A stretch of DNA of 63,553 nt, filler included, from Reclinomonas americana ATCC 50394 (Eukaryota), in NCBI GenBank assembly GCA_048213135.1. It is 12 parts of 3 records of this genome, joined end to end, with 100 filler letters (N's around TTAATTAATTAA, not from the genome) between each part and the next. Parts side by side here need not be neighbours in the genome. Positions count along the whole stretch, not along the records: positions 59,486 to 63,553 come from PS015572.1; 11 more parts are not named here. One strand, 5' to 3'. Position numbers and translations under genes: made by a program. Below are positions 1-63,553 of the stretch, piece after piece. How positions within the stretch are numbered: the stretch's first letter is position 1; the number at the start of each line of letters is the position of its first letter. The notes under the pieces were generated by a model. It saw nothing but the letters and a program-made list of their open reading frames with translations. It did no database searches and was not told where the DNA came from.

Positions 1-2250
1 CGGCGCACATCACGCCGATGTGGCGCTGACCCTCAACAATCTGGCTCTGGTGTACTTCACCGGCGGCCAGCTGGAGGCCGCTGCCGCCACCTATCAGCGT
101 GCGTTGGCCTCTCTAGAAGATGTACACGCGCAGAGTCGCACGGGGCATCAGGAGACAGCCTCGTGTCTGTTTGCACTCGGCAGCGTGTACATGCAACTGG
201 AGAACTGGCGCGAGGCTGAGGTGTGTGTGCGTGGTTATGTACCCTCCCCTGTCCTTGTTGTTTGTTTATGCTCGTGTATTCGCAGGTTTACTTCAAGCGG
301 TGCTTCAGGCAACGAGAAAGAGTGTTTGGCTACATGAACGCGGAGACGGGCGTCGCCGTCAACAACCTGGCGCACATGCTGCTGAAGCAGAAAAAGTACT
401 TTGATGCGGAGCGCAGATTCCGATCGTCGCTGGAGATTTTCGAGTCGGTGCTGGGGCCCGATGACCCCGACGTGGCCACGGTGCTTGTTTCATTGGCTGA
501 GGCGAGTATGTGTGTGTGTGTGCGCGCGTCTGCTTCTGCGTTCCCCCAAGAATGCGCTTCTCACACGTCCGGATATGATGTCGAAACAGGTCAAGGAGGC
601 GGTGCATGACATGGTGTCGGCGCAAAAGTATTTGTTGCGTGCACTGGCCATCCGCGAGGCTGCCTTTGGCACGCGCGATCGCATGGTCGAGCAAGTGTTG
701 TGGAGACTCGGTAACATCTACTCGTCGCTGCGTGATTTGCCGCATGCGTCGCAGAGTTGGAAGCGAGCGCTGAGAATTCGAGGTTTGGCAGTGTCGTCGT
801 CTCCACAGCGCTCTCGTTCTCGTTCTCTTTCGCCTGACGGAGTGGTGGACGTTTGGCAGAGCAATTATTTGGCGATGATGCGGCTGAGTTGGTGGAGGTT
901 CTCGACAAGCTGGGCCTCGCTGCCATCAAGCAGCAAGACTGGCGAAATGCGGAAGAGTACTTGGATCGAGAGCTGCCGATTCTGGAGACATTCCGCGGAC
1001 CGAACGACATTAGTGTGGCGCGCTGTTTGCTGAATCTCGGCTCCGTGTCGGTTGAACAGGTCTTGTCATCGCGCCCCAGTTGTTTTGTTTTTCCCCTTGG
1101 TCTTTGCCTGACGCATTTTTCTCGGTGAGCAGGACCGTCTCGGCAGTGCGCAAGATTTACTGCAGCGGGCGCGTGAGATTCTCGGCCAGTGGCCTCGACA
1201 GTACAGGTTGGAGTCGGGTAACGTGCTGAGATTACTGGGAGAGGTGTTTTATCGCCGCGGAGGCTACGTGGAGGCGACGGAGGTGCTCGAAATCGTTACG
1301 TCGCTGTTGGTGTACGAGATGAATCTCGATGCTGCCTTGTGCGTGTACATGCGTACTAACGTGCGTGCTCGTGCAATCCCCGTGCATTGTAGGCCTCGCT
1401 TGAGCTGTCGTTGGTGGAGAAATCCGACGAAAACATCGAAGCCCGTGCCTCCGCTCTGCACACGCTGGCACACTGTTACCAGAAGCTGGCCAACTTCAAA
1501 AAGGCCGAGTTGCTGTTTGAACGAACTCACGAGTTGTACTCTGTTGCGTGCATCCGCGGTAACGATTCGTGTGGTGCGGCGGCGCGGTTGCTGAACCGAG
1601 TTTGTTGCACCTGCGCAGAAAGTTCGCCGAGAAACCGATCCCAAGTTGGGTCTGGTGCTGCGTGAGCTGGCCATCATCAAGCGCCAGCGGGGTAAAGGTC
1701 AGGAGGTGCAGACGGCGCTGGAGACCACACTACAGTCACTACGGAAGGAGGTTTGTGTGGGCACGCCCGCGCGTCGCTGTAGATGAATGTGCCCGTTGCT
1801 GATTCGTGCACGCACACACAGCACGGCGATATGAACGAAGAAGTATTGGCGTGTGCCGACTCGCTGGCGCACTTGGCACACTCTCGTGGCCAGTTCAAAC
1901 GCGCCGTGCAGTTGTTTGAGCTGTGCGTGGAGATTTCGCGGACACTACACGGCACCAATCACGCCGAGCACCCGGTGTACTTGTGCAAGCTGGCCGATGT
2001 CCACTTCCACAAGGGACACTTTTGTGCGTCACTTCGCGTGTGCCTCGGTCTCTCTGTCTCTTGCGTGCGCTGACATTTTGGCGTGCTGCGTGCTGCAGTG
2101 CTCTGCGAGTCCATCTACAAGATGGTGTTGCGGACGTACGGCGAGGCACATCAAGTCAACGATCCAACACTTCTCGCCCTGCAAACACCGCGGGCGCCAG
2201 CCGGCAGTCAAGGACCGCAAGGTGTCGGAGGCTCCGGGCAACCCGAGGCT
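1..2250 (+). CDS. TPR-repeat protein (kinesin light chain/nephrocystin-3-like TPR array), partial, multi-exon
   Basis: Spliced exons give repeated ~42-aa units such as HADVALTLNNLALVYFTGGQLEAAAATYQRAL and ETGVAVNNLAHMLLKQKKYFDAERRFRSSLEIFESVLGPDDPDVA. Introns are GT-AG except one GC-AG (502-589). Runs off the window start and into a gap. Confidence 0.85.
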
Positions 2251-2270
2251 NNNNNNNNNNNNNNNNNNNN

Positions 2271-2852
2271 CGACCATGTCACCAACCATCGCCGACGAGT
2301 CGCAGCAAGTTCTCACTCCGCGTCTCGCTAATCTTCTTGAACACCATGTACATCCGTGAACCGACAAACATGGAGTTGTTGTAGTACAGCGAGTGGATCG
2401 CGTGAGAGTAATCCTGCGAGGCGCCCACCATCATCAACACACGAAGAGAGAGATCACACAGAGCATACATGAATGCACGCACCGTCGCCAGCTCGAGAGA
2501 CGCCCAGTCCACATCGACCAACAGCGAGCACAGTGTGAGTGTCTCGATCTTGGAAGCCCATCCACGAAGCAGCTTCTCGGCCACCACGACCTGCATGGCC
2601 TCTGTTGTCACGTCCGCCACACGCTGCGAGCACGAGAAACAAATAGAGTCAACAATTGGGTGTGAGTGCGCGCACACGCGACAAGGGAGTCGCACAAACC
2701 GAAGTCTGCGGCAGCGAGCGACGAATAGTGTTGAGTCGCTGCCGCGCCATCTGTGCCACACCAGCGCGACTGCTGCGCAACGAACTGCGCACAGTAGACA
2801 AAACACTGCTGGAAGCAGAGCTGGTATCTGACGAATTGCGACGATGGCCACC
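2271..2852 (-). CDS. Fragment of unknown alpha-helical protein (2 exons)
   Basis: Open frame ...RRSLPQTS|RVADVTTEAMQVVVAEKLLRGWASKIETL...LLRLVGDG across a GT-AG intron. Bounded by gaps and possibly the same gene as 3240-4124 on a flipped contig. Confidence 0.5.
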
Positions 2853-3239
2853 NNNNNNNNNNNNNNNNNNNNNNNNNNNNNNNNNNNNNNNNNNNNNNNN
2901 NNNNNNNNNNNNNNNNNNNNNNNNNNNNNNNNNNNNNNNNNNNNNNNNNNNNNNNNNNNNNNNNNNNNNNNNNNNNNNNNNNNNNNNNNNNNNNNNNNNN
3001 NNNNNNNNNNNNNNNNNNNNNNNNNNNNNNNNNNNNNNNNNNNNNNNNNNNNNNNNNNNNNNNNNNNNNNNNNNNNNNNNNNNNNNNNNNNNNNNNNNNN
3101 NNNNNNNNNNNNNNNNNNNNNNNNNNNNNNNNNNNNNNNNNNNNNNNNNNNNNNNNNNNNNNNNNNNNNNNNNNNNNNNNNNNNNNNNNNNNNNNNNNNN
3201 NNNNNNNNNNNNNNNNNNNNNNNNNNNNNNNNNNNNNNN

Positions 3240-4124
3240 CATTCTTCTGCGTGATGCGCTTCTTGCCCTCTGACGAACCCGAGCTGCGCCAGCTGTTCCA
3301 CCAGGTGCGTTTGACGTTGCGGGTGAGTTGCGGGATAGATGGCATGCAAAAGGCTGACACTGTGAATTCTTGATGGCAGCCGGCGCATGTGCAATACGCG
3401 GCTGGTGCCGTGTCCACTGACGGATCAGGTTCCGAGTTCGAGGAGCTCGGTACCCGTGTCACGCCGGCGCTCGCCGCTGTGTACCAGGTGCTGACGCTGG
3501 GCCGGACGGTGATGCCGGATGCCAACGAAGTCGGTCGGTCGGTCACGTCGCCGAGTGGTGGTGGAGCGAGTGGCAGTGGCGCCGGTCTGTCGTCGCAGGT
3601 CAGCCAGAGCGCCGCCATGCGCTCCCCCGACGCGCTGCCTGGAGAGCTCGCCGAGGGTGCCAACGTGGCAGCGAGCACCTCGAATGCTGTGGCGCAGTCC
3701 CTGTACACGAACTCGGCCGAGTTCTCACGACGTGGTCGCTCGGCCATGTCGCTGGCTCGAGAACGTGTGGACGACTGCGTGTCGCTGCTGATGGCGCCGC
3801 TGAAAACGCTGCGAAGAGACGGAATATCTCCAAAAGCCGCCCGGCGAGGTGAGTTGGCGTGCGGCCGTTGTGTTTCTTTTTCCTCTACTCACATTGCTGC
3901 ATGGTCACACCCACACACACACACCACGTACAGAGTTCCTGCTGGAGGTGGCATGGTGCGTGTACTCGGCCGCCGCAGCGCTGCAGAAGCGCATGACGGA
4001 GGTGTCGGAGGAACGCGACTCGGAACGGTACTTGTGGCCGCCGGTGGTCGGCGATCCCATTTCACTGCCGCGGCGCGGACTTCGCGCCTTTGTGTACAAC
4101 ACCCTTAACATGGGCAAGACGTAA
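3240..4124 (+). CDS. C-terminal fragment of unknown protein (3 exons)
   Basis: FFCVMRFLPSDEPELRQLFHQ|PAHVQYAAG...KAARR|EFLLEVAW...NMGKT* with canonical GT-AG introns. Stop TAA ends at 4124. Confidence 0.6.
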
Positions 4125-4215
4125 GGAAAAGTAAAGCCGTAGTGTGTTTGGTTTTGTTTACGCCGCCCTCTTGTCCCACACAGCACTCTTCTTTTGTTAT
4201 CATACGTAACACGCA

Positions 4216-6346
4216 ATGACAGTACGGCTACCACTACTGCTGCTACTGCTGCTGGTGGTGATTGCAGTGATCAGTCACAGCGCAAGTGCCGACCACATTG
4301 TGCGCAACGTGCGGCTTCCGGGCCAGCCCGCCAGCTACAATGCACCCATTCACGGTGGCTACATCACCATCAATGAGAGCACACAAAAGCAGCTCTTCTT
4401 CTTGTTCATGGAGAGCAAGCGCAACCCCGAGACCGACCCGTTGCGTGCCTGCCGCAAGAGAATGCGAGTGTGTCGACGACAGACAGTGATGATTGATTTT
4501 GCAATGCAGATTGATCGTTTGGCACAATGGTGGACCCGGCTGCTCCTCGCTCATTGATATGTTGTCGTCTTGTGTGTCGCCTTTGTCTTTGTGCGTGCAT
4601 TGTCGAGCTCATGACAAGTTCTTTCCCATCCGCGCACGAGCGTTCACAGAACTCGGACCCTTCTGGCCCCACAGCAATGGACGCGATTTGCAGTGGAACA
4701 GCAATGCGTGGAACCAGGTTGCGTCGGCGATGCCTGCCTGCATGCACAGACATGTATGAGCTGACTTGTGTGTCCATGCATGCCAGATCGCCAACATTGT
4801 GTTTGTGGAGAGCCCTGCGGGTGTGGGCTTCAGCACGTCGTCGCAAACCGCGGATTATCACACGGTCTGCTTTGTTATTTCCTGTCGCCTCTTCTTGGCA
4901 TTCTCTGACACGCGCGGGTGCTCGGCTTTCTTCTTCCGCAGGAGGACGCGCGGGTGGCGGCCGACGAGCTGGTGTTTGTAAAGGGCTTCTTGCAGCAGTT
5001 CCCGCAGTTTGCGAAGAACCCGATGTATCTGGCGGGCGAGAGTTGTGTTGCGGCTTGCTCTCCTTTTGCGAGGAGAGTGATGCGACTAAAGTGGATCCAT
5101 CATGTGCAGGTTTTGCTGGTCACTTTGTGCCGAACCTGGCGGTGCAGATCCGTCGCTACAACGACGCGCACGCCACAAACCCAATCAACCTGGTCGGTCT
5201 CTTGCTCGGTGCGTGCTTGATTCACACACACGTGCAGCATGCGTACTTGAGAGGCGCTGACTGTGGTGACTCGCCCAGGCAATCCGTGGCTGGACCCGTC
5301 GATCGACAATCGCGCCGTGGTGGACTTTTGGCTCAGCCACAGTCTCATTTCGTGGAAGACGCATGCCGACATTGTCGCCACCTGCCAGCTGGGTTCGATT
5401 GGCCCGCTGGCCGCCAACTGCAACAGCGCACTCGACCAGGCGGTGCGGGAGATTGGCGACATTAGCTTCTACTCGATCTACCAGGACGTCTGCTCGCCAC
5501 AGGCACAGACGGTGGCGTCGGCTGCCTCGGTCTCCCCAGCGTCCTCGATGGTGTGTTGCGAAAAACGACCGTCTCCCTCTCTTTTTCTTTCTGTACCTCA
5601 CTCCCTGGGTCGCTGCGTAGCCGCCGCTGATGCGTTTCCTGTCACGAANNNNNNNNNNNNNNNNNNNNNNNNNNNNNNNNNNNNNNNNNNNNNNNNNNNN
5701 NNNNNNNNNNNNNNNNNNNNNNNNNNNNNNNNNNNNNNNNNNNNNNNNNNNNNNNNNNNNNNNNNNNNNNNNNNNNNNNNNNNNNNNNNNNNNNNNNNNN
5801 NNNNNNNNNNNNNNNNNNNNNNNNNNNNNNNNNNNNNNNNNNNNNNNNNNNNNNNNNNNNNNNNNNNNNNNNNNNNNNNNNNNNNNNNNNNNNNNNNNNN
5901 NNNNNNNNNNNNNNNNNNNNNNNNNNNNNNNNNNNNNNNNNNNNNNNNNNNNNNNNNNNNNNNNNNNNNNNNNNNNNNNNNNNNNNNNNNNNNNNNNNNN
6001 NNNNNNNNNNNNNNNNNNNNNNNNNNNNNNNNNNNNNNNNNNNNNNNNNNNNNNNNNNNNNNNNNNNNNNNNNNNNNNNNNNNNNNNNNNNNNNNNNNNN
6101 NNNNNNNNNNNNNNNNNNNNNNNNNNNNNNNNNNNNNNNNNNNNNNNNNNNNNNNNNNNNNNNNNNNNNNNNNNNNNNNNNNNNNNNNNNNNNNNNNNNN
6201 NNNNNNNNNNNNNNNNNNNNNNNNNNNNNNNNNNNNNNNNNNNNNNNNNNNNNNNNNNNNNNNNNNNNNNNNNNNNNNNNNNNNNNNNNNNNNNNNNNNN
6301 NNNNNNNGTGGAGAAGCATGCCACCTTCCCCACGGCGTTTGAATAA
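4216..6346 (+). CDS. Serine carboxypeptidase, peptidase family S10 (secreted), central/C-terminal part in gap
   Basis: Signal peptide [20 protein letters not shown]. Motifs [45 protein letters not shown], catalytic GESFAGHFVP and GNP. The last exon 6308-6346 is tentative. Confidence 0.93.
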
Positions 6347-6657
6347 GCGCGGAGCCATGAAGAGGAGGAGACGAAAAGTAAACGCAACAACATGATGTTA
6401 TTCATGGATCACACAAGTTCCTCTGAGTGGCGCTCACGCACAAACACAAACACATACAAAGAAGGAGAGAAGCATAGATTTTTTCGGTTTTGACAAGGAA
6501 CATGGAGAGAGCCAACGAAAACCACATTTGCTGCACACAAGCAGTACAAACAAATAGGACACAAGGGGGGGGGGATTTCTTTTTGTTGTGGTGGTGGTGG
6601 TGGTTGTGGTGGTGGTAGTCGTGGTGGTGCCAACGACACCACGCAAATTTCTTTTCG

Positions 6658-9535
<2,878 letters not shown>

Positions 9536-9918
9536 TCTGGTGCGTGTGTGAAGGATGTGTGTGGAGGAGTGAAGAAGGGAGCGAGTGGGTGTTGCGAGCG
9601 CGTACTGCGGCGACTGCAACGAATGAATGCGTCCTGCATGCGAGGGACAAACAATGCGAAGCTGTCTGTTGGCGATGAGAAATGCTCTATTCAGGGCACA
9701 CAGCCACCAGGCCAGAGAAAGCTTCTCGATCAATACTTCGACTGCGCACAAGTTTTATCCTAATACGTGACCAAATTCTTTTACCAACGTTTGCACCTCA
9801 TTACACACCCACACACCCACACACACACACGGGAAGACTAGCAAGGCGAGCTGAATACAATGAAAATAACAAGCACACCCGCGCACAAACACACAGACAC
9901 AAACACACACAAACAAGA

Positions 9919-11964
<2,046 letters not shown>

Positions 11965-12095
11965 TCAACCCCTTCTACGCATTCGGTTCGCCTTGCATCA
12001 TACGCCAAGGAGGGTCCATTCGTTCCCATTGACTCTTGACCGGCCACCGTCGATGGATCCTCGATAACAAGCTCCGTTTTCTTTTACTCACCGGT

Positions 12096-15856
<3,761 letters not shown>

Positions 15857-16176
15857 NNNNNNNNNNNNNNNNNNNNNNNNNNNNNNNNNNNNNNNNNNNN
15901 NNNNNNNNNNNNNNNNNNNNNNNNNNNNNNNNNNNNNNNNNNNNNNNNNNNNNNNNNNNNNNNNNNNNNNNNNNNNNNNNNNNNNNNNNNNNNNNNNNNN
16001 NNNNNNNNNNNNNNNNNNNNNNNNNNNNNNNNNNNNNNNNNNNNNNNNNNNNNNNNNNNNNNNNNNNNNNNNNNNNNNNNNNNNNNNNNNNNNNNNNNNN
16101 NNNNNNNNNNNNNNNNNNNNNNNNNNNNNNNNNNNNNNNNNNNNNNNNNNNNNNNNNNNNNNNNNNNNNNNNNNNN

Positions 16177-16449
16177 GAAGAAGAAACGCAACGCGTCGTC
16201 GGGATAGGCATTGATCGTGTCGCAGATGAACAGCATCGCCTCCCAGTCCTCCGCCATCAGCGTCTCCGATGTGGCCTTTTCCACCACATCCTGAACACTG
16301 CGGTGAATGCGAGGAGGAGCGGACAAGCACGCGTCAGTCAATCAAACAACAGACAAGAGGAATGATCGATTCTGCGATCGAGACACACAGAGAACACGCA
16401 CACACACATATATAAGACAGAGAACGAATGGACGCAACGTGCTCGACAT
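16177..16449 (-). CDS. VHS-domain protein (HRS/STAM/TOM1-like), N-terminal fragment
   Basis: MSST|VQDVVEKATSETLMAEDWEAMLFICDTINAYPDDA matches the start of a VHS domain (EKAT.E.L...DW...L.ICD.IN). Confidence 0.8.
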
Positions 16450-16704
16450 CCCGCCGCGCTGCAAAACACACTCAAACAAAGTGGGACAACTCATCCGTCG
16501 GCTGGACCGGGCGGTGGATTCCCCCGGTCTTCGTCTTCGGAACATGCCGGAGTCCGATCATCCGCTCATACAGGCGTATGCGCGGGAATGTGCCGTTCAC
16601 GTGTGGAGTATGCGCTGAGTGAATGAAAGGAACAATGCGCAGACACGTCGAAGTGGACAGTTGCATGATCGCGAGCACTTTCCAAGCACACAACACACAC
16701 AGCC

Positions 16705-17651
16705 ATGCTGCTGCGCGCGGTGCTCCGTGGCAACTCGCCGTTTGCTCTGCAGGTACACGCGCGTCACACACACGCACGCACGCACGCCCTGTCTCTCCAT
16801 TCACGCGCTGGCCATGGCCATGACAATCACTCTCTCTCTCACACACACACTCTTACGCACACTCAGCGACGAGGGATGAATGTGATTCGGAAAGTGCCTC
16901 CGTCGACCGACGGTGGCGAACTGAGCGATTTCCCGGGCGCGGCGGCACCCTTCACCAGCAAAATTCACTTTGTGAAGGGTCATGCGGCGATGCCCGTGTA
17001 TCGTGTCATGGGTCTCGATGGGAACCTCTTGGTGCCCTCGGACGATCCACAGGTGTGTGCTTGTATGCAATTTCATTCACAAATGCATGCCACAGGGAGA
17101 ATCATTGCATCTTTTTCTTTTTGCGTGTAGTGGACCGAGGAGCGCAGTGTGTCGCTGTACAAGGAGATGGTGCAGCTGAGTGTGCTCGACGATATCATGT
17201 ACAAGGCGCAGCGGCACGGGCAGATTTCGTTCTACATGACCAACTATGGCGAGGAGGCGACGCAGATTGGCTCGGCGTTTGCGCTGGAGCCGACCGACAT
17301 GATCTTTGGGCAGTACCGCGAGGCCGGCGTGCTCTTCCACCGTGGATTCACGCTCAACGAGGCCATGGCGCAGCTCTTCTCGAGCAAGTCGGATCTCGGC
17401 AAGGGCCGCCAGATGCCCATTCATTACGGCTCGCGCAAGCTGAACTTCCAGGCATGTTGCTTCATTGTTGTTGCTCAGTCAGCAGTGTCAGTGCTGACCT
17501 GTGTGGTGGTGGTGTGTAGACCATCTCGTCGCCACTCGGCACGCAGATCCCGCAGGCGGCTGGTTCGGCGTACGCGTTCAAGCTGGCCCGCCGTCCCAAC
17601 ATTGTCATGTGCTACTTTGGTGAGGGCGCGGCCTCCGAGGGTGACTTCCAT
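16705..17651 (+). CDS. BCKDHA: Branched-chain alpha-keto acid dehydrogenase E1 alpha, 5' half
   Basis: Mitochondrial-type presequence [18 protein letters not shown], then [49 protein letters not shown] and [13 protein letters not shown]. Confidence 0.95.
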
Positions 17652-18490
17652 NNNNNNNNNNNNNNNNNNNNNNNNNNNNNNNNNNNNNNNNNNNNNNNNN
17701 NNNNNNNNNNNNNNNNNNNNNNNNNNNNNNNNNNNNNNNNNNNNNNNNNNNNNNNNNNNNNNNNNNNNNNNNNNNNNNNNNNNNNNNNNNNNNNNNNNNN
17801 NNNNNNNNNNNNNNNNNNNNNNNNNNNNNNNNNNNNNNNNNNNNNNNNNNNNNNNNNNNNNNNNNNNNNNNNNNNNNNNNNNNNNNNNNNNNNNNNNNNN
17901 NNNNNNNNNNNNNNNNNNNNNNNNNNNNNNNNNNNNNNNNNNNNNNNNNNNNNNNNNNNNNNNNNNNNNNNNNNNNNNNNNNNNNNNNNNNNNNNNNNNN
18001 NNNNNNNNNNNNNNNNNNNNNNNNNNNNNNNNNNNNNNNNNNNNNNNNNNNNNNNNNNNNNNNNNNNNNNNNNNNNNNNNNNNNNNNNNNNNNNNNNNNN
18101 NNNNNNNNNNNNNNNNNNNNNNNNNNNNNNNNNNNNNNNNNNNNNNNNNNNNNNNNNNNNNNNNNNNNNNNNNNNNNNNNNNNNNNNNNNNNNNNNNNNN
18201 NNNNNNNNNNNNNNNNNNNNNNNNNNNNNNNNNNNNNNNNNNNNNNNNNNNNNNNNNNNNNNNNNNNNNNNNNNNNNNNNNNNNNNNNNNNNNNNNNNNN
18301 NNNNNNNNNNNNNNNNNNNNNNNNNNNNNNNNNNNNNNNNNNNNNNNNNNNNNNNNNNNNNNNNNNNNNNNNNNNNNNNNNNNNNNNNNNNNNNNNNNNN
18401 NNNNNNNNNNNNNNNNNNNNNNNNNNNNNNNNNNNNNNNNNNNNNNNNNNNNNNNNNNNNNNNNNNNNNNNNNNNNNNNNNNNNNNNNNN

Positions 18491-19193
18491 CCACCACCAC
18501 CACCACCATGAGCACACCGAAAACAGCAAAGGGTGGCGATGTGCGAATTCACCTGTCGAGGTGGGAGACGACATTCTGGTGTGCCTCGGCTTGGTACGCC
18601 GCCTCCTTCTCCTTGTTCCACCAGCCCTTCTTCTCCAGATAGAGGCGGTAGCGGATGATGGGGTTGCGCGGAGTCTCGCGCCACTGTGTCAGCTCGTCCT
18701 TGGAGCGGTAGCGCGTGGAGTCGTCGGATGTCGAGTGGTGGCCACCTGCAGTGACCGGTGAGGTGGAGGAGGAGGAGGAGGGGGAGCAATGGTGACACAG
18801 ACTGACCTCGATAGCTCATTGCTTCAATGAGAACGGGGTGGTTGTGCTTCAGTGCCAACTCGCGTGCCTGCTTGGTGACATTGTAGACGGCGAACAGATC
18901 GTTGCCGTCGACTCGAATGCTGTGAATGCCGTAGCCGAGACCACGTGCGACAATACCGTCGCCTGTGATGCGCGGCGATGTGAGTCTGCGCTGCCACCAC
19001 AACTATAAGAGGAACCAGAGCAACGCACCGCGATACTGCTCGTGCGCCGGCGTGGAAATGGCGTAGCCATTGTTGCGGCAGAAGAAGACCACCGGGCACT
19101 GTGCGCGTGGTGTTCGTGCGTGAGTGTGTGTGCTCTTTCCTCGCCCTTCGTACGCACACGTACCTCCAGTGTGGCGGAAAAGTTCAGTGCGGC
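18491..19193 (-). CDS. BCKDHA: BCKDH E1 alpha, 3' half on an inverted contig
   Basis: [36 protein letters not shown] and [16 protein letters not shown] continue directly from the + strand half. Confidence 0.93.
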
Positions 19194-19312
19194 NNNNNNN
19201 NNNNNNNNNNNNNNNNNNNNNNNNNNNNNNNNNNNNNTTAATTAATTAANNNNNNNNNNNNNNNNNNNNNNNNNNNNNNNNNNNNNNNNNNNNCTATGCT
19301 TGTTTTTCGTAC

Positions 19313-20727
19313 ATGCAATGGTTGCGGAGACGCGGTGTCGCGGTGGGAGTGTTCGCGCTGGCACTCCTCACCCTGTGCGGCATGCTGCTCTTTCCTCCAG
19401 TCACACAGGTGGCGGAAAACACACACGTGTCCTTCATCACACACACACTGTCTCCCTCACATACACGCGTGGCTCTCAGATCGACAGCATCGATGAAGAA
19501 GAAGGAGAGGGAGAGCGCAGTAGTGCTGCAGACACAGGCGAAGAGCTGCACCACAACTTTTTCGCCATCGGAGTGATCTCGCATCGGGGAATGTACGAGA
19601 AACGAGTGCGACGCATGCAAGAGACGTGGTTGGGCGGTGCTCTGCGCGATCGCTGGGCCTGCTGGGGTGATGTGGACGATGCGGAGAGGCAGTGCGTGGG
19701 ACTGCGCGACCTCGATGCAAAGCAGCGTGGCAAGACTTGGTGAGTGTGCGATGCAAGAATCGATCGCCCACACAGCTGCTGACTGGGCGGCAGGCTTGGC
19801 AACAATCCCTCTGACGGACGTGTGTTGCTGGGAGTGGAGCACCTCAATCGCACGCTGGCTGGTCGCTTTCGCTGGATGGTTGTCGTCGACGATGACACGA
19901 CGGTGTTCCTGTCGCGACTGCGTGCGGAGCTCGATGCACTCGATCACACGCAGCGGTGAGGGCGTGTCGCCACAGAACGTGTGCGTTTCGACGGGTGTCA
20001 CTCACTGCTGTGCGCCAGCTTCTTTCTTGGGCACGTGACGTCGCCGCCGGGATCGCAGGCGTGCACGCCGTCGGCTGGCGGAAGCAGCAACAGCACGGTG
20101 GTCCCGCTCGGCCACGCCGGCTGCTGTCACGGGCGAGCTCCGTGCGTGCTGTCGCCCGACGCTCTGGCCGCACGACCAGCCCACTGTCCGGTGGTGCGCA
20201 ATGGGCAGGAGTTTGTGCTGGACCGGGAGAACGCCGAGGCTGTCGATGAGTGGCACTACCCGCCCAGCTCGTCGCCGTATGGTGGTGCTGGGTACGTACT
20301 CAGCGCCGGCCTCCTCAACTCCATCCCGGTGGAGCACTGGCATCGGTGTGCCGAAACAACGGCTTGTGGTGGCGGAGATGTGCGGGTGGCGTTGTGCGTG
20401 GAGAGTGCCAACGTCGGTCTCATTCACTGGCGCGGCTTCTCGGTGCGGACTCGCTTCTGATGATGCTGTTGATCTTCCTCCTGCTGATGGCGTGTGCAGA
20501 AGGATCTCTTGCAGTTTGATCGACACACTCGGCGCCTGCCTGCTGGCCTGCTTTCGCAGCATCGAGCGTTCGGAGCGACGGCGCGGGCACTCTGGGTGCT
20601 TGAGCAGCGCGATGCGCTGGAAAACCCTGACTTGTCGCCACTGGTCCATCAGCACATGCTGTGGCGGTTGCGTGGCGCCGAATTGGTCGGTGATGATGAC
20701 GAGACTGCGGAGGTCGATGCCGGATGA
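19313..20727 (+). CDS. Fringe-like/GT31 glycosyltransferase, type II membrane
   Basis: N-terminal TM anchor, RWMVVVDDDTTVFL (DxD), YGGAGYVLSAGLL and GDVRVALC. Five exons. Confidence 0.85.
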
Positions 20728-20914
20728 CCGCGCTGTAACGGGGGTGATGATATCCGAGAGACCGCGGCATGTTGACGTGGTAAGTGTTGGAATGATGGAA
20801 ACAGCCACTACAGCAGTGCATAGCCGCCAACAGTGCGCTTCATTGCAGACAACGGATGGCGGGATCGGCACTACCACTGCGTTCGTGCGGATCGCTGATG
20901 TCGTCGCCCTGGCA

Positions 20915-22119
20915 CTAGTGGCACGACCACTGCCGTTGGCACCCCGACGCAAGTGAGTACGGGAACACTTCCACGACTACCGCGCTGTCTCTCTTTTGCG
21001 TGCTCACCACGAGTTTGTACTGGTTGACGTGCGTCGGGCATCGGCAGAGTTGGGCAGTTCTGCGAGAACCAGAGCTCGTGAGCCACCGTGACGAGTGCAC
21101 GGTAGGCTTCCTGTCTCTCACACACACACGCACCCCACATCGCCCCACATCCAGTCCGGCAGAGCCTTCACCGACTCGGAATTGAACACGACCGTGGTCA
21201 TGAGTGCACCGCACTCGGGACATTCGGGGTACTCAACGCCCTGAACCCACTCCGGCCACCCTCCCACATTGTCGCCGGGAGTTTGGAACGCCAACGTGGC
21301 TCTTTTCATCTGCTGTGCTCGCCGCACGCACACACAGACACGATTTCAGTTACCCGGTACACAAGCTCGACGCGCAGTCTGCGCGCACGCAACTTTGTCC
21401 ATCCGGGTTCCAGCAGGCAGCAACTCGGGCCGCAGCTTCACCTCCGAATCCATCGCGAGCGAGATGTGTTCCTCCCACCGCCTGACCCGTCGTGCGCCAA
21501 ACGATCGCGGTAACGGAGCCACTGGCAGGACTTGCTCTGACTCGTCGTTGGCGCTCAGCAGGTCGTCCAGATCCAGCTGTGCGGCGAGAGACGTGAGAGA
21601 CAGCTTCAGAATTGTGTAAAGTCGAAACGCACCATCCGAATGACACAGCATTCGCGATCATCACGGGCCTTGGCGCAGTAATGCGGCCCATAATCATCAC
21701 TCGTGCAGTAGAAGAATTGCAGCATTCCGCGACCATATTCAGCCTGAGCTTCCTCAGGCAGCTCACGCATGTTGATCTGCAAGATTTGAGTACTTTTTCG
21801 ACCTCGGGTAGAGCCGCGAGACATGAACACAACTTGGAAGAAGAACGTCAGTGACATGTTGCACTGTGTGCACACTGGCCACTGCTCGCCGGGCAGCAGG
21901 AGCGGCCGGCAGCCACCAAACGCTGACCGGAAGCGATTGGCTGGCGCGGCGCGGCGACGTGGTTGCAGTCAGTTACCAGAGAAAGGGGGGCGAGAAAGAA
22001 AGAGAAGCGCTAACTGGGAACGCACCCGGTGGACCATCCACACACACGGGAACGTAACAGGTGCGCATCAGAGGCGCCAGACGTTCTGCCAACGTACCAC
22101 GCCCGGCTTTCTCGGCCAT
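20915..22119 (-). CDS. DUF1963/YwqG-like protein, paralog A
   Basis: SAFGGCRP...QWPVCTQC..SLTFFFQINMRELP....GRGMLQFFYC, DNVGGWPEWVQGVEYPECPEC, WMWGDVG, ending WSCH*. Confidence 0.8.
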
Positions 22120-22372
22120 TTACACAAGCAACGCAGCAAACTCAAATTTCGTTGCACGACAGAGGACAGACAAACAAGACTGCGTCCCTGCTTGCTGCTG
22201 GTGGCTGGTACTCCAGTGCCTGCACGCCGACACTGCGTGTTCTCAGCCGCGATGAAGATAAAAAGCAAAACACAAAAACAAATGCTGCCACCACCACGTC
22301 GACTACAATGTGGCTCATGATCATGGTAGACAACGCAGCGGCGGTGGAAAATCAGTGCCGCGCCTCGGAGTA

Positions 22373-23562
22373 CTAGTGGCAAGCCCACTGTCATTCGCAA
22401 CCAACACCAACAAACCAACAAAGGTGTGAGTGTCAAGAACTCTCCCGCGATGGTCGCTCGTTATATACGCACCGTGAGTTTGTACTGGTTGGCGTGCGTC
22501 GGGCACTGGCACAGCTGGGCAGTTCTGCGGAGGCGGTCGTGGTGAGTGATGGCTTACAGACTCTCCACACTGCGCTGACTGTCTTGCCACAGACCCCACA
22601 TCGCCCCACATCCAGTCCGACAGTGCCTTTTCCGAGTCGGCATTGAACGCGATCTTGGTCATGCGAGCCTCGCACTCGGGACACTCGGGGTACTCAACGC
22701 CCTGAACCCACTCCGGCCACCCTCCCACGTTATCGCCAGGACTGCCGAACTGCATCATGGCATCCTCCATCTCCTGCGCACCACCAATGAATAACCGAGA
22801 AACCCTTCGCCAATGACCAGAGAAGCACACGAAACATCGTCCAGCTCGACTCCCTCCGGCAGCAACTCGGGCCGCTCATTCAGCTCCGTCGAACACGGCA
22901 GCGTATCACGCGCCTCCCACTCGCGAACATGGCGTGCGGCCAGCACCAGCGGCAACGGGGCCGCCGGTGCGACTTGCCCCACCGGCTCGTCATTCGCATT
23001 CAGCAACTCGTCGAGATTCAGCTGCTCAACGAGTACGGAAAACGCTGAGAAACGCAGAGGGAACAAGAGCGCACATGGAATTTCTCCGACACCAACCATG
23101 CGAATGAGATAGCCATCGCCATTGGCGCCATCGAAGACACCGCACTCTGTACAGAAGAACAGCTGCAGCATGCCGCGACCGTGCTGCACCTGCGCCTCAT
23201 CCGGCAGCTCTCGCATGTTGATCTGTGCACAAACACACACAATGAGCACGCACTCTCGCACTGACTCGCTCTCCCTCACACATTTGTTCGAAACTTGGAA
23301 GAAGAACGTCAGTGGCTCGTTGCATTGCGTGCACACTGGCCACTGATCGTTGGGCAGCATGAGAGGCTGACGGCCACCAAACATCGACTGGAAGCGATTG
23401 GCTGGCGATCGACATAGTGAGAGGGTGAGAGACAGCGTGTGTGTGAGAAAGACTGGTGAACACACCCGCGGGTCCATCCTCACACACAGGCACCCAGCCA
23501 GTGCGCTTCAGAGGTGCCAGACGCTGCTTGTATTCAGCGTGGTCGTCGTCGTTCTCAGCCAT
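22373..23562 (-). CDS. DUF1963/YwqG-like protein, paralog B
   Basis: Same motifs and same intron positions as paralog A, ending WACH*. Confidence 0.8.
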
Positions 23563-24073
23563 TTAATTGCAACAATCGATGGAGGACAACGATGACGGGG
23601 GGACGATGTAACAAACAAGATGCGCGTTGCGTTGTACACTCGTATGACACGATGTTTCTCTTGCCATGCTCCTCCCCCACCCCCGTCCGTCCCTCCCAAG
23701 CGCCCCTCTCTCTGTTTCACAAAAATAATAATAAAGAAAAACCCGCTTCACGTGTCGAGTACCGACCTGCAAGTGGGCGAAAAGAGTGAGTGAGGTGGTT
23801 GGTCGGGTAATCGAGAGTANNNNNNNNNNNNNNNNNNNNNNNNNNNNNNNNNNNNNNNNNNNNTTAATTAATTAANNNNNNNNNNNNNNNNNNNNNNNNN
23901 NNNNNNNNNNNNNNNNNNNCGTGACAGCATGCATGTGTAAGGGAACATCGCGTTTTTTTATACCCCGAGATCGAAGAGAGAGACACAACAGCGGCCAAAC
24001 TGCGCGTGTGGTGGCACAATGCACCACACCCGAATCCAACCACCGGGGCATCCCCATACAACGAGCAGCGTGC

Positions 24074-24844
24074 TTATTCGCCAGCGGGGGCGAGGCCCTG
24101 AGCACGGCGCTGCCGTGCCAGCTTCTTCTGCGACACCTTCTTCTTCTTCTCCACAGCGGTCGCCACAGCAGCCTTCTTCACCAACTCCGGCTTCTCGGAC
24201 AGGATGAGCTCCACGTGGCAGGGCGAGCCGCACCAGTCTGTGTGATTTCAGCGTCAGTCATCCCACATGTAACAAGTGGATGACAACGAAAATAAGCTGG
24301 GAACGCAACTGTTGATGCGACCGTGCGCACGGTACGTGCGGCGGCGGTGCGACGGGGCCTGGTTGACCTGGATGTGATCGACGACGAGGCTGTCGACCTT
24401 GAGCTCCTTTTGCTGTTGATGCAACGACAAGGAGTTGAGCATGAATCATACGCCATGCTGCATCGCTGCTACTGCCGCTGCTGCGACGTTGTACAAACCT
24501 CAGCGTTGGACTTGGCGTTCTGCAGCAGGTCGAGCAGGAAGCGGACGCTCTTCTCGGGCCAGCGAGCCTGCGAGACGTGGAAGATCTTGGCCTGCGCCTG
24601 ACGGCCGGGGCCACCAGTGAACTTGCGGTAGGGGATGGCCTCCTTGTGCTGCAGCACGTTGTTCAAGTACGCCTCAGCGCGCACCAATGACATCTTGGCA
24701 ATCGCACGAGCAGTCTCATGGGTGTTCTACACAATCACCACCAACCACCATGAGTGATCACGATTTCACACACGAATCATCGAGTCAGTCAACAAACCTT
24801 GAAGTGAGTGCGGAGGTGCGAGCCGCGTGCCTTGACGGCTGTTG
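24074..24844 (-). CDS. RPL17: 60S ribosomal protein L17 (uL22), 5' end in gap
   Basis: [61 protein letters not shown]. Confidence 0.96.
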
Positions 24845-25338
24845 NNNNNNNNNNNNNNNNNNNNNNNNNNNNNNNNNNNNNNNNNNNNNNNNNNNNNNNN
24901 NNNNNNNNNNNNNNNNNNNNNNNNNNNNNNNNNNNNNNNNNNNNNNNNNNNNNNNNNNNNNNNNNNNNNNNNNNNNNNNNNNNNNNNNNNNNNNNNNNNN
25001 NNNNNNNNNNNNNNNNNNNNNNNNNNNNNNNNNNNNNNNNNNNNNNNNNNNNNNNNNNNNNNNNNNNNNNNNNNNNNNNNNNNNNNNNNNNNNNNNNNNN
25101 NNNNNNNNNNNNNNNNNNNNNNNNNNNNNNNNNNNNNNNNNNNNNNNNNNNNNNNNNNNNNNNNNNNNNNNNNNNNNNNNNNNNNNNNNNNNNNNNNNNN
25201 NNNNNNNNNNNNNNNNNNNNNNNNNNNNNNNNNNNNNNNNNNNNNNNNNNNNNNNNNNNNNNNNNNNNNNNTGTGACGCTTGGATCTTGTAGAATTTACA
25301 CAGAGTACTTAGTGCTGCTGTGAGCGAGATGGGCAGGG

Positions 25339-26636
25339 ATGCAGGTGACGGTGAAGAAGAGATTGTCGATGATGGCAGCGTTCCCGCCAGCCTGCAATTG
25401 GATGGACAACGGATCAATCAAAGTCACTTTGGTTTGCCATACTATACGTCCAATGTCAACTGCCACCATGGCACTGTCGCCTCCAGGCGCAGCGACAGCA
25501 GCAGCAGGTGGCGGCAGTGGAAGCGGCGTTCGACGCGCACCGCCAGGGCGCCGCTCATTCGATTCCACGCGTCTTCTCAAGCCCATCGAGTGGGACGAGA
25601 AGACGGGCGGCTACGGTGTGGTGTACTTTAATCAGCTGGTGGACCCTGCAAGTTCCTCCAAGGGCACACGTGCGTGCTGCGTGCGCATCTGTGTCTGTGT
25701 GTGTCGGAACATTGACAGAGAGATGCACAGGTGGTTCGTCGCGAAAGCGACCGGAGCCAGCCGAGGATGAGGATGGAGGCGGTGCGGATGAGGAGGAGGA
25801 CGAGGATGGCGATGATGAAGACGAGGAAATGATGGTGTGCAGGCAGAATTGCAATGCATGTCACATTCGTGATCGACGACAATGATGACGATGGATGTTC
25901 TCTGCAGGATGAGGACGACGGAGGCGGGCCACTGCTGAAAGGCGTTGCTGGAGTGATTGCCCGTGTGATGGCACGGGAGGCGAAACTGAAGAGCGCGCTC
26001 AAGTCAGCGGCGAGGAAGCACATGGAGATGCGACAAGGCCGCCGTGAAGGTCTCTCCGCTCACAGTTGTCTCTGTTGGTGCGAGGTGTCGCGCCTGTGTG
26101 CTGACCGAGTGGCACGCATGCGCGCAGGTGTCAGTGACATGATGTCGGATGACTCGGCACCGGAAGACGACGAAGACGACATGCTGATTGATGACACGGG
26201 TGTGGGCGAGTGGCTGGAGCAGGCGGTGGAGAACGATGCCGACGGCGCTCCTGACGAAGACGTGTTCTTTATGAGTATCTCTGGACAGGATTACAAACGG
26301 TGTGCTGCGCTACCTACCGACGCACATCTTCACAGTCTGACGGCCTCTCTCTCACGGTACAGAGGCACGCTGCCGACGATGAGAAAGCACATGGCACCGG
26401 AGGGCTCGGTGGCGAGCAGTTCAGGAACCACGACTATGGCCACATCACTCGGTCACAAGGAAGCGGCTGGCGGCAAGTCGAGTCAACAGTCGTGGAAGAG
26501 ATCCGCGGCAACCTCGGCGTCGTCCTCCGCCACCGAAAAGCAGCAGCGCAACGAGTATCGCGCTGTGATCAAGGAGCTCAAGGGCATTGTTGATTCACAT
26601 GGCGCCAAGGACGAGGCACGCAACTACTACCGGTGA
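25339..26636 (+). CDS. Acidic nuclear-type protein, possibly HPC2/ubinuclein-like (5' part)
   Basis: Multi-exon frame with acidic tracts. DDEDDMLIDDTG...DVFFMSISG loosely resembles the HPC2/UBN HUN motif (YD..D.FIDD...GFF...G). The family call is weak. Confidence 0.45.
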
Positions 26637-26759
26637 GCCGGTCGGGGGGTGGAAGCGATNNNNNNNNNNNNNNNNNNNNNNNNNNNNNNNNNNNNNNNNN
26701 NNNTTAATTAATTAANNNNNNNNNNNNNNNNNNNNNNNNNNNNNNNNNNNNNNNNNNNN

Positions 26760-27641
26760 ACAGTGTATCCGAGCTGCAGCAACTCGGCCGTCATCTTCTC
26801 CGCAAAGAACTTGCGATAGTGATCCAACAGATACGCCGGCAATCGAGCCGCCGTTTGCGATTGCGCGAGGATAGCTGCGGTGGTGGCGGGAGCAGAGATG
26901 GTAGTGGTGGCCGTGGTGACGGTGGTAGCGGCGGCAGATGGAGAAGCCGCCGCAGTCTGCGGGGCGGCAGCGGTGGCTGGTTTGTTGACGATTTTGGAAG
27001 TTGCGTGGCCCTGAGCACAGACAAACGAGGTCAGGATTCACACCATCACACAAGCGGCCGCATTGCCCGTACCGTGCCCGTTCTGATGACAGTAACAGCG
27101 GATGCCGCCGGAGAGGGCGGTAATAGCATTGGAGACGGCGACGCGGGATCAATGCCAGAATGAGATTGACCGGGGGCGGCTTTCGATTGTGTTTGAGTGC
27201 CGCTGGGTACTGGACTCGCTGATGCGCTGGACGGAGTGGGCGTTCCGGTGGTCTTGGGATTCACTGCACAGCCGGTGGTCGAGTGAGAGAAAGAAAGAGA
27301 GAGAGAGAGAGGCAGAATGGAGTGCCACACAAGCATCACGCACGCTTGTCGCGAACGGCTGCATGCCGCAGCGCCAACTTTGGTCTGTCGACCTTGGCCT
27401 CTTCCGGGAACAACTCGAGCATGCGCGGCAACAGTGAGGCCTCGTAGGAACGCGAGTTGATGCTGCGGTGGTGTGCTTCGTCAATACAACAGCACCTCAA
27501 AAGCAATAGCAGCAGCATGATTGGTGACGGCGGACGCAACGCATTCTTGCGCTCGTAGATCTGATGAATGATATTGTCGATGTGCGAGGTCCACGGATAC
27601 CGCACACGCAGCCGGTCGGCGGCATAGGTGCGGCGGAAAAA
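26760..27641 (-). CDS. Fragment of unknown protein with Ser/Thr/Ala/Pro-rich linker
   Basis: Three canonical introns join FFRRTYAADRL...KNA|INSRSYEASLLPRMLELF...|low-complexity linker...YRKFFAEKM. Possibly part of the 25339 gene on a flipped contig, with a likely last exon at 28512-28661 (+). Confidence 0.5.
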
Positions 27642-28429
27642 CTGCACACACACACANNNNNNNNNNNNNNNNNNNNNNNNNNNNNNNNNNNNNNNNNNNN
27701 NNNNNNNNNNNNNNNNNNNNNNNNNNNNNNNNNNNNNNNNNNNNNNNNNNNNNNNNNNNNNNNNNNNNNNNNNNNNNNNNNNNNNNNNNNNNNNNNNNNN
27801 NNNNNNNNNNNNNNNNNNNNNNNNNNNNNNNNNNNNNNNNNNNNNNNNNNNNNNNNNNNNNNNNNNNNNNNNNNNNNNNNNNNNNNNNNNNNNNNNNNNN
27901 NNNNNNNNNNNNNNNNNNNNNNNNNNNNNNNNNNNNNNNNNNNNNNNNNNNNNNNNNNNNNNNNNNNNNNNNNNNNNNNNNNNNNNNNNNNNNNNNNNNN
28001 NNNNNNNNNNNNNNNNNNNNNNNNNNNNNNNNNNNNNNNNNNNNNNNNNNNNNNNNNNNNNNNNNNNNNNNNNNNNNNNNNNNNNNNNNNNNNNNNNNNN
28101 NNNNNNNNNNNNNNNNNNNNNNNNNNNNNNNNNNNNNNNNNNNNNNNNNNNNNNNNNNNNNNNNNNNNNNNNNNNNNNNNNNNNNNNNNNNNNNNNNNNN
28201 NNNNNNNNNNNNNNNNNNNNNNNNNNNNNNNNNNNNNNNNNNNNNNNNNNNNNNNNNNNNNNNNNNNNNNNNNNNNNNNNNNNNNNNNNNNNNNNNNNNN
28301 NNNNNNNNNNNNNNNNNNNNNNNNNNNNNNNNNNNNNNNNNNNNNNNNNNNNNNNNNNNNNNNNNNNNNNNNNNNNNNNNNNNNNNNNNNNNNNNNNNNN
28401 NNNNNNNNNNNNNNNNNNNNNNNNNNNNN

Positions 28430-28471
<42 letters not shown>

Positions 28472-28688
28472 GTCAACGGTGTGTTTTTTTCCTGAATTCC
28501 CCCTGGTGCAGGAACAAGCCCGAGAATACATCGAATCACAGGCGGTGAAGCATGCCAAGGACCATGTGCAGGCCACCAAGCGCTCTCACTCGCAAGCCAG
28601 TGGTGCTCGTGACTCGAGTTCATCACCAGAGCGCAAGCGGCAAAACTCCGGCACTGAATGAATCCAACAAAAAAAATTTACAACGGGT

Positions 28689-29643
28689 TCACTTGGCAAT
28701 GTCGAGAAGGAACACCATTGTCTGCCGCTCGGCACCTCGCGCAATGTCCTGGAGGAAACGATGGAATTGTGAAATTGGCGAGCACCTTAGGGGGAGGAAA
28801 ACCAACGTACCACCAGATGCGGTGTGGCGGCAAACTCGGAGGTTGCGGCAAGCAGTGGCAGTTTCTTGCCGATGAAGATACTGCGGCGGGTGGAAGAGAG
28901 CACGTGAGAACGAGGTGTGCACATAGTGGTGCAAGGCAAGAATAAGAATGCACTCACGCCAAGTCGAATGGTTGCACGATTGAGTGCGAAAAATCCTCCG
29001 CCGCCACAAACTCATTAGTCTGCCGGTCCACGATTTGCAGGCCTGGCACATCGGAGAGCACACCAATGGTGAGAATACCGGTGTCTTCGTGCACCTCGCA
29101 CGCCAGTCGGTTGTGCACGTTGCGCAGGTAGTGTATCAACGACACGCTGCTCTTCTCAAACGAGAACTCTCGAATGGCGTCAAAGGTCTCCGCCGGCAAC
29201 AGTGGCGGTTCGCCGACGCGCGGATCCGCTGTGTGCTGCACAATCGCAGTGAACGCCCCCCATGCCACGCCGTGCAGCACACGAAAGGCTTCCTGATACA
29301 GCGCTTGCAGCTGAGGTGGTCGACTGGGAATCACGGCCGGTGGGTCACACGGCCGCATCTGCCATTGCGTGTAAGAACACAGTGAGGCGGCATCTTCCGA
29401 CACATCTCCACCGACGACCTTGATGTACTCGCGAACTCCCGGCACCGTGACGTAGCCGAGATTGGGTGGGAACTCGAGATGCTCACGCGATGGCACACAC
29501 TGCGACTTTTCCTCGTCGCTCAACTTGAAAAACTCGTCACTCGCGCGTCGCAAGTCCACCAGTATCTGGCGCTCGGCAGGTGGCAGACGAATCAAAGCGT
29601 AGCCGTAGTGGGCGAGAGAATCGCGAATCGAAAGGTGTGCCTC
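28689..29643 (-). CDS. 2OG-Fe(II) dioxygenase domain (IPNS/DIOX-like), probably the C-terminal module of the upstream SagB gene
   Basis: YGYALIRL N-terminal motif, HEDTGILTI (HxD), GLQI, distal His in ATPHLV, R-Q-T at the RxS position. Stop TGA ends at 28689. Confidence 0.85.
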
Positions 29644-29734
29644 CTTGTGTGCTGCGCGGTGGTGAGCACGATTGGCCGCCATCGGTGCGACAACAGTGCG
29701 TGTGTGTAGCGACGCAACACAAATGACAGCAAAC

Positions 29735-32700
29735 CAGGTGCTGCGCGTGTGAAACCACGATCGACAGCGCCTGCCGCACCAAGCAGTGCGGCAACCCTTG
29801 CTGCTCCGACTCTAGCATCACCAGCGCGCGTCGAAGGCATTCGATCTCCGGTCGCATGGCGAACGGAATGGGAGACGCCTCGGCGTGCTCGTCCACCAGT
29901 GGCACGGACGACAACACCGGCTGTTGCACGGGAACAATAGCGCCGAGTGCGGGCAGTTCTGTGGCGTCAACAGAGCGCCCGGTGGCCAACTGGTGTTGTA
30001 CTGCAGGCTCTGGTGCATGAGTACTCGATATAGTCACGAAGGCCCGACAGCAATAGACACACACCTCGCGGATCGTGCAGACCGCGACGAATCAGATGCA
30101 AGGTATCAGCGTCAACGTTGTCCACGTGGAAGAACGGCTCCTCGTCCGGGCACTCGAGCAGCTCGTCTTGATTGGCGACACCAGCCGCAAACATGTAGAC
30201 GCACACTGTGCTCATGTCGGACTGCGGACAGACACAAAGAAAGGCACGTGAAAAACTCGGGGATGTGACACAGGCAGGCGAAACACACAGAGCAGAGTGG
30301 AACCTGAGCGGGGTAGTCCACCACCAAGTCCGAGAACGTGTTACGCACGCGCTCATCCAGGTAGCACCCCATACCGGTGCCGGAAAACCCGCGACGCTCG
30401 AGTTCTGCAACAGCAGGTGAGAGGCACATGAAATCAAATTCATAATAATCCACCGCAACCACACCGATGTAGGCTACGTGCGCAGCCACTGCAGCAGTCC
30501 AGTGCACCCTTCGATACCATACGCCCGCCGACACAGGCTGCTCGGCAACCGCAACGGCGTCGCTGCGAGGAATGGGAGCCAGGAAACACAAGCAGAACGA
30601 TGAGTTGCGCAGAAAGTTCTGGCGACAACTTAAGCTGAACGCGAGTTGTGAAGCCTCCTCCTCACTCAGCTGCACACGAGAGGTGTGAGAAGAGAGGATA
30701 CATGGGTGTAATAATCGTCTGTGCGGCATCCGTCACACACCGACGACACCAGCCGCAGCTGCGGCAAACTGGGAACGATGGGATCACCCGACACCCGACG
30801 GTCGACATCCACAGACGACGGACCCGTCGGAAGCACATACACGCCGCTTTCGAGACCATCCACTCGCGTCACAACGATGCCGACGGTGAGTGGCACAGTG
30901 TGGAGTTGACTGGCCGTACCGCTCCACACCGAGTCTCGCTCATGTGCTCTGTCACGAGCCGCAATGCTTTCGAGAACAGCCACCAGCGTCTCCAGAGTCA
31001 CCGTTCCTCCCGCGGCAAACTCGGTGGCCGATCGGCGTTTTCGCACAATGTGCATGAACGAATCGCTCGCGTCAACGCTTTGCAGGCGTGCATCTGTGCG
31101 ACAACCAGACTGTAGTCAGCTGCAGCGATCTCATACCAAACGGCATGCACCATGCATGGCGCGCACCAACGAGTGGGACGTGCACGTCGGGCATCTCCGA
31201 GGGATCGGCATCTGGTCGTCTCTGCTGCGGAGCGACATCACCGGCGACGACGTGCTGCTGTGCACATGCTTGCTCCGCCATGTCGACCAGTGGCCAGTGT
31301 GTGAATCGCTCGCTCACGGGTAGTTTTCGCCCCGACAGTACTGCAACATCACCACACGCACTGTTATTGTCGGCCGTCACCACGGAACGCACTGAGCAAG
31401 AAGAATGGCCGTTGTCTGTACCTGTGCTACTGCGATATGCGGGGAGTAAAGTGTCTCGCCACTGCGCCGACATGCAGACCGGCTCCGAAACAGCCGAGTC
31501 GACTGCTGTTGTGTACACAGCCAGCACACACACAGACTTTTCGCGTTCCACATCGGCCACCGGATGGTGCTCGTCTCCAATCAGCACACTGACATCGTCG
31601 TCAGTGACATTGTTGACAACTCGCACACACCAACCAAGCGCAGCGGCTGCGTAGCCAATGGCACCAAGTACGTGCCCTATGACGAACATCGTGTATCAGT
31701 TGTTATCAGTGCGGCACAACAACGCTGCCGCCCAGCAGCGTGTACCTTCGTCCAACAGGCAGTATCGCAGGGCACGCTCGCCATACTTCCACACCTCACG
31801 CCAGTGCACGGAGGTAATTACCAGCAGAAAAGACGGCGCACTCGGTCCTCCAACACAGCACCTGCAAAGTGGAGAGCACGGTCGCACGTGAGCGTTGGCT
31901 GAACGGAGAGGGCCACATAATATCGTGTTGATGCACACGGACCGCTGAAACTCAAGGAACATGTCGTGTGGCATTGGCCGTATCACTTCCAGCGCATGCC
32001 CGACACTGTGGTAGTGGTACACAGCAGGCTGCCGCACACTCTACGCACGCATAGCAGTCACTCATCCGAGAGGCGCAGTTGACAACACCACCGCACGCCA
32101 AACGAACCTGCTGCTGCCGCTGATCGACGAGTGCGCGCACGCGCGTACCGAGTCCCGGCACAACCGGCAACACGGCGTAGCATTCGACGGGGAAGAGGCC
32201 ACCGCTGGATGGATTCACACGCTTGGTGTACGAACCAACAGAGCCACGCTTGCGTGCCGACACGGCGAGACTCGTGTAGAAAAACTCGGACAGCGAGACA
32301 AGATCCAGTGGCTGATCTGTTGGTGGGTGTGTCGTTAAGTGCGTGAGTGTGAGAGAAGCAAGTGTTTTGCCAACGCAACGAGGCAACTGGCCACTGAACA
32401 AGGTGGTGAACCGCGGCGACAAGTGCTGCTTGCGATCAAAGCGAACAAGGGGAACAACACGAGCTCCGAGATGTCGCATGAATGGCTGCGGTTGGTTGGC
32501 CCACTCTGCGCATTGGCACGCATCGCAGCAAGAGTCAGCAATCGCAAAGCTTCCTAACGGTGCCGAAGGGAGTGACCGACCTCGCCGCAGAGTACGCGCA
32601 GCACCTTCGTCCGAGTTGCGCGTCTCGCAGTGATAGAACCACAAGGCGGCTGCCGGAGTCGTTTGTGCATCCGGAAGCTCGACGCCAGGTCGCAGCGTGA

Positions 32701-33415
32701 TGCTGAGCTCCTGCTCTGCACTGCTCTCTTCTGCCTCACGACCACCCACAGACTGAGTGAGCACTCACAGCACTTTGAAAGAAGACAACTGCGACAACAA
32801 CAAACCATTCTGCTGTCGCCGCGCTCGCACCTCTCGCACTCGCTGCAGGTCGCGTTCATACGCATCGTGGAGTGCCGTCACATGGTCCAGCAATGCTGCG
32901 CGGCGATCGTCGGAGCACAGCACACGCGTGTCTCTGTCGTTCGCGGCAACATGATCGATCGGGATGGGTGAGAGTGCGAGGAATGATCGTATTCTCCACC
33001 GACGACGCGCACCTCAGCAGCTGATCGACTCCCTGCGGCCCCAGAAGGAGAAGCTGCTTCCCGTCGAGAGACAAGTGGCTGTGCATTTATACGCATCGAT
33101 GAGCGAAAATAGCAGAAACGCCCAGGCGAGTTCTGCTGCGCAACTCCACCAGGCTCTCGACAAACTCTTCGCAGCCGACAGAGCGCAACCACGCGGCAAC
33201 GACCTCTGGCTCCCACAGCTCGGGCACTGTGAGAGAGGAGGTGGGAGGACGACCTCAATGTGCATTCCAATTTGTGCTTCATCACCTCTAGCGTACTCTT
33301 CCAGCTCCGCAGCGATCAGGGCATCGCCGGTCAGCGGTCCTGCGTCGCGCGCTTCTCGTTGAACAGGTGCTGCATCGCTTCCGCTGTGGGCGGGCGCTGA
33401 TCGGCCTGCTCCCAT
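29735..33415 (-). CDS. Predicted N-myristoylated SAM-domain + tandem SagB/ThcOx-type FMN nitroreductase protein
   Basis: Starts MGAGRS (MGxxxS). SAM-like LWEPEVVAAWLRSVGCEEFVESL...LDGKQLLLL. SagB-type motifs EWANQPQPF, RVNPSSGGLFPVECY, WREVWKYGERALRYCLLDEGH. Second domain IVRKRRSA...TGMGCYLD. All exons join through GT-AG introns. Confidence 0.85.
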
Positions 33416-33837
33416 TGGTTGCTTGGAGAATGTGCGATCGAGTGGGACGACGGACGGGNNNNNNNNNNNNNNNNNNNNNNNNNNNNNNNNNNNNNNNNNN
33501 NNNNNNNNNNNNNNNNNNNNNNNNNNNNNNNNNNNNNNNNNNNNNNNNNNNNNNNNNNNNNNNNNNNNNNNNNNNNNNNNNNNNNNNNNNNNNNNNNNNN
33601 NNNNNNNNNNNNNNNNNNNNNNNNNNNNNNNNNNNNNNNNNNNNNNNNNNNNNNNNNNNNNNNNNNNNNNNNNNNNNNNNNNNNNNNNNNNNNNNNNNNN
33701 NNNNNNNNNNNNNNNNNNNNNNNNNNNNNNNNNNNNNNNNNNNNNNNNNNNNNNNNNNNNNNNNNNNNNNNNNNNNNNNNNNNNNNNNNNNNNNNNNNNN
33801 NNNNNNNNNNNNNNNNNNNNNNNNNNNNNNNNNNNNN

Positions 33838-34692
33838 GTGTCGGGTCTGCTGCTGAAGAAGGAGCTCGACTACTTCTCCAGGGTGCTTGACGAGCCGGCG
33901 CGTCCGTTCTTGGCCATCATGGGCGGCGCCAAGGTCCACGACAAGATCCAGCTGATTGAGAACATGCTCGACAAGGTCGACGAGATGATTATTGGTGGTG
34001 GCATGGCCTTCACCTTCAAGAAGCAGCTGTACAACGTGAAGGTAATGAGAGTGTGTGTGCACTCTCTCGTTGCCACTGCGCAGTGTCCTTCTTCTCACAA
34101 CTGAGGTGCCGCCCACGCAGATCGGCAACTCGCTGTTCGACGAGGAGGGTGCCGGCATTGTGTTGAACATTATCGAGAAGGCGGAGACCAGGGGTGTGCG
34201 CCTGCACCTGCCCCTTGACTACGTGTGTGGCAACAAGTTTGCTGCGGACGCCGAGACGCAGATTGTCACGGACGAGCAGGGCGTGCCCGACGGCTGGATG
34301 GGTCTGGATGTGGGTCCGGCCAGCACTGAGCTGTTTGCCGAAGTCATTGGCCGCGCCAAGACCATTCTGTGGAACGGGTGAGCTAAGAACACGTCTCCAC
34401 CTACTTTGTCGCTCCTGTGGGTTGCTGAGCATTTTTGTGTGTGTGCCGCAGACCGATGGGCGTGTTCGAGATGGAGAAGTTTGCCACTGGCTCGCTGCGC
34501 ATGCTGGACAACGTGGTGGCGGCGACCGATGCCGGCGCCGTGACTGTGGTGGGTGGTGGCGACACGGCTGCACTGGTGACGCAGGCCGGTGCCGCGGAGC
34601 GCGTCGGCCACGTGAGCACTGGCGGTGGTGCAAGTCTGGAGCTGCTCGAGGGCAAGGTGCTGCCGGGCGTCGTCGCTCTGTCGGACAAGTAA
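33838..34692 (+). CDS. PGK: Phosphoglycerate kinase, 3' half
   Basis: [58 protein letters not shown]. Confidence 0.97.
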
Positions 34693-34885
34693 GCACTTGT
34701 ATCGCTGCAGATCGCGTTTTGTTTCGTTTTTGTTTCTGTGTTTGTCGAGTGGCGTGACAAGTGAAGGAAGAAGCACGGTTGTACTNNNNNNNNNNNNNNN
34801 NNNNNNNNNNNNNNNNNNNNNNNNNNNNNTTAATTAATTAANNNNNNNNNNNNNNNNNNNNNNNNNNNNNNNNNNNNNNNNNNNN

Positions 34886-35814
34886 ACGGTCGGGCAGCTG
34901 CACGCCGACCATCGACGAGTGCGCACGATGTGCTGTGCCGAACGCGTCGTTGACGTACACGTCGCCCAGGCTGGTCAACGTCGCGCGGAAACGAGCAGTG
35001 CCCTCCGCGGTGGCCTTGAACTGAGCACACAATGATGAGGCAGGCTCTCAGACAATCGGAAAAATTGGGTCACATGAAAAGATGCGCACCGCCTTGCCAG
35101 CCGCATCAATGCCCTTGCCTTCCTCCTCGACGTGGAAACGCAGGTTCTCCAAGAGAATCACGGAGCCTACATACGGTGAGAGAGTCCAAGTGTGAGAGAG
35201 AGACAGATAGTGAATGAGACAGACACAGATACAGCAAAAAACGCACCTGGCTCCGGATCCGCACACGCCGCAACCACCTCATCGCCCACGCAGTCACCAA
35301 GGAAGCGCACATGGCTGAGTGCACGAGAGAGAATGAGTGTGAGTGTGAGTGAGTGAGAGAGTGGACAAGTGGAAGATTCGCACCGGCCAAGTGCGTCCTC
35401 CAACACAGGCACCACAGGCGCCATCGACTGATCCGGCTTGCGGATGCCATCCGGGCGACCGAGGTGGCTCATCAGCACCAAGCTCTTGGCACCTTTGTCG
35501 TGTGTGTGCGTGTGTGAGTATGCGTGTGAAGATGTCGGTCATGACGCCACTATTGCGCTCTCACACACACACCGTGATCAAGAATGTACTTGAGTGTGGG
35601 CACTGTGGCGGTGATGCGGGTGGCATCGGTGACGCGCCCGTCCTTGCTCAGTGGCACGTTGAAGTCCACACTGCAGCAGTCGGGGTCAACAAACATGGTG
35701 TGCCCCTGAGAGAGAGAGAAGGAGACATGCATGCATGCATGCAACGCACCGACAGACAACACGCTTGCCCGCAAAGTCCACATCATACACGCTCTTCTTG
35801 GTGAGGCCGCTCAT
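34886..35814 (-). CDS. PGK: Phosphoglycerate kinase, 5' half (opposite orientation to the 3' half)
   Basis: MSGLTKKS...[37 protein letters not shown]. Confidence 0.96.
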
Positions 35815-36114
35815 GGGTTTCTGGTCGGAAGGATAACCAAAGTGAGCATCGCTGAATGATAGATGCACAGTGCCGCAACAGACACTATGAACAAGAGACG
35901 GAGGAGGAGAGGATGGCACGAGACTTGCCTTGCTTCTCTCGTTGGTCAACAGAAAGATCTGATGGATGGAGATGGGCGCAGGACCCGACGACGACGAATC
36001 TCCGACGAAGTTACCCACACGCAGCGAGTCTTGTGCGTTCTTCATACCGGTGTGTTTAAACAAGGTATTCTTTATACGATTAATCCACATACACACGCAT
36101 ACAACAACATTTCG

Positions 36115-39100
36115 TTAACAGAGTTTGACTTGGATGGTGAAGGGCGAGCACTTGAGTGGTCCGTGCAGAACAGATTCCACGTGAAGAAGGTACGTCTCGG
36201 GGCGCGGTGGTGTGTACTTGATCGTGTACGTTCCGTCGCCTGCAGTGCCCGTGTCAGTTGATGCACACACGGAGAGACAGAAAGATAGAGAGAGAGAACC
36301 CACCGTTGCTGCTGACGGTGCAGAAGAACTTCTTCTCCTTGCCGTGCCGATCGGTGCCAAAGGCCGAAAAGTCCTCCTGTGGAATGGTATTCTGCAGCAC
36401 CTCGTTGCCGAAGCTGCAGCTCACAAGTATGAGAAATTTCAGTGTCGTCGGCTGCACGCCTCCACTCCGCTCTCACTCACCGATCACGTGAGAGCATGTG
36501 GAACTTGACGGGGAAGCCGACACGCGGTCGGTACAGGCCTGGCCCACGGCACTCAAAGGCCTCCAGCGACGCCATGGCTGGCGACACCACAAACACAGGC
36601 AGTCGGTGCTCCAGCAGCTTTCCGTTGCATCGCACGCTGAGCTGATTGTCGCCAGCCACTGTCGGATACAGTGCGAACTCGAGATCGCCATTCTTCTGTC
36701 GCTTGACCTGCGCGCCGAGGGAACGATGAGCACAGTGGGTGCAGCCAGGCGAAGTCGCACTGATAGCCATGGTCGCAACTTCGCCCTTGACTACGCTTGC
36801 ATTGTCGTCATTGACAGGCATGCATTCGACCTCAAAGTTCGCTTCCGACACAACATTGTCGAAGCGGTCGCGAGCCTCCACCAACCCACGCACCGCCGTG
36901 CCCGCAATGACACGTGCGTGGCCGCGCAGATGCAACAATACGACTGTCTTGGAGAGCACCGGCTCATCTGCGAGAGAGAGCGAGAGCGATGACCATCAGC
37001 AACATGCGTGGTGTCGAGAGCGACGTGAGCGGACTCTACCTGGCACCACTGCGAATATGGATGTCGGAGTGGCCGCCTGTCCATCAACGGTCACCAACAC
37101 TTGCGCTTCTCCGGCCACCTCTGGTACATAGGAGCACGTGTAGGTTCCATTACCGTGATTCACCACATCGCACACGAGGCTGGCGGCACGCGGAGTACTG
37201 CACCGGNNNNNNNNNNNNNNNNNNNNNNNNNNNNNNNNNNNNNNNNNNNNTTAATTAATTAANNNNNNNNNNNNNNNNNNNNNNNNNNNNNNNNNNNNNN
37301 NNNNNNGCAGTCCGTTTACCATCACGGTGTGCCGGGGCCGGTGTTTGCCAAGACCACGTATGTCACGGGTCCTGGCGTGAGTACCGCCCGCTGCGGGTCG
37401 ACCACAGAATTTTATGTGCAACTGCGTGACGCGTGCGGCAATTGCGTCTACACACCACATCCGGTCGTCAAGGCCACTGTGCTGCTTGGCATGCGGTGCG
37501 TCAGTGTGCTTCTGGGCTTCTGCATGCGCGTGTGATGGTGTGCTGATGGGTGTGATNNNNNNNNNNNNNNNNNNNNNNNNNNNNNNNNNNNNNNNNNNNN
37601 NNNNNNNNNNNNNNNNNNNNNNNNNNNNNNNNNNNNNNNNNNNNNNNNNNNNNNNNNNNNNNNNNNNNNNNNNNNNNNNNNNNNNNNNNNNNNNNNNNNN
37701 NNNNNNNNNNNNNNNNNNNNNNNNNNNNNNNNNNNNNNNNNNNNNNNNNNNNNNNNNNNNNNNNNNNNNNNNNNNNNNNNNNNNNNNNNNNNNNNNNNNN
37801 NNNNNNNNNNNNNNNNNNNNNNNNNNNNNNNNNNNNNNNNNNNNNNNNNNNNNNNNNNNNNNNNNNNNNNNNNNNNNNNNNNNNNNNNNNNNNNNNNNNN
37901 NNNNNNNNNNNNNNNNNNNNNNNNNNNNNNNNNNNNNNNNNNNNNNNNNNNNNNNNNNNNNNNNNNNNNNNNNNNNNNNNNNNNNNNNNNNNNNNNNNNN
38001 NNNNNNNNNNNNNNNNNNNNNNNNNNNNNNNNNNNNNNNNNNNNNNNNNNNNNNNNNNNNNNNNNNNNNNNNNNNNNNNNNNNNNNNNNNNNNNNNNNNN
38101 NNNNNNNNNNNNNNNNNNNNNNNNNNNNNNNNNNNNNNNNNNCAAACACCGGCACGTCGGCCACAGTCACGGTCATTGAGTGGAGACCAGCTTGCTCCAG
38201 TCGCTCGCAAATCTGCTCATGCGCTCTCGTCAGTCATAATTTGGCGTTCATGACGAGCAGAAACAACACACACACGTTCTCACCTGATGCGTGCCATCCA
38301 TGTTGTCGACAGACGCAAGCTCGGCTGACCACTCGTTCTCGGCAGAGGTGGCGTAAGGGCGCTGGCGAAGTGTCGGCTGTGTGCAGTGTTCAGTGAGCAT
38401 GATGATCCCACAAGTGCGCAGGATGACGAACTGCCACAACCAACCATCCACGCTGCCACGGGCACCACCACGCGGTCCAGACGCAATGTCACCCGCACTT
38501 GTTGGCCGCCGCGACTGCACGGCTGCAGGTATCGATCGGCAATCTGCAACACAGCATCCATCTCCACCGGCGCCACACCACCCAACATGCCGAAGCCGGT
38601 GAGGGTGCAGTTTGCCGGCACCGGAGCCGAGTCGGCGGTAAATGAGGCCCACTCGGCGGCACCCTCACCGCCAGCAATCTTGCGGAAGCGCTCGGAGAGT
38701 GTGTCACTTAGCGCCACCACCTGGTCAAACAGATCGCGACCGCACGCCTCGTACACGTCGTGCGTGCATTCCTCTGCAGGACACGATACGATGCAGGGAG
38801 GTAATGTGTAAGACGGGGGAAATTGATCTTTTCTGGCAGTGGCGTAAACTACAGACCGCGCTCTGCCAGTTTGAGCAACAGCTTCAGCGACTCGCGCGAG
38901 GCCTCCGAGTCTGGCGAATCCCGATAGTGCTTCACCAACATTGGAATTACGTTTTGTGCCACCAACTCCGACGTGTTGGCCTCTGCTCAGCGGCACATGC
39001 CGGTGAGAAGTCAGCAGAAGAGGGCAGCCGTGGCTCAAGGAAAAGCACCCACCGTTTCTAATCAAGTGGCGCAGAATCTTCAGACTGGCCTCTTGCGCCT

Positions 39101-42100
39101 GCTTATCGGCCTCGGAGAGCTTGCTGCGTGACGAGCCCGACGACGCTATGCACACAGCTGTCGGTGCGCGCAACACACAGCACAGANNNNNNNNNNNNNN
39201 NNNNNNNNNNNNNNNNNNNNNNNNNNNNNNTTAATTAATTAANNNNNNNNNNNNNNNNNNNNNNNNNNNNNNNNNNNNNNNNNNNNCACACGAGATGAAA
39301 ACGAGACACACCACTGCGGTTGCTGTTTCGACTGCCTGGACGCGATAACCTCTCTCGTGCACTGTTGCCAAGCGAGTGAATCACTCAACCAGGCAGCACG
39401 TGCAGCCCCACCAATACGCGTACCTCAGCACACGCCTGTCGCGTGAACCTCTCGACGAACTCAGCAACTCTGCTGCCGCCTTGGCCTTCTCCAACGCCTC
39501 CGGGTCCATCTGCAGCTCGGTCACGGCCATCTGATCGTCACCCTCCGCACCATCCGAAGTCACAGAGCCCGTGGGTGAACCGGACCGGCTGCTCGCACCT
39601 GCTCACCAAAGGGTGGTGGGGTGAGGAACGACGCGCAACAACACTTACGTCGCCACAATCGCTCTCTCGATGCCTCACCACTGCGACTACTGCCAGCACG
39701 GCTGCGACTGCGACTGCGGCTGCGACTGCGGCTTCGACTGCGACTGCGACTGCGTGTGCGACTGCGTCCGCGGCTTGAACCCGTTGAACCGCCCTCTTCG
39801 CCAGCATCGCTCGCCGAGAGCACGCTCTCTGCCTCACTTTGTGCGTACTCGTCATCCTCCTCGTCCTCCTCGTCCGACATGCTCTCATCGTCGCTGTCAC
39901 TCCGACGGGCCTCCAAGTGACGGCGCACGTGGCCCAAAATGTCGCGCTCCAGCAGCGCCGTGTGTGCACCCGCTGAACGGTAACAGCAGTGAGGGGTACA
40001 GCGCGATCATCAATTGCACTGCTCGACAGGCGCGACGCAACGATTGCGACTCAGTGTTTCGATGGCGCGGAGAGCCAGTGCGGCAGAGTCTTCGTCGGCG
40101 AGCGCATTTTCGTTCATGATCTTGAACAGCTCATTCACGGCCGACTCCATGTCACCTCTCCGCTCCAGCAACTCAGCCACATCGGCATCCACTGTGCACG
40201 CGCATTCTCGTCACAAGCTGGGGACGCAAACGGGAGAACACAACGAGACTGACGAAACTGTCCGCAGCAGCCGCCGCAATGTTGCCAGTCGCCTCGCAGA
40301 ACAAGGTGGTTGAGCCCTTGTGTGCAAGCGACAGCAACTTGGGGAGCAGGTACACATTGCGACTGTTGATCATCTCCAACGCAAAGTCTCCTGCAATCGG
40401 TACTACGTATCAGTATGTGCATGTCACAGTGATTTCTGTCGTCGTCGCCCCCCAACGAAACTGTTCTCGGAGAAGTTACGAAGCACTTGGAGAAGTGCGA
40501 GGCGCATGTGCCGCGACTCGGACACCTGCTCCGCGGCATCTGTCAGTCGTGACAGCGGTATCTCTTCGTCTACTTTCTCCAGCAGGTCCGCTACAATCGA
40601 GCACAGGCAACATTGTCGGCGACTTCTCACGGACAGGACATGAGAATGGTGGCGGTGTGCACGCAACGTTCGAGGGTAATGGTGGCCAGGCTGCGCACAG
40701 CGAGGCCTCGCACCACTTCGTCATCGTGGTCAAGCAGCGTCGACAACTCGGCAAGATTGGAGACATCGAACAAGGTGGCTGCTCANNNNNNNNNNNNNNN
40801 NNNNNNNNNNNNNNNNNNNNNNNNNNNNNNNNNNNNNNNNNNNNNNNNNNNNNNNNNNNNNNNNNNNNNNNNNNNNNNNNNNNNNNNNNNNNNNNNNNNN
40901 NNNNNNNNNNNNNNNNNNNNNNNNNNNNNNNNNNNNNNNNNNNNNNNNNNNNNNNNNNNNNNNNNNNNNNNNNNNNNNNNNNNNNNNNNNNNNNNNNNNN
41001 NNNNNNNNNNNNNNNNNNNNNNNNNNNNNNNNNNNNNNNNNNNNNNNNNNNNNNNNNNNNNNNNNNNNNNNNNNNNNNNNNNNNNNNNNNNNNNNNNNNN
41101 NNNNNNNNNNNNNNNNNNNNNNNNNNNNNNNNNNNNNNNNNNNNNNNNNNNNNNNNNNNNNNNNNNNNNNNNNNNNNNNNNNNNNNNNNNNNNNNNNNNN
41201 NNNNNNNNNNNNNNNNNNNNNNNNNNNNNNNNNNNNNNNNNNNNNNNNNNNNNNNNNNNNNNNNNNNNNNNNNNNNNNNNNNNNNNNNNNNNNNNNNNNN
41301 NNNNNNNNNNNNNNNNNNNNNNNNNNNNNNNNNNNNNNNNNNNNNNNNNNNNNNNNNNNNNNNNNNNNNNNNNNNNNNNNNNNNNNNNNNNNNNNNNNNN
41401 NNNNNNNNNNNNNNNNNNNNNNNNNNNNNNNNNNNNNNNNNNNNNNNNNNNNNNNNNNNNNNNNNNNNNNNNNNNNNNNNNNNNNNNNNNNNNNNNNNNN
41501 NNNNNNNNNNNNNNNNNNNNNNNNNNNNNNNNNNNNNNNNNNNNNNNNNNTCATCATCATGGTGTTGGTCGCAAGTCGCACACCAACAAATCCCCACGAG
41601 AAACACAACAAACCGTCGCGTCCCATCATATTCGACAGTGTGAACTTGGCATTGTCGCGCACCTCGGCGTCGGTGTGATTGAGCAGCTGCATCAGCGACG
41701 ACGTGGCGTCCACATCGCGAATCTCCTCCGCAAGGCGCTCTGTGCGTGGTGGCGACATCAGGCACACGTGTGTCACCCTCCTCGATAATCGCACTCGTCA
41801 AACCTGTGACAGACAAGTTCGCCACGGCCCGTGTCGTCTCGCGCAACATCATCAGATCCTCGTCGTAGTCCACCATGAGTTCGGCAAGTCGCGCCAATCC
41901 GTCCATCTCCAGCACTTCGGCCTCCAGTTGTGCTGCGTTGTCGCATGGTCGGTGAGCGTGTGTGTGTGTGTGTGTGTGTGGGTGACGAGATGCACGACGA
42001 CCACTCACCGACAAGAGCAAAGTTCGCCACTCCGCGCGTGCATTGTACCTGACACTCGTACGTTGTCGAATAGAGTCCACTGAGCAGTGCACTGGCACAA

Positions 42101-45100
42101 CCAAGCTGCTGCATCCGCAGTGCCATGTCCTCTGTGCGCACCACCACCACAGTCAATACATCAGCATCCATCGCGTAATCATCGCGGCCAGCCGCAACTC
42201 TCTTCCACCAGATTCGCCATGGCGCACGCAGCAAAGCTCTTGAGTTGTTCGTCGTCCATATCCATGGCTCGCGCCAAGTTGCGCAGCAAATCGTCGCGTT
42301 TCATCTGCAACCGCCATTGTACTACACACAGAAGCACGGGTGAGAGACGCACTCGTCCAGTGTGCGCTGTTTCCACACCGCTCGACACTCACCAGCAAAC
42401 GAAAAGAACGCCGACAACCCAATCGCGTACTTGCTAATGTGCAACGTGTCGCGCTCAATGCAGCCCACGGCCAAACGGAACACCTCACTGTTCAACACCA
42501 TCTCCAGGTATTTGGCTGTGCGTGTGCACGTGGCGACAGTTAGCCAATCGTGTAATTTCACATCAGCGGACGGAGCGACCTCACACGCACTGTCTTGGCA
42601 GAGAATGTAATGTAGGCGGAACACCAAGTGTCTTGCCTCGGCGGCAAGCTGATTGTCCACATCCGCAAAGCGATGCAGTGTCTTTTGAGCACTGTTCTTG
42701 TAAAAGAGCGCTCGGCAGAACCCTGGGCCGCAAGAAAACACAGTCATACTCAAGCGGCAACATCCGCGGCATGGAGACGACTCACCAGCGTCTGTCAGGT
42801 TGACCCACGTACGGAAGATGCTGCAAGAACGATCACTGTCGCTTCCGTGCTTATCCAGCTGATAGGCCAGGCTGTGGTATGTCGGCACGTCGCGGAACGT
42901 TCGCCATGCTTTCCCTGTCAAAACACCAGCTGGTGAGCGACCCCCCAAAAAAGTTCGTCAGCCCGCGTTCAAGACAGGCGGGCGTGCGCAACTCGACTCG
43001 GAGAACCGCTCAATCAGCCGAACCGCTTGCGGATGCAGTGCTTCGTGTGGCGAGCGCACGTGCGTGAACAGACGGTGCAAAATGAGGGCCTTACACGCCT
43101 TGCCAATCTCCTCGTCGCCGATTCCATAACGATCGGTTGTGTCCATGCCAAAGTGGCGAATGACGGGGAACTCGGATCGCAGATTCAGCGACACCATACG
43201 CCAGCCGCCGGCCAGGTGCACCAGTGCCCAGGTTTCATCTGCCAGTGCGCGTAAGCGATACACATGCGCACGGAAGCAACGTATCCATCATCGGCACGCA
43301 CCCGACTTGTGCGACAGAAGAATGAGCGACTTCATCACCCAGTGCTGGAATGCAATGTCCTCCGTCAATGCCACCGTGCACAGATTCGGTACCGCCCCGT
43401 ACTGGAGCACTCGTGGCCGTACGGTATCTGCACAGAGGAGTGAGCATGCAGCGGCCGATCATTTTCACACTGCTTCATCCGCACGAACCGGAGCACAAGA
43501 GTCCGTACAGCGCTCGTGCGGCTTCAGTGGCCGCCTCCACACAGTCGTCACGACTAAGAACCGAGAAAAGCGCATCAAGGGCTCCGCAGCGAATGCATCG
43601 ACTCGCGTTATCGCCAGTTTGCACCACATTGGCAATCACACGGACAGCATCGAAACAGAGGTCATCGCTCTTGGAGTACATCAATTCCACCAGTGCCGGC
43701 AGACCTCCGCGCTGGCCGATTTGCATCTTGAATTCGTCTGCATCGTGTACCCACCCACACAAAATCAGTTTGCAACAGTCTCTCTCATGAGAACCAAAAC
43801 CAGAAGCGAGGGAAAACCATTGTTTGAAAGTGCGACGACGCCTTTGAGTGCCCACGGCTGGTAGGAACTGGGTCCATTGGCAATCAACTGCAGCAGTAGC
43901 GTCGAGGCGTTGGCTTGTACCAACATTTGCCGCATGTGCACTGTGATGGCAGGCACACATGAGTATTCAGGTCGGAGCAAACGAAAAGGAGTGAGACTAC
44001 CCAACAGTGCGTGGCCACATAGGCAATGTTGCGGCAGGCCTCGATGAGAAACGCTTCGTCGCGGAACCGCAGGTAATCGAGCAGCGTGTTCATGCCGCCA
44101 GACTCGACGACAAAGTCGACCACCGCAGCTGTGCAGGCGAGAGATACTCAGGCACATAAATAACATGACTCCTTCGTGGGGAGACGGACGAACCATCCGA
44201 CACCAAATATCCCATCGTTCGCAACGCCACCAGTGCCAAATCCGAGTTGGGTGAACCCGTCAGCTCAATCACCACGGGCAGGAAATTCAGTTCCTGTCGA
44301 ATCGCCAGACGGAAGCGCGCTGCAATGCCACCAGTGAGCTGGCGTTCGAGGTGGCTGGCTTGACGGGCAACACCAACAAACCATCCATCACCAACATGGA
44401 GAGTGCCGTCATGGCCTCCACCTTGTGACCAAGAGGGCCGACCTCAATCTGGTTGATAATCATGGGGAAGATGCGCTCCTCCAAGAAGCGCTCCACAAAG
44501 TGAGCTGTTGAGGGGTAGCAACAAGTCCAGATCAACAACACAATGGCGTCGGCTGGACATGGGCAACGAGAAACCGGATGACGCAACGCTCAAACACCAA
44601 TTGTGCGATGCAGCGCAGACCCTCCCACTCAAGCCACTCCTTGTAAGCACTGTCCGCATGCAACAGCTTACCGCGTAACGAGAACACATTGAAAATGATC
44701 CCGGGAATGGGAGAGTGCGCGAATTTCTTCCTCGCAAATGCTGCAACGCGAATTGGGTTAGTCGGCGAAGCATCATTCTGTCTCCTGTTGAACACAAAGC
44801 ACCTGAGTGCTTCGACATGTTGGCCACGGTGTGCAGAAGCTCCGCTAGGAGCTCCGACGAGGAATTGTTTTCGGTCAGTTGAATCAGTTTCGGGACGCCC
44901 TCGAAGCGAATCACATCCTCCACCACCGACTCTGCACGGACGGTGAGCGGAAGTGACAAGCGGCTGGACAGTCTGAGCGATACGGGTGCGAAACTTCCAT
45001 CGACGACAGAGGCAATGGTGCGAATGGCCAGCTCGGAGATGCCACGATGGTCGTTGGTGCACAGGTGCAGCAGTGGTGCCATGGACTCCTTCAACACGCG

Positions 45101-48100
45101 CTGCGTCGACTCGCGATCTGGAGAGATATGAGAGTCATGCGGCAATACGTAGAGCAAGCGAACAAGCAAGCCATCACACCTTCCACGATGAGAACGGTCA
45201 GCGAGCGGAGCAAGTTGCCAANNNNNNNNNNNNNNNNNNNNNNNNNNNNNNNNNNNNNNNNNNNNNNNNNNNNNNNNNNNNNNNNNNNNNNNNNNNNNNN
45301 NNNNNNNNNNNNNNNNNNNNNNNNNNNNNNNNNNNNNNNNNNNNNNNNNNNNNNNNNNNNNNNNNNNNNNNNNNNNNNNNNNNNNNNNNNNNNNNNNNNN
45401 NNNNNNNNNNNNNNNNNNNNNNNNNNNNNNNNNNNNNNNNNNNNNNNNNNNNNNNNNNNTTTTTGCTCTCTTGTTGCGTCTGCTGTGTTTGTCGGAGTGT
45501 TGTAGAATTCCACGCGAGTCTCACACTCGCGAGTGCGCGCGCACACAGCTGCGGTGAAGGACGCCTTTGCCGAACGCCACGGTGTTTTTGTTATCAAGCG
45601 TCTCATTGAGCTAAAGGACAACACGTTGGCGCAGGGCGAGGCAGCCCATGCTTTTTCGATGCTGGCCGACAATCGTTGAGTGCATGCCGAGAGAAGGAGG
45701 AGACAATCTTTGTGTGTTACAGTCCACACTCACCGCTGTCGCGCTGCAGCTGCATATCGAGTCGCCGGTGTGGAAGCCGGCCTGATGGTTCCGCTCGTAA
45801 AACTCCTGTCGTGTGGACTGGAGGAAGCCGAGGGTTTTGCATGCGCAGCCTGCTACAAGATTGCACAAACAGGTTTTTGTCACCCCATTCATGACTCGTG
45901 AACCAACAACCACACTGACTCGTTTTGTGTGTGGTGCAGCCGAATTCCGCGCGGAGCTCGTGCAGCTCGGCTGCACCATTCCCATGATTGCATTGTTGAG
46001 TTCCACCGAATTCTACATTGAGTTGACCGCAGCTCGTGCATTCGCCGAGCTCAGTCTGGATGGTAATACGATTGAGAGAGGGAGTGGTTTGTGGCTGGTC
46101 GCACTCACCGCTGTGTCACACAGATGCAAACAAGAGTCGACTGGTGGCCGAGGGACTGCTCGCGCCTGTGCACTACCTGCTCGGTCATCCGAATGAGGAA
46201 ATGCGAGAGGAATGCCTGCTCATCATTGAGAGATTAAGCACCCTGCGTTGCGTGTATTCACATACCCAGGCTGTTCCGTGCCGATGCAGCTCACCGTTCG
46301 TGCCTGCAGCCGGCAATCGTGATCTGATCTTGGAGGAGGGTTGCATTCGCAATCTGGTGCGCAACATCAATCCAAGCATTGGCGGCGATCCATTCACCGA
46401 TGTGGCCATGCGAGCCACACTCAGTCTCTGTTCCGATGCCTCAGGTGAAGCGGGCACTCCTACGGAAAGACACGTGTGTGATTCCGTTCTGATCGTGAAC
46501 GATGTAGATGATGTATTGTACGAGGTGTTTCGAGAGGGCACGCTGGACAAGTTGGTGGTGCTTGCCAACTCACGGCGCGACTCGAGTCGTGACTTGGCGT
46601 TCCGTGTCATGGGCAAGCTGCTAGCCAGTGGTGCGTACACTCATCGTGAGCATTAACGATCGTTGTCGTGGCACATTCTCATGCTGGTGTGCAGACCCTG
46701 TGCGCACGGCACTGATGGATAGGGCAATCTGCAGCCCATGTTTGTGATTTCACAACTGGATGATCAGGTCACGCGGCGCAACGTCGGTCTCTTCATCCTC
46801 AGTGCCCTCCAATTGCGTTGCGTCCTTTTGTCAATCATGTGGATACGCCGTGTGTGTGTGCTTGTGTTTGTTGGTCTCATCGTTTGACACAGCATCGTTG
46901 CGACGGCCATTCATCGACCAGGGTGGCATTCAGTGCATTCTGCGCCTCTTGCAGTCTGACGACGCTTCCTTGANNNNNNNNNNNNNNNNNNNNNNNNNNN
47001 NNNNNNNNNNNNNNNNNNNNNNNNNNNNNNNNNNNNNNNNNNNNNNNNNNNNNNNNNNNNNNNNNNNNNNNNNNNNNNNNNNNNNNNNNGTGTGCGAGGG
47101 CGCCCGCTGCTTGGTACTGGACCTCCGGATCAGTCGACTTGTACGCGTGCTCCATCACCAGATCCAGCAGTCCGTGCCGAGTAAAGTCTTCTCTCACTTC
47201 GTCTGCGACGAGACAAGACACCAAGCTGTGAGTTGCTCTTGTTTCCTTCCTTCGCTATTTATCTTTGCCTCGACGAACCATCACGAATGACTAGACTGGC
47301 AATCAGTGAAATGGCGTATCGCAATACCCACACGTCGGAGGAGGTCTGCAGCACGGTCACCAGATCGTCCTTGGGATTCAAATCCAAGATAACATCCTTA
47401 GCCAGAGCTGCCAACAACAATAATGTACGTCAGCACGCGTGGTGCGTCGGGGGGAGGTGCAACACACGGCGACGCAACGGACAGCCGACAAAGCAACCAG
47501 AGCACGCAGCGCCGAGCGAAGCACTTCGAACGGCTCGTCGCAGGTATGGCAACCATCTTCGTGCTCCGGAACAATGCCGACGTGCTCGCGCATGAGACTG
47601 AGCAGACGAGCCAGTGTGTGGCCTTGCATCAGCTTGGTGTTGTATTTTTCTACAGTGACGGTCAGCAACACAGCAAGGCAGCATGCACGCGCGCGCACAC
47701 ACACACACACACACAACAAACCCTTCACAGCAATCGCAGCGAGGGCACGAGCCGCGTGCCACTGCTGTCGGTGATGCTCGGAGCTCAGACACAACAACAG
47801 CGTCTGAATGTACTCGTCGCGCATGAAACGCTTGGCAAACAGATCCTCGGTGCACAGAGTGGCAATCGCTCGCAAGCACTCGTAGCGTACTTCACCCTGC
47901 GCGATGAACAACACGCGGTGCAACTTCTCGGCAGCTCCACTCTTGGCCATGATAATCTTTGCTCGATCTGTATGCAGTGCACCGTGATGTGAGCAAGCAC
48001 GGAAACAAGGCCGCGCTTTCCGTTCCCGCAGTGCAACGCATACCATTATCGGCGAGAATCGCCAGTGCTCGACAACACCACTGACGAGCAACATGGTCCT

Positions 48101-49790
48101 CCAGCTCCAGTTTCTCCAGCAGCAATGCAATAACACCCTGCGCAATCAACAGTTTCTTGCCATCATCTGCGCGCAGCGCCTTGCTCTGTATGCATGATAC
48201 AATCGATCTGTTAACAGCAAACTGCTCGTACCCGTGACGGCTAGAGTGCCGATGAGCCGTGCTGCTTCAGCCACCAATATGTGGTCATCGGTTTCCAGTG
48301 CCCCCACCACGACTTCGTATTCGCCGTGATACTCGAGTGCGGCTCGGTTCTCATCTGTCACAGTGGTCAGCACATACTCCAGTCTGCGTGACGCAGTCTG
48401 TCATGAGGGGACGCACCAGAAATGGCAATGTTGGCAAAGAACGTAGAGGCCGCGGTCTTTACGTCCACCGAATCCGACTGCAACTGCAGCAGCGTGAACA
48501 TACTGCCGAGTTCCAGGAGCTGACGACGCACTCGATCTGCATTCCACAGCAAAGGCACTGAGCAACATCTGTAGGTCTGCAAAGGCAGTGGCGAGGAGAA
48601 CCTTCGTGCTCTCGCGTCTTGATCTTGCGAATGTAGTCGATCATGATGCGGAACGACTCGGCGCGATCGGTCTCAAAGACCTGAATGGCAGCCACGAGGC
48701 GGTCTCGTAATACAGCGGCCTACGCCAAGCAGCAACAGCATCATGAGTAAGGAAGTGGCATCATGCCCGCCAACAGCAACACTCGTCGTGACAAAACTCG
48801 TTGCTTGAGACGACCTGGATCCTCGGCAAGTGGCAGCCCGATAATGTCGTCAAAGAGACGGTGAATATCGTCGAGTGCCATGTCCACACTCAGGTAGAGA
48901 TTGCGCTCGCAATTGTCCTTCATGCGCGACAGATCTGTCGCCGCGCAAAAGTCAACGTAGCCGAGAGCTTCGAGATGTGCGGGAATGTCGGCCTTGGTCT
49001 GTGATGGCACAGCGCGCGCGTTCAGCGTGAAACGAGAGAACGAAAAACGGCGTGGAGCATGCACGCAACAGAGCAGAACCAAAAGTGGCGGAATTCGGGC
49101 AAGTTCTGCTGGTTGATGGCTTGCAGTAAGTGATTGTTGAACGAGCGCCGACAATGTTCCTCCTCGTGCACCACATCCACTAAATCTTCGGGGGTGCTCA
49201 CTCGCTCTGTGTGAACAAAGCGAGAATGAGAAGATGATGGTCGACTCCACCGCAGTAAAAAAAGAAAACAGACACAACTGGAGTATGCAATGTTCGCCAG
49301 AGCGCCCAGTGCAGCCGCTTGCGCCGACGTATCAGCGAAACCAATCACATCGAGCAAACGATGGCCAGTCTTCTCCAGCACAACGTCCTTGTTCTCCTCA
49401 AGCCTGGCCACACGACCAGTGGCTTTGGCGACCTGTGCAATCAGTTCCTCCTCGTTGCGATACATGAGCTGGAGAAGGATCTTCAGTCCGTCGAGTTGCA
49501 CGAAAAAGTACGCAATGTCCTCTGTGCAAGGCACACACAGTGCGTGTGAGTGCCAGCGGTGAAGACACATACGAGACTCACACAAGCGAACCGTCTGCCA
49601 CCAGCTCGGCGGTGGCACGCGCAATCTCGGTCAACACCGACACTTTCGATTCGCTGCGGAGGCGCTTCACCAAGCGATGCAGAACGCCCTCCTTTACAAA
49701 CTCCTTTCGCAGCGATGGGTCTGCACGGAAGCGCAGTGGGTGGTCAGCAACGAGTGACGGGTTACTCTGCTGCTCACTGCAAGATGACAC
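36115..49790 (-). CDS. Giant armadillo-repeat protein with an internal acidic/RS segment and C-terminal filamin-type Ig repeats. 5' end missing; contigs 37306-37556 and 45460-46972 are flipped to +
   Basis: Many ARM-like repeats (e.g. EFKMQIGQRGGLPALVELM...AVRVIAN). RSRSRS tract near 39700-39775. The exon at ~38455-38776 runs from an ARM-like segment into a filamin repeat (NCTLTGFGMLGG...DNMDGTH). Further repeats: CRGPGLYRPRVG, GDGTYTIKYTP...SPF. Continuity across linkers is inferred. Confidence 0.7.
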
Positions 49791-50142
49791 GNNNNNNNNN
49801 NNNNNNNNNNNNNNNNNNNNNNNNNNNNNNNNNNNTTAATTAATTAANNNNNNNNNNNNNNNNNNNNNNNNNNNNNNNNNNNNNNNNNNNNCAGAGGAGA
49901 CGCGTGCACGCATACACTTGCTACACACACACACGCACATGCACACTCTCTCCTCTCTTGCACGCACAGAGAAAAGTTGAGATATCGACGGAGAAAATCG
50001 AGGAAAATTCCCCCGCATTTTTCCGCAAAAGGTGTGCAACGCACGCAAAGCTTCTCCCCCTTCCTCCCCTTCCTCTCCCCCCCCCCTCCCCCTCCTCTCT
50101 CTCTCACACACACACACCCTCTCTCTCCCCACAGCAACCAAC

Positions 50143-51072
50143 ATGGCCGCCTCGAAACCCGTGCTCGCCGTCTTCACTGCCACCTCGCAGTCGGGCTACG
50201 CCTTCCTCGAGGGCATGATCCCCCACCTCGACAAGTTCGACGTGGTGGCCATTGTGCGCTCGGAGGCTCGTGCCGCCGAGGTGCGCGCGCGCTTCCCCGC
50301 ACACGCCGAGCACTTGCAGTTCCGCACGTGCGCCGATGCCGCCAGCATCGACGACGTGACGGCGGCCTTTGCCGGGGTCGACGGTGCGCTGCTGGTGACT
50401 CCGGTGCACCACGAGCGCGGCCACCTCACGCTCAACATGATCCACGCCGCCAAGCGCGCCGGTGTCAAGTACATTTGCATTGTCGGCTCTTGGACCGCTG
50501 CGTGCGAGCATCCGCGCTTCCGCTTGGACTTCACCGACGGCGAGGACCTGGCACGCAAGGAGTTCCCGCACCACGCGGCCTCGCTGCGCAACGGCTTCTT
50601 CATGAGCAACTTCCTCGGCGCCGCCAAGACCGTGAAGGGCGCCAACTCCATCTTCACGCCGCTCAAGGACACGCGTTTCGCCAGCATCGACCCCGACGAT
50701 ATCGGGCACACCGGTGCCGCAGTGCTGCGCAGTGCGCCGTACGGTGACGCCGACGGCAAGTGGGACGAGGAGCTGAAGATCGTCAACGTCTCCGGCCCCG
50801 AGACCACCTCCTACGACGAGGTGGCGTCGATCCTCTCCGAGTTGCTCGGCCGCGAGATCCGCGCCGTCGGTGTCAGCCTGCAGCAGGCCGAGGGTGGCAT
50901 GCGCGCGTCGGGAATGGACGACCACGAGATCGAGTTTGTTGTCGCCCTCGTGCCGTTCATGCTCGACGGCAGCGCCAACATCGAGGCGCCCTTCCCCGAC
51001 GTCGAGCAGTGGACCGGTCGCCGCTCCACGATCCGTGCCTTCCTCGAGCGCAACATTGCCGCCTTCCAGTGA
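50143..51072 (+). CDS. NmrA-like NAD(P)-binding atypical SDR, intronless, 309 aa
   Basis: Single ORF with Rossmann start VLAVFTATSQSG, AFAGVDGALLV, AAKRAGVK, LRNGFFMSN, IDPDDIG and SGPETTSYDEVASILSELLGREI. Confidence 0.88.
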   Translation: MAASKPVLAVFTATSQSGYAFLEGMIPHLDKFDVVAIVRSEARAAEVRARFPAHAEHLQFRTCADAASIDDVTAAFAGVDGALLVTPVHHERGHLTLNMIHAAKRAGVKYICIVGSWTAACEHPRFRLDFTDGEDLARKEFPHHAASLRNGFFMSNFLGAAKTVKGANSIFTPLKDTRFASIDPDDIGHTGAAVLRSAPYGDADGKWDEELKIVNVSGPETTSYDEVASILSELLGREIRAVGVSLQQAEGGMRASGMDDHEIEFVVALVPFMLDGSANIEAPFPDVEQWTGRRSTIRAFLERNIAAFQ

Positions 51073-51139
51073 CGTGCGAGGACAAGGAAGACAATCGCTG
51101 CGATCGAAGAGTAAACACTGACGACGCTGTGAGCGAGGC

Positions 51140-54100
51140 ATGTTTCATGCGCGACAGGGGAAAGATGCCCCTACTCGTCGACACGCCAAGCCTGGGCGAG
51201 GGCGGGGGCGCGGAGGCCGTCCCGCACGCACGTACACGGAGCGCGTGTTGCCACAAGCTGCACTGGCATTGTTGGATGAAGACGACGACGATGATGATGA
51301 GGGAGAGGAGGTGGAGGAAGACGAAGACGGCATTGTAGAACCACAAGAGCGACAGCGAGGAGGGGGAGAAAAGGCACACAAGGTGTGTGTGCGTGTGTGT
51401 GCATGTGAGTGTGTGTGATTATCGTCGTTCTCAAGCACTCTCACCGCCGCAGGAGGCTGAGCAAGTTGTGTGTGATGACCATGGATGCTGAATGTGTGCC
51501 TTCCCATTCACTGCTGCTTCTCTCTTACACGCACAGAAGGACGCGCCGCGAGAGCGCCAATCGGATGTGATGCGCAAGGAGCAAGAGTTTGCGCATGGTG
51601 GCGACTTTGGAGTTGAGTGATCGATCACGCACACGCAGAGAGCTTGTAAACATCCGCCGAGGCTCACCCCACCACTGGTGCTGTCTGGCTGCGCAGAAGT
51701 ACTTTGCCGGAAAGCAAGCACGCATTCGCGACCGCTTTGCACAGGAATTCGCCGAGAACACGGGTGGATACGGTCGCTTGCTGGAGAAGCAGCGGTGCGC
51801 GCCTGTCCTTTTTCCCAAGCAAGAAGACTGTAGCAGTTGTTTTTGATGTGCGTTCCTCGACAGGCATCGCCCGGAGCTCAGCAACCTCTTTGCCGGTGTC
51901 TCGATTTATGTGGATGGGCGCACAGATGTGCCGACACCCGAATTGCGACAGCTGATTGGTCTGCATGGTGGTCGCTACGAGTTGTACTACTCGCCGTCGC
52001 TGGTCACGCATATTGTCGCCGACAACTTGCCGCGTGCCAAGGCCCGGGAGCTTTCGTCGTTGCAGTATCCGCCATTGGTGGTGACGCACAGATGGATCAT
52101 CGACTCGCTCGAGTGTGGTCGTTTGCTGCCCATTGACGACTACCGCAATCGGAGCATGGTGGATGTGGCACAGACGACGCTGACACGCTACGTTTGCCCT
52201 CCGTCCAGTTCCACTACCACGACGACGACGACGACAACCACGTCAACAACAACAACAACGACGACGGCAACCATGGCCTCAGCGGGAAGTCTCGTGGGGG
52301 CGTCGCCGAGACCACCAGTACCCGGTTTGTCTGAATCGGGTATGCCGAGACCACCGCATGTAGCTGTGAATGCCGAGTCCACGGGCATGCCGAGACCACC
52401 ATCGACGACGGCGACGAGACCTTTGGTTTCCGCGGCCGTGGCTCCCGTGGCAGCCAAGCCACTGCAGCAGGCGACGACGCAGGTCGAGTCCACCTCCGAC
52501 ATGCCTAGACCACCACCCCCGCTANNNNNNNNNNNNNNNNNNNNNNNNNNNNNNNNNNNNNNNNNNNNTTAATTAATTAANNNNNNNNNNNNNNNNNNNN
52601 NNNNNNNNNNNNNNNNNNNNNNNNGCCACGCCACTTGGGCCACCACTTGCGAAGCTGCCACCACCGCCGCCGCTTCCTCCTCCACCGCCTCTACCAGCTC
52701 CTTCATCTGTCAGCACCGCAGCGGAACCGCAAGTTGCCGACACGGCCACTGCCGCGCGTCCCTCGGGTCCGCGCCCGCGACGCAAGTACATTCCGGATGG
52801 TGCCAGCGATTTTTACGAGGGTTTTGTGCAAGAGTACCACCAATCGTCGCGCTTGCATTTCATCGGCACTTGGCGATCACGCTTCAATCAGTTGCGAGCA
52901 TGTGGTGTCAGGTTGCATGCTGGCGCACTGACGTTGACACATCACCTCTGGCAGGCACTTGAAAACCATGGATCCACAGAGCAGCGACGCGCGCTTCGGT
53001 CATCCGTCGCAGGTGGGCGATGCGGCCGAGAGGCTGATTGCGCACATTGACATGGTGCGTGTGTCATTTTTGTGATTGTGCTGCGCTGCCGCTGACAGAT
53101 AGATCTACATTTTGTGTAGGACTGCTTCTTCGCCAGTGTGTGTCTACGATCACATCCAGAGCTGCGTGATCAGCCGGTGGCGGTCGGCCACTCGGAGCGC
53201 GGCAACACNNNNNNNNNNNNNNNNNNNNNNNNNNNNNNNNNNNNNNNNNNNNNNNNNNNNNNNNNNNNNNNNNNNNNNNNNNNNNNNNNNNNNNNNNNNN
53301 NNNNNNNNNNNNNNNNNNNNNNNNNNNNNNNNNNNNNNNNNNNNNNNNNNNNNNNNNNNNNNNNNNNNNNNNNNNNNNNNNNNNNNNNNNNNNNNNNNNN
53401 NNNNNNNNNNNNNNNNNNNNNNNNNNNNNNNNNNNNNNNNNNNNNNNNNNNNNNNNNNNNNNNNNNNNNNNNNNNNNNNNNNNNNNNNNNNNNNNNNNNN
53501 NNNNNNNNNNNNNNNNNNNNNNNNNNNNNNNNNNNNNNNNNNNNNNNNNNNNNNNNNNNNNNNNNNNNNNNNNNNNNNNNNNNNNNNNNNNNNNNNNNNN
53601 NNNNNNNNNNNNNNNNNNNNNNNNNNNNNNNNNNNNNNNNNNNNNNNNNNNNNNNNNNNNNNNNNNNNNNNNNNNNNNNNNNNNNNNNNNNNNNNNNNNN
53701 NNNNNNNNNNNNNNNNNNNNNNNNNNNNNNNNNNNNNNNNNNNNNNNNNNNNNNNNNNNNNNNNNNNNNNNNNNNNNNNNNNNNNNNNNNNNNNNNNNNN
53801 NNNNNNNNNNNNNNNNNNNNNNNNNNNNNNNNNNNNNNNNNNNNNNNNNNNNNNNNNNNNNNNNNNNNNNNNNNNNNNNNNNNNNNNNNNNNNNNNNNNN
53901 NNNNNNNNNNNNNNNNNNNNNNNNNNNNNNNNNNNNNNNNNNNNNNNNNNNNNNNNNNNNNNNNNNNNNNNNNNNNNNNNNNNNNNNNNNNNNNNNNNNN
54001 NNNNNNNNNNNNNNNNNNNNNNNNNNNNNNNNNNNNAGGCGAAGTGGCCTCGGTCAACTACGAAGCCCGCAAGTACGGCGTACGCAATGGCATGTGGCTT

Positions 54101-56235
54101 GGCTCGGCGCGCAAGTTGGTCAGTGTGCAACCGCTGTGCACGAGCCTACGCGCATTGCTCACACGACCATGCACAAACAGTGCCCAAACCTGCGCGTGAT
54201 TCCGTACCAGTTCGACCAGTTTGAACAGGTCCGATGGTGTTGCTGTTGATATATCCATCAGGTGCCATGCTTACGTTTGTGCTCGTGGTGTAGGTGTCGC
54301 TGGCGCTGTATGAGACGCTTTTCCGCTGGTCGGCTCGTGTGCAGGTGCGCCATCTCGAAGTGCATTTGTTCTCATGCCGTGTATCATTCACGACCTCTCT
54401 TGTGCTGCTACTGTAGCCGCTGAGCTGTGATGAGGCGCTGCTGGACATCACGGGCTCGCCAGATCCCGTCGCCACCATGGCCGAAATCCGGCGCGAGATC
54501 GAAGAGCGCACGCAGTGCACCGCCTCGGCTGGCATTTGTTGCATTCTACTTTCCCCCCTCTTGCTGCTGCGTCACATCGTCTGACTGTGCGTCGACCAGC
54601 GTGCAACATTCTCTTTGCTCGACTCGCCACAGGTCGTGCCAAACCCAACGGACAGCTGTACCTGTCGCGAGCCGATGTATGTGAAACGCCTCATTATCTC
54701 GTATGCTTACACTTACTCACTGGCTCAATCCCCAGGCCATGTCCCTGCTGCTTGATCTGCCCGTGCGCAGCCTGCATGGAGTCGGTTGGTCGCTGGCGAA
54801 AAAGTTGGAGGAAATGAATGTGGAAACATGTCGCCAGTTGCAGCAAGTGCCTTTGGTTGCGTACGTGCACTTGCTCGTCGAAGATGGTTTGTCGGTGTTG
54901 ACACCTGTGTTGTTGCCTGCAGTCTACGCTCAAGCGCGACTTTGGCGAAAAGACCGGTGAGATGCTGCACAACTTTTCTCGTGGTCACGACACTCGTGAG
55001 ATTGTCGTCAACGAGGTGAGTGACGCCACCGAGTACGCATGATCTCTCTGCGGAGGCAGCTGACCACTTCCGATCGGGTCACAGGGACCCAAGTCGGTGG
55101 GCGCACAAGTGACGTGGGGTGTGCGGTTGGCGTCGCAGGAAGAGGCCATGACCCTCGTTCGCAACATGTGCGAGCAGTCGGTGAAGCGACTGCACGAGGG
55201 CAATCTCCGGTGCAAGTGTGTGACTGTGAAAGTGAGTGTTGTGGTGCGCTCTCCCTTCACGAAACCGCGTGCAGGGGCCCATTTCTGTGCGTTGCCTGCA
55301 GCTGATGCAACGGCGTCCTGGCTCTGACCAACCGGCCAAGTTTCTCGGTCACGGCGACTGTGTCAACTTCTCCAAGAGCACAATGCTGCCCGAGTCGACA
55401 TCTTCGTTGGATGCAGTACATGCACATGCCCGCGCCCTCTTCCTCGCCTTCAAGATCCCGTACATCGAGGTGCGCGGTCTCGGCATTGCATTATCTCGAC
55501 TGTCGGTCAGCACCGGCGCCAGTGGTCCTCGCCAGGGTTCGTCGTCTTCGCGGCCCCAAGTCTCTATTTTTTCTACACGAGCTCAACGCGTAGTTCTCGT
55601 TACAGGCACGCTGGATGGCATGGCGGCCTATCACGCAGCGCGTAGCAGTGACACGGACCAGCTGGTGTCGAGAAAGCGCTCGCCAGACGAGGCCGACATG
55701 TTGCCGTCACTGTCGCAGCTCGACGAGCAGGTTCTGGCACAACTGCCGGCCTCCATTCGAGAGGAGGTGGAGCGCTCGTACGGTCGCAGTCTTCGTCGAC
55801 CGCCCCCGCCATCGGCGTCAGGGCCACCACAGCAGCCGGCACCGGCGGGCTCGCTGCTGTCCATGATGCGACGCAAGCAACCAGTGCATGTGGTGGACAT
55901 GGACGACGACGATGAAGGCGGCAATGCCGTGATCGACGTCGATGCCGAAGACGATCCGGTGGACGTTGACAATGGTGACGACGGCGACGACGACGACGAC
56001 GACGAGGTGGTGGACGTGGATCAGCTGGTCGAACCACCGGTCAAGCGACGACGGCTGCAACCGGCGACAGCCGCTGCGGGAGAGCCGTCGTTGCGGAAAC
56101 GCGGTCGGGGCGGTGGCGGTGCTGTGGGCAAGCGAGTTGCCGGTGCGATGCAACGAACGCTGCTTGAGACGCGACAGGCCACCGCCATGGCCGCTCATCG
56201 CATTGACCCGAGTGTGCTGGAGGAACTGCCGCCTC
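51140..56235 (+). CDS. REV1: DNA repair protein REV1 (Y-family deoxycytidyl transferase), C-terminus in gap
   Basis: GGDFGKYFAGK, BRCT (LFAGVSIYVDG...HGG...WIIDS), SRLHFIGTW, HIDMDCFFASV, VNYEARKYGVRNGMWLG, SCDEA, KFLGHGDC and UBM-like LDEQVLAQLPASIREEV. Confidence 0.95.
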
Positions 56236-56276
56236 GTTGCGCTCGTGCCCTTCTTTTTATGTGTTGAAACTGGTTA

Positions 56277-56321
<45 letters not shown>

Positions 56322-56421
56322 NNNNNNNNNNNNNNNNNNNNNNNNNNNNNNNNNNNNNNNNNNNNTTAATTAATTAANNNNNNNNNNNNNNNNNNNNNNN
56401 NNNNNNNNNNNNNNNNNNNNN

Positions 56422-58441
56422 CAAGAGCTTCTCCTTGCGCAGTCGATCCTGCAGGGCAAGCAGTCGCCACGCCGCAGTCGGTTCTCTCGAGGCACTCCCA
56501 CCCGCGGCCGGCTCCGCCGCCACCGCACGACCCGACGATGCCGCCGCCGCAGCTGCCGAAGCCGCCGCCGCCGCCGCCACCGCCACATTCGGCACCTGCG
56601 CATCATTGCATTCAGTCGCCAGCGCGGAGGGGGAGCGAATGATGACGACACAACAACAGACAAACCGAGCACGAACGCGACCGCATGGCCTTGGAGCTCC
56701 CACCAGTCGCTGCCGCCGCCTGCCGCACACTATCCGCCGCGACACGCACCTGTCGCTTCGGCACCAGCACCGGCGGCGAGGTGGCCGAGCTGGAAGGTCG
56801 CGCCAACACAGGAGCCGAGGCCGCCGGTGACGCAGTGGCCGCTGGTGGTGGCGACAGGCCAGCGCGCAGCGACACAGACGAGGCTGCGGCCCACGGCGAC
56901 GAGAGACCACCGCGGCGATTGGGGCGCGTGACATCAGCAAAGGCCTCTTCGGCGCTGGGATCGTGCGTGCCTCCGAGCACCACTCGCACGCTCGACAACT
57001 TGGTTTCACCACCGCCCACACCATCGTCCTCCTCATCATCGCTGCTCGCATCGTCGATGTGCTCCAGCACCACACTCCCCGCATCGTCATCCTCACGCAA
57101 CGATCTAATGCGAGTGCGAGTGTGCGTGTGTGTGTTGTCATCAGTATCTGCATGTTAACACGCCGAAAGCACTGCGCGTGAAACGTACCCGTTGCTGTTG
57201 ATAGTGAACGAGGTGACTGTCTCCACCACGCTCTCACTGACCATGCGTGCAATGGCCGCGGAGCCCGTGGGCGACGACACCGCGGGATGTCTGCTGGCCA
57301 TTGCGCGCACAAAACACACTCACACACTCACACACACACGCGCGCGCGCACGTCAACAGCNNNNNNNNNNNNNNNNNNNNNNNNNNNNNNNNNNNNNNNN
57401 NNNNNNNNNNNNNNNNNNNNNNNNNNNNNNNNNNNNNNNNNNNNNNNNNNNNNNNNNNNNNNNNNNNNNNNNNNNNNNNNNNNNNNNNNNNNNNNNNNNN
57501 NNNNNNNNNNNNNNNNNNNNNNNNNNNNNNNNNNNNNNNNNNNNNNNNNNNNNNNNNNNNNNNNNNNNNNNNNNNNNNNNNNNNNNNNNNNNNNNNNNNN
57601 NNNNNNCGTGTGCCAGGCCCCTCTGCCACGCACCAAAACTCAGCCGAATGTTGGTGTGCGACATTTTTCGACTGCGCGACGCTGCCGTCGATGAGGACGA
57701 GGAGGAGGAGGAGGAGCCGAGTTGCGTCGTCGACTGATTTCGGCGCATTCCCGCATCATCCGGAGAGGTGGGTGGACCATTCTTCAACAGATCCTCGCGA
57801 ATCTGTAGCATGCACACACGGTTAGTGGCGCCAACACGAGCGCGGCCGGGGAAAACCACGAGGCGCACCTTTGTCGGATTGAGTTGCACATTGAACTCCT
57901 CCATCTGCAGCATCTCATTCAACGGCTGCGCGAGAACGGCATTCAGGTACCCAGATCCGCGTCGTCTGTCGCACACACAACCGGCACATGTGAGCAACGG
58001 CGGGCTCACACACACACATACAAACAAGGGAGCCCCCACCTGGCATACAGCGGCAGCAGCTTCTTGACAAAGATATTCTCAAACAGCTTCCTCGGCGCAG
58101 TCAGCTGCGACATTGCCTGGTTGATGATTTCCTGTGGTCCACCAGATAAATTGAGACGACAAGAGGGGGGAGGTGGCTTCATCGGTCATGCACGAAAAAT
58201 TACCTTCAAGAAGAGCAAGTTGGCGCGGTTTTCGCGCGGCTCGTAGTGATTGCCGTACAACGAAAGCTGCAACATGCGAACGAGTGGATCGATCTCCTTG
58301 CGCACGCGCAGCGTCAGCTTCTGGTGCATGTAGTGGCCGTGAATGGCGCGGGCCAGCAACTCGGGATACTGTCGACATGCCGACACCAGCCGCTCATACG
58401 CCTGCACGCCGCCACTCCCGATGAGGAATCGTGAAGGCCAG

Positions 58442-58478
<37 letters not shown>

Positions 58479-58830
58479 CAAGACTCGTGTGACGCACATC
58501 CTTCTCGGCTCCCAGCGAATTAGCACTGAGGAACGAAGAGGTGATGGAGAGGGCGTCGTCGATATCGATCTCATGCGATCGTAGCCGATCCACATTCGTC
58601 TCGTACTCGCGAATCTCTGTCGCCACCACCGTCAGCTCACACGACACCAAGAGAGAGGAGAGAGGCGGTGATTTTCTACACACCCAGGGTCAGCAACGGA
58701 ATCGTGGTGAGCAGCGAGAATCGTTTGTCAAGCAGCCTGCCAGACGATCATCTCCAGTGAGCTCGAGAGAACTTACATGCCCAGCACGTGCGCCACGCAA
58801 CTCATCGATTTGTCGCTTCTCGTCCTCCAA
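56422..58830 (-). CDS. RasGAP/IQGAP-related protein, fragments (contig order probably scrambled)
   Basis: AYERLVSACRQYPELLA...LSLYGNHYEPRE...LLPLYARRRGSGYLNAVLAQPL...VQLNPTKI, typical of GAP1/IQGAP GRD-flanking regions. The low-complexity 56422-57300 piece is probably N-terminal. Confidence 0.75.
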
Positions 58831-58904
58831 NNNNNNNNNNNNNNNNNNNNNNNNNNNNNNNNNNNNNNNCCATGGTGGTCTCTCATCGGGTGGTGTCGTG
58901 ATGC

Positions 58905-59364
58905 AGATGGACAACGAAAGGACACAGTGGATGACGATGATGTGCAGCGGGTGCTCCGAAGAAGTTGCGCTCGTGATGTGTGAGCGGAGTATGTGCGTTT
59001 TCGTTCTCATTTTTTCGTTTTTTCATCCTCCAGATTCCGCCAACTTGTACTCGCTGTGCAACAAGATCATGGCCAACCTCAACGACAGTGTGCACTCCAT
59101 TCCGTACGGCGTGCGCTACGTCGCCAAGTGCATCAAGACGTTGCGTTGTGCTCACGCATGCATCTCCATGCTCTTCTGCTCCTCACCACCTCGCGCAGAC
59201 TGACACTGAAGCACTTCCCGGAGGAGCCCGAGGACAGCGTGCGCAAGCTGCTCGGCATCTTTGTGTTTGTCAATTTCATCATTCCAGCCATTACGGATCC
59301 AGAAAAGTACGGTGTGGTGCGCTCGCAGTACATTACGGTCAACCAACGGGAGACACTGGCCACG
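58905..59364 (+). CDS. RasGAP domain exons on a flipped contig
   Basis: SIPYGVRYVAKCI and LLGIFVFVNFIIPAITDPEKYG (RasGAP FLR...PA.P region with a VN substitution). Confidence 0.8.
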
Positions 59365-59707
59365 GTGAGCTAGAGAGGGAGAGGGNNNNNNNNNNNNNNN
59401 NNNNNNNNNNNNNNNNNNNNNNNNNNNNNTTAATTAATTAANNNNNNNNNNNNNNNNNNNNNNNNNNNNNNNNNNNNNNNNNNNNGAGGAGCGTGCACAT
59501 AAAAAAAGATGATGGGAAAAACGAGGAGCAAATGTTGGCGAAGAGAAAAAAGGTAGTGGGTGAGGGGGGAGAAAGGGGGATTAAAAACCGCAACAACAAG
59601 AACCGCGATGAATGGGGGGAGGAGGAAGGAGGGAGGGAGTGGGGGAAAAATCAGTCACAAAGAAAAGCAAGGAAAAAAAAGAGTGCCCTCTTTCTCTCTC
59701 TTGTGGT

Positions 59708-59812
59708 TTAGTAGAGGTTGGTCTTCTTCATGATGCGCAGGAACTCGTCCTCGTTGATCTCACCGTCGCCATCGCGATCTGCCTCGTCAATCATCTCCTG
59801 CAGCTCCTCATC
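59708..59812 (-). CDS. Centrin terminal exon (EF-hand 4): second centrin gene or alternative last exon
   Basis: Phase-1 acceptor tgtag|AT GAG GAG, giving [34 protein letters not shown], a canonical centrin C-terminus. Confidence 0.85.
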
Positions 59813-60119
59813 TACAATCGCAATCGCATCTCNNNNNNNNNNNNNNNNNNNNNNNNNNNNNNNNNNNNNNNNNNNNNNNNNNNNNNNNNNNNNNNNNNNN
59901 NNNNNNNNNNNNNNNGGTTTTTTTTTGCAAGGGAGCCGCAGAGGAGCGATGGAAGAGGAGACGGAGAGGGAGAGTGAGAGAAGGGATGGATGCTGCTGTA
60001 ATGAGCGCTGTGTGTGTACTTCTTCGTCATGTGACTGCGACATTTGTTTGGTTCCATTTTGTTTCTGTTTCATTCACACAATGGCAGTGGCGCGCCTCTC
60101 GCCACGCACCACCACCCAC

Positions 60120-61184
60120 TCAGTACGCCGACGTCTTCTTCATGAGACGCACAAAATCGTTGAGATCAATGAGCCCGTCGCCATCGCGATCGGCCTCGTA
60201 AATCATTTCTTGCAGCTCGTAGTCTGGTGACAAAGGATGATGAACAGACAAGAGGGAGGCAAGCACACAGGATGGTTGGGTACGCACCTTCCAGCTTCTC
60301 ACCGAGGTCGGCGGCGACCTTGCGTAGCTCGGGAATGCCGACCTTGCCGGAGGCTGCAATGCAACGCAATAATGAGGGAAGAAAGAAAGAAGCGGCGACA
60401 ACCACCACCGCTCCATTGCACTCAACGACCCGCAAAGAGCGTGTACGCCTGCTGCAACTCCTCTCGCGTGTCCTTCTGGCCCATCTTTGTGGCGATGAGC
60501 TCGAGGAACTCGGGAAAGTCAATCTGTCCGCTGCCGTCGCGATCGGCTTGCGCCATCATCTGCACGCACGAATGAGTGGACGATGTGGAGGCAGGCAGAC
60601 GAAGAAGTAGACGCAACTCGCTTGATCTCATCGCGTCCCGAGTCAAAGCCAAGCGTCTGCATGGCCACCTTCAGCTCCTTGGCATCGATTTGACCTGCAC
60701 GCGCGATGAGGAAAAATACAAGCGCTCGCAGTGTTGGTGAGTGTGGCGAAACACACCTGAGCCCTGTGATGAGAGATTGCCGCGTGCGAGAGCAAGAAAG
60801 CAAGGATGAGTGCGTGTCGGGAAGAGCAAGAGCGAAAAGAGCAGTCACACGGAACACTGTGCGCGCAAGGAGGAGTCAGACGAGTGTGATGCATCGCGCG
60901 TGGGGATTCACTAGACGCAACTCTGTGTCGAACAAATCAAACGCCTGCACATGCACACACGTACACAGAAGAGGTGAGAGACGCGCGGAGTTGCACTGTG
61001 ACACAGACGCACCCACTCTCACCTCGCGGATCTCGACTTTTTGATCATCCGTCAGTTCCACCTTGCCGCGTCCGCGCGCTCTTGATGTGCCCGTGTTGGT
61101 TCGTCGGTACTGTGCCTGTGTCATGCATGTGTGAGCAGTGCGCGTGGGGGGGGGCAGCGAGAGAGGGGGGCAGGCGCACACCAT
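60120..61184 (-). CDS. Centrin (caltractin) with 1-nt and 7-nt microexons
   Basis: M|AQYRR...[39 protein letters not shown]...DRDGSGQIDFPEFL...[15 protein letters not shown]...MKKTSAY*. Confidence 0.92.
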
Positions 61185-61847
61185 TCACGTTGTGAGCAGA
61201 TTTCACGGCCGATTCCGTCGACTGGCATCACATCACTTTATCTCGCTCGCTTCTGCGCCTGCATTCTCTCGCTCAACAAAGGTTGGTCTCTGCCCGCTGT
61301 CTGTCGCTGCATTGTGCATTCGCTCTGTTTGCTTCGTGCGCGCGTCAGTTGTGTGTGTGTGCGCACTTGTTGAGTGTGAGAGATGTCCATTGCAACCTTG
61401 CGCCACACACACTCTCTCTCCCCTTCCCTCTCTCTCTCGCTCTCTGCGTGCGTATGCGTGCCGTTGTGAATGCGTCGTCTGGTGCGTGCGTGTGTGTGTT
61501 TTTGTGAGGTGATGCACGCTGATGCAGCTATTTCCTGTTGACTGTTTGATGGGGCAGATCGCGCCCGTTCACTCCCTCTTTTTTTTTCTCTGCATCAGAG
61601 CGCTGCCTCAATCAAAATAGCTTTTGTTTGTGTGTGTGAGAGAGAGCACCAAGTACTCCCACGAAGAAAGAGAGACTCACTTGACAGAGAAAGGTGCGCG
61701 GTGAGACAGTGTGTGTGCGTGTGTGTGCGCATCGCGCCAACATTTCCCTCGCTGTCTTCGTGCCTCCCCCCGTTCCATCCATGTCGTTCCCTGTGGCTGG
61801 CGTGCTCACTCTCCCACTTCACTCTCGCGCACACACGTAGACTTGCA

Positions 61848-62125
61848 ATGGAGATCGACAACCCCTGCCCCGTCTCTGCCGCCTTCTTCGGCATGATTGG
61901 CTCCGCTGCCGCCCTGGTGTTTGCCAGTTGCGTCTTTGACCTCCTTTGCATGCACACTAGTGTGGTGTCGTGTTGTCTCTTACCCTCTCCCCTTCTTAGA
62001 CCTCGGCGCCGCCTACGGCACCGCCAAGTCTGGCGTCGGCATTGCCGCCTCTGGTGTGGTCAACCCCAATGGCATCATGAAGTCCATTATCCCCGTCGTC
62101 ATGGCTGGTATTCTGGGTATCTACG
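61848..62125 (+). CDS. VMA3: V-ATPase 16-kDa proteolipid subunit c, 5' part
   Basis: [29 protein letters not shown]...[17 protein letters not shown]. Confidence 0.95.
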
Positions 62126-63243
62126 GTGCGTGTGTTGGCAGAGCAGCCACACTAGCATGCAACAGCAACTGGGGACACTGATGAGACTCATATCATATCA
62201 NNNNNNNNNNNNNNNNNNNNNNNNNNNNNNNNNNNNNNNNNNNNNNNNNNNNNNNNNNNNNNNNNNNNNNNNNNNNNNNNNNNNNNNNNNNNNNNNNNNN
62301 NNNNNNNNNNNNNNNNNNNNNNNNNNNNNNNNNNNNNNNNNNNNNNNNNNNNNNNNNNNNNNNNNNNNNNNNNNNNNNNNNNNNNNNNNNNNNNNNNNNN
62401 NNNNNNNNNNNNNNNNNNNNNNNNNNNNNNNNNNNNNNNNNNNNNNNNNNNNNNNNNNNNNNNNNNNNNNNNNNNNNNNNNNNNNNNNNNNNNNNNNNNN
62501 NNNNNNNNNNNNNNNNNNNNNNNNNNNNNNNNNNNNNNNNNNNNNNNNNNNNNNNNNNNNNNNNNNNNNNNNNNNNNNNNNNNNNNNNNNNNNNNNNNNN
62601 NNNNNNNNNNNNNNNNNNNNNNNNNNNNNNNNNNNNNNNNNNNNNNNNNNNNNNNNNNNNNNNNNNNNNNNNNNNNNNNNNNNNNNNNNNNNNNNNNNNN
62701 NNNNNNNNNNNNNNNNNNNNNNNNNNNNNNNNNNNNNNNNNNNNNNNNNNNNNNNNNNNNNNNNNNNNNNNNNNNNNNNNNNNNNNNNNNNNNNNNNNNN
62801 NNNNNNNNNNNNNNNNNNNNNNNNNNNNNNNNNNNNNNNNNNNNNNNNNNNNNNNNNNNNNNNNNNNNNNNNNNNNNNNNNNNNNNNNNNNNNNNNNNNN
62901 NNNNNNNNNNNNNNNNNNNNNNNNNNNNNNNNNNNNNNNNNNNNNNNNNNNNNNNNNNNNNNNNNNNNNNNNNNNNNNNNNNNNNNNNNNNNNNNNNNNN
63001 NNNNNNNNNNNNNNNNNNNNNNNNNNNNNNNNNNNNNNNNNNNNNNNNNNNNNNNNNNNNNNNNNNNNNNNNNNNNNNNNNNNNNNNNNNNNNNNNNNNN
63101 NNNNNNNNNNNNNNNNNNNNNNNNNNNNNNNNNNNNNNNNNNNNNNNNNNNNNNNNCACACACGCAAACGCAACAAAAAAGAAGAAGAGAACGGGAGACG
63201 AATCGCGAGGAAAAAAAAACAGCCTCACTTCCCCCCCACGAGA

Positions 63244-63542
63244 TTACTTGGTGCAGGTGATCTTGACGCTTTCAGCGGCCGTGCTCAGAATGAGCGCGAC
63301 AATGAGGCCGTACAGACCCAGAGCCTCGGCGAAAATGAGAATCAGAATGAGGCCGACATACATCTTGGGCTGGCGAGCAGTGGCGCGCACACCGGCGTCT
63401 CCTGCAATACCAATGGCCAGACCTGCGCCCAGACCCGACAGACCCACAGCCAGACCCGACGCCAAGTGTGCGTAGCCCTTGAATGCCGAGTAGTCCGACG
63501 GGCCAGTCACGTGACCGCCGATAATCACAGCAATAATCAGGC
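63244..63542 (-). CDS. VMA3: V-ATPase subunit c, last exon on an inverted contig
   Basis: Phase-1 acceptor ctag|GC CTG, then GYAHLASGL...GDAGVRA...[21 protein letters not shown] with the conserved Glu. Confidence 0.93.
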
Positions 63543-63553
63543 CTAGAAAAGTA

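Follow-up and report, generated by a model that had tools for sequence, protein, structure and literature searches.

How does Reclinomonas americana ATCC 50394 restore the coding sequence of a serine carboxypeptidase gene in which 81 nucleotides, starting with AT and ending with AC, separate two conserved motifs of the S10 family? The gene lies in the window, by which we mean the whole 63,553-nt stretch of DNA analyzed here. The window has a GC content of 57.5% and comes from a gapped draft assembly, with 41 runs of N and 8813 of its 63,553 bases given as N. The original prediction read positions 4557 to 4637 as an AT-AC intron without minor-spliceosome signals, that is either a rare intron of the U2 type or a degenerate or converted intron of the U12 type. 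Our analysis leads us to regard this segment as probably a U2-type (type II) AT-AC intron of the S10 gene, and as such a new case in a known rare class.

The S10 gene and its exons

The host gene (4216–5551, plus strand) encodes a serine carboxypeptidase (Pfam PF00450), of which the first two thirds are present, divided into at least seven short exons (Table 1). Along these exons the order of the PF00450 profile is kept (positions 1–42, 41–58, 84–109, 110–144, 145–189 and 177–279). The spliced model aligns to the relatives P0004 and P0132 over residues 33–295; in the alignment to P0004, five of the six junctions are free of gaps and the remaining one, at intron 4, carries a single one-residue gap. 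The catalytic serine motif GESxAG is present as GESFAG and spans the junction of exons 5 and 6. Five of the six introns seen in the gene are plain GT...CAG introns of 68–77 nt, and the sixth is the segment under study.

An N gap at 5649–6307 cuts the gene. Because the gene enters this gap, the regions of the catalytic Asp and His are not visible; as far as the gap, all exons and introns other than the candidate are intact. Searching exon 7 against longer proteins (122 aa or more) returned 397 candidates, none of them at E ≤ 0.001, and a fragmentary S10 orthologue shorter than 122 aa may exist. A 69-aa query representing the read-through product gave 21 candidates, among which were six S10 proteins, all distant. 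One metagenome locus (L001) was considered as an orthologous locus and rejected as a chance match: only intron-derived letters were matched, no S10 motif was present and its GC content was 47%.

Table 1. Features of the S10 gene and of the segment between exons 2 and 3 (positions in the window).
Feature	Positions	Strand	Description
Exon 1	4216..4439	+	ATG at 4216, start resembles a signal peptide; PF00450 profile 1–40/42; collinear with P0004 and P0132
Intron 1	4440..4509	+	70 nt, GTTGCG...CAG; junction gap-free in S10 alignments
Exon 2	4510..4556	+	47 nt; oxyanion-hole motif GGPGCSS; PF00450 profile 41/43–58; aligned to PDB structures of cathepsin A and further S10 proteins
Candidate AT-AC intron	4557..4637	+	81 nt, phase 1, ATATGTTG...CGCAC
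Rival intron	4572..4640	+	69 nt, GTGTGT...GAG; in frame, stop-free
Branch-site candidates	4608..4615	+	CTCAT at 4608–4612, its A (4611) being 26 nt from the 3' end; the overlapping TGAC has its A (4614) at 23 nt
Short pyrimidine run	4619..4627	+	TTCTTTCCC, between branch candidate and 3' end; direct reading
Exon 3	4638..4717	+	80 nt; TELGP motif; PDB: query 44/45–69 matches chain residues straight after the loop
Introns 3–6	4718–4786, 4865–4941, 5042–5109, 5209–5278	+	all GT...CAG
Remaining S10 gene, exons 4–7	4718..5551	+	include GESFAG with the catalytic Ser

Homology singles out the 81-nt segment

We scored every in-frame, stop-free junction with its first intron base within 4530–4599 and its last within 4600–4664, whatever the bases at its ends, against four S10 relatives. 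Among the 1321 junctions, removal of 4557–4637 was the unique best with a score of 564; the runner-up, which has no recognized ends, scored 544. When the unspliced translation of 4511–4717 is aligned to PDB sequences, query residue 14 corresponds to residue 65 of cathepsin A and query residue 45 to its residue 69, and the read-through product therefore carries exactly 27 extra residues. The same follows from the Pfam profile. More specifically, exon 2 ends at about profile position 58 and exon 4, with which the exon 3 match is contiguous, begins at position 84, an interval just wide enough for the 26 residues of exon 3. Profile positions are continuous only if exon 3 comes directly after exon 2. 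Once spliced at the AT-AC junction, the model is identical to P0004 at 17 of 18 residues across that junction, without a gap.

Excision joins G and GA into a Gly codon and yields a six-residue loop, L-I-G-A-F-T, between GGPGCSS and ELGP. We surveyed this loop in 156 S10 proteins (six plus 150 representatives, a sample skewed to the relatives of one plant enzyme), which gave 157 matches to a GGPGCSS-type motif. The distance from this motif to E-x-G-P is six residues in 71 of the 157 and seven in 73; the remaining 13 lack the exact downstream pattern and show the same spacing by eye. A loop of more than seven residues occurs in none of the 157 matches, and neither 10 nor 33 residues is represented. 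Gly is the third residue in 58 of the 71 six-residue loops. On an S10 N-terminal profile built from 144 segments of the surveyed proteins, the AT-AC model obtained 156.2 bits, compared to 143.9 for a GT-AG rival (4572–4640) and 137.2 for retention, where the match was split in two.

These results agree with the claim of the original prediction that removing the 81 nt restores the S10 consensus: the six-residue loop with Gly in third place is recovered by the best-scoring of all 1321 junctions. They also agree with its claim that no GT-AG pair does so. A listing limited to GT/GC-AG or AT-AC ends contains 71 in-frame, stop-free candidates. In five of them with GT-AG or GC-AG ends, both motifs survive; all five leave extra residues, the smallest excess being four residues for 4572–4640.

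Splice sites of neighboring introns

As a reference for splice sites we used 14 GT-AG introns defined by homology in three genes, a small set made up of five introns from the S10 gene, six from a PP1 gene on the minus strand and three from a PRMT1 gene. The PP1 introns were defined through the relative P0007 and those of PRMT1 through alignments to solved structures. The PP1 gene (9386–6661, minus strand) is 98% identical to P0007, an unnamed public protein, over a 53-residue exon, and a close relative of the host has therefore already been sampled; the best named relatives of this PP1 are from heteroloboseans, with 72–73% identity, but PP1 is so strongly conserved that this does not place the host.

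The donors of the 14 introns are weak, with G at +5 in 9/14 and T at +6 in 9/14 after the GT; the last upstream exon base is G in 9/14. Nearly all acceptors read CAG with a purine as the next base: position −3 is C in 12 introns, T in two and G in none, and the first downstream exon base is G in nine and A in five. Thirteen of the 14 have a YTNAY motif, in most cases CTGAC or CTCAC, at 13–33 nt upstream of the 3' end. Across 4440–11322 the donors are unusually weak and G/T-rich, with three cases of GTTGCG and four of GTGCGT in the set of 14. Intron 3 of PP1 (8964–7586, minus strand) spans 1379 nt, three N runs among them; the lengths of the remaining 13 range from 62 to 351 nt.

Two of the 14 reference introns are both in frame and stop-free, namely PP1 7250–7179 (minus strand, 72 nt) and PRMT1 10701–10351 (minus strand, 351 nt). 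Open frames that read through an intron are thus a common occurrence in this DNA and a possible source of annotation errors, and because of these two introns the in-frame, stop-free state of 4557–4637 carries little weight.

The candidate follows the local consensus except at its terminal bases

Splice-site flanks were scored with a matrix derived from the 14 local introns, omitting the end dinucleotides. The donor flank of the candidate obtained 3.30 bits (−1.2 to 5.9 in the 14 real introns) and its acceptor flank 6.27 bits (1.5 to 8.8). The last exon base is G, donor positions +5 and +6 are G and T, acceptor position −3 is C and the first downstream exon base is G. Since both scores fall within the range of real introns, each end amounts to a consensus site in which the terminal G alone is changed. 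The original prediction had likened the donor to a GTATGT donor of PP1, and GTATGT is indeed the donor of the PP1 intron 7250–7179. In the whole window, 1.9% of AT sites have equally good flanks, as do 0.6% of AC sites. Judged by these rates and by the rank of the junction as unique best of 1321, the AT-AC fit of the candidate is more than chance.

A home-made intron finder that combined flanks, branch motif and codon usage was run across the window. It detected only five of the 14 known introns and did not pick up the candidate, and AT-AC ends gave 14 matches compared to 2–16 for seven control dinucleotide pairs. Two AT...AC pairs, 23221–23281 and 30600–30677 (both on the plus strand), equal the candidate in their flanks and branch-like motif and lie in no clear coding context. 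About 0.7 such strong pairs are expected by chance, a rough figure that assumes a branch-motif factor of about 0.4.

Direct reading of the bases (A at 4557, T at 4558, A at 4636, C at 4637) bears out the coordinates, letters and 81-nt length given in the original prediction, together with the in-frame, stop-free state. CTCAT, which had been noted as a branch-like motif resembling those of neighboring major introns, is present at the branch position, where the reference introns mostly have CTGAC or CTCAC. We also trained a codon-usage score on 1387 codons from five genes of the window. In the exon frame, the segment scores −0.58 bits per codon, compared to +0.35 to +0.59 for the exons and −0.68 for the known in-frame PP1 intron of 72 nt. 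Its GC3 is 0.54, versus 0.74–0.90 in exons. Read in frame, 4557–4637 looks non-coding.

Major or minor spliceosome

Compared to the U12 donor box ATATCCTT, the donor ATATGTTG matches at five of eight positions: its first four bases, ATAT, match, and +5, +6 and +8 differ. The U12 branch box TCCTTRAY occurs three times in the window and not at all in 4557–4637; by direct reading, its nearest look-alike there, the run TTCTTTCCC, has no branch adenosines. The U12 donor and branch consensus are thus absent, as originally described, the intron having no TCCTTRAY and a start other than RTATCCTT. For a window of 63 kb, two further results are weak evidence: RTATCCTT was found 0 times where 0.5 are expected, and an Rfam search gave 0 matches, with no snRNA.

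Sheth et al., 2006 (PMC1557818) describe a U2-type (type II) AT-AC intron as one that has AT-AC ends and, position +1 aside, a 5' site conforming to the U2-type matrix. The segment 4557–4637 has these ends, a 5' site that agrees with the local (small) matrix and no U12 boxes. In Table 1 of that paper there are 24 such introns among 610,067 (human 15, mouse six, fly three, worm and Arabidopsis none), and 353 AT-AC introns of the U12 type against these 24. Because the class is very rare where it was counted, the prior for a U2-type AT-AC intron is low. The same source reports that a last-base G-to-C change compensates, with lower efficiency, for a first-base G-to-A change in pre-mRNAs of yeast and human, and names human SCN4A/SCN5A and TAF2 among the genes with known U2-type AT-AC introns.

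S10 collinearity, splice-site flanks, a branch-like motif, a composition unlike that of exons and the lack of U12 boxes together make the U2-type reading of the original prediction the likely one. The segment would then be a genuine spliceosomal intron with AT-AC ends, excised by the major (U2-type) spliceosome. Its donor would be of the local GTATGT type with the first base changed from G to A, and its acceptor of the CGCAG|G type with the last base changed from G to C, a pair of changes known for mutual rescue in U2-type splicing. From the sequence, the collinearity, the flank match and the absence of U12 boxes, we infer that removal would occur at these exact bases and by the major spliceosome.

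Alternative explanations

A GTGTGT donor at 4572, 15 nt inside the candidate, is in frame with an AG at 4640, so that a canonical option is open to the major spliceosome. If 4572–4640 were the real intron, the loop would be four residues longer and deprived of its Gly, and the AT-AC fit would be coincidental. The ends of this rival are canonical, its donor (2.27 bits) is the same as that of PP1 intron 3, its 69 nt are typical of the S10 gene (68–77 nt) and its product is stop-free and in frame. By homology, however, it ranks 83rd of the 1321 junctions and stands 12.3 bits below the AT-AC model on the S10 profile, and its loop exceeds the seven-residue maximum of the 157 S10 motif matches. The acceptor at 4640 has G at −3, A at −5 and C as first exon base, each found in 0/14 reference introns, and its flank score of −15.9 bits (1.5 to 8.8 in real introns) is inflated by n = 14 and clear in direction. 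This reading also leaves the consensus flanks of the AT and AC sites unexplained, and we consider it unlikely. The original prediction was correct in finding no GT-AG pair that restores the consensus, but underplayed this canonical in-frame rival (+4 aa), much weaker as it is. A further alternative is that the 81 nt are kept, as a 27-residue Cys-rich insert beside the oxyanion hole, or that the gene is a decaying or mis-assembled copy, for instance one in which both ends of a GT-AG intron carry sequence errors. The stretch is stop-free and in frame, the assembly is a gapped draft, and with the catalytic Asp and His regions hidden in the gap the gene may not be intact. Against this, the open state is shared by 2/14 reference introns, the 81 nt are non-coding in composition, retention scores 19 bits lower with its profile match split in two, and such an insert is found in 0/157 S10 motif matches. 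It is very unlikely that two independent errors would hit precisely the first and the last intron base and yield the sole compensating pair, and the remaining exons and introns are intact up to the gap. Overall, retention or decay strikes us as highly improbable.

Within the AT-AC reading itself, the intron might be a degenerate U12-type intron, or one caught part-way in conversion from U12 to U2, in an organism that keeps a minor spliceosome. AT-AC ends in animals and plants are mostly of the U12 type in the counts of Sheth et al., 2006 (353 vs 24; PMC1557818), and the four initial bases of the candidate match the U12 donor. Positions +5, +6 and +8, on the other hand, differ from ATATCCTT, TCCTTRAY is absent and its nearest look-alike has no branch adenosines, the flanks agree with the local U2-type consensus, and the window-wide searches for RTATCCTT and for snRNAs, weak as they are for 63 kb, found neither. 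This half of the original prediction gained no positive support, and we hold it to be very unlikely. Non-GT-AG ends would also suit a nonconventional, structure-dependent intron like those of euglenids, excised through pairing of its ends and not through recognition of end dinucleotides; the heterolobosean affinity of the top named PP1 relatives is a weak hint at discobid affinity. The fold energy of 4547–4647 is −21.9 kcal/mol compared to a shuffle mean of −22.3, and with z = 0.14, no more stable than shuffled sequence, nothing indicates structure-guided excision of that kind. All 14 other introns examined are plain GT-AG and the flanks of the candidate fit the conventional consensus, making this last alternative exceedingly unlikely.

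A broader hypothesis is that the major spliceosome of this lineage uses AT-AC ends far more often than that of animals. One of 15 homology-defined introns has such ends here, versus 24 U2-type cases among 610,067 introns in Sheth et al., 2006 (PMC1557818). Frequent use could stem from a lost minor spliceosome or from a relaxed check of the first and last base. We rate the hypothesis as distinctly unlikely; if true, it would offer a natural system for studying how first and last intron bases pair in the second splicing step.

Other features of the window

Of 615 open reading frames of at least 60 aa, the first 150 were scanned against Pfam, as were 20 selected ones. The beginning of a 2-oxoacid dehydrogenase E1 component lies at 17131–17649 on the plus strand (Pfam E1_dh profile 2–108) and a later part at 18490–19002 on the minus strand (profile 176–226), separated by an N gap at 17652–18490. 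The opposed parts possibly reflect a contig flipped in scaffolding, or two gene copies arranged tail to tail. Two nearly identical tandem open frames without a Pfam match, at 13689–14393 and 15019–15711 (both minus strand), are probably a recent duplication of a membrane-protein gene. A pattern of 44 N, 12 bases and 44 N occurs 11 times (for example 7877–7920 with 7933–7976, and 19194–19237 with 19250–19293), and several gaps adjoin CA/TG or TC microsatellites.

Implications

Gene finders limited to GT-AG and GC-AG introns would add 27 or four residues beside the oxyanion hole of this enzyme. If RNA confirms the junction, the locus would provide a natural compensating pair of first and last bases in a U2-type intron outside animals and fungi, and grounds to survey this poorly sampled protist for minor-spliceosome genes and for more AT-AC introns. 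The U2-type class of AT-AC introns has been known for decades and no new question is opened; the value of the locus lies in annotation and as a splicing curiosity.

Comparison with known systems

U12-type AT-AC introns share with the candidate the AT-AC ends and the ATAT start; they differ from it in having the donor box ATATCCTT, matched here at 5/8 positions, and TCCTTRAY near the 3' end. The nonconventional introns of euglenids, possibly a related protist group, resemble it in their non-GT-AG ends. They differ in the stabilizing pairing of their ends, whereas the candidate has conventional flanks, no such pairing and neighboring introns that are all conventional.

The closest likeness is to the U2-type AT-AC introns of human SCN4A/SCN5A and TAF2 as described by Sheth et al., 2006 (PMC1557818): in both, AT-AC ends are combined with a 5' site that fits the U2-type consensus of the species itself, with a normal branch-like motif and 3' context, and with an absence of U12 boxes. 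The candidate differs in residing in a protist S10 gene, in its short length of 81 nt and in a weak local consensus of the GTNNGT type, and its assignment to the major spliceosome is drawn from sequence. Its sites depart from the local consensus solely by the pair of changes, G to A and G to C, carried by the yeast and human double mutants described in the same paper (Sheth et al., 2006; PMC1557818). Those mutants were made in the laboratory and splice less efficiently; the pair in the S10 gene would be naturally fixed.

Follow-up and report, generated by a model that had tools for sequence, protein, structure and literature searches.

Does one gene of Reclinomonas americana encode both a SagB-type nitroreductase and a 2OG-Fe(II) oxygenase, or do two genes share a strand? 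The question arises from a window of 63,553 nucleotides (filler included) of the draft genome of strain ATCC 50394 (assembly GCA_048213135.1), in which a first-pass annotation proposed a single myristoylated protein that joins the two enzymes. If the fusion is genuine and sits behind a membrane anchor and a SAM scaffold, it would offer a first, testable clue to where in the cell the two-domain SagB-type nitroreductases act and which pathway partner they have; no functional study of this family was found in the literature. If it is an artefact of splice prediction or assembly, the locus holds two ordinary enzymes side by side.

The answer favoured here is one 18-exon transcription unit, whose sole productive reading is a fused multidomain protein. 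This is the most economical reading and probably the right one, albeit unproven. The exon chain passes through identifiable domains and a coding linker exon, with neither a stop nor a spacer between the two enzymes.

An 18-exon gene model

The window strings together small scaffolds, with artificial linkers between them and many N gaps. Consequently, TMEM260 and filamin, whose introns the first-pass annotation used for comparison, lie on scaffolds other than that of the putative fusion gene. The draft assembly is fragmentary, and the scaffold of this gene includes at least one contig in the wrong orientation: a 948-nt contig with the C-terminal half of PGK runs opposite to the N-terminal half. 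The contig that carries the putative fusion gene is unbroken across 28430-33458, with no N. The features are as follows.

33459..33837, no strand: 379-N assembly gap just 5' of the gene
33286..33415, minus strand: exon 1, with ATG 33415-33413 and the MGAGRS N-terminus (43 codons)
33226-33145, minus strand: exon 2, SAM-like segment, with the SAM_2 match on the exon 2 ORF
33078-33013, minus strand: exon 3, in the stretch of SAM-like and charged segments (exons 2-4, 32806..33226)
32933-32806, minus strand: exon 4, in the same stretch
30065..32730, minus strand: exons 5-14, nitroreductase module, complete two-domain SagB type (aa 162-794)
32730-32581, 32505-32395 and 32316-32108, minus strand: exons 5, 6 and 7, nitroreductase module
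32028-31943, 31861-31746 and 31676-31137, minus strand: exons 8, 9 and 10, nitroreductase module
31093-30702 and 30669-30465, minus strand: exons 11 and 12, nitroreductase module
30404-30304 and 30221-30065, minus strand: exons 13 and 14, nitroreductase module
29735..30000, minus strand: exon 15, 89-codon linker without known domain, coding in the frame of exon 14
29643-28958, 28880-28811 and 28748-28689, minus strand: exons 16, 17 and 18, DOXC-type 2OG-Fe(II) oxygenase core, with stop 28691-28689

Joined by coordinates along the minus strand (33415-28689), the 18 exons read as one uninterrupted frame for 1184 codons, beginning with ATG 33415 and ending at stop 28691-28689. The spliced frame first described from MGAGRS onward is thus intact, and its domain order stands: SAM-like, two SagB-type nitroreductase-fold domains, complete 2OG-Fe(II) oxygenase. 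Placing the donor of exon 5 at 32580 instead of 32604 gained 8 residues and lengthened the family alignment; the predicted product is about 1184-1192 residues. A possible convergent gene ends 28 nt from the stop of the 18-exon gene.

The N-terminus and the SAM-like segment

The MGAGRSA N-terminus matches the N-myristoylation pattern (PROSITE-type, Met-Gly plus permissive residues). An N gap starts 43 nt upstream of ATG 33415 and the frame is open as far as that gap, so the MGAGRS start, and with it the 5' end of the gene, is provisional.

The proposed SAM domain fares less evenly. Its position in the domain order fits, and five of eight weak PDB matches to the segment, the top ones included, are SAM-domain proteins. 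However, the HMM match is partial and below threshold: with the ORF of exon 2 as query, SAM_2 reaches 19.7 bits (cut-off 20.5; E=9.4e-4; profile positions 1-25 of 66), and SAM_1 (PF00536) reaches 14.8 bits against a gathering threshold of 23. No match at the gathering threshold (PF07647/PF00536) spans the five-helix domain in these unspliced pieces, over which the domain is split among three exons, and exons 3 and 4 searched singly give no SAM match. The charged segment that follows looks helical by eye.

The nitroreductase module

A profile built from 36 bacterial relatives aligns with the module at 277.3 bits (positions 5-534 of 545, aa 162-794), end to end over both halves, in agreement with the two nitroreductase-fold, SagB-type domains recognized initially. 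This continuous alignment, ending at aa 794, validates exons 6-14. When unspliced ORF pieces are searched, the highest TIGR03605 score is 35.4 bits, from the ORF that covers exons 8-9 (E=7.2e-9), against a whole-protein cut-off of 78.4 bits; four bacterial relatives pass this cut-off at 85.9-104.3 bits. The module keeps 54 of the 79 invariant family columns, including the YHxxT, PSSG, WRExWKYGERA, and RRS motifs; the 25 altered residues fall mainly in the second domain. Within the PSSGNLHPT motif N124, H126, and T128 are altered, but RRS and the KYGER-type motif are retained.

By its sequence, then, the module is a two-domain SagB-type nitroreductase of the 3EO7/At1g02020 family, and presumably binds FMN. 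This family is widespread, with 537 confirmed loci among species representatives of bacteria and archaea, and it also occurs in plants; a model of Arabidopsis At1g02020 superposes on 3EO7 (PMC7538488). The only structure found for the family, 3EO7, is a structural-genomics deposit.

The oxygenase

The complete HxD...H 2OG-Fe(II) oxygenase reported at first is there. The triad (HED plus distal His) and the C-terminal Arg that belongs to the 2OG site all line up with the consensus of the family, and a profile of 39 relatives matches at 202 bits over HMM positions 28/30-283 of 291. Because the domain is intact in these respects and contains two in-frame introns of its own, it presumably is translated. 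Exon 16 searched alone, with the domain split by two introns, scores 21.4 against 27.3 bits for DIOX_N (PF14226) and 14.3 against 23 for 2OG-FeII_Oxy (PF03171); PF03171 matches in 24 of 28 aligned family members. Compared with the PDB, the family profile finds DOXC structures over its whole length (1.5e-17).

The 79 oxygenase relatives are all at most 406 aa, with a best identity of 35%. Among these stand-alone proteins 27 have an MG start, and 22 fit the myristoylation pattern. The core is preceded by a median of 29 residues, and by 15 or fewer in 8 of 42. The oxygenase could have a start of its own at ATG 29682, with 13 codons between it and the core and a pyrimidine in the -3 position. This start would omit the family LPxPI motif, the counterpart in the alignment of the first strand in DOXC enzymes of known structure. 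A search of exon 15 for the LPxPI region found no counterpart (PSSM best -4.2, p about 0.31), and the top 15 matches of a motif HMM do not include the exon 15 ORF.

The linker exon

In the fused reading, a linker of about 115 residues, exon 15 included, separates the nitroreductase module from the oxygenase. As first described, its frame is open, with no stop before the donor at 29734; nor does it contain an ATG upstream of 29857. Its first 47 codons are strongly coding, scoring +12.7 bits in the fused frame versus -14.5 and -14.2 in the other two, a value matched by none of 5000 shuffles, none of 1031 intron windows, and no off-frame exon window. Exon 15 must therefore be translated from upstream exons. 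Moreover, since it has neither a stop nor a start of its own, the nitroreductase gene abuts the oxygenase without an intergenic spacer.

The intron 15 junction

Everything then turns on how intron 15 is spliced. Its elements are these.

29644..29734, minus strand: disputed intron 15, with donor 29734 and acceptors CAG 29652 and AAG 29644
29727 and 29718, minus strand: alternative in-frame donors, which reach CAG 29652 in frame
29682-29680, minus strand: oxygenase-frame ATG, inside intron 15
29666-29662, minus strand: CTCAC branch motif, its A 19 nt from the AAG acceptor and 11 nt from the CAG acceptor

Of these, the donor at 29734, both acceptors, and their distances to CTCAC are as the first-pass annotation placed them. 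Its preferred acceptor, AAG 29644, does yield the in-frame fusion. As a splice site it is poor: it scores -5.3 bits, compared with 4.1-12.5 for the 16 other acceptors of the gene; it requires that the CAG at 29652 (9.9 bits) be skipped; and AAG serves only 1 of 23 other introns, versus 20 for CAG. Donor 29734 scores 6.1 bits and the two alternative donors 0.4 and 0.0, where real donors span 0.8-10.5. One in-frame donor hexamer is that of intron 2, here paired with a good CAG acceptor.

Distance from the branch motif places 29652 in between: the farthest skipped AG lies 10 nt away and the nearest clearly used AG 13 nt away, as against 11 nt here. Cases of skipped AGs close to the motif are seen in this gene and in PGK. 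(PGK intron 4 has a possible used AG at 10 nt from its motif.)

The best-scoring pair, 29734 to 29652, gives a 19-residue out-of-frame tail and then a stop, the short terminating tail noted originally; retention of intron 15 leads to a stop at 29537. No reading meets a stop ahead of the oxygenase core, and all the unfused ones terminate inside exon 16, near 29592 or at 29537. In the unfused form two introns would follow a premature stop, an arrangement to which the usual nonsense-mediated-decay rule applies. Fusion, on the other hand, does not depend on the AAG site, because donors 29718 and 29727 join CAG 29652 in frame. An in-frame junction is not informative beyond chance, because 24 of the 60 GT-AG pairs enumerated around it also fuse the frames. 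We infer a frame-preserving splice of intron 15, by 29734 to 29644 or by 29718/29727 to 29652.

One protein or two?

Besides the open exon chain, the coding linker exon and the intact oxygenase, further points favour fusion: three intron routes yield it; this oxygenase copy lacks an MG start of its own, and the upstream gene has one; and there is no spacer, versus about 300 and about 515 nt in the two tandem gene pairs measurable nearby (the larger value from a gap estimate). Against it stand the best donor and the best acceptor, which together give a truncated, unfused product; the low scores of AAG 29644 and of the alternative donors; the failure to detect the family N-terminal motif in exon 15; the relatives with short N-termini; the lack of a fused relative among those examined; and the draft state of the assembly.

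The truncated product is the starting point of the most serious alternative, which is unlikely nonetheless. Splicing from 29734 to 29652 would yield a protein of about 932 aa with the 19-residue tail, and the oxygenase would be translated from ATG 29682 of a separate transcript. Such a junction pairs the top donor with the top acceptor, of the CAG type common in the other introns, and its 3' end, CTCAC then CAG, resembles those of introns 11 and 12. However, the tail comes from reading DNA that encodes the oxygenase out of frame (this DNA scores -8.3 bits in the frame of the tail and +5.5 in that of the oxygenase), and a continuing transcript would have its premature stop before two introns. 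The possible convergent gene nearby suggests tight packing, but here the upstream stop would fall about 90 nt inside a downstream coding exon on the same strand, far from the spacers of the nearby tandem pairs. The in-frame ATG fits relatives with short N-termini, and the family profile scores its reading (202.4 bits) as well as the fused one (202.1 bits); this start nevertheless has the -3 pyrimidine, and would leave the oxygenase without the first-strand motif of its family.

An assembly artefact is less probable again. A chimeric join or small indel would have united a nitroreductase gene lacking its 3' end with an oxygenase lacking its first exon. The short scaffolds, the many gaps, and the inverted PGK contig make errors plausible, but the contig at issue is continuous. 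The absence of a nitroreductase stop, and of the MG start and LPxPI region that make the oxygenase resemble a truncated fragment, would follow naturally; yet both halves lie on the same strand, GC content and codon-position GC are even across the join, and the join itself resembles one ordinary intron of 67-91 nt with donor, branch motif, and acceptor. Intron 15 contains a CA-rich 12-mer whose copies are scattered through the window, although the junction repeats are all 13 nt or shorter.

Finally, two tandem genes, with intron 14 unspliced so that read-through of its donor stops at 29969-29967, and with the oxygenase starting at ATG 29857 and using intron 15, are very improbable: that start would give 41 codons before exon 16 (within the range of N-terminal lengths in relatives), but the stretch 30000-29858 codes too strongly for a spacer or UTR, no more than about 110 nt would be left between the genes, and the same in-frame intron 15 splice is still required.

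A membrane-anchored redox scaffold?

On the single-gene reading, the protein would begin with an N-terminus that has glycine at position 2, in keeping with the myristoylation pattern, followed by the SAM-like segment; a complete two-domain SagB-type module, presumably FMN-binding; the linker; and a DOXC-type oxygenase that would have lost the N-terminal anchor region of its stand-alone relatives. Such a protein may be lipid-anchored and self-associating, and both redox modules may act on one substrate or pathway at the membrane. It likely originated when the upstream gene captured exon 2 onward of a once-separate N-myristoylated oxygenase gene.

A real fusion might also serve as a Rosetta stone linking the 3EO7/At1g02020 nitroreductases with this small protist 2OG oxygenase family, with its recurrent myristoylation pattern, in one membrane oxidative pathway. 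A lipid-anchored, SAM-oligomerised scaffold would hold the two together, and 3' splice sites 8 nt apart would set the balance between fused enzyme and a truncated, decay-prone message. This proposal is tentative and, on balance, doubtful.

Comparison with known systems

No comparable fusion occurs among the 79 oxygenase relatives or the 10 long relatives of the nitroreductase module, in keeping with an architecture not recognized at first sight. The profile of bacterial relatives matches 3EO7, a 'putative nitroreductase' of Anabaena variabilis, at 2.7e-47. Proteins of this type share 26-30% BLASTP identity with the module over about 590-660 residues. Save for a few long forms they are stand-alone, at 274-589 aa, and no other domain was found in the 45 relatives of up to 589 aa; here, an MG/SAM-like N-terminus and a C-terminal oxygenase are added.

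The azoline oxidases SagB, McbC, ThcOx, CyaGox, and BmdC have the nitroreductase fold and a TIGR03605-type core in common with the module, and the FMN domain of ThcOx and residues 97-245 of 3EO7 can be superposed at 1.45 A (PMC5108345). Nevertheless, the relatives' profile matches them far more weakly than 3EO7 (BmdC 4.5e-10; McbC 5e-4; CyaGox 5e-3). In 80 bacterial loci (plus or minus 6 kb, compared by general neighbour family) no gene neighbour was shared beyond 12 loci of one clade, and no sign of an azoline substrate was found on the single 5-kb contig available for the eukaryote. The RiPP azoline-oxidase role suggested initially is not supported; the module belongs to a widespread, stand-alone 3EO7-type family.

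The oxygenase shares its triad and C-terminal Arg with DOXC enzymes such as tri-ketone dioxygenase (8ETN) and anthocyanidin synthase (1GP4). Within its own family of short oxygenases, many members have the LPxPI first-strand motif, which this copy would lack if started at ATG 29682.

The long nitroreductase relatives offer a parallel in layout. None of the ten contains a 2OG or SAM domain or matches the oxygenase profile. Nine, of Nitrospina type (1033-1037 aa), have the module at the N-terminus and then an extension of about 480 residues; PF00248 is listed for one of the nine. They differ from the present protein in being bacterial, in lacking a SAM domain or MG start, and in an extension that is not a 2OG oxygenase, but they indicate that the module tolerates C-terminal fusion.

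Gene model

The minus strand of 28400-33700 was read, and exon boundaries were set by coordinate. On this basis 18 exons can be chained into a gene that opens with the ATG at 33415, closes with the stop codon 28691-28689, and is free of stops in between. With the exon 5 donor at 32580 the model has 1184 codons (1176 in the first model). The most economical account, which we consider reasonably probable, is a single gene whose productive message encodes an MG start, a SAM-like segment, a two-domain SagB-type nitroreductase, a linker, and a 2OG oxygenase.

The 17 introns measure 32-99 nt. Their donors are very degenerate, with little beyond GT. The acceptors, intron 15 left out, are CAG in 15 of 16 cases and TAG in one. 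For seven introns (2, 4, 5, 6, 8, 9, and 12), the length is a multiple of three. Of these, introns 5, 6, and 8 also lack in-frame stops, so that their retention would keep the reading frame; long ORFs cross exons 5-7 (region 31952-32764, minus strand) and exons 8-9.

The nitroreductase module

ORF pieces from the module match TIGR03605 (best E=7.2e-9), with weak TIGR04511 matches in both halves. The exon 8-9 ORF, used as a query, identified 45 relatives of 274-589 aa, in 44 of which PF00881 is the only domain. The profile built from 36 of these relatives (480-600 aa) aligns with aa 162-794 of the spliced protein, with a score of 277.3 bits over positions 5-534 of 545. This continuous alignment validates exons 5-14, and places the end of the module near aa 794. 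The module keeps 54 of the 79 columns that are invariant in an 18-sequence alignment. Against the family profile, the interdomain insert of exon 10 is a large insertion. Inside this long insert lies a GT...AG stretch of in-frame length (31421-31340, minus strand), which could be an extra intron.

The first-pass annotation pointed to azoline oxidation by SagB-type FMN enzymes in bacterial RiPP pathways; for an azoline-oxidase reading of this module we find no support. The relatives score above the TIGR03605 cut-off. Their profile matches 3EO7, the structure of a putative nitroreductase from Anabaena variabilis, with E=2.7e-47, far better than it matches BmdC, McbC, and CyaGox. The 80 best loci of the relatives share no neighbour family beyond one 12-locus clade, and so offer no functional link. 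In published work, 3EO7 is linked to Arabidopsis At1g02020 (PMC7538488) and to the FMN domain of ThcOx (PMC5108345). The two-domain family is widespread, with 537 confirmed loci.

The oxygenase

A comparison of exon 16 with 1.84 billion representatives yielded 79 relatives, the best 35% identical, and no self or near-self match; these relatives make up a small family. With 202 bits, a profile of 39 relatives matches exons 16-18 as far as the C-terminal end of the family, and the oxygenase has both the HxD...H triad and the Arg. This family profile matches solved DOXC enzymes full-length (~1e-17), and PF03171 is matched by 24 of 28 family members. An ESM Atlas search with exon 16 returned only unnamed clusters of the DIOX_N type. 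The oxygenase profile matches none of the 3746 ORFs from the 80 bacterial nitroreductase loci, and the window holds no paralogue of either module.

Evidence for one transcription unit

Exon 15 (29735..30000) encodes the linker. Read in the frame of exon 14, its first 47 codons score +12.7 bits; the other two frames give -14.5 and -14.2. None of 5000 shuffles, none of 1031 intron windows (maximum 6.6), and no off-frame exon window attains +12.7 bits; the median for in-frame exon windows is 7.7. Exon 15 is coding and its coding frame has no ATG before 29857, so it is part of the upstream gene. An arrangement of two tandem genes, with the nitroreductase stopping at 29967 and the oxygenase starting at 29857, is contradicted by the coding signal of 30000-29858.

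All readings beyond exon 15 enter the oxygenase coding exon: they are fused to it, end in a 19-residue tail, or stop at 29537. The tail belongs to the main alternative, in which the upstream gene is spliced at the strong CAG acceptor of intron 15 and the oxygenase is made from its own transcript. The best-scoring donor and acceptor pair, 29734 (6.1 bits) with 29652, indeed truncates the protein. However, the tail reads oxygenase-coding DNA out of frame: its own frame scores -8.3 bits, the frame of the oxygenase +5.5. Furthermore, no spacer separates nitroreductase and oxygenase, compared with ~300 nt (filamin-like gene to PGK) and ~515 nt (PGK to the studied gene, using the gap estimate) for nearby tandem genes. 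Separate products are accordingly unlikely in our estimation, and the single fused message is the preferred reading.

The intron 15 junction

The sites at intron 15, the junction between linker and oxygenase, are as follows.

Sites at intron 15
29734, minus strand: donor (coordinate read)
29682, minus strand: in-frame ATG of the oxygenase frame, inside the disputed intron
29666-29662, minus strand: branch motif CTCAC (coordinate read)
29652, minus strand: end of the CAG acceptor, 11 nt from the branch A
29644, minus strand: end of the AAG acceptor, 19 nt from the branch A

The first-pass annotation joined 29734 to 29644, passing over the CAG. Its coordinates for donor, branch motif, both acceptors, and ATG are correct on the sequence; the choice of acceptor is less secure, since 29644 scores -5.3 bits, whereas 29652 scores 9.9 and the other 16 acceptors of the gene score 4.1-12.5. 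With PGK included, 23 other introns end in CAG (20), TAG (two), or AAG (one). The sole AAG, in PGK intron 2 (35572-35493, minus strand), lies 22 nt from its branch A, and is the first AG past its CTCAC motif.

Distance from the branch A does not discriminate between the acceptors. Soon after a CTCA[CT] motif, AGs at distances of 5, 8, 8, and 10 nt are skipped; the nearest AG that is clearly used lies at 13 nt, and in PGK intron 4 one at 10 nt is possibly used. The AG at 11 nt (29652) falls between these values. Intron 4 of the studied gene also skips a GAG, 23 nt from the branch A and 4 nt ahead of the CAG that is used.

Fusion is independent of the AAG site. Donors 29718 and 29727, each paired with the CAG acceptor, also give an in-frame fusion; both score ~0 bits, and the hexamer at 29718 is identical to the intron 2 donor. 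The in-frame state is no evidence by itself, because 24 of the 60 GT-AG pairs enumerated produce a fusion. Nor does the oxygenase family profile discriminate between the fused start (202.1 bits) and a start at ATG 29682 (202.4 bits). The N-terminal length of the relatives, which varies widely (median 29 residues; 15 or fewer in eight of 42), is similarly not discriminating.

Most full-length oxygenase relatives carry an N-terminal LPxPI motif, the counterpart in the alignment of the first strand of tri-ketone dioxygenase. In a MAFFT alignment, a stretch of exon 15 that contains LP fell beneath this motif. It was dropped as evidence: a motif HMM from 29 relatives ranked the exon 15 ORF outside the top 15 of 1032 six-frame pieces, and the best exon 15 score with a 16-column PSSM from 24 relatives was -4.2 (p about 0.31), which is not significant.

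Assembly setting

Small scaffolds, linked by spacers that carry stops in all frames, make up the window, which is not a chromosome segment.

Spacers between scaffolds (n=11)
7921, 19238, 23864, 26704, 34830, 37251, 39231, 49836, 52569, 56366, 59430: N44-TTAATTAATTAA-N44

Gene neighbourhood across a spacer therefore provides no physical evidence. The studied gene fills the gap-free contig 28430-33458, within the scaffold 26760-34785. The PGK gene is split: a 948-nt contig of this same scaffold carries the C-terminal half on the plus strand (33839-34692), and the start of the next scaffold carries the N-terminal 185 codons on the minus strand (35814-34886). Because the halves are on opposite strands, the C-terminal contig appears to be inverted. 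The assembly is a rough draft. Filamin-repeat-like ORFs (36115-36995, minus strand) lie upstream of PGK, the last ending ~300 nt ahead of the PGK ATG; with the 948-nt contig flipped, the filamin-like gene would form a minus-strand tandem with PGK and the studied gene.

A chimeric join, which the draft state and the misoriented contig might suggest, is quite improbable, as matches to the junction region elsewhere in the window are all 13 nt or shorter and GC content is even across the contig.

Downstream, a plus-strand open frame (28490-28661) ends at a distance of 28 nt from the stop codon of the studied gene. Its frame-specific coding score is +1.9, while the other two frames give -27.4 and -14.4; it is possibly the 3' end of a convergent gene emerging from the N gap at 27657-28429.

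The N-terminus

The MGAGRS start fits the N-myristoylation pattern, but is a candidate N-terminus only: the N gap at 33459-33837 starts 43 nt ahead of the ATG, and no stop interrupts the frame between the two. The SAM-like domain proposed at first pass is plausible but sub-threshold. The exon 2 ORF matches SAM_2 with E=9.4e-4 and 19.7 bits (cut-off 20.5) over the first 25 of 66 profile positions, and SAM-domain proteins account for five of the eight weak PDB matches of the segment; exons 3 and 4, searched alone, gave no SAM match.

A probable new arrangement of known domains

If translated as proposed, a lipid-anchored and possibly self-associating protein would join a flavin-dependent oxidative step to an iron- and 2OG-dependent one. 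The upstream gene may have captured the oxygenase, whose anchor would then be provided by the N-terminus of the fusion. Stand-alone oxygenase relatives often have their own MG start (27 of 79, with 22 fitting the N-myristoylation pattern); its absence from this copy fits such a capture.

The first-pass annotation did not recognize this architecture. We likewise found no description of a SAM, nitroreductase, and 2OG oxygenase combination in the literature, and no fused relative among those examined: all 79 oxygenase relatives have at most 406 aa, and none of ten module relatives of at least 1032 aa contains a 2OG or SAM domain. The exon 5-7 ORF, searched against longer proteins, gave no relative. 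If real, the fusion is a new combination of familiar domains.

Other long proteins contain the module. A 1101-aa model from the dinoflagellate Effrenium voratum, possibly merged from separate genes, combines it with kinesin domains. Nine Nitrospina-type long forms (1033-1037 aa, one from Nitrospina watsonii) share the module with the studied gene, but continue into a different C-terminal extension of ~480 residues; one of the nine proteins has a PF00248 assignment.

Follow-up and report, generated by a model that had tools for sequence, protein, structure and literature searches.

Does the centrin gene of Reclinomonas americana discussed here contain a coding exon that is a single nucleotide long? 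The question is raised by a locus on the minus strand, close to the end of the stretch of DNA that was analysed (the window, 63,553 nucleotides including filler). A lone T, at position 60856, stands there between what look like two complete introns, within the codons of a calcium-binding loop. We argue below that this T is probably a real exon of one nucleotide.

The gene occupies 61124–60120 on the minus strand. A splice model built from the window sequence predicts a centrin of 169 residues, encoded by eight exons separated by seven short GT-AG introns. It has its ATG at 61124 and its stop codon at 60122–60120, and the reading frame of 510 nt is open when the T is included. The coding part of exon 1 (61023–61124) runs from the ATG through an N-terminal extension to ...EIRE, and is aligned by tblastn with ...ELT..QK.EIRE of the protein P0133. 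Intron 1 (60945–61022, 78 nt, GTGAGAG...GTGCAG) has its ends set by unbroken homology. Exon 2 (60922–60944, 23 nt) is likewise placed by homology; it encodes AFDLFDT followed by the GA of an Asp codon, and ends in ...ACAGA. On the far side of the region in question, exon 5 (60618–60694, 77 nt) opens with the GT that finishes a Gly codon, continues with CAA ATC GAT, and is 60–61% identical to P0133 and P0148 by tblastn. It is followed by intron 4 (60560–60617, 58 nt, GTTGCGTCTA...GTGCAG), which is fixed by homology, and by exon 6 (60430–60559, 130 nt), which carries EF-hand 2 and is found both by tblastn and by Pfam EF-hand_1 (E=2.6e-07). Introns 5 (60354–60429, 76 nt, GTCGTTG...ATTGCAG) and 6 (60224–60287, 64 nt, GTGCGTA...CACCAG) are fixed by homology. 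Between them lies exon 7 (60288–60353, 66 nt), the region of EF-hand 3, recognised as having a short loop by comparison with centrin representatives. Exon 8 (60120–60223) contains EF-hand 4 and the stop codon, with a Pfam EF-hand_1 match at E=6.2e-09 and 71% tblastn identity to P0133 and P0148. An introner or repeat origin of the seven introns was rejected, as blastn against the window gave self-matches and chance matches of at most 15 nt.

The predicted protein is 58–61% identical to P0133, P0148, P0035 and P0127 across 149–159 residues, compared with 46–50% for the next-best matches. P0133 itself matches caltractin and centrin-2 in the PDB with E values of 6e-85 to 2e-78. The protein has four EF-hand units and an N-terminal extension, and is nearer to centrin-type proteins than to the next matches, as befits a member of the centrin/caltractin family. 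With the T included, the canonical loops are retained in EF-hands 1, 2 and 4. The loop of EF-hand 3 lacks two residues relative to the centrin representatives, and the protein is therefore a divergent member of the family. A short way downstream, at 59709–59811, there is another centrin exon of more canonical sequence, 89–92% identical to P0133 and P0148; we call it the putative last exon of a canonical centrin paralogue.

The difficulty lies between exons 2 and 5. Reading along the minus strand, exon 2 is followed by intron 2a (60857–60921, 65 nt), with the donor GTTGCGTCTA and the 3′ end CACAG; by the T at 60856; by intron 2b (60764–60855, 92 nt), with the donor GTTCCGT and the 3′ end ATCACAG; by a 7-nt exon, GGCTCAG (60757–60763); and by intron 3 (60695–60756, 62 nt, GTGTGTT...GTGCAG). 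When GA, T, GGCTCAG and GT are joined by their coordinates they encode D-G-S-G, and complete the 12-residue loop of EF-hand 1. The T completes the Asp codon for loop position 3 as its third base, and the 7-nt exon supplies Gly, Ser and the first base of the second Gly, as needed for the G-S-G of the loop. The frame of the model is kept only when both are counted as exons. If the T is omitted and the other junctions are kept, the letters put the next exon out of frame, and that pair of junctions is absent from the in-frame paths described below. The initial annotation is thus borne out in its coordinates and letters for the end of exon 2, the T, the 7-nt exon, the three introns and the following exon, and also in its claims that the two microexons together produce a canonical loop and that skipping the T shifts the frame. 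The mature message would be expected to read ...ACAGA-T-GGCTCAG-GTCAAATC...

All in-frame paths leading from AFDLFD to IDAKELK... were searched, with at most four GT/GC-AG introns of 30–300 nt each. From exon 2 to exon 5 there are 430 such paths, 45 of which are no more than 40 residues long, and just one of these 45 gives a loop of 12 residues, namely 60921–60857 / 60855–60764 / 60756–60695. A different short path, of 39 residues, dispenses with the single nucleotide. It uses an alternative donor at 60911 (GTGAAT) and a 148-nt intron reaching to 60764, so that exon 2 gains 10 nt and the loop becomes DTELRLGSGQID, longer by three residues. This path is in frame and needs only GT-AG sites and the 7-nt exon. 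It could also be said that a degenerate EF-hand 3 is already tolerated by the protein, and that a non-canonical EF-hand 1 is therefore not unthinkable. However, no loop tallied from 122 homologues has an insertion relative to the model, the score against P0133 falls to 176 bits from 183, and an intron of 148 nt is an outlier in length. The 10 nt that would become coding (GTTGCGTCTA) are, moreover, the same as those that open intron 4 and contain the enriched donor motif. This path is hardly credible.

The identity of the base is also informative. Loop position 3 is Asp in 115 of the 122 EF-hand homologues, the others having Asn (4), Ser (1), Arg (1) and Glu (1), and the six closest centrin-type loops are DTDGSGTIDAKE. 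At 60856 a T or C gives Asp, while A or G gives Glu; the base actually present is required by the frame and restores the conserved Asp. The same tally bears on the idea that the whole interval is removed as one intron of 157 or 158 nt by non-canonical splicing, leaving GAG, and hence Glu, without the T. There is a G immediately after exon 2 (60921) and another immediately before the 7-nt exon (60764), and a shift of 1 nt at either end of the intron therefore restores the frame. The boundaries would be TT...AG, GT...CA or AG...AC, which are equivalent because G flanks both junctions. The resulting protein scores 181 bits against P0133, near the 183 bits of the model with the single-nucleotide exon. 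Against this, Glu is found in only 1 of the 122 homologues; the introns used for comparison, 26 from the reference set and the gene together, are all of the GT-AG type and have C or T ahead of the AG, although this uniformity is partly imposed by the filter; an intron of 157 or 158 nt is an outlier in length; and the splice signals around the T would be left as a coincidence. Splicing of this kind is therefore considered very unlikely.

These signals were examined on both sides of the T. The letters CACAG-T-GTTCCGT (60861–60849, minus strand) place an AG directly before the single base and a GT directly after it. By reading of the letters this is the sole AG-N-GT in the 158-nt interval, and the simulation check confirms at least one. 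The donor of intron 2a is of the GTTGCGT type and is identical over 10 of 10 bases to that of the homology-fixed intron 4. Intron 2a has a branch-like CTGAC about 22 nt from its 3′ end, with no further AG between this motif and 60857. Intron 2b, which is supported by the letters and by a loose intron filter, has no internal AG, and its acceptor is required by every model that retains the 7-nt exon. Its branch site is less distinct: branch-like CTCAT motifs stand about 45 and about 7 nt ahead of the 3′ end, which puts the nearer one just 7 nt or so from the acceptor. Each of the two introns that flank the T has complete signals of its own and a normal length, 2b being slightly above the 59–88 nt of the reference set described below.

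The donor motif itself is overrepresented. GTTSCGT occurs at 43 sites in the window where 21.8 ± 5.0 are expected, a number reached by none of 100 shuffles. GTTGCGT accounts for 37 sites and is clearly enriched, while GTTCCGT, a candidate donor one mismatch away, has 6 sites, three of which, including the one that adjoins the T, pass the loose intron filter. The earlier statement that the donors are typical of this genome holds strictly for GTTGCGT, GTTCCGT being just a one-mismatch variant. All three introns do have the GT-AG ends and the normal sizes claimed for them (65, 92 and 62 nt). On the exon side the GTTGCGT donors are nearly uninformative, with 0.04–0.19 bits at positions −3 to −1 in 21 introns. 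The bare pattern AG-N-GTTSCGT is not enriched in the window, where it has 3 sites against 1.3 expected and where 15 of 100 shuffles reach 3. A general donor matrix derived by an ORF-continuity filter was dropped as too loose, since 829 of 7,499 GT sites passed. A scan of the window for other microexons of 1–15 nt, using signals only, returned four matches: T 60856, an artefact at 60922 and two candidates. These matches do not show that such exons are usual across the genome.

Intron length provides a further line of evidence. The 21 GTTGCGT introns identified outside the centrin gene are 59–88 nt long, with a median of 71 (search range 55–90 nt). With the range widened to 45–130 nt, candidate introns are found at 24 of the 37 GTTGCGT sites, the shortest at each site measuring 58–99 nt. 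A scan over 40–300 nt places 12 candidates per 35 sites in the 60–79 nt bin, and beyond 100 nt the counts never rise over those obtained with the control motif GAGTG; 5 of the 20 'first' candidates are at least 140 nt long, which is at noise level. Within the centrin gene, the five introns fixed by homology are 58–78 nt. The local mode is thus 60–79 nt, and therefore lengths of 65 and 92 nt fit, while the merged 158 nt is about twice the mode, even though none of the 21 reference introns is as long as intron 2b. The reference set was anchored on GTTGCGT and an ORF filter rather than on transcripts; it is therefore biased, and rare long introns remain compatible with it.

The chance that such an arrangement would arise within an ordinary long intron was estimated by simulating 20,000 introns of 158 nt under each of two models, a Markov model and a shuffle. 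The configuration sought combined an internal AG-N-GT, in which N is either T or C and both halves are 55–95 nt, with a YAG acceptor and a YTSAY motif resembling a branch site. It is present in 2.3% (Markov) or 0.6% (shuffle) of the simulated introns. When a GTTSCGT donor is also demanded the figures fall to 0.025% and 0.005% respectively, the donor criterion having been picked after the sequence had been seen. An internal AG-N-GT of any kind is common: among real single introns, 3 of 21 in one set and 1 of 5 in another have it, as do 20–46% of the simulated ones.

These figures weigh on what is the main rival explanation, an error in the assembly. A base could be missing at a junction, most concretely one further G from the run at 60764–60762, which the assembly reads as GGG. 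If so, a single 158-nt GT-AG intron joins GA to GGGCTCAG and gives an in-frame Glu-Gly-Ser-Gly, and the inner AG-T-GT is coincidental. The window is indeed a fragmented draft of small scaffolds and spacers (41 N runs, 8,813 N in 63,553 bases), the homopolymer falls exactly at the acceptor, and an internal AG-N-GT as such is frequent in introns. On the other hand, the missing base demands an intron of 158 nt where the local mode is 60–79 nt and nothing over 100 nt rises above the control. It also yields the Glu seen at this loop position in 1 of 122 homologues, as against 115 with Asp. Finally, it does not explain the CTGAC...CAG acceptor and the GTTSCGT-type donor around the T, for which chance allows 0.6–2.3%, or 0.005–0.025% with the donor. 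An assembly error of this sort is unlikely, though it is the alternative to be taken most seriously.

It is also conceivable that the copy is unproductive or decaying, with the T usually skipped, or that it is a young pseudogene that has lost 1 nt. Most transcripts would then be frameshifted and degraded, and centrin function would come from the paralogue ending at 59709–59811. The loop of EF-hand 3 is already two residues short, and the downstream exon, with its 89–92% identity to P0133 and P0148, is the more canonical of the two. Skipping has a precedent in an artificial 1-nt exon in potato invertase, which was skipped in 33% of transcripts according to the Discussion of PMC4674806. Yet with the T all 510 nt are open, the seven introns are GT-AG and EF-hands 1, 2 and 4 are canonical, and the argument from simulated coincidence counts here too. 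Decay of the copy is thus improbable, to a slightly greater degree than an assembly error.

Relatives of the gene were sought in several ways. A word-indexed protein search with the 43 residues of exon 6 against longer proteins gave three candidates with common words, none of which scored. A search of representative proteins gave 4,921 EF-hand proteins at E≤1e-3, which served solely as a comparison set; the best 150 of these are 30–50% identical to the exon and include no near relative. Scanning of metagenomes gave 25 loci, which are distant centrins or other EF-hand genes, matched in part, with best-segment identities of 32–72% and most at 35–50%. Their EF-hand 1 loops are uninterrupted, and hence they are silent on the arrangement of 1-nt and 7-nt exons. 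Many of these metagenome loci have in-frame stop codons and tiny introns, giving them a ciliate-like look. No orthologue or paralogue spanning the EF-hand 1 region was found in the protein collection, among the metagenome loci or by tblastn of the centrin representatives on the window.

The best explanation of the DNA is quite likely, therefore, a single-nucleotide exon next to a 7-nt exon in the EF-hand 1 loop of a centrin. The interpretation put forward in the initial annotation is in part supported: the proposed path is the only canonical one with a normal loop, it has splice signals on both sides of the T, and its introns would be of normal size. We infer retention of the T in the mature message, a main isoform that contains it, and sequential removal of the introns; the constitutive inclusion and ordered splicing put forward in the initial annotation are predictions. 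With somewhat less assurance than for the exon itself, it is probable that we are dealing with a mainly included 1-nt exon followed by a 7-nt exon in a eukaryote that is neither plant nor fungus, whose dominant donor motif, GTTGCGT, is purely intronic.

On the basis of these observations, we propose that three introns cut into the 12 nt that code for loop residues 3–6 (D-G-S-G), leaving exons of 1 and 7 nt. Each of the three would be recognised singly, by intron definition, from an intron-side GT donor, a branch-like YTSAY, an acceptor that is the first AG, and a length close to the narrow mode. Only one base separates the acceptor of 2a from the donor of 2b, and removal of the two introns is therefore most likely successive rather than simultaneous. 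If 2a were removed first, the product would be ...GAT|GTTCCGT, with a normal donor; if 2b were removed first, it would be ...CACAG|TGGCTCAG, with a normal acceptor. Because donors of the GTTGCGT class have no exon-side consensus, either intron could go first, and the sequence sets no order.

In function this would resemble a step of recursive splicing in which one base is kept. At a ratchet point, a 5′ splice site begins right after a 3′ splice site, and removal of the upstream part regenerates a donor. Such points retain no base in the mRNA and serve very long introns. The centrin T follows the same abutting logic, yet it would itself stay in the message, and the introns on either side of it are short. 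It is not itself a ratchet point, or zero-length exon, since the AG and the GT are separated by the T at 60856, which the frame requires. In a stwintron, an internal intron interrupts a splice signal of an external intron, so that the signal exists only after the first excision. Introns 2a and 2b do not form a stwintron: they are adjacent and not nested, and each has an intact GT, branch-like motif and AG.

The centrin exon is a well-supported prediction, and if it is true it would have several consequences. It would provide a third independent lineage and a third gene family with a single-nucleotide exon, and the first case in which such an exon has another ultra-short exon beside it. Given the intron-side signals and tight lengths, it would be a natural substrate in which introns are defined although next to no exon separates them. 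The view that short introns, recognised by intron definition and with signals wholly on the intron side, give rise to 1-nt exons wherever they occur would also gain support, and further examples would be predicted in double-length introns of the R. americana genome. Gene predictors will break or frameshift the centrin gene. For the annotation of short-intron genomes a cheap rule would be to look for an intron of about twice the modal length, an AG-N-GT and a frame that is one base short.

Such exons were earlier said to be very rarely documented, and this is right, although the kind is in print for APC11 (PMC4674806) and CYP621A (PMC12940212). The single-nucleotide exon is thus already known as a kind, and the centrin case would probably be an added instance. 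In APC11 of Arabidopsis thaliana the exon is A333 (Guo & Liu 2015, PMC4674806), proven by sequencing the cDNA, by sequencing the genomic DNA anew and with minigenes mutated A>T, A>G, A>TT or by deletion. The authors propose intron definition with stepwise (recursive) removal, and recursive splicing is named as a model in their Discussion. The mechanism we suggest for the centrin T is the one proposed there. In both genes one base, required by the frame, stands between AG and GT in a seemingly single intron (PMC4674806). They differ in scale, as the APC11 base is 333 nt into an interval of 422 nt, whereas the two centrin introns measure 65 and 92 nt where the intron mode is about 70 nt. The centrin T, a prediction from the DNA letters, also has a 7-nt exon next to it, unlike the APC11 exon.

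The exon in the Fusarium CYP621A P450 genes (Nelson & Syed 2026, PMC12940212) is common to 20 orthologues and backed by 18 SRA reads. Suspicion had fallen on it because the intron, at 139 nt, was over double the median of 56 nt. It resembles the centrin T in lying in a short-intron genome, in finishing a codon of a highly conserved motif, and in being flanked directly by AG and GT (PMC12940212). The two belong to different lineages and gene families and have different donor consensus sequences (GTTGCGT for the centrin genome), and the centrin exon is a prediction from genomic sequence.

Finally, ultra-short plant microexons of 1–15 nt are catalogued in MEPDB (PMC12409088), and a 9-nt exon of potato invertase is cited in PMC4674806. 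Like the proposed centrin exons, the plant microexons are coding, fall far below the size needed for exon definition and are usually missing from annotations. They are constitutive and supported by transcripts, whereas the centrin gene would have its 1-nt and 7-nt exons back to back, with three introns within 8 nt of mRNA.

The full gene model runs on the minus strand from an ATG at 61124 to a stop codon at 60122-60120, and has 8 exons and 7 introns (78, 65, 92, 62, 58, 76 and 64 nt), giving a CDS of 510 nt and a protein of 169 aa. Another ATG, out of frame, precedes the proposed start by 4 nt (61128-61124, minus strand, CACATGCATGACACAGG); read by eye, its frame ends within exon 1. None of the seven introns, when compared within the window, is a copy of a repeat. 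Pfam EF-hand_1 matches exon 6 (60559-60430; E 2.6e-07) and exon 8 (60223-60120; E 6.2e-09), both on the minus strand, while the 25 aa of exon 5 (60694-60618, minus strand) searched alone gave no match. A word-indexed protein search with exon 6 also gave no match, and the same exon, run with HMMER against 1.84 billion representatives, retrieved 4,921 EF-hand proteins. The spliced model was compared with the best 150 of these. Among them, four representatives (P0133, P0148, P0035 and P0127) have 58-61% identity to the model over 149-159 residues, and the next matches have 46-50%. P0133 in turn matches caltractin and centrin-2 in the PDB (E 6e-85 to 2e-78). Judged by its sequence, the gene is a centrin, and a divergent one, because the loop of EF-hand 3 (60288-60353, minus strand) is two residues shorter than in the centrin representatives. 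EF-hand 3 also lacks the acidic residues of the loop and is probably not a calcium site.

A metagenome scan found distant centrins only, with uninterrupted EF-hand 1 loops. The centrin genes at metagenome loci L001, L003-L013, L015 and L016, which are unrelated to the organism of the window, contain TAA/TAG codons in frame and, after ...IDPK, gaps of about 20 nt, pointing to tiny introns and to genetic codes of the ciliate type.

When P0133 and P0148 were aligned to the window using tblastn, all the larger exons were located, leaving a gap of exactly four residues, D-G-S-G, between ...FDLFDT and QIDAKE.... The initial annotation had filled this gap with a 1-nt and a 7-nt exon. The minus strand was read over 60300-61500 and 59300-60300 and each junction re-derived by script, and every letter and coordinate of that proposal was present. 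Exon 2 (60944-60922) ends in ...TTC GAC ACA GA, and is followed by intron 2a (60921-60857, 65 nt), a lone T at 60856, intron 2b (60855-60764, 92 nt), the 7-nt exon GGCTCAG (60763-60757), intron 3 (60756-60695, 62 nt) and GT CAA ATC GAT from 60694, the start of exon 5; all three introns are GT-AG. Joined by coordinates, GA, T, GGCTCAG and GT encode Asp-Gly-Ser-Gly and complete a 12-residue EF-hand 1 loop. The frame depends on the T, as had been claimed: if it is omitted and the other junctions are kept, a stop follows within a few codons of the next exon (letters read by eye).

Every splice path that can be built from GT or GC donors and AG acceptors between 60944 and 60618 was enumerated, with introns of 30-300 nt and at most four per path, keeping those that start with AFDLFD, end with IDAKELK... 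and remain in frame with no stops. There are 430 such paths, 45 of which encode a segment no longer than 40 aa, and just one of these 45 yields a 12-residue EF-hand loop: the path that includes the T. The T-less junction pair is not among the in-frame paths, consistent with the loss of frame. The most serious canonical alternative, a donor at 60911 with a 148-nt intron, gives the product DTELRLGSGQID, whose loop is three residues too long, and it seems to us scarcely credible. A boundary shifted by one base is possible on paper, since G flanks both junctions and TT...AG, GT...CA and AG...AC boundaries are therefore equivalent. This non-canonical splice would replace Asp with Glu at loop position 3. 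In the 122 homologues whose first alignment covers the EF-hand 1 loop (mostly calmodulin-type loops), this position is D in 115 and N in 4, with S, R and E found once each. We consider such a shift very improbable. None of the loops tallied from these homologues has an insertion, and the six centrin-type loops read DTDGSGTIDAKE.

Intron 2a starts with GTTGCGTCTA, and the identical ten bases open intron 4 (60617-60560, minus strand), whose boundaries are fixed by homology. GTTSCGT (S being G or C) occurs at 43 sites in the window (37 GTTGCGT and 6 GTTCCGT) against 21.8 +/- 5.0 expected, a count reached by 0 of 100 dinucleotide-preserving shuffles. Some 60-80 nt past many GTTGCGT sites there is a YTSAY motif and a CAG, and the frames to either side are open; for 24 of the 37, a candidate acceptor lies 45-130 nt away and keeps a frame open for 25 codons each side, the shortest candidates being 58-99 nt. 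Introns of this class have a YTSAY branch-like motif, an acceptor that is mostly G/A-C-A-G and a narrow length mode of 60-79 nt; example sites are at 4718, 54856, 59140 and 61927 (plus strand) and at 49069 and 29718 (minus strand). This is an unusual donor consensus among eukaryotes. In the 21 reference introns outside the centrin gene, the three exon bases ahead of the donor carry only 0.04-0.19 bits, and recognition of this donor class therefore needs the intron side only, as a 1-nt exon requires.

Upstream of the T there is a CTGAC at about 22 nt, no intervening AG, and then CACAG. The donor after it is GTTCCGT. The initial description of the donors as typical of this genome thus holds for the enriched GTTGCGT of intron 2a, and less well for GTTCCGT, a one-mismatch variant of the dominant motif with six sites in the window. 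Three of these six pass a loose filter as candidate donors, the T site among them. The only other plausible use within the window is a candidate 94-nt intron at 36230 (plus strand), which starts with GTTCCGT and whose end reads CTGACGGTGCAG / ...GCTGACGGTGCAG. A signal-only scan (acceptor, 1-15 nt, common-class donor, introns of 50-100 nt each side) flags two further candidate microexons, at 9135 (12 nt) and 51453 (15 nt), both on the plus strand.

The reference introns are 59-88 nt long (median 71), a range partly imposed by the 55-90 nt search. A scan over 40-300 nt gave 12 candidates in the 60-79 nt bin for 35 sites and none in the bins from 100 to 139 nt; above 140 nt the level is that of the flat control motif GAGTG, two other control motifs overlap real donors and are thus contaminated. 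Any rival in which the interval is spliced out as a single intron needs 148-158 nt, against a genome mode of about 70 nt.

An internal AG-N-GT is in itself common, occurring in 3/21 reference introns, 1/5 in-gene introns and 20-46% of simulated 158-nt introns, and bare AG-N-GTTSCGT is not enriched in the window (3 sites, 1.3 expected). A stricter configuration (both halves 55-95 nt, the base T or C, a YAG acceptor and a branch-like motif) occurred in 2.3% of introns simulated by a Markov model trained on 26 introns and in 0.6% of shuffles of the real interval, with 20,000 simulations per figure. Adding a GTTSCGT donor lowers this to 0.025% and 0.005%, and the true chance figure lies between the values with and without this donor because the donor criterion was picked after the sequence had been seen.

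The window contains 41 N runs (8,813 N), comprising spacers of 44 N, TTAATTAATTAA and 44 N (for example 59386-59485) and gaps of 20-956 nt. The assembly is a fragmented draft in which these spacers join many small scaffolds, so neighbouring genes are not necessarily linked. Two Pfam E1_dh (dehydrogenase E1 component) pieces, at 17131-17649 (plus strand) and 18490-19002 (minus strand), cover profile positions 2-108 and 176-226 and flank the gap 17652-18490 on opposite strands; they may be an inverted contig in a scaffold, or two genes. Because of this draft state, the main rival is a base missing from the assembly, for example one more G in the run 60764-60762; with four Gs, Glu would be read in frame with no need of the T. 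It would require a long intron, the rare Glu and coincidental signals around the T, and we regard it as unlikely.

Another last exon of centrin type, more canonical, lies at 59709-59811 (minus strand), just past the N gap 59833-59915. It is stop-terminated, has 89-92% identity to P0133/P0148 and is preceded by a ...TTGTAG acceptor whose codon phase matches that of intron 6 (60287-60224, minus strand) in the main gene. This exon may represent a tandem paralogue, an alternative 3' exon or a join between scaffolds; the remainder of its gene is outside the window. Together with the degenerate EF-hand 3, this neighbour would fit a main gene that is unproductive or in decay; in other respects the frame and splice sites of that gene are all intact, and we think this quite unlikely.

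The best-supported reading, and on this sequence a likely one, is that T 60856 is a real 1-nt exon. Most likely, three short introns would each be defined independently. Simultaneous assembly on introns 2a and 2b is unlikely because the acceptor of one and the donor of the other are one base apart, and the natural mechanism would be stepwise removal, by intron definition with a recursive step. Removal of 2a first would leave a normal donor context, ...GAT|GTTCCGT, and removal of 2b first a normal acceptor context, ...CACAG|TGGCTCAG. The order is not dictated by sequence because the donors have no exon-side consensus; ordered splicing, as originally proposed, is plausible. Use of the 2b branch and acceptor by the 60921 donor would instead skip the T and frameshift the mRNA.

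A limited full-text search ('single-nucleotide exon' and variants) found no report of such an exon for centrin. The kind is already known, and the centrin T, if real, joins it. Two nuclear cases are documented, in Arabidopsis APC11 (PMC4674806) and Fusarium CYP621A (PMC12940212). For exon A333 of APC11 the proof came from cDNA, from re-sequencing and from minigenes carrying mutations, and Guo and Liu proposed intron definition with a recursive step (PMC4674806), the same stepwise removal as suggested here. The Fusarium exon, termed 'the second example' by its authors, lies in a 139-nt intron against a genome median of 56 nt, is conserved in 20 orthologues and has 18 SRA reads (PMC12940212). 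There is also a plant microexon database spanning exons of 1-15 nt (PMC12409088), and placozoan cox1 has a mitochondrial single-base exon (PMC5436844). The centrin case would add to these a 7-nt exon directly after the 1-nt exon, so that 8 nt of mRNA would span three introns, and a genome whose donor consensus is unusual in being purely intronic.
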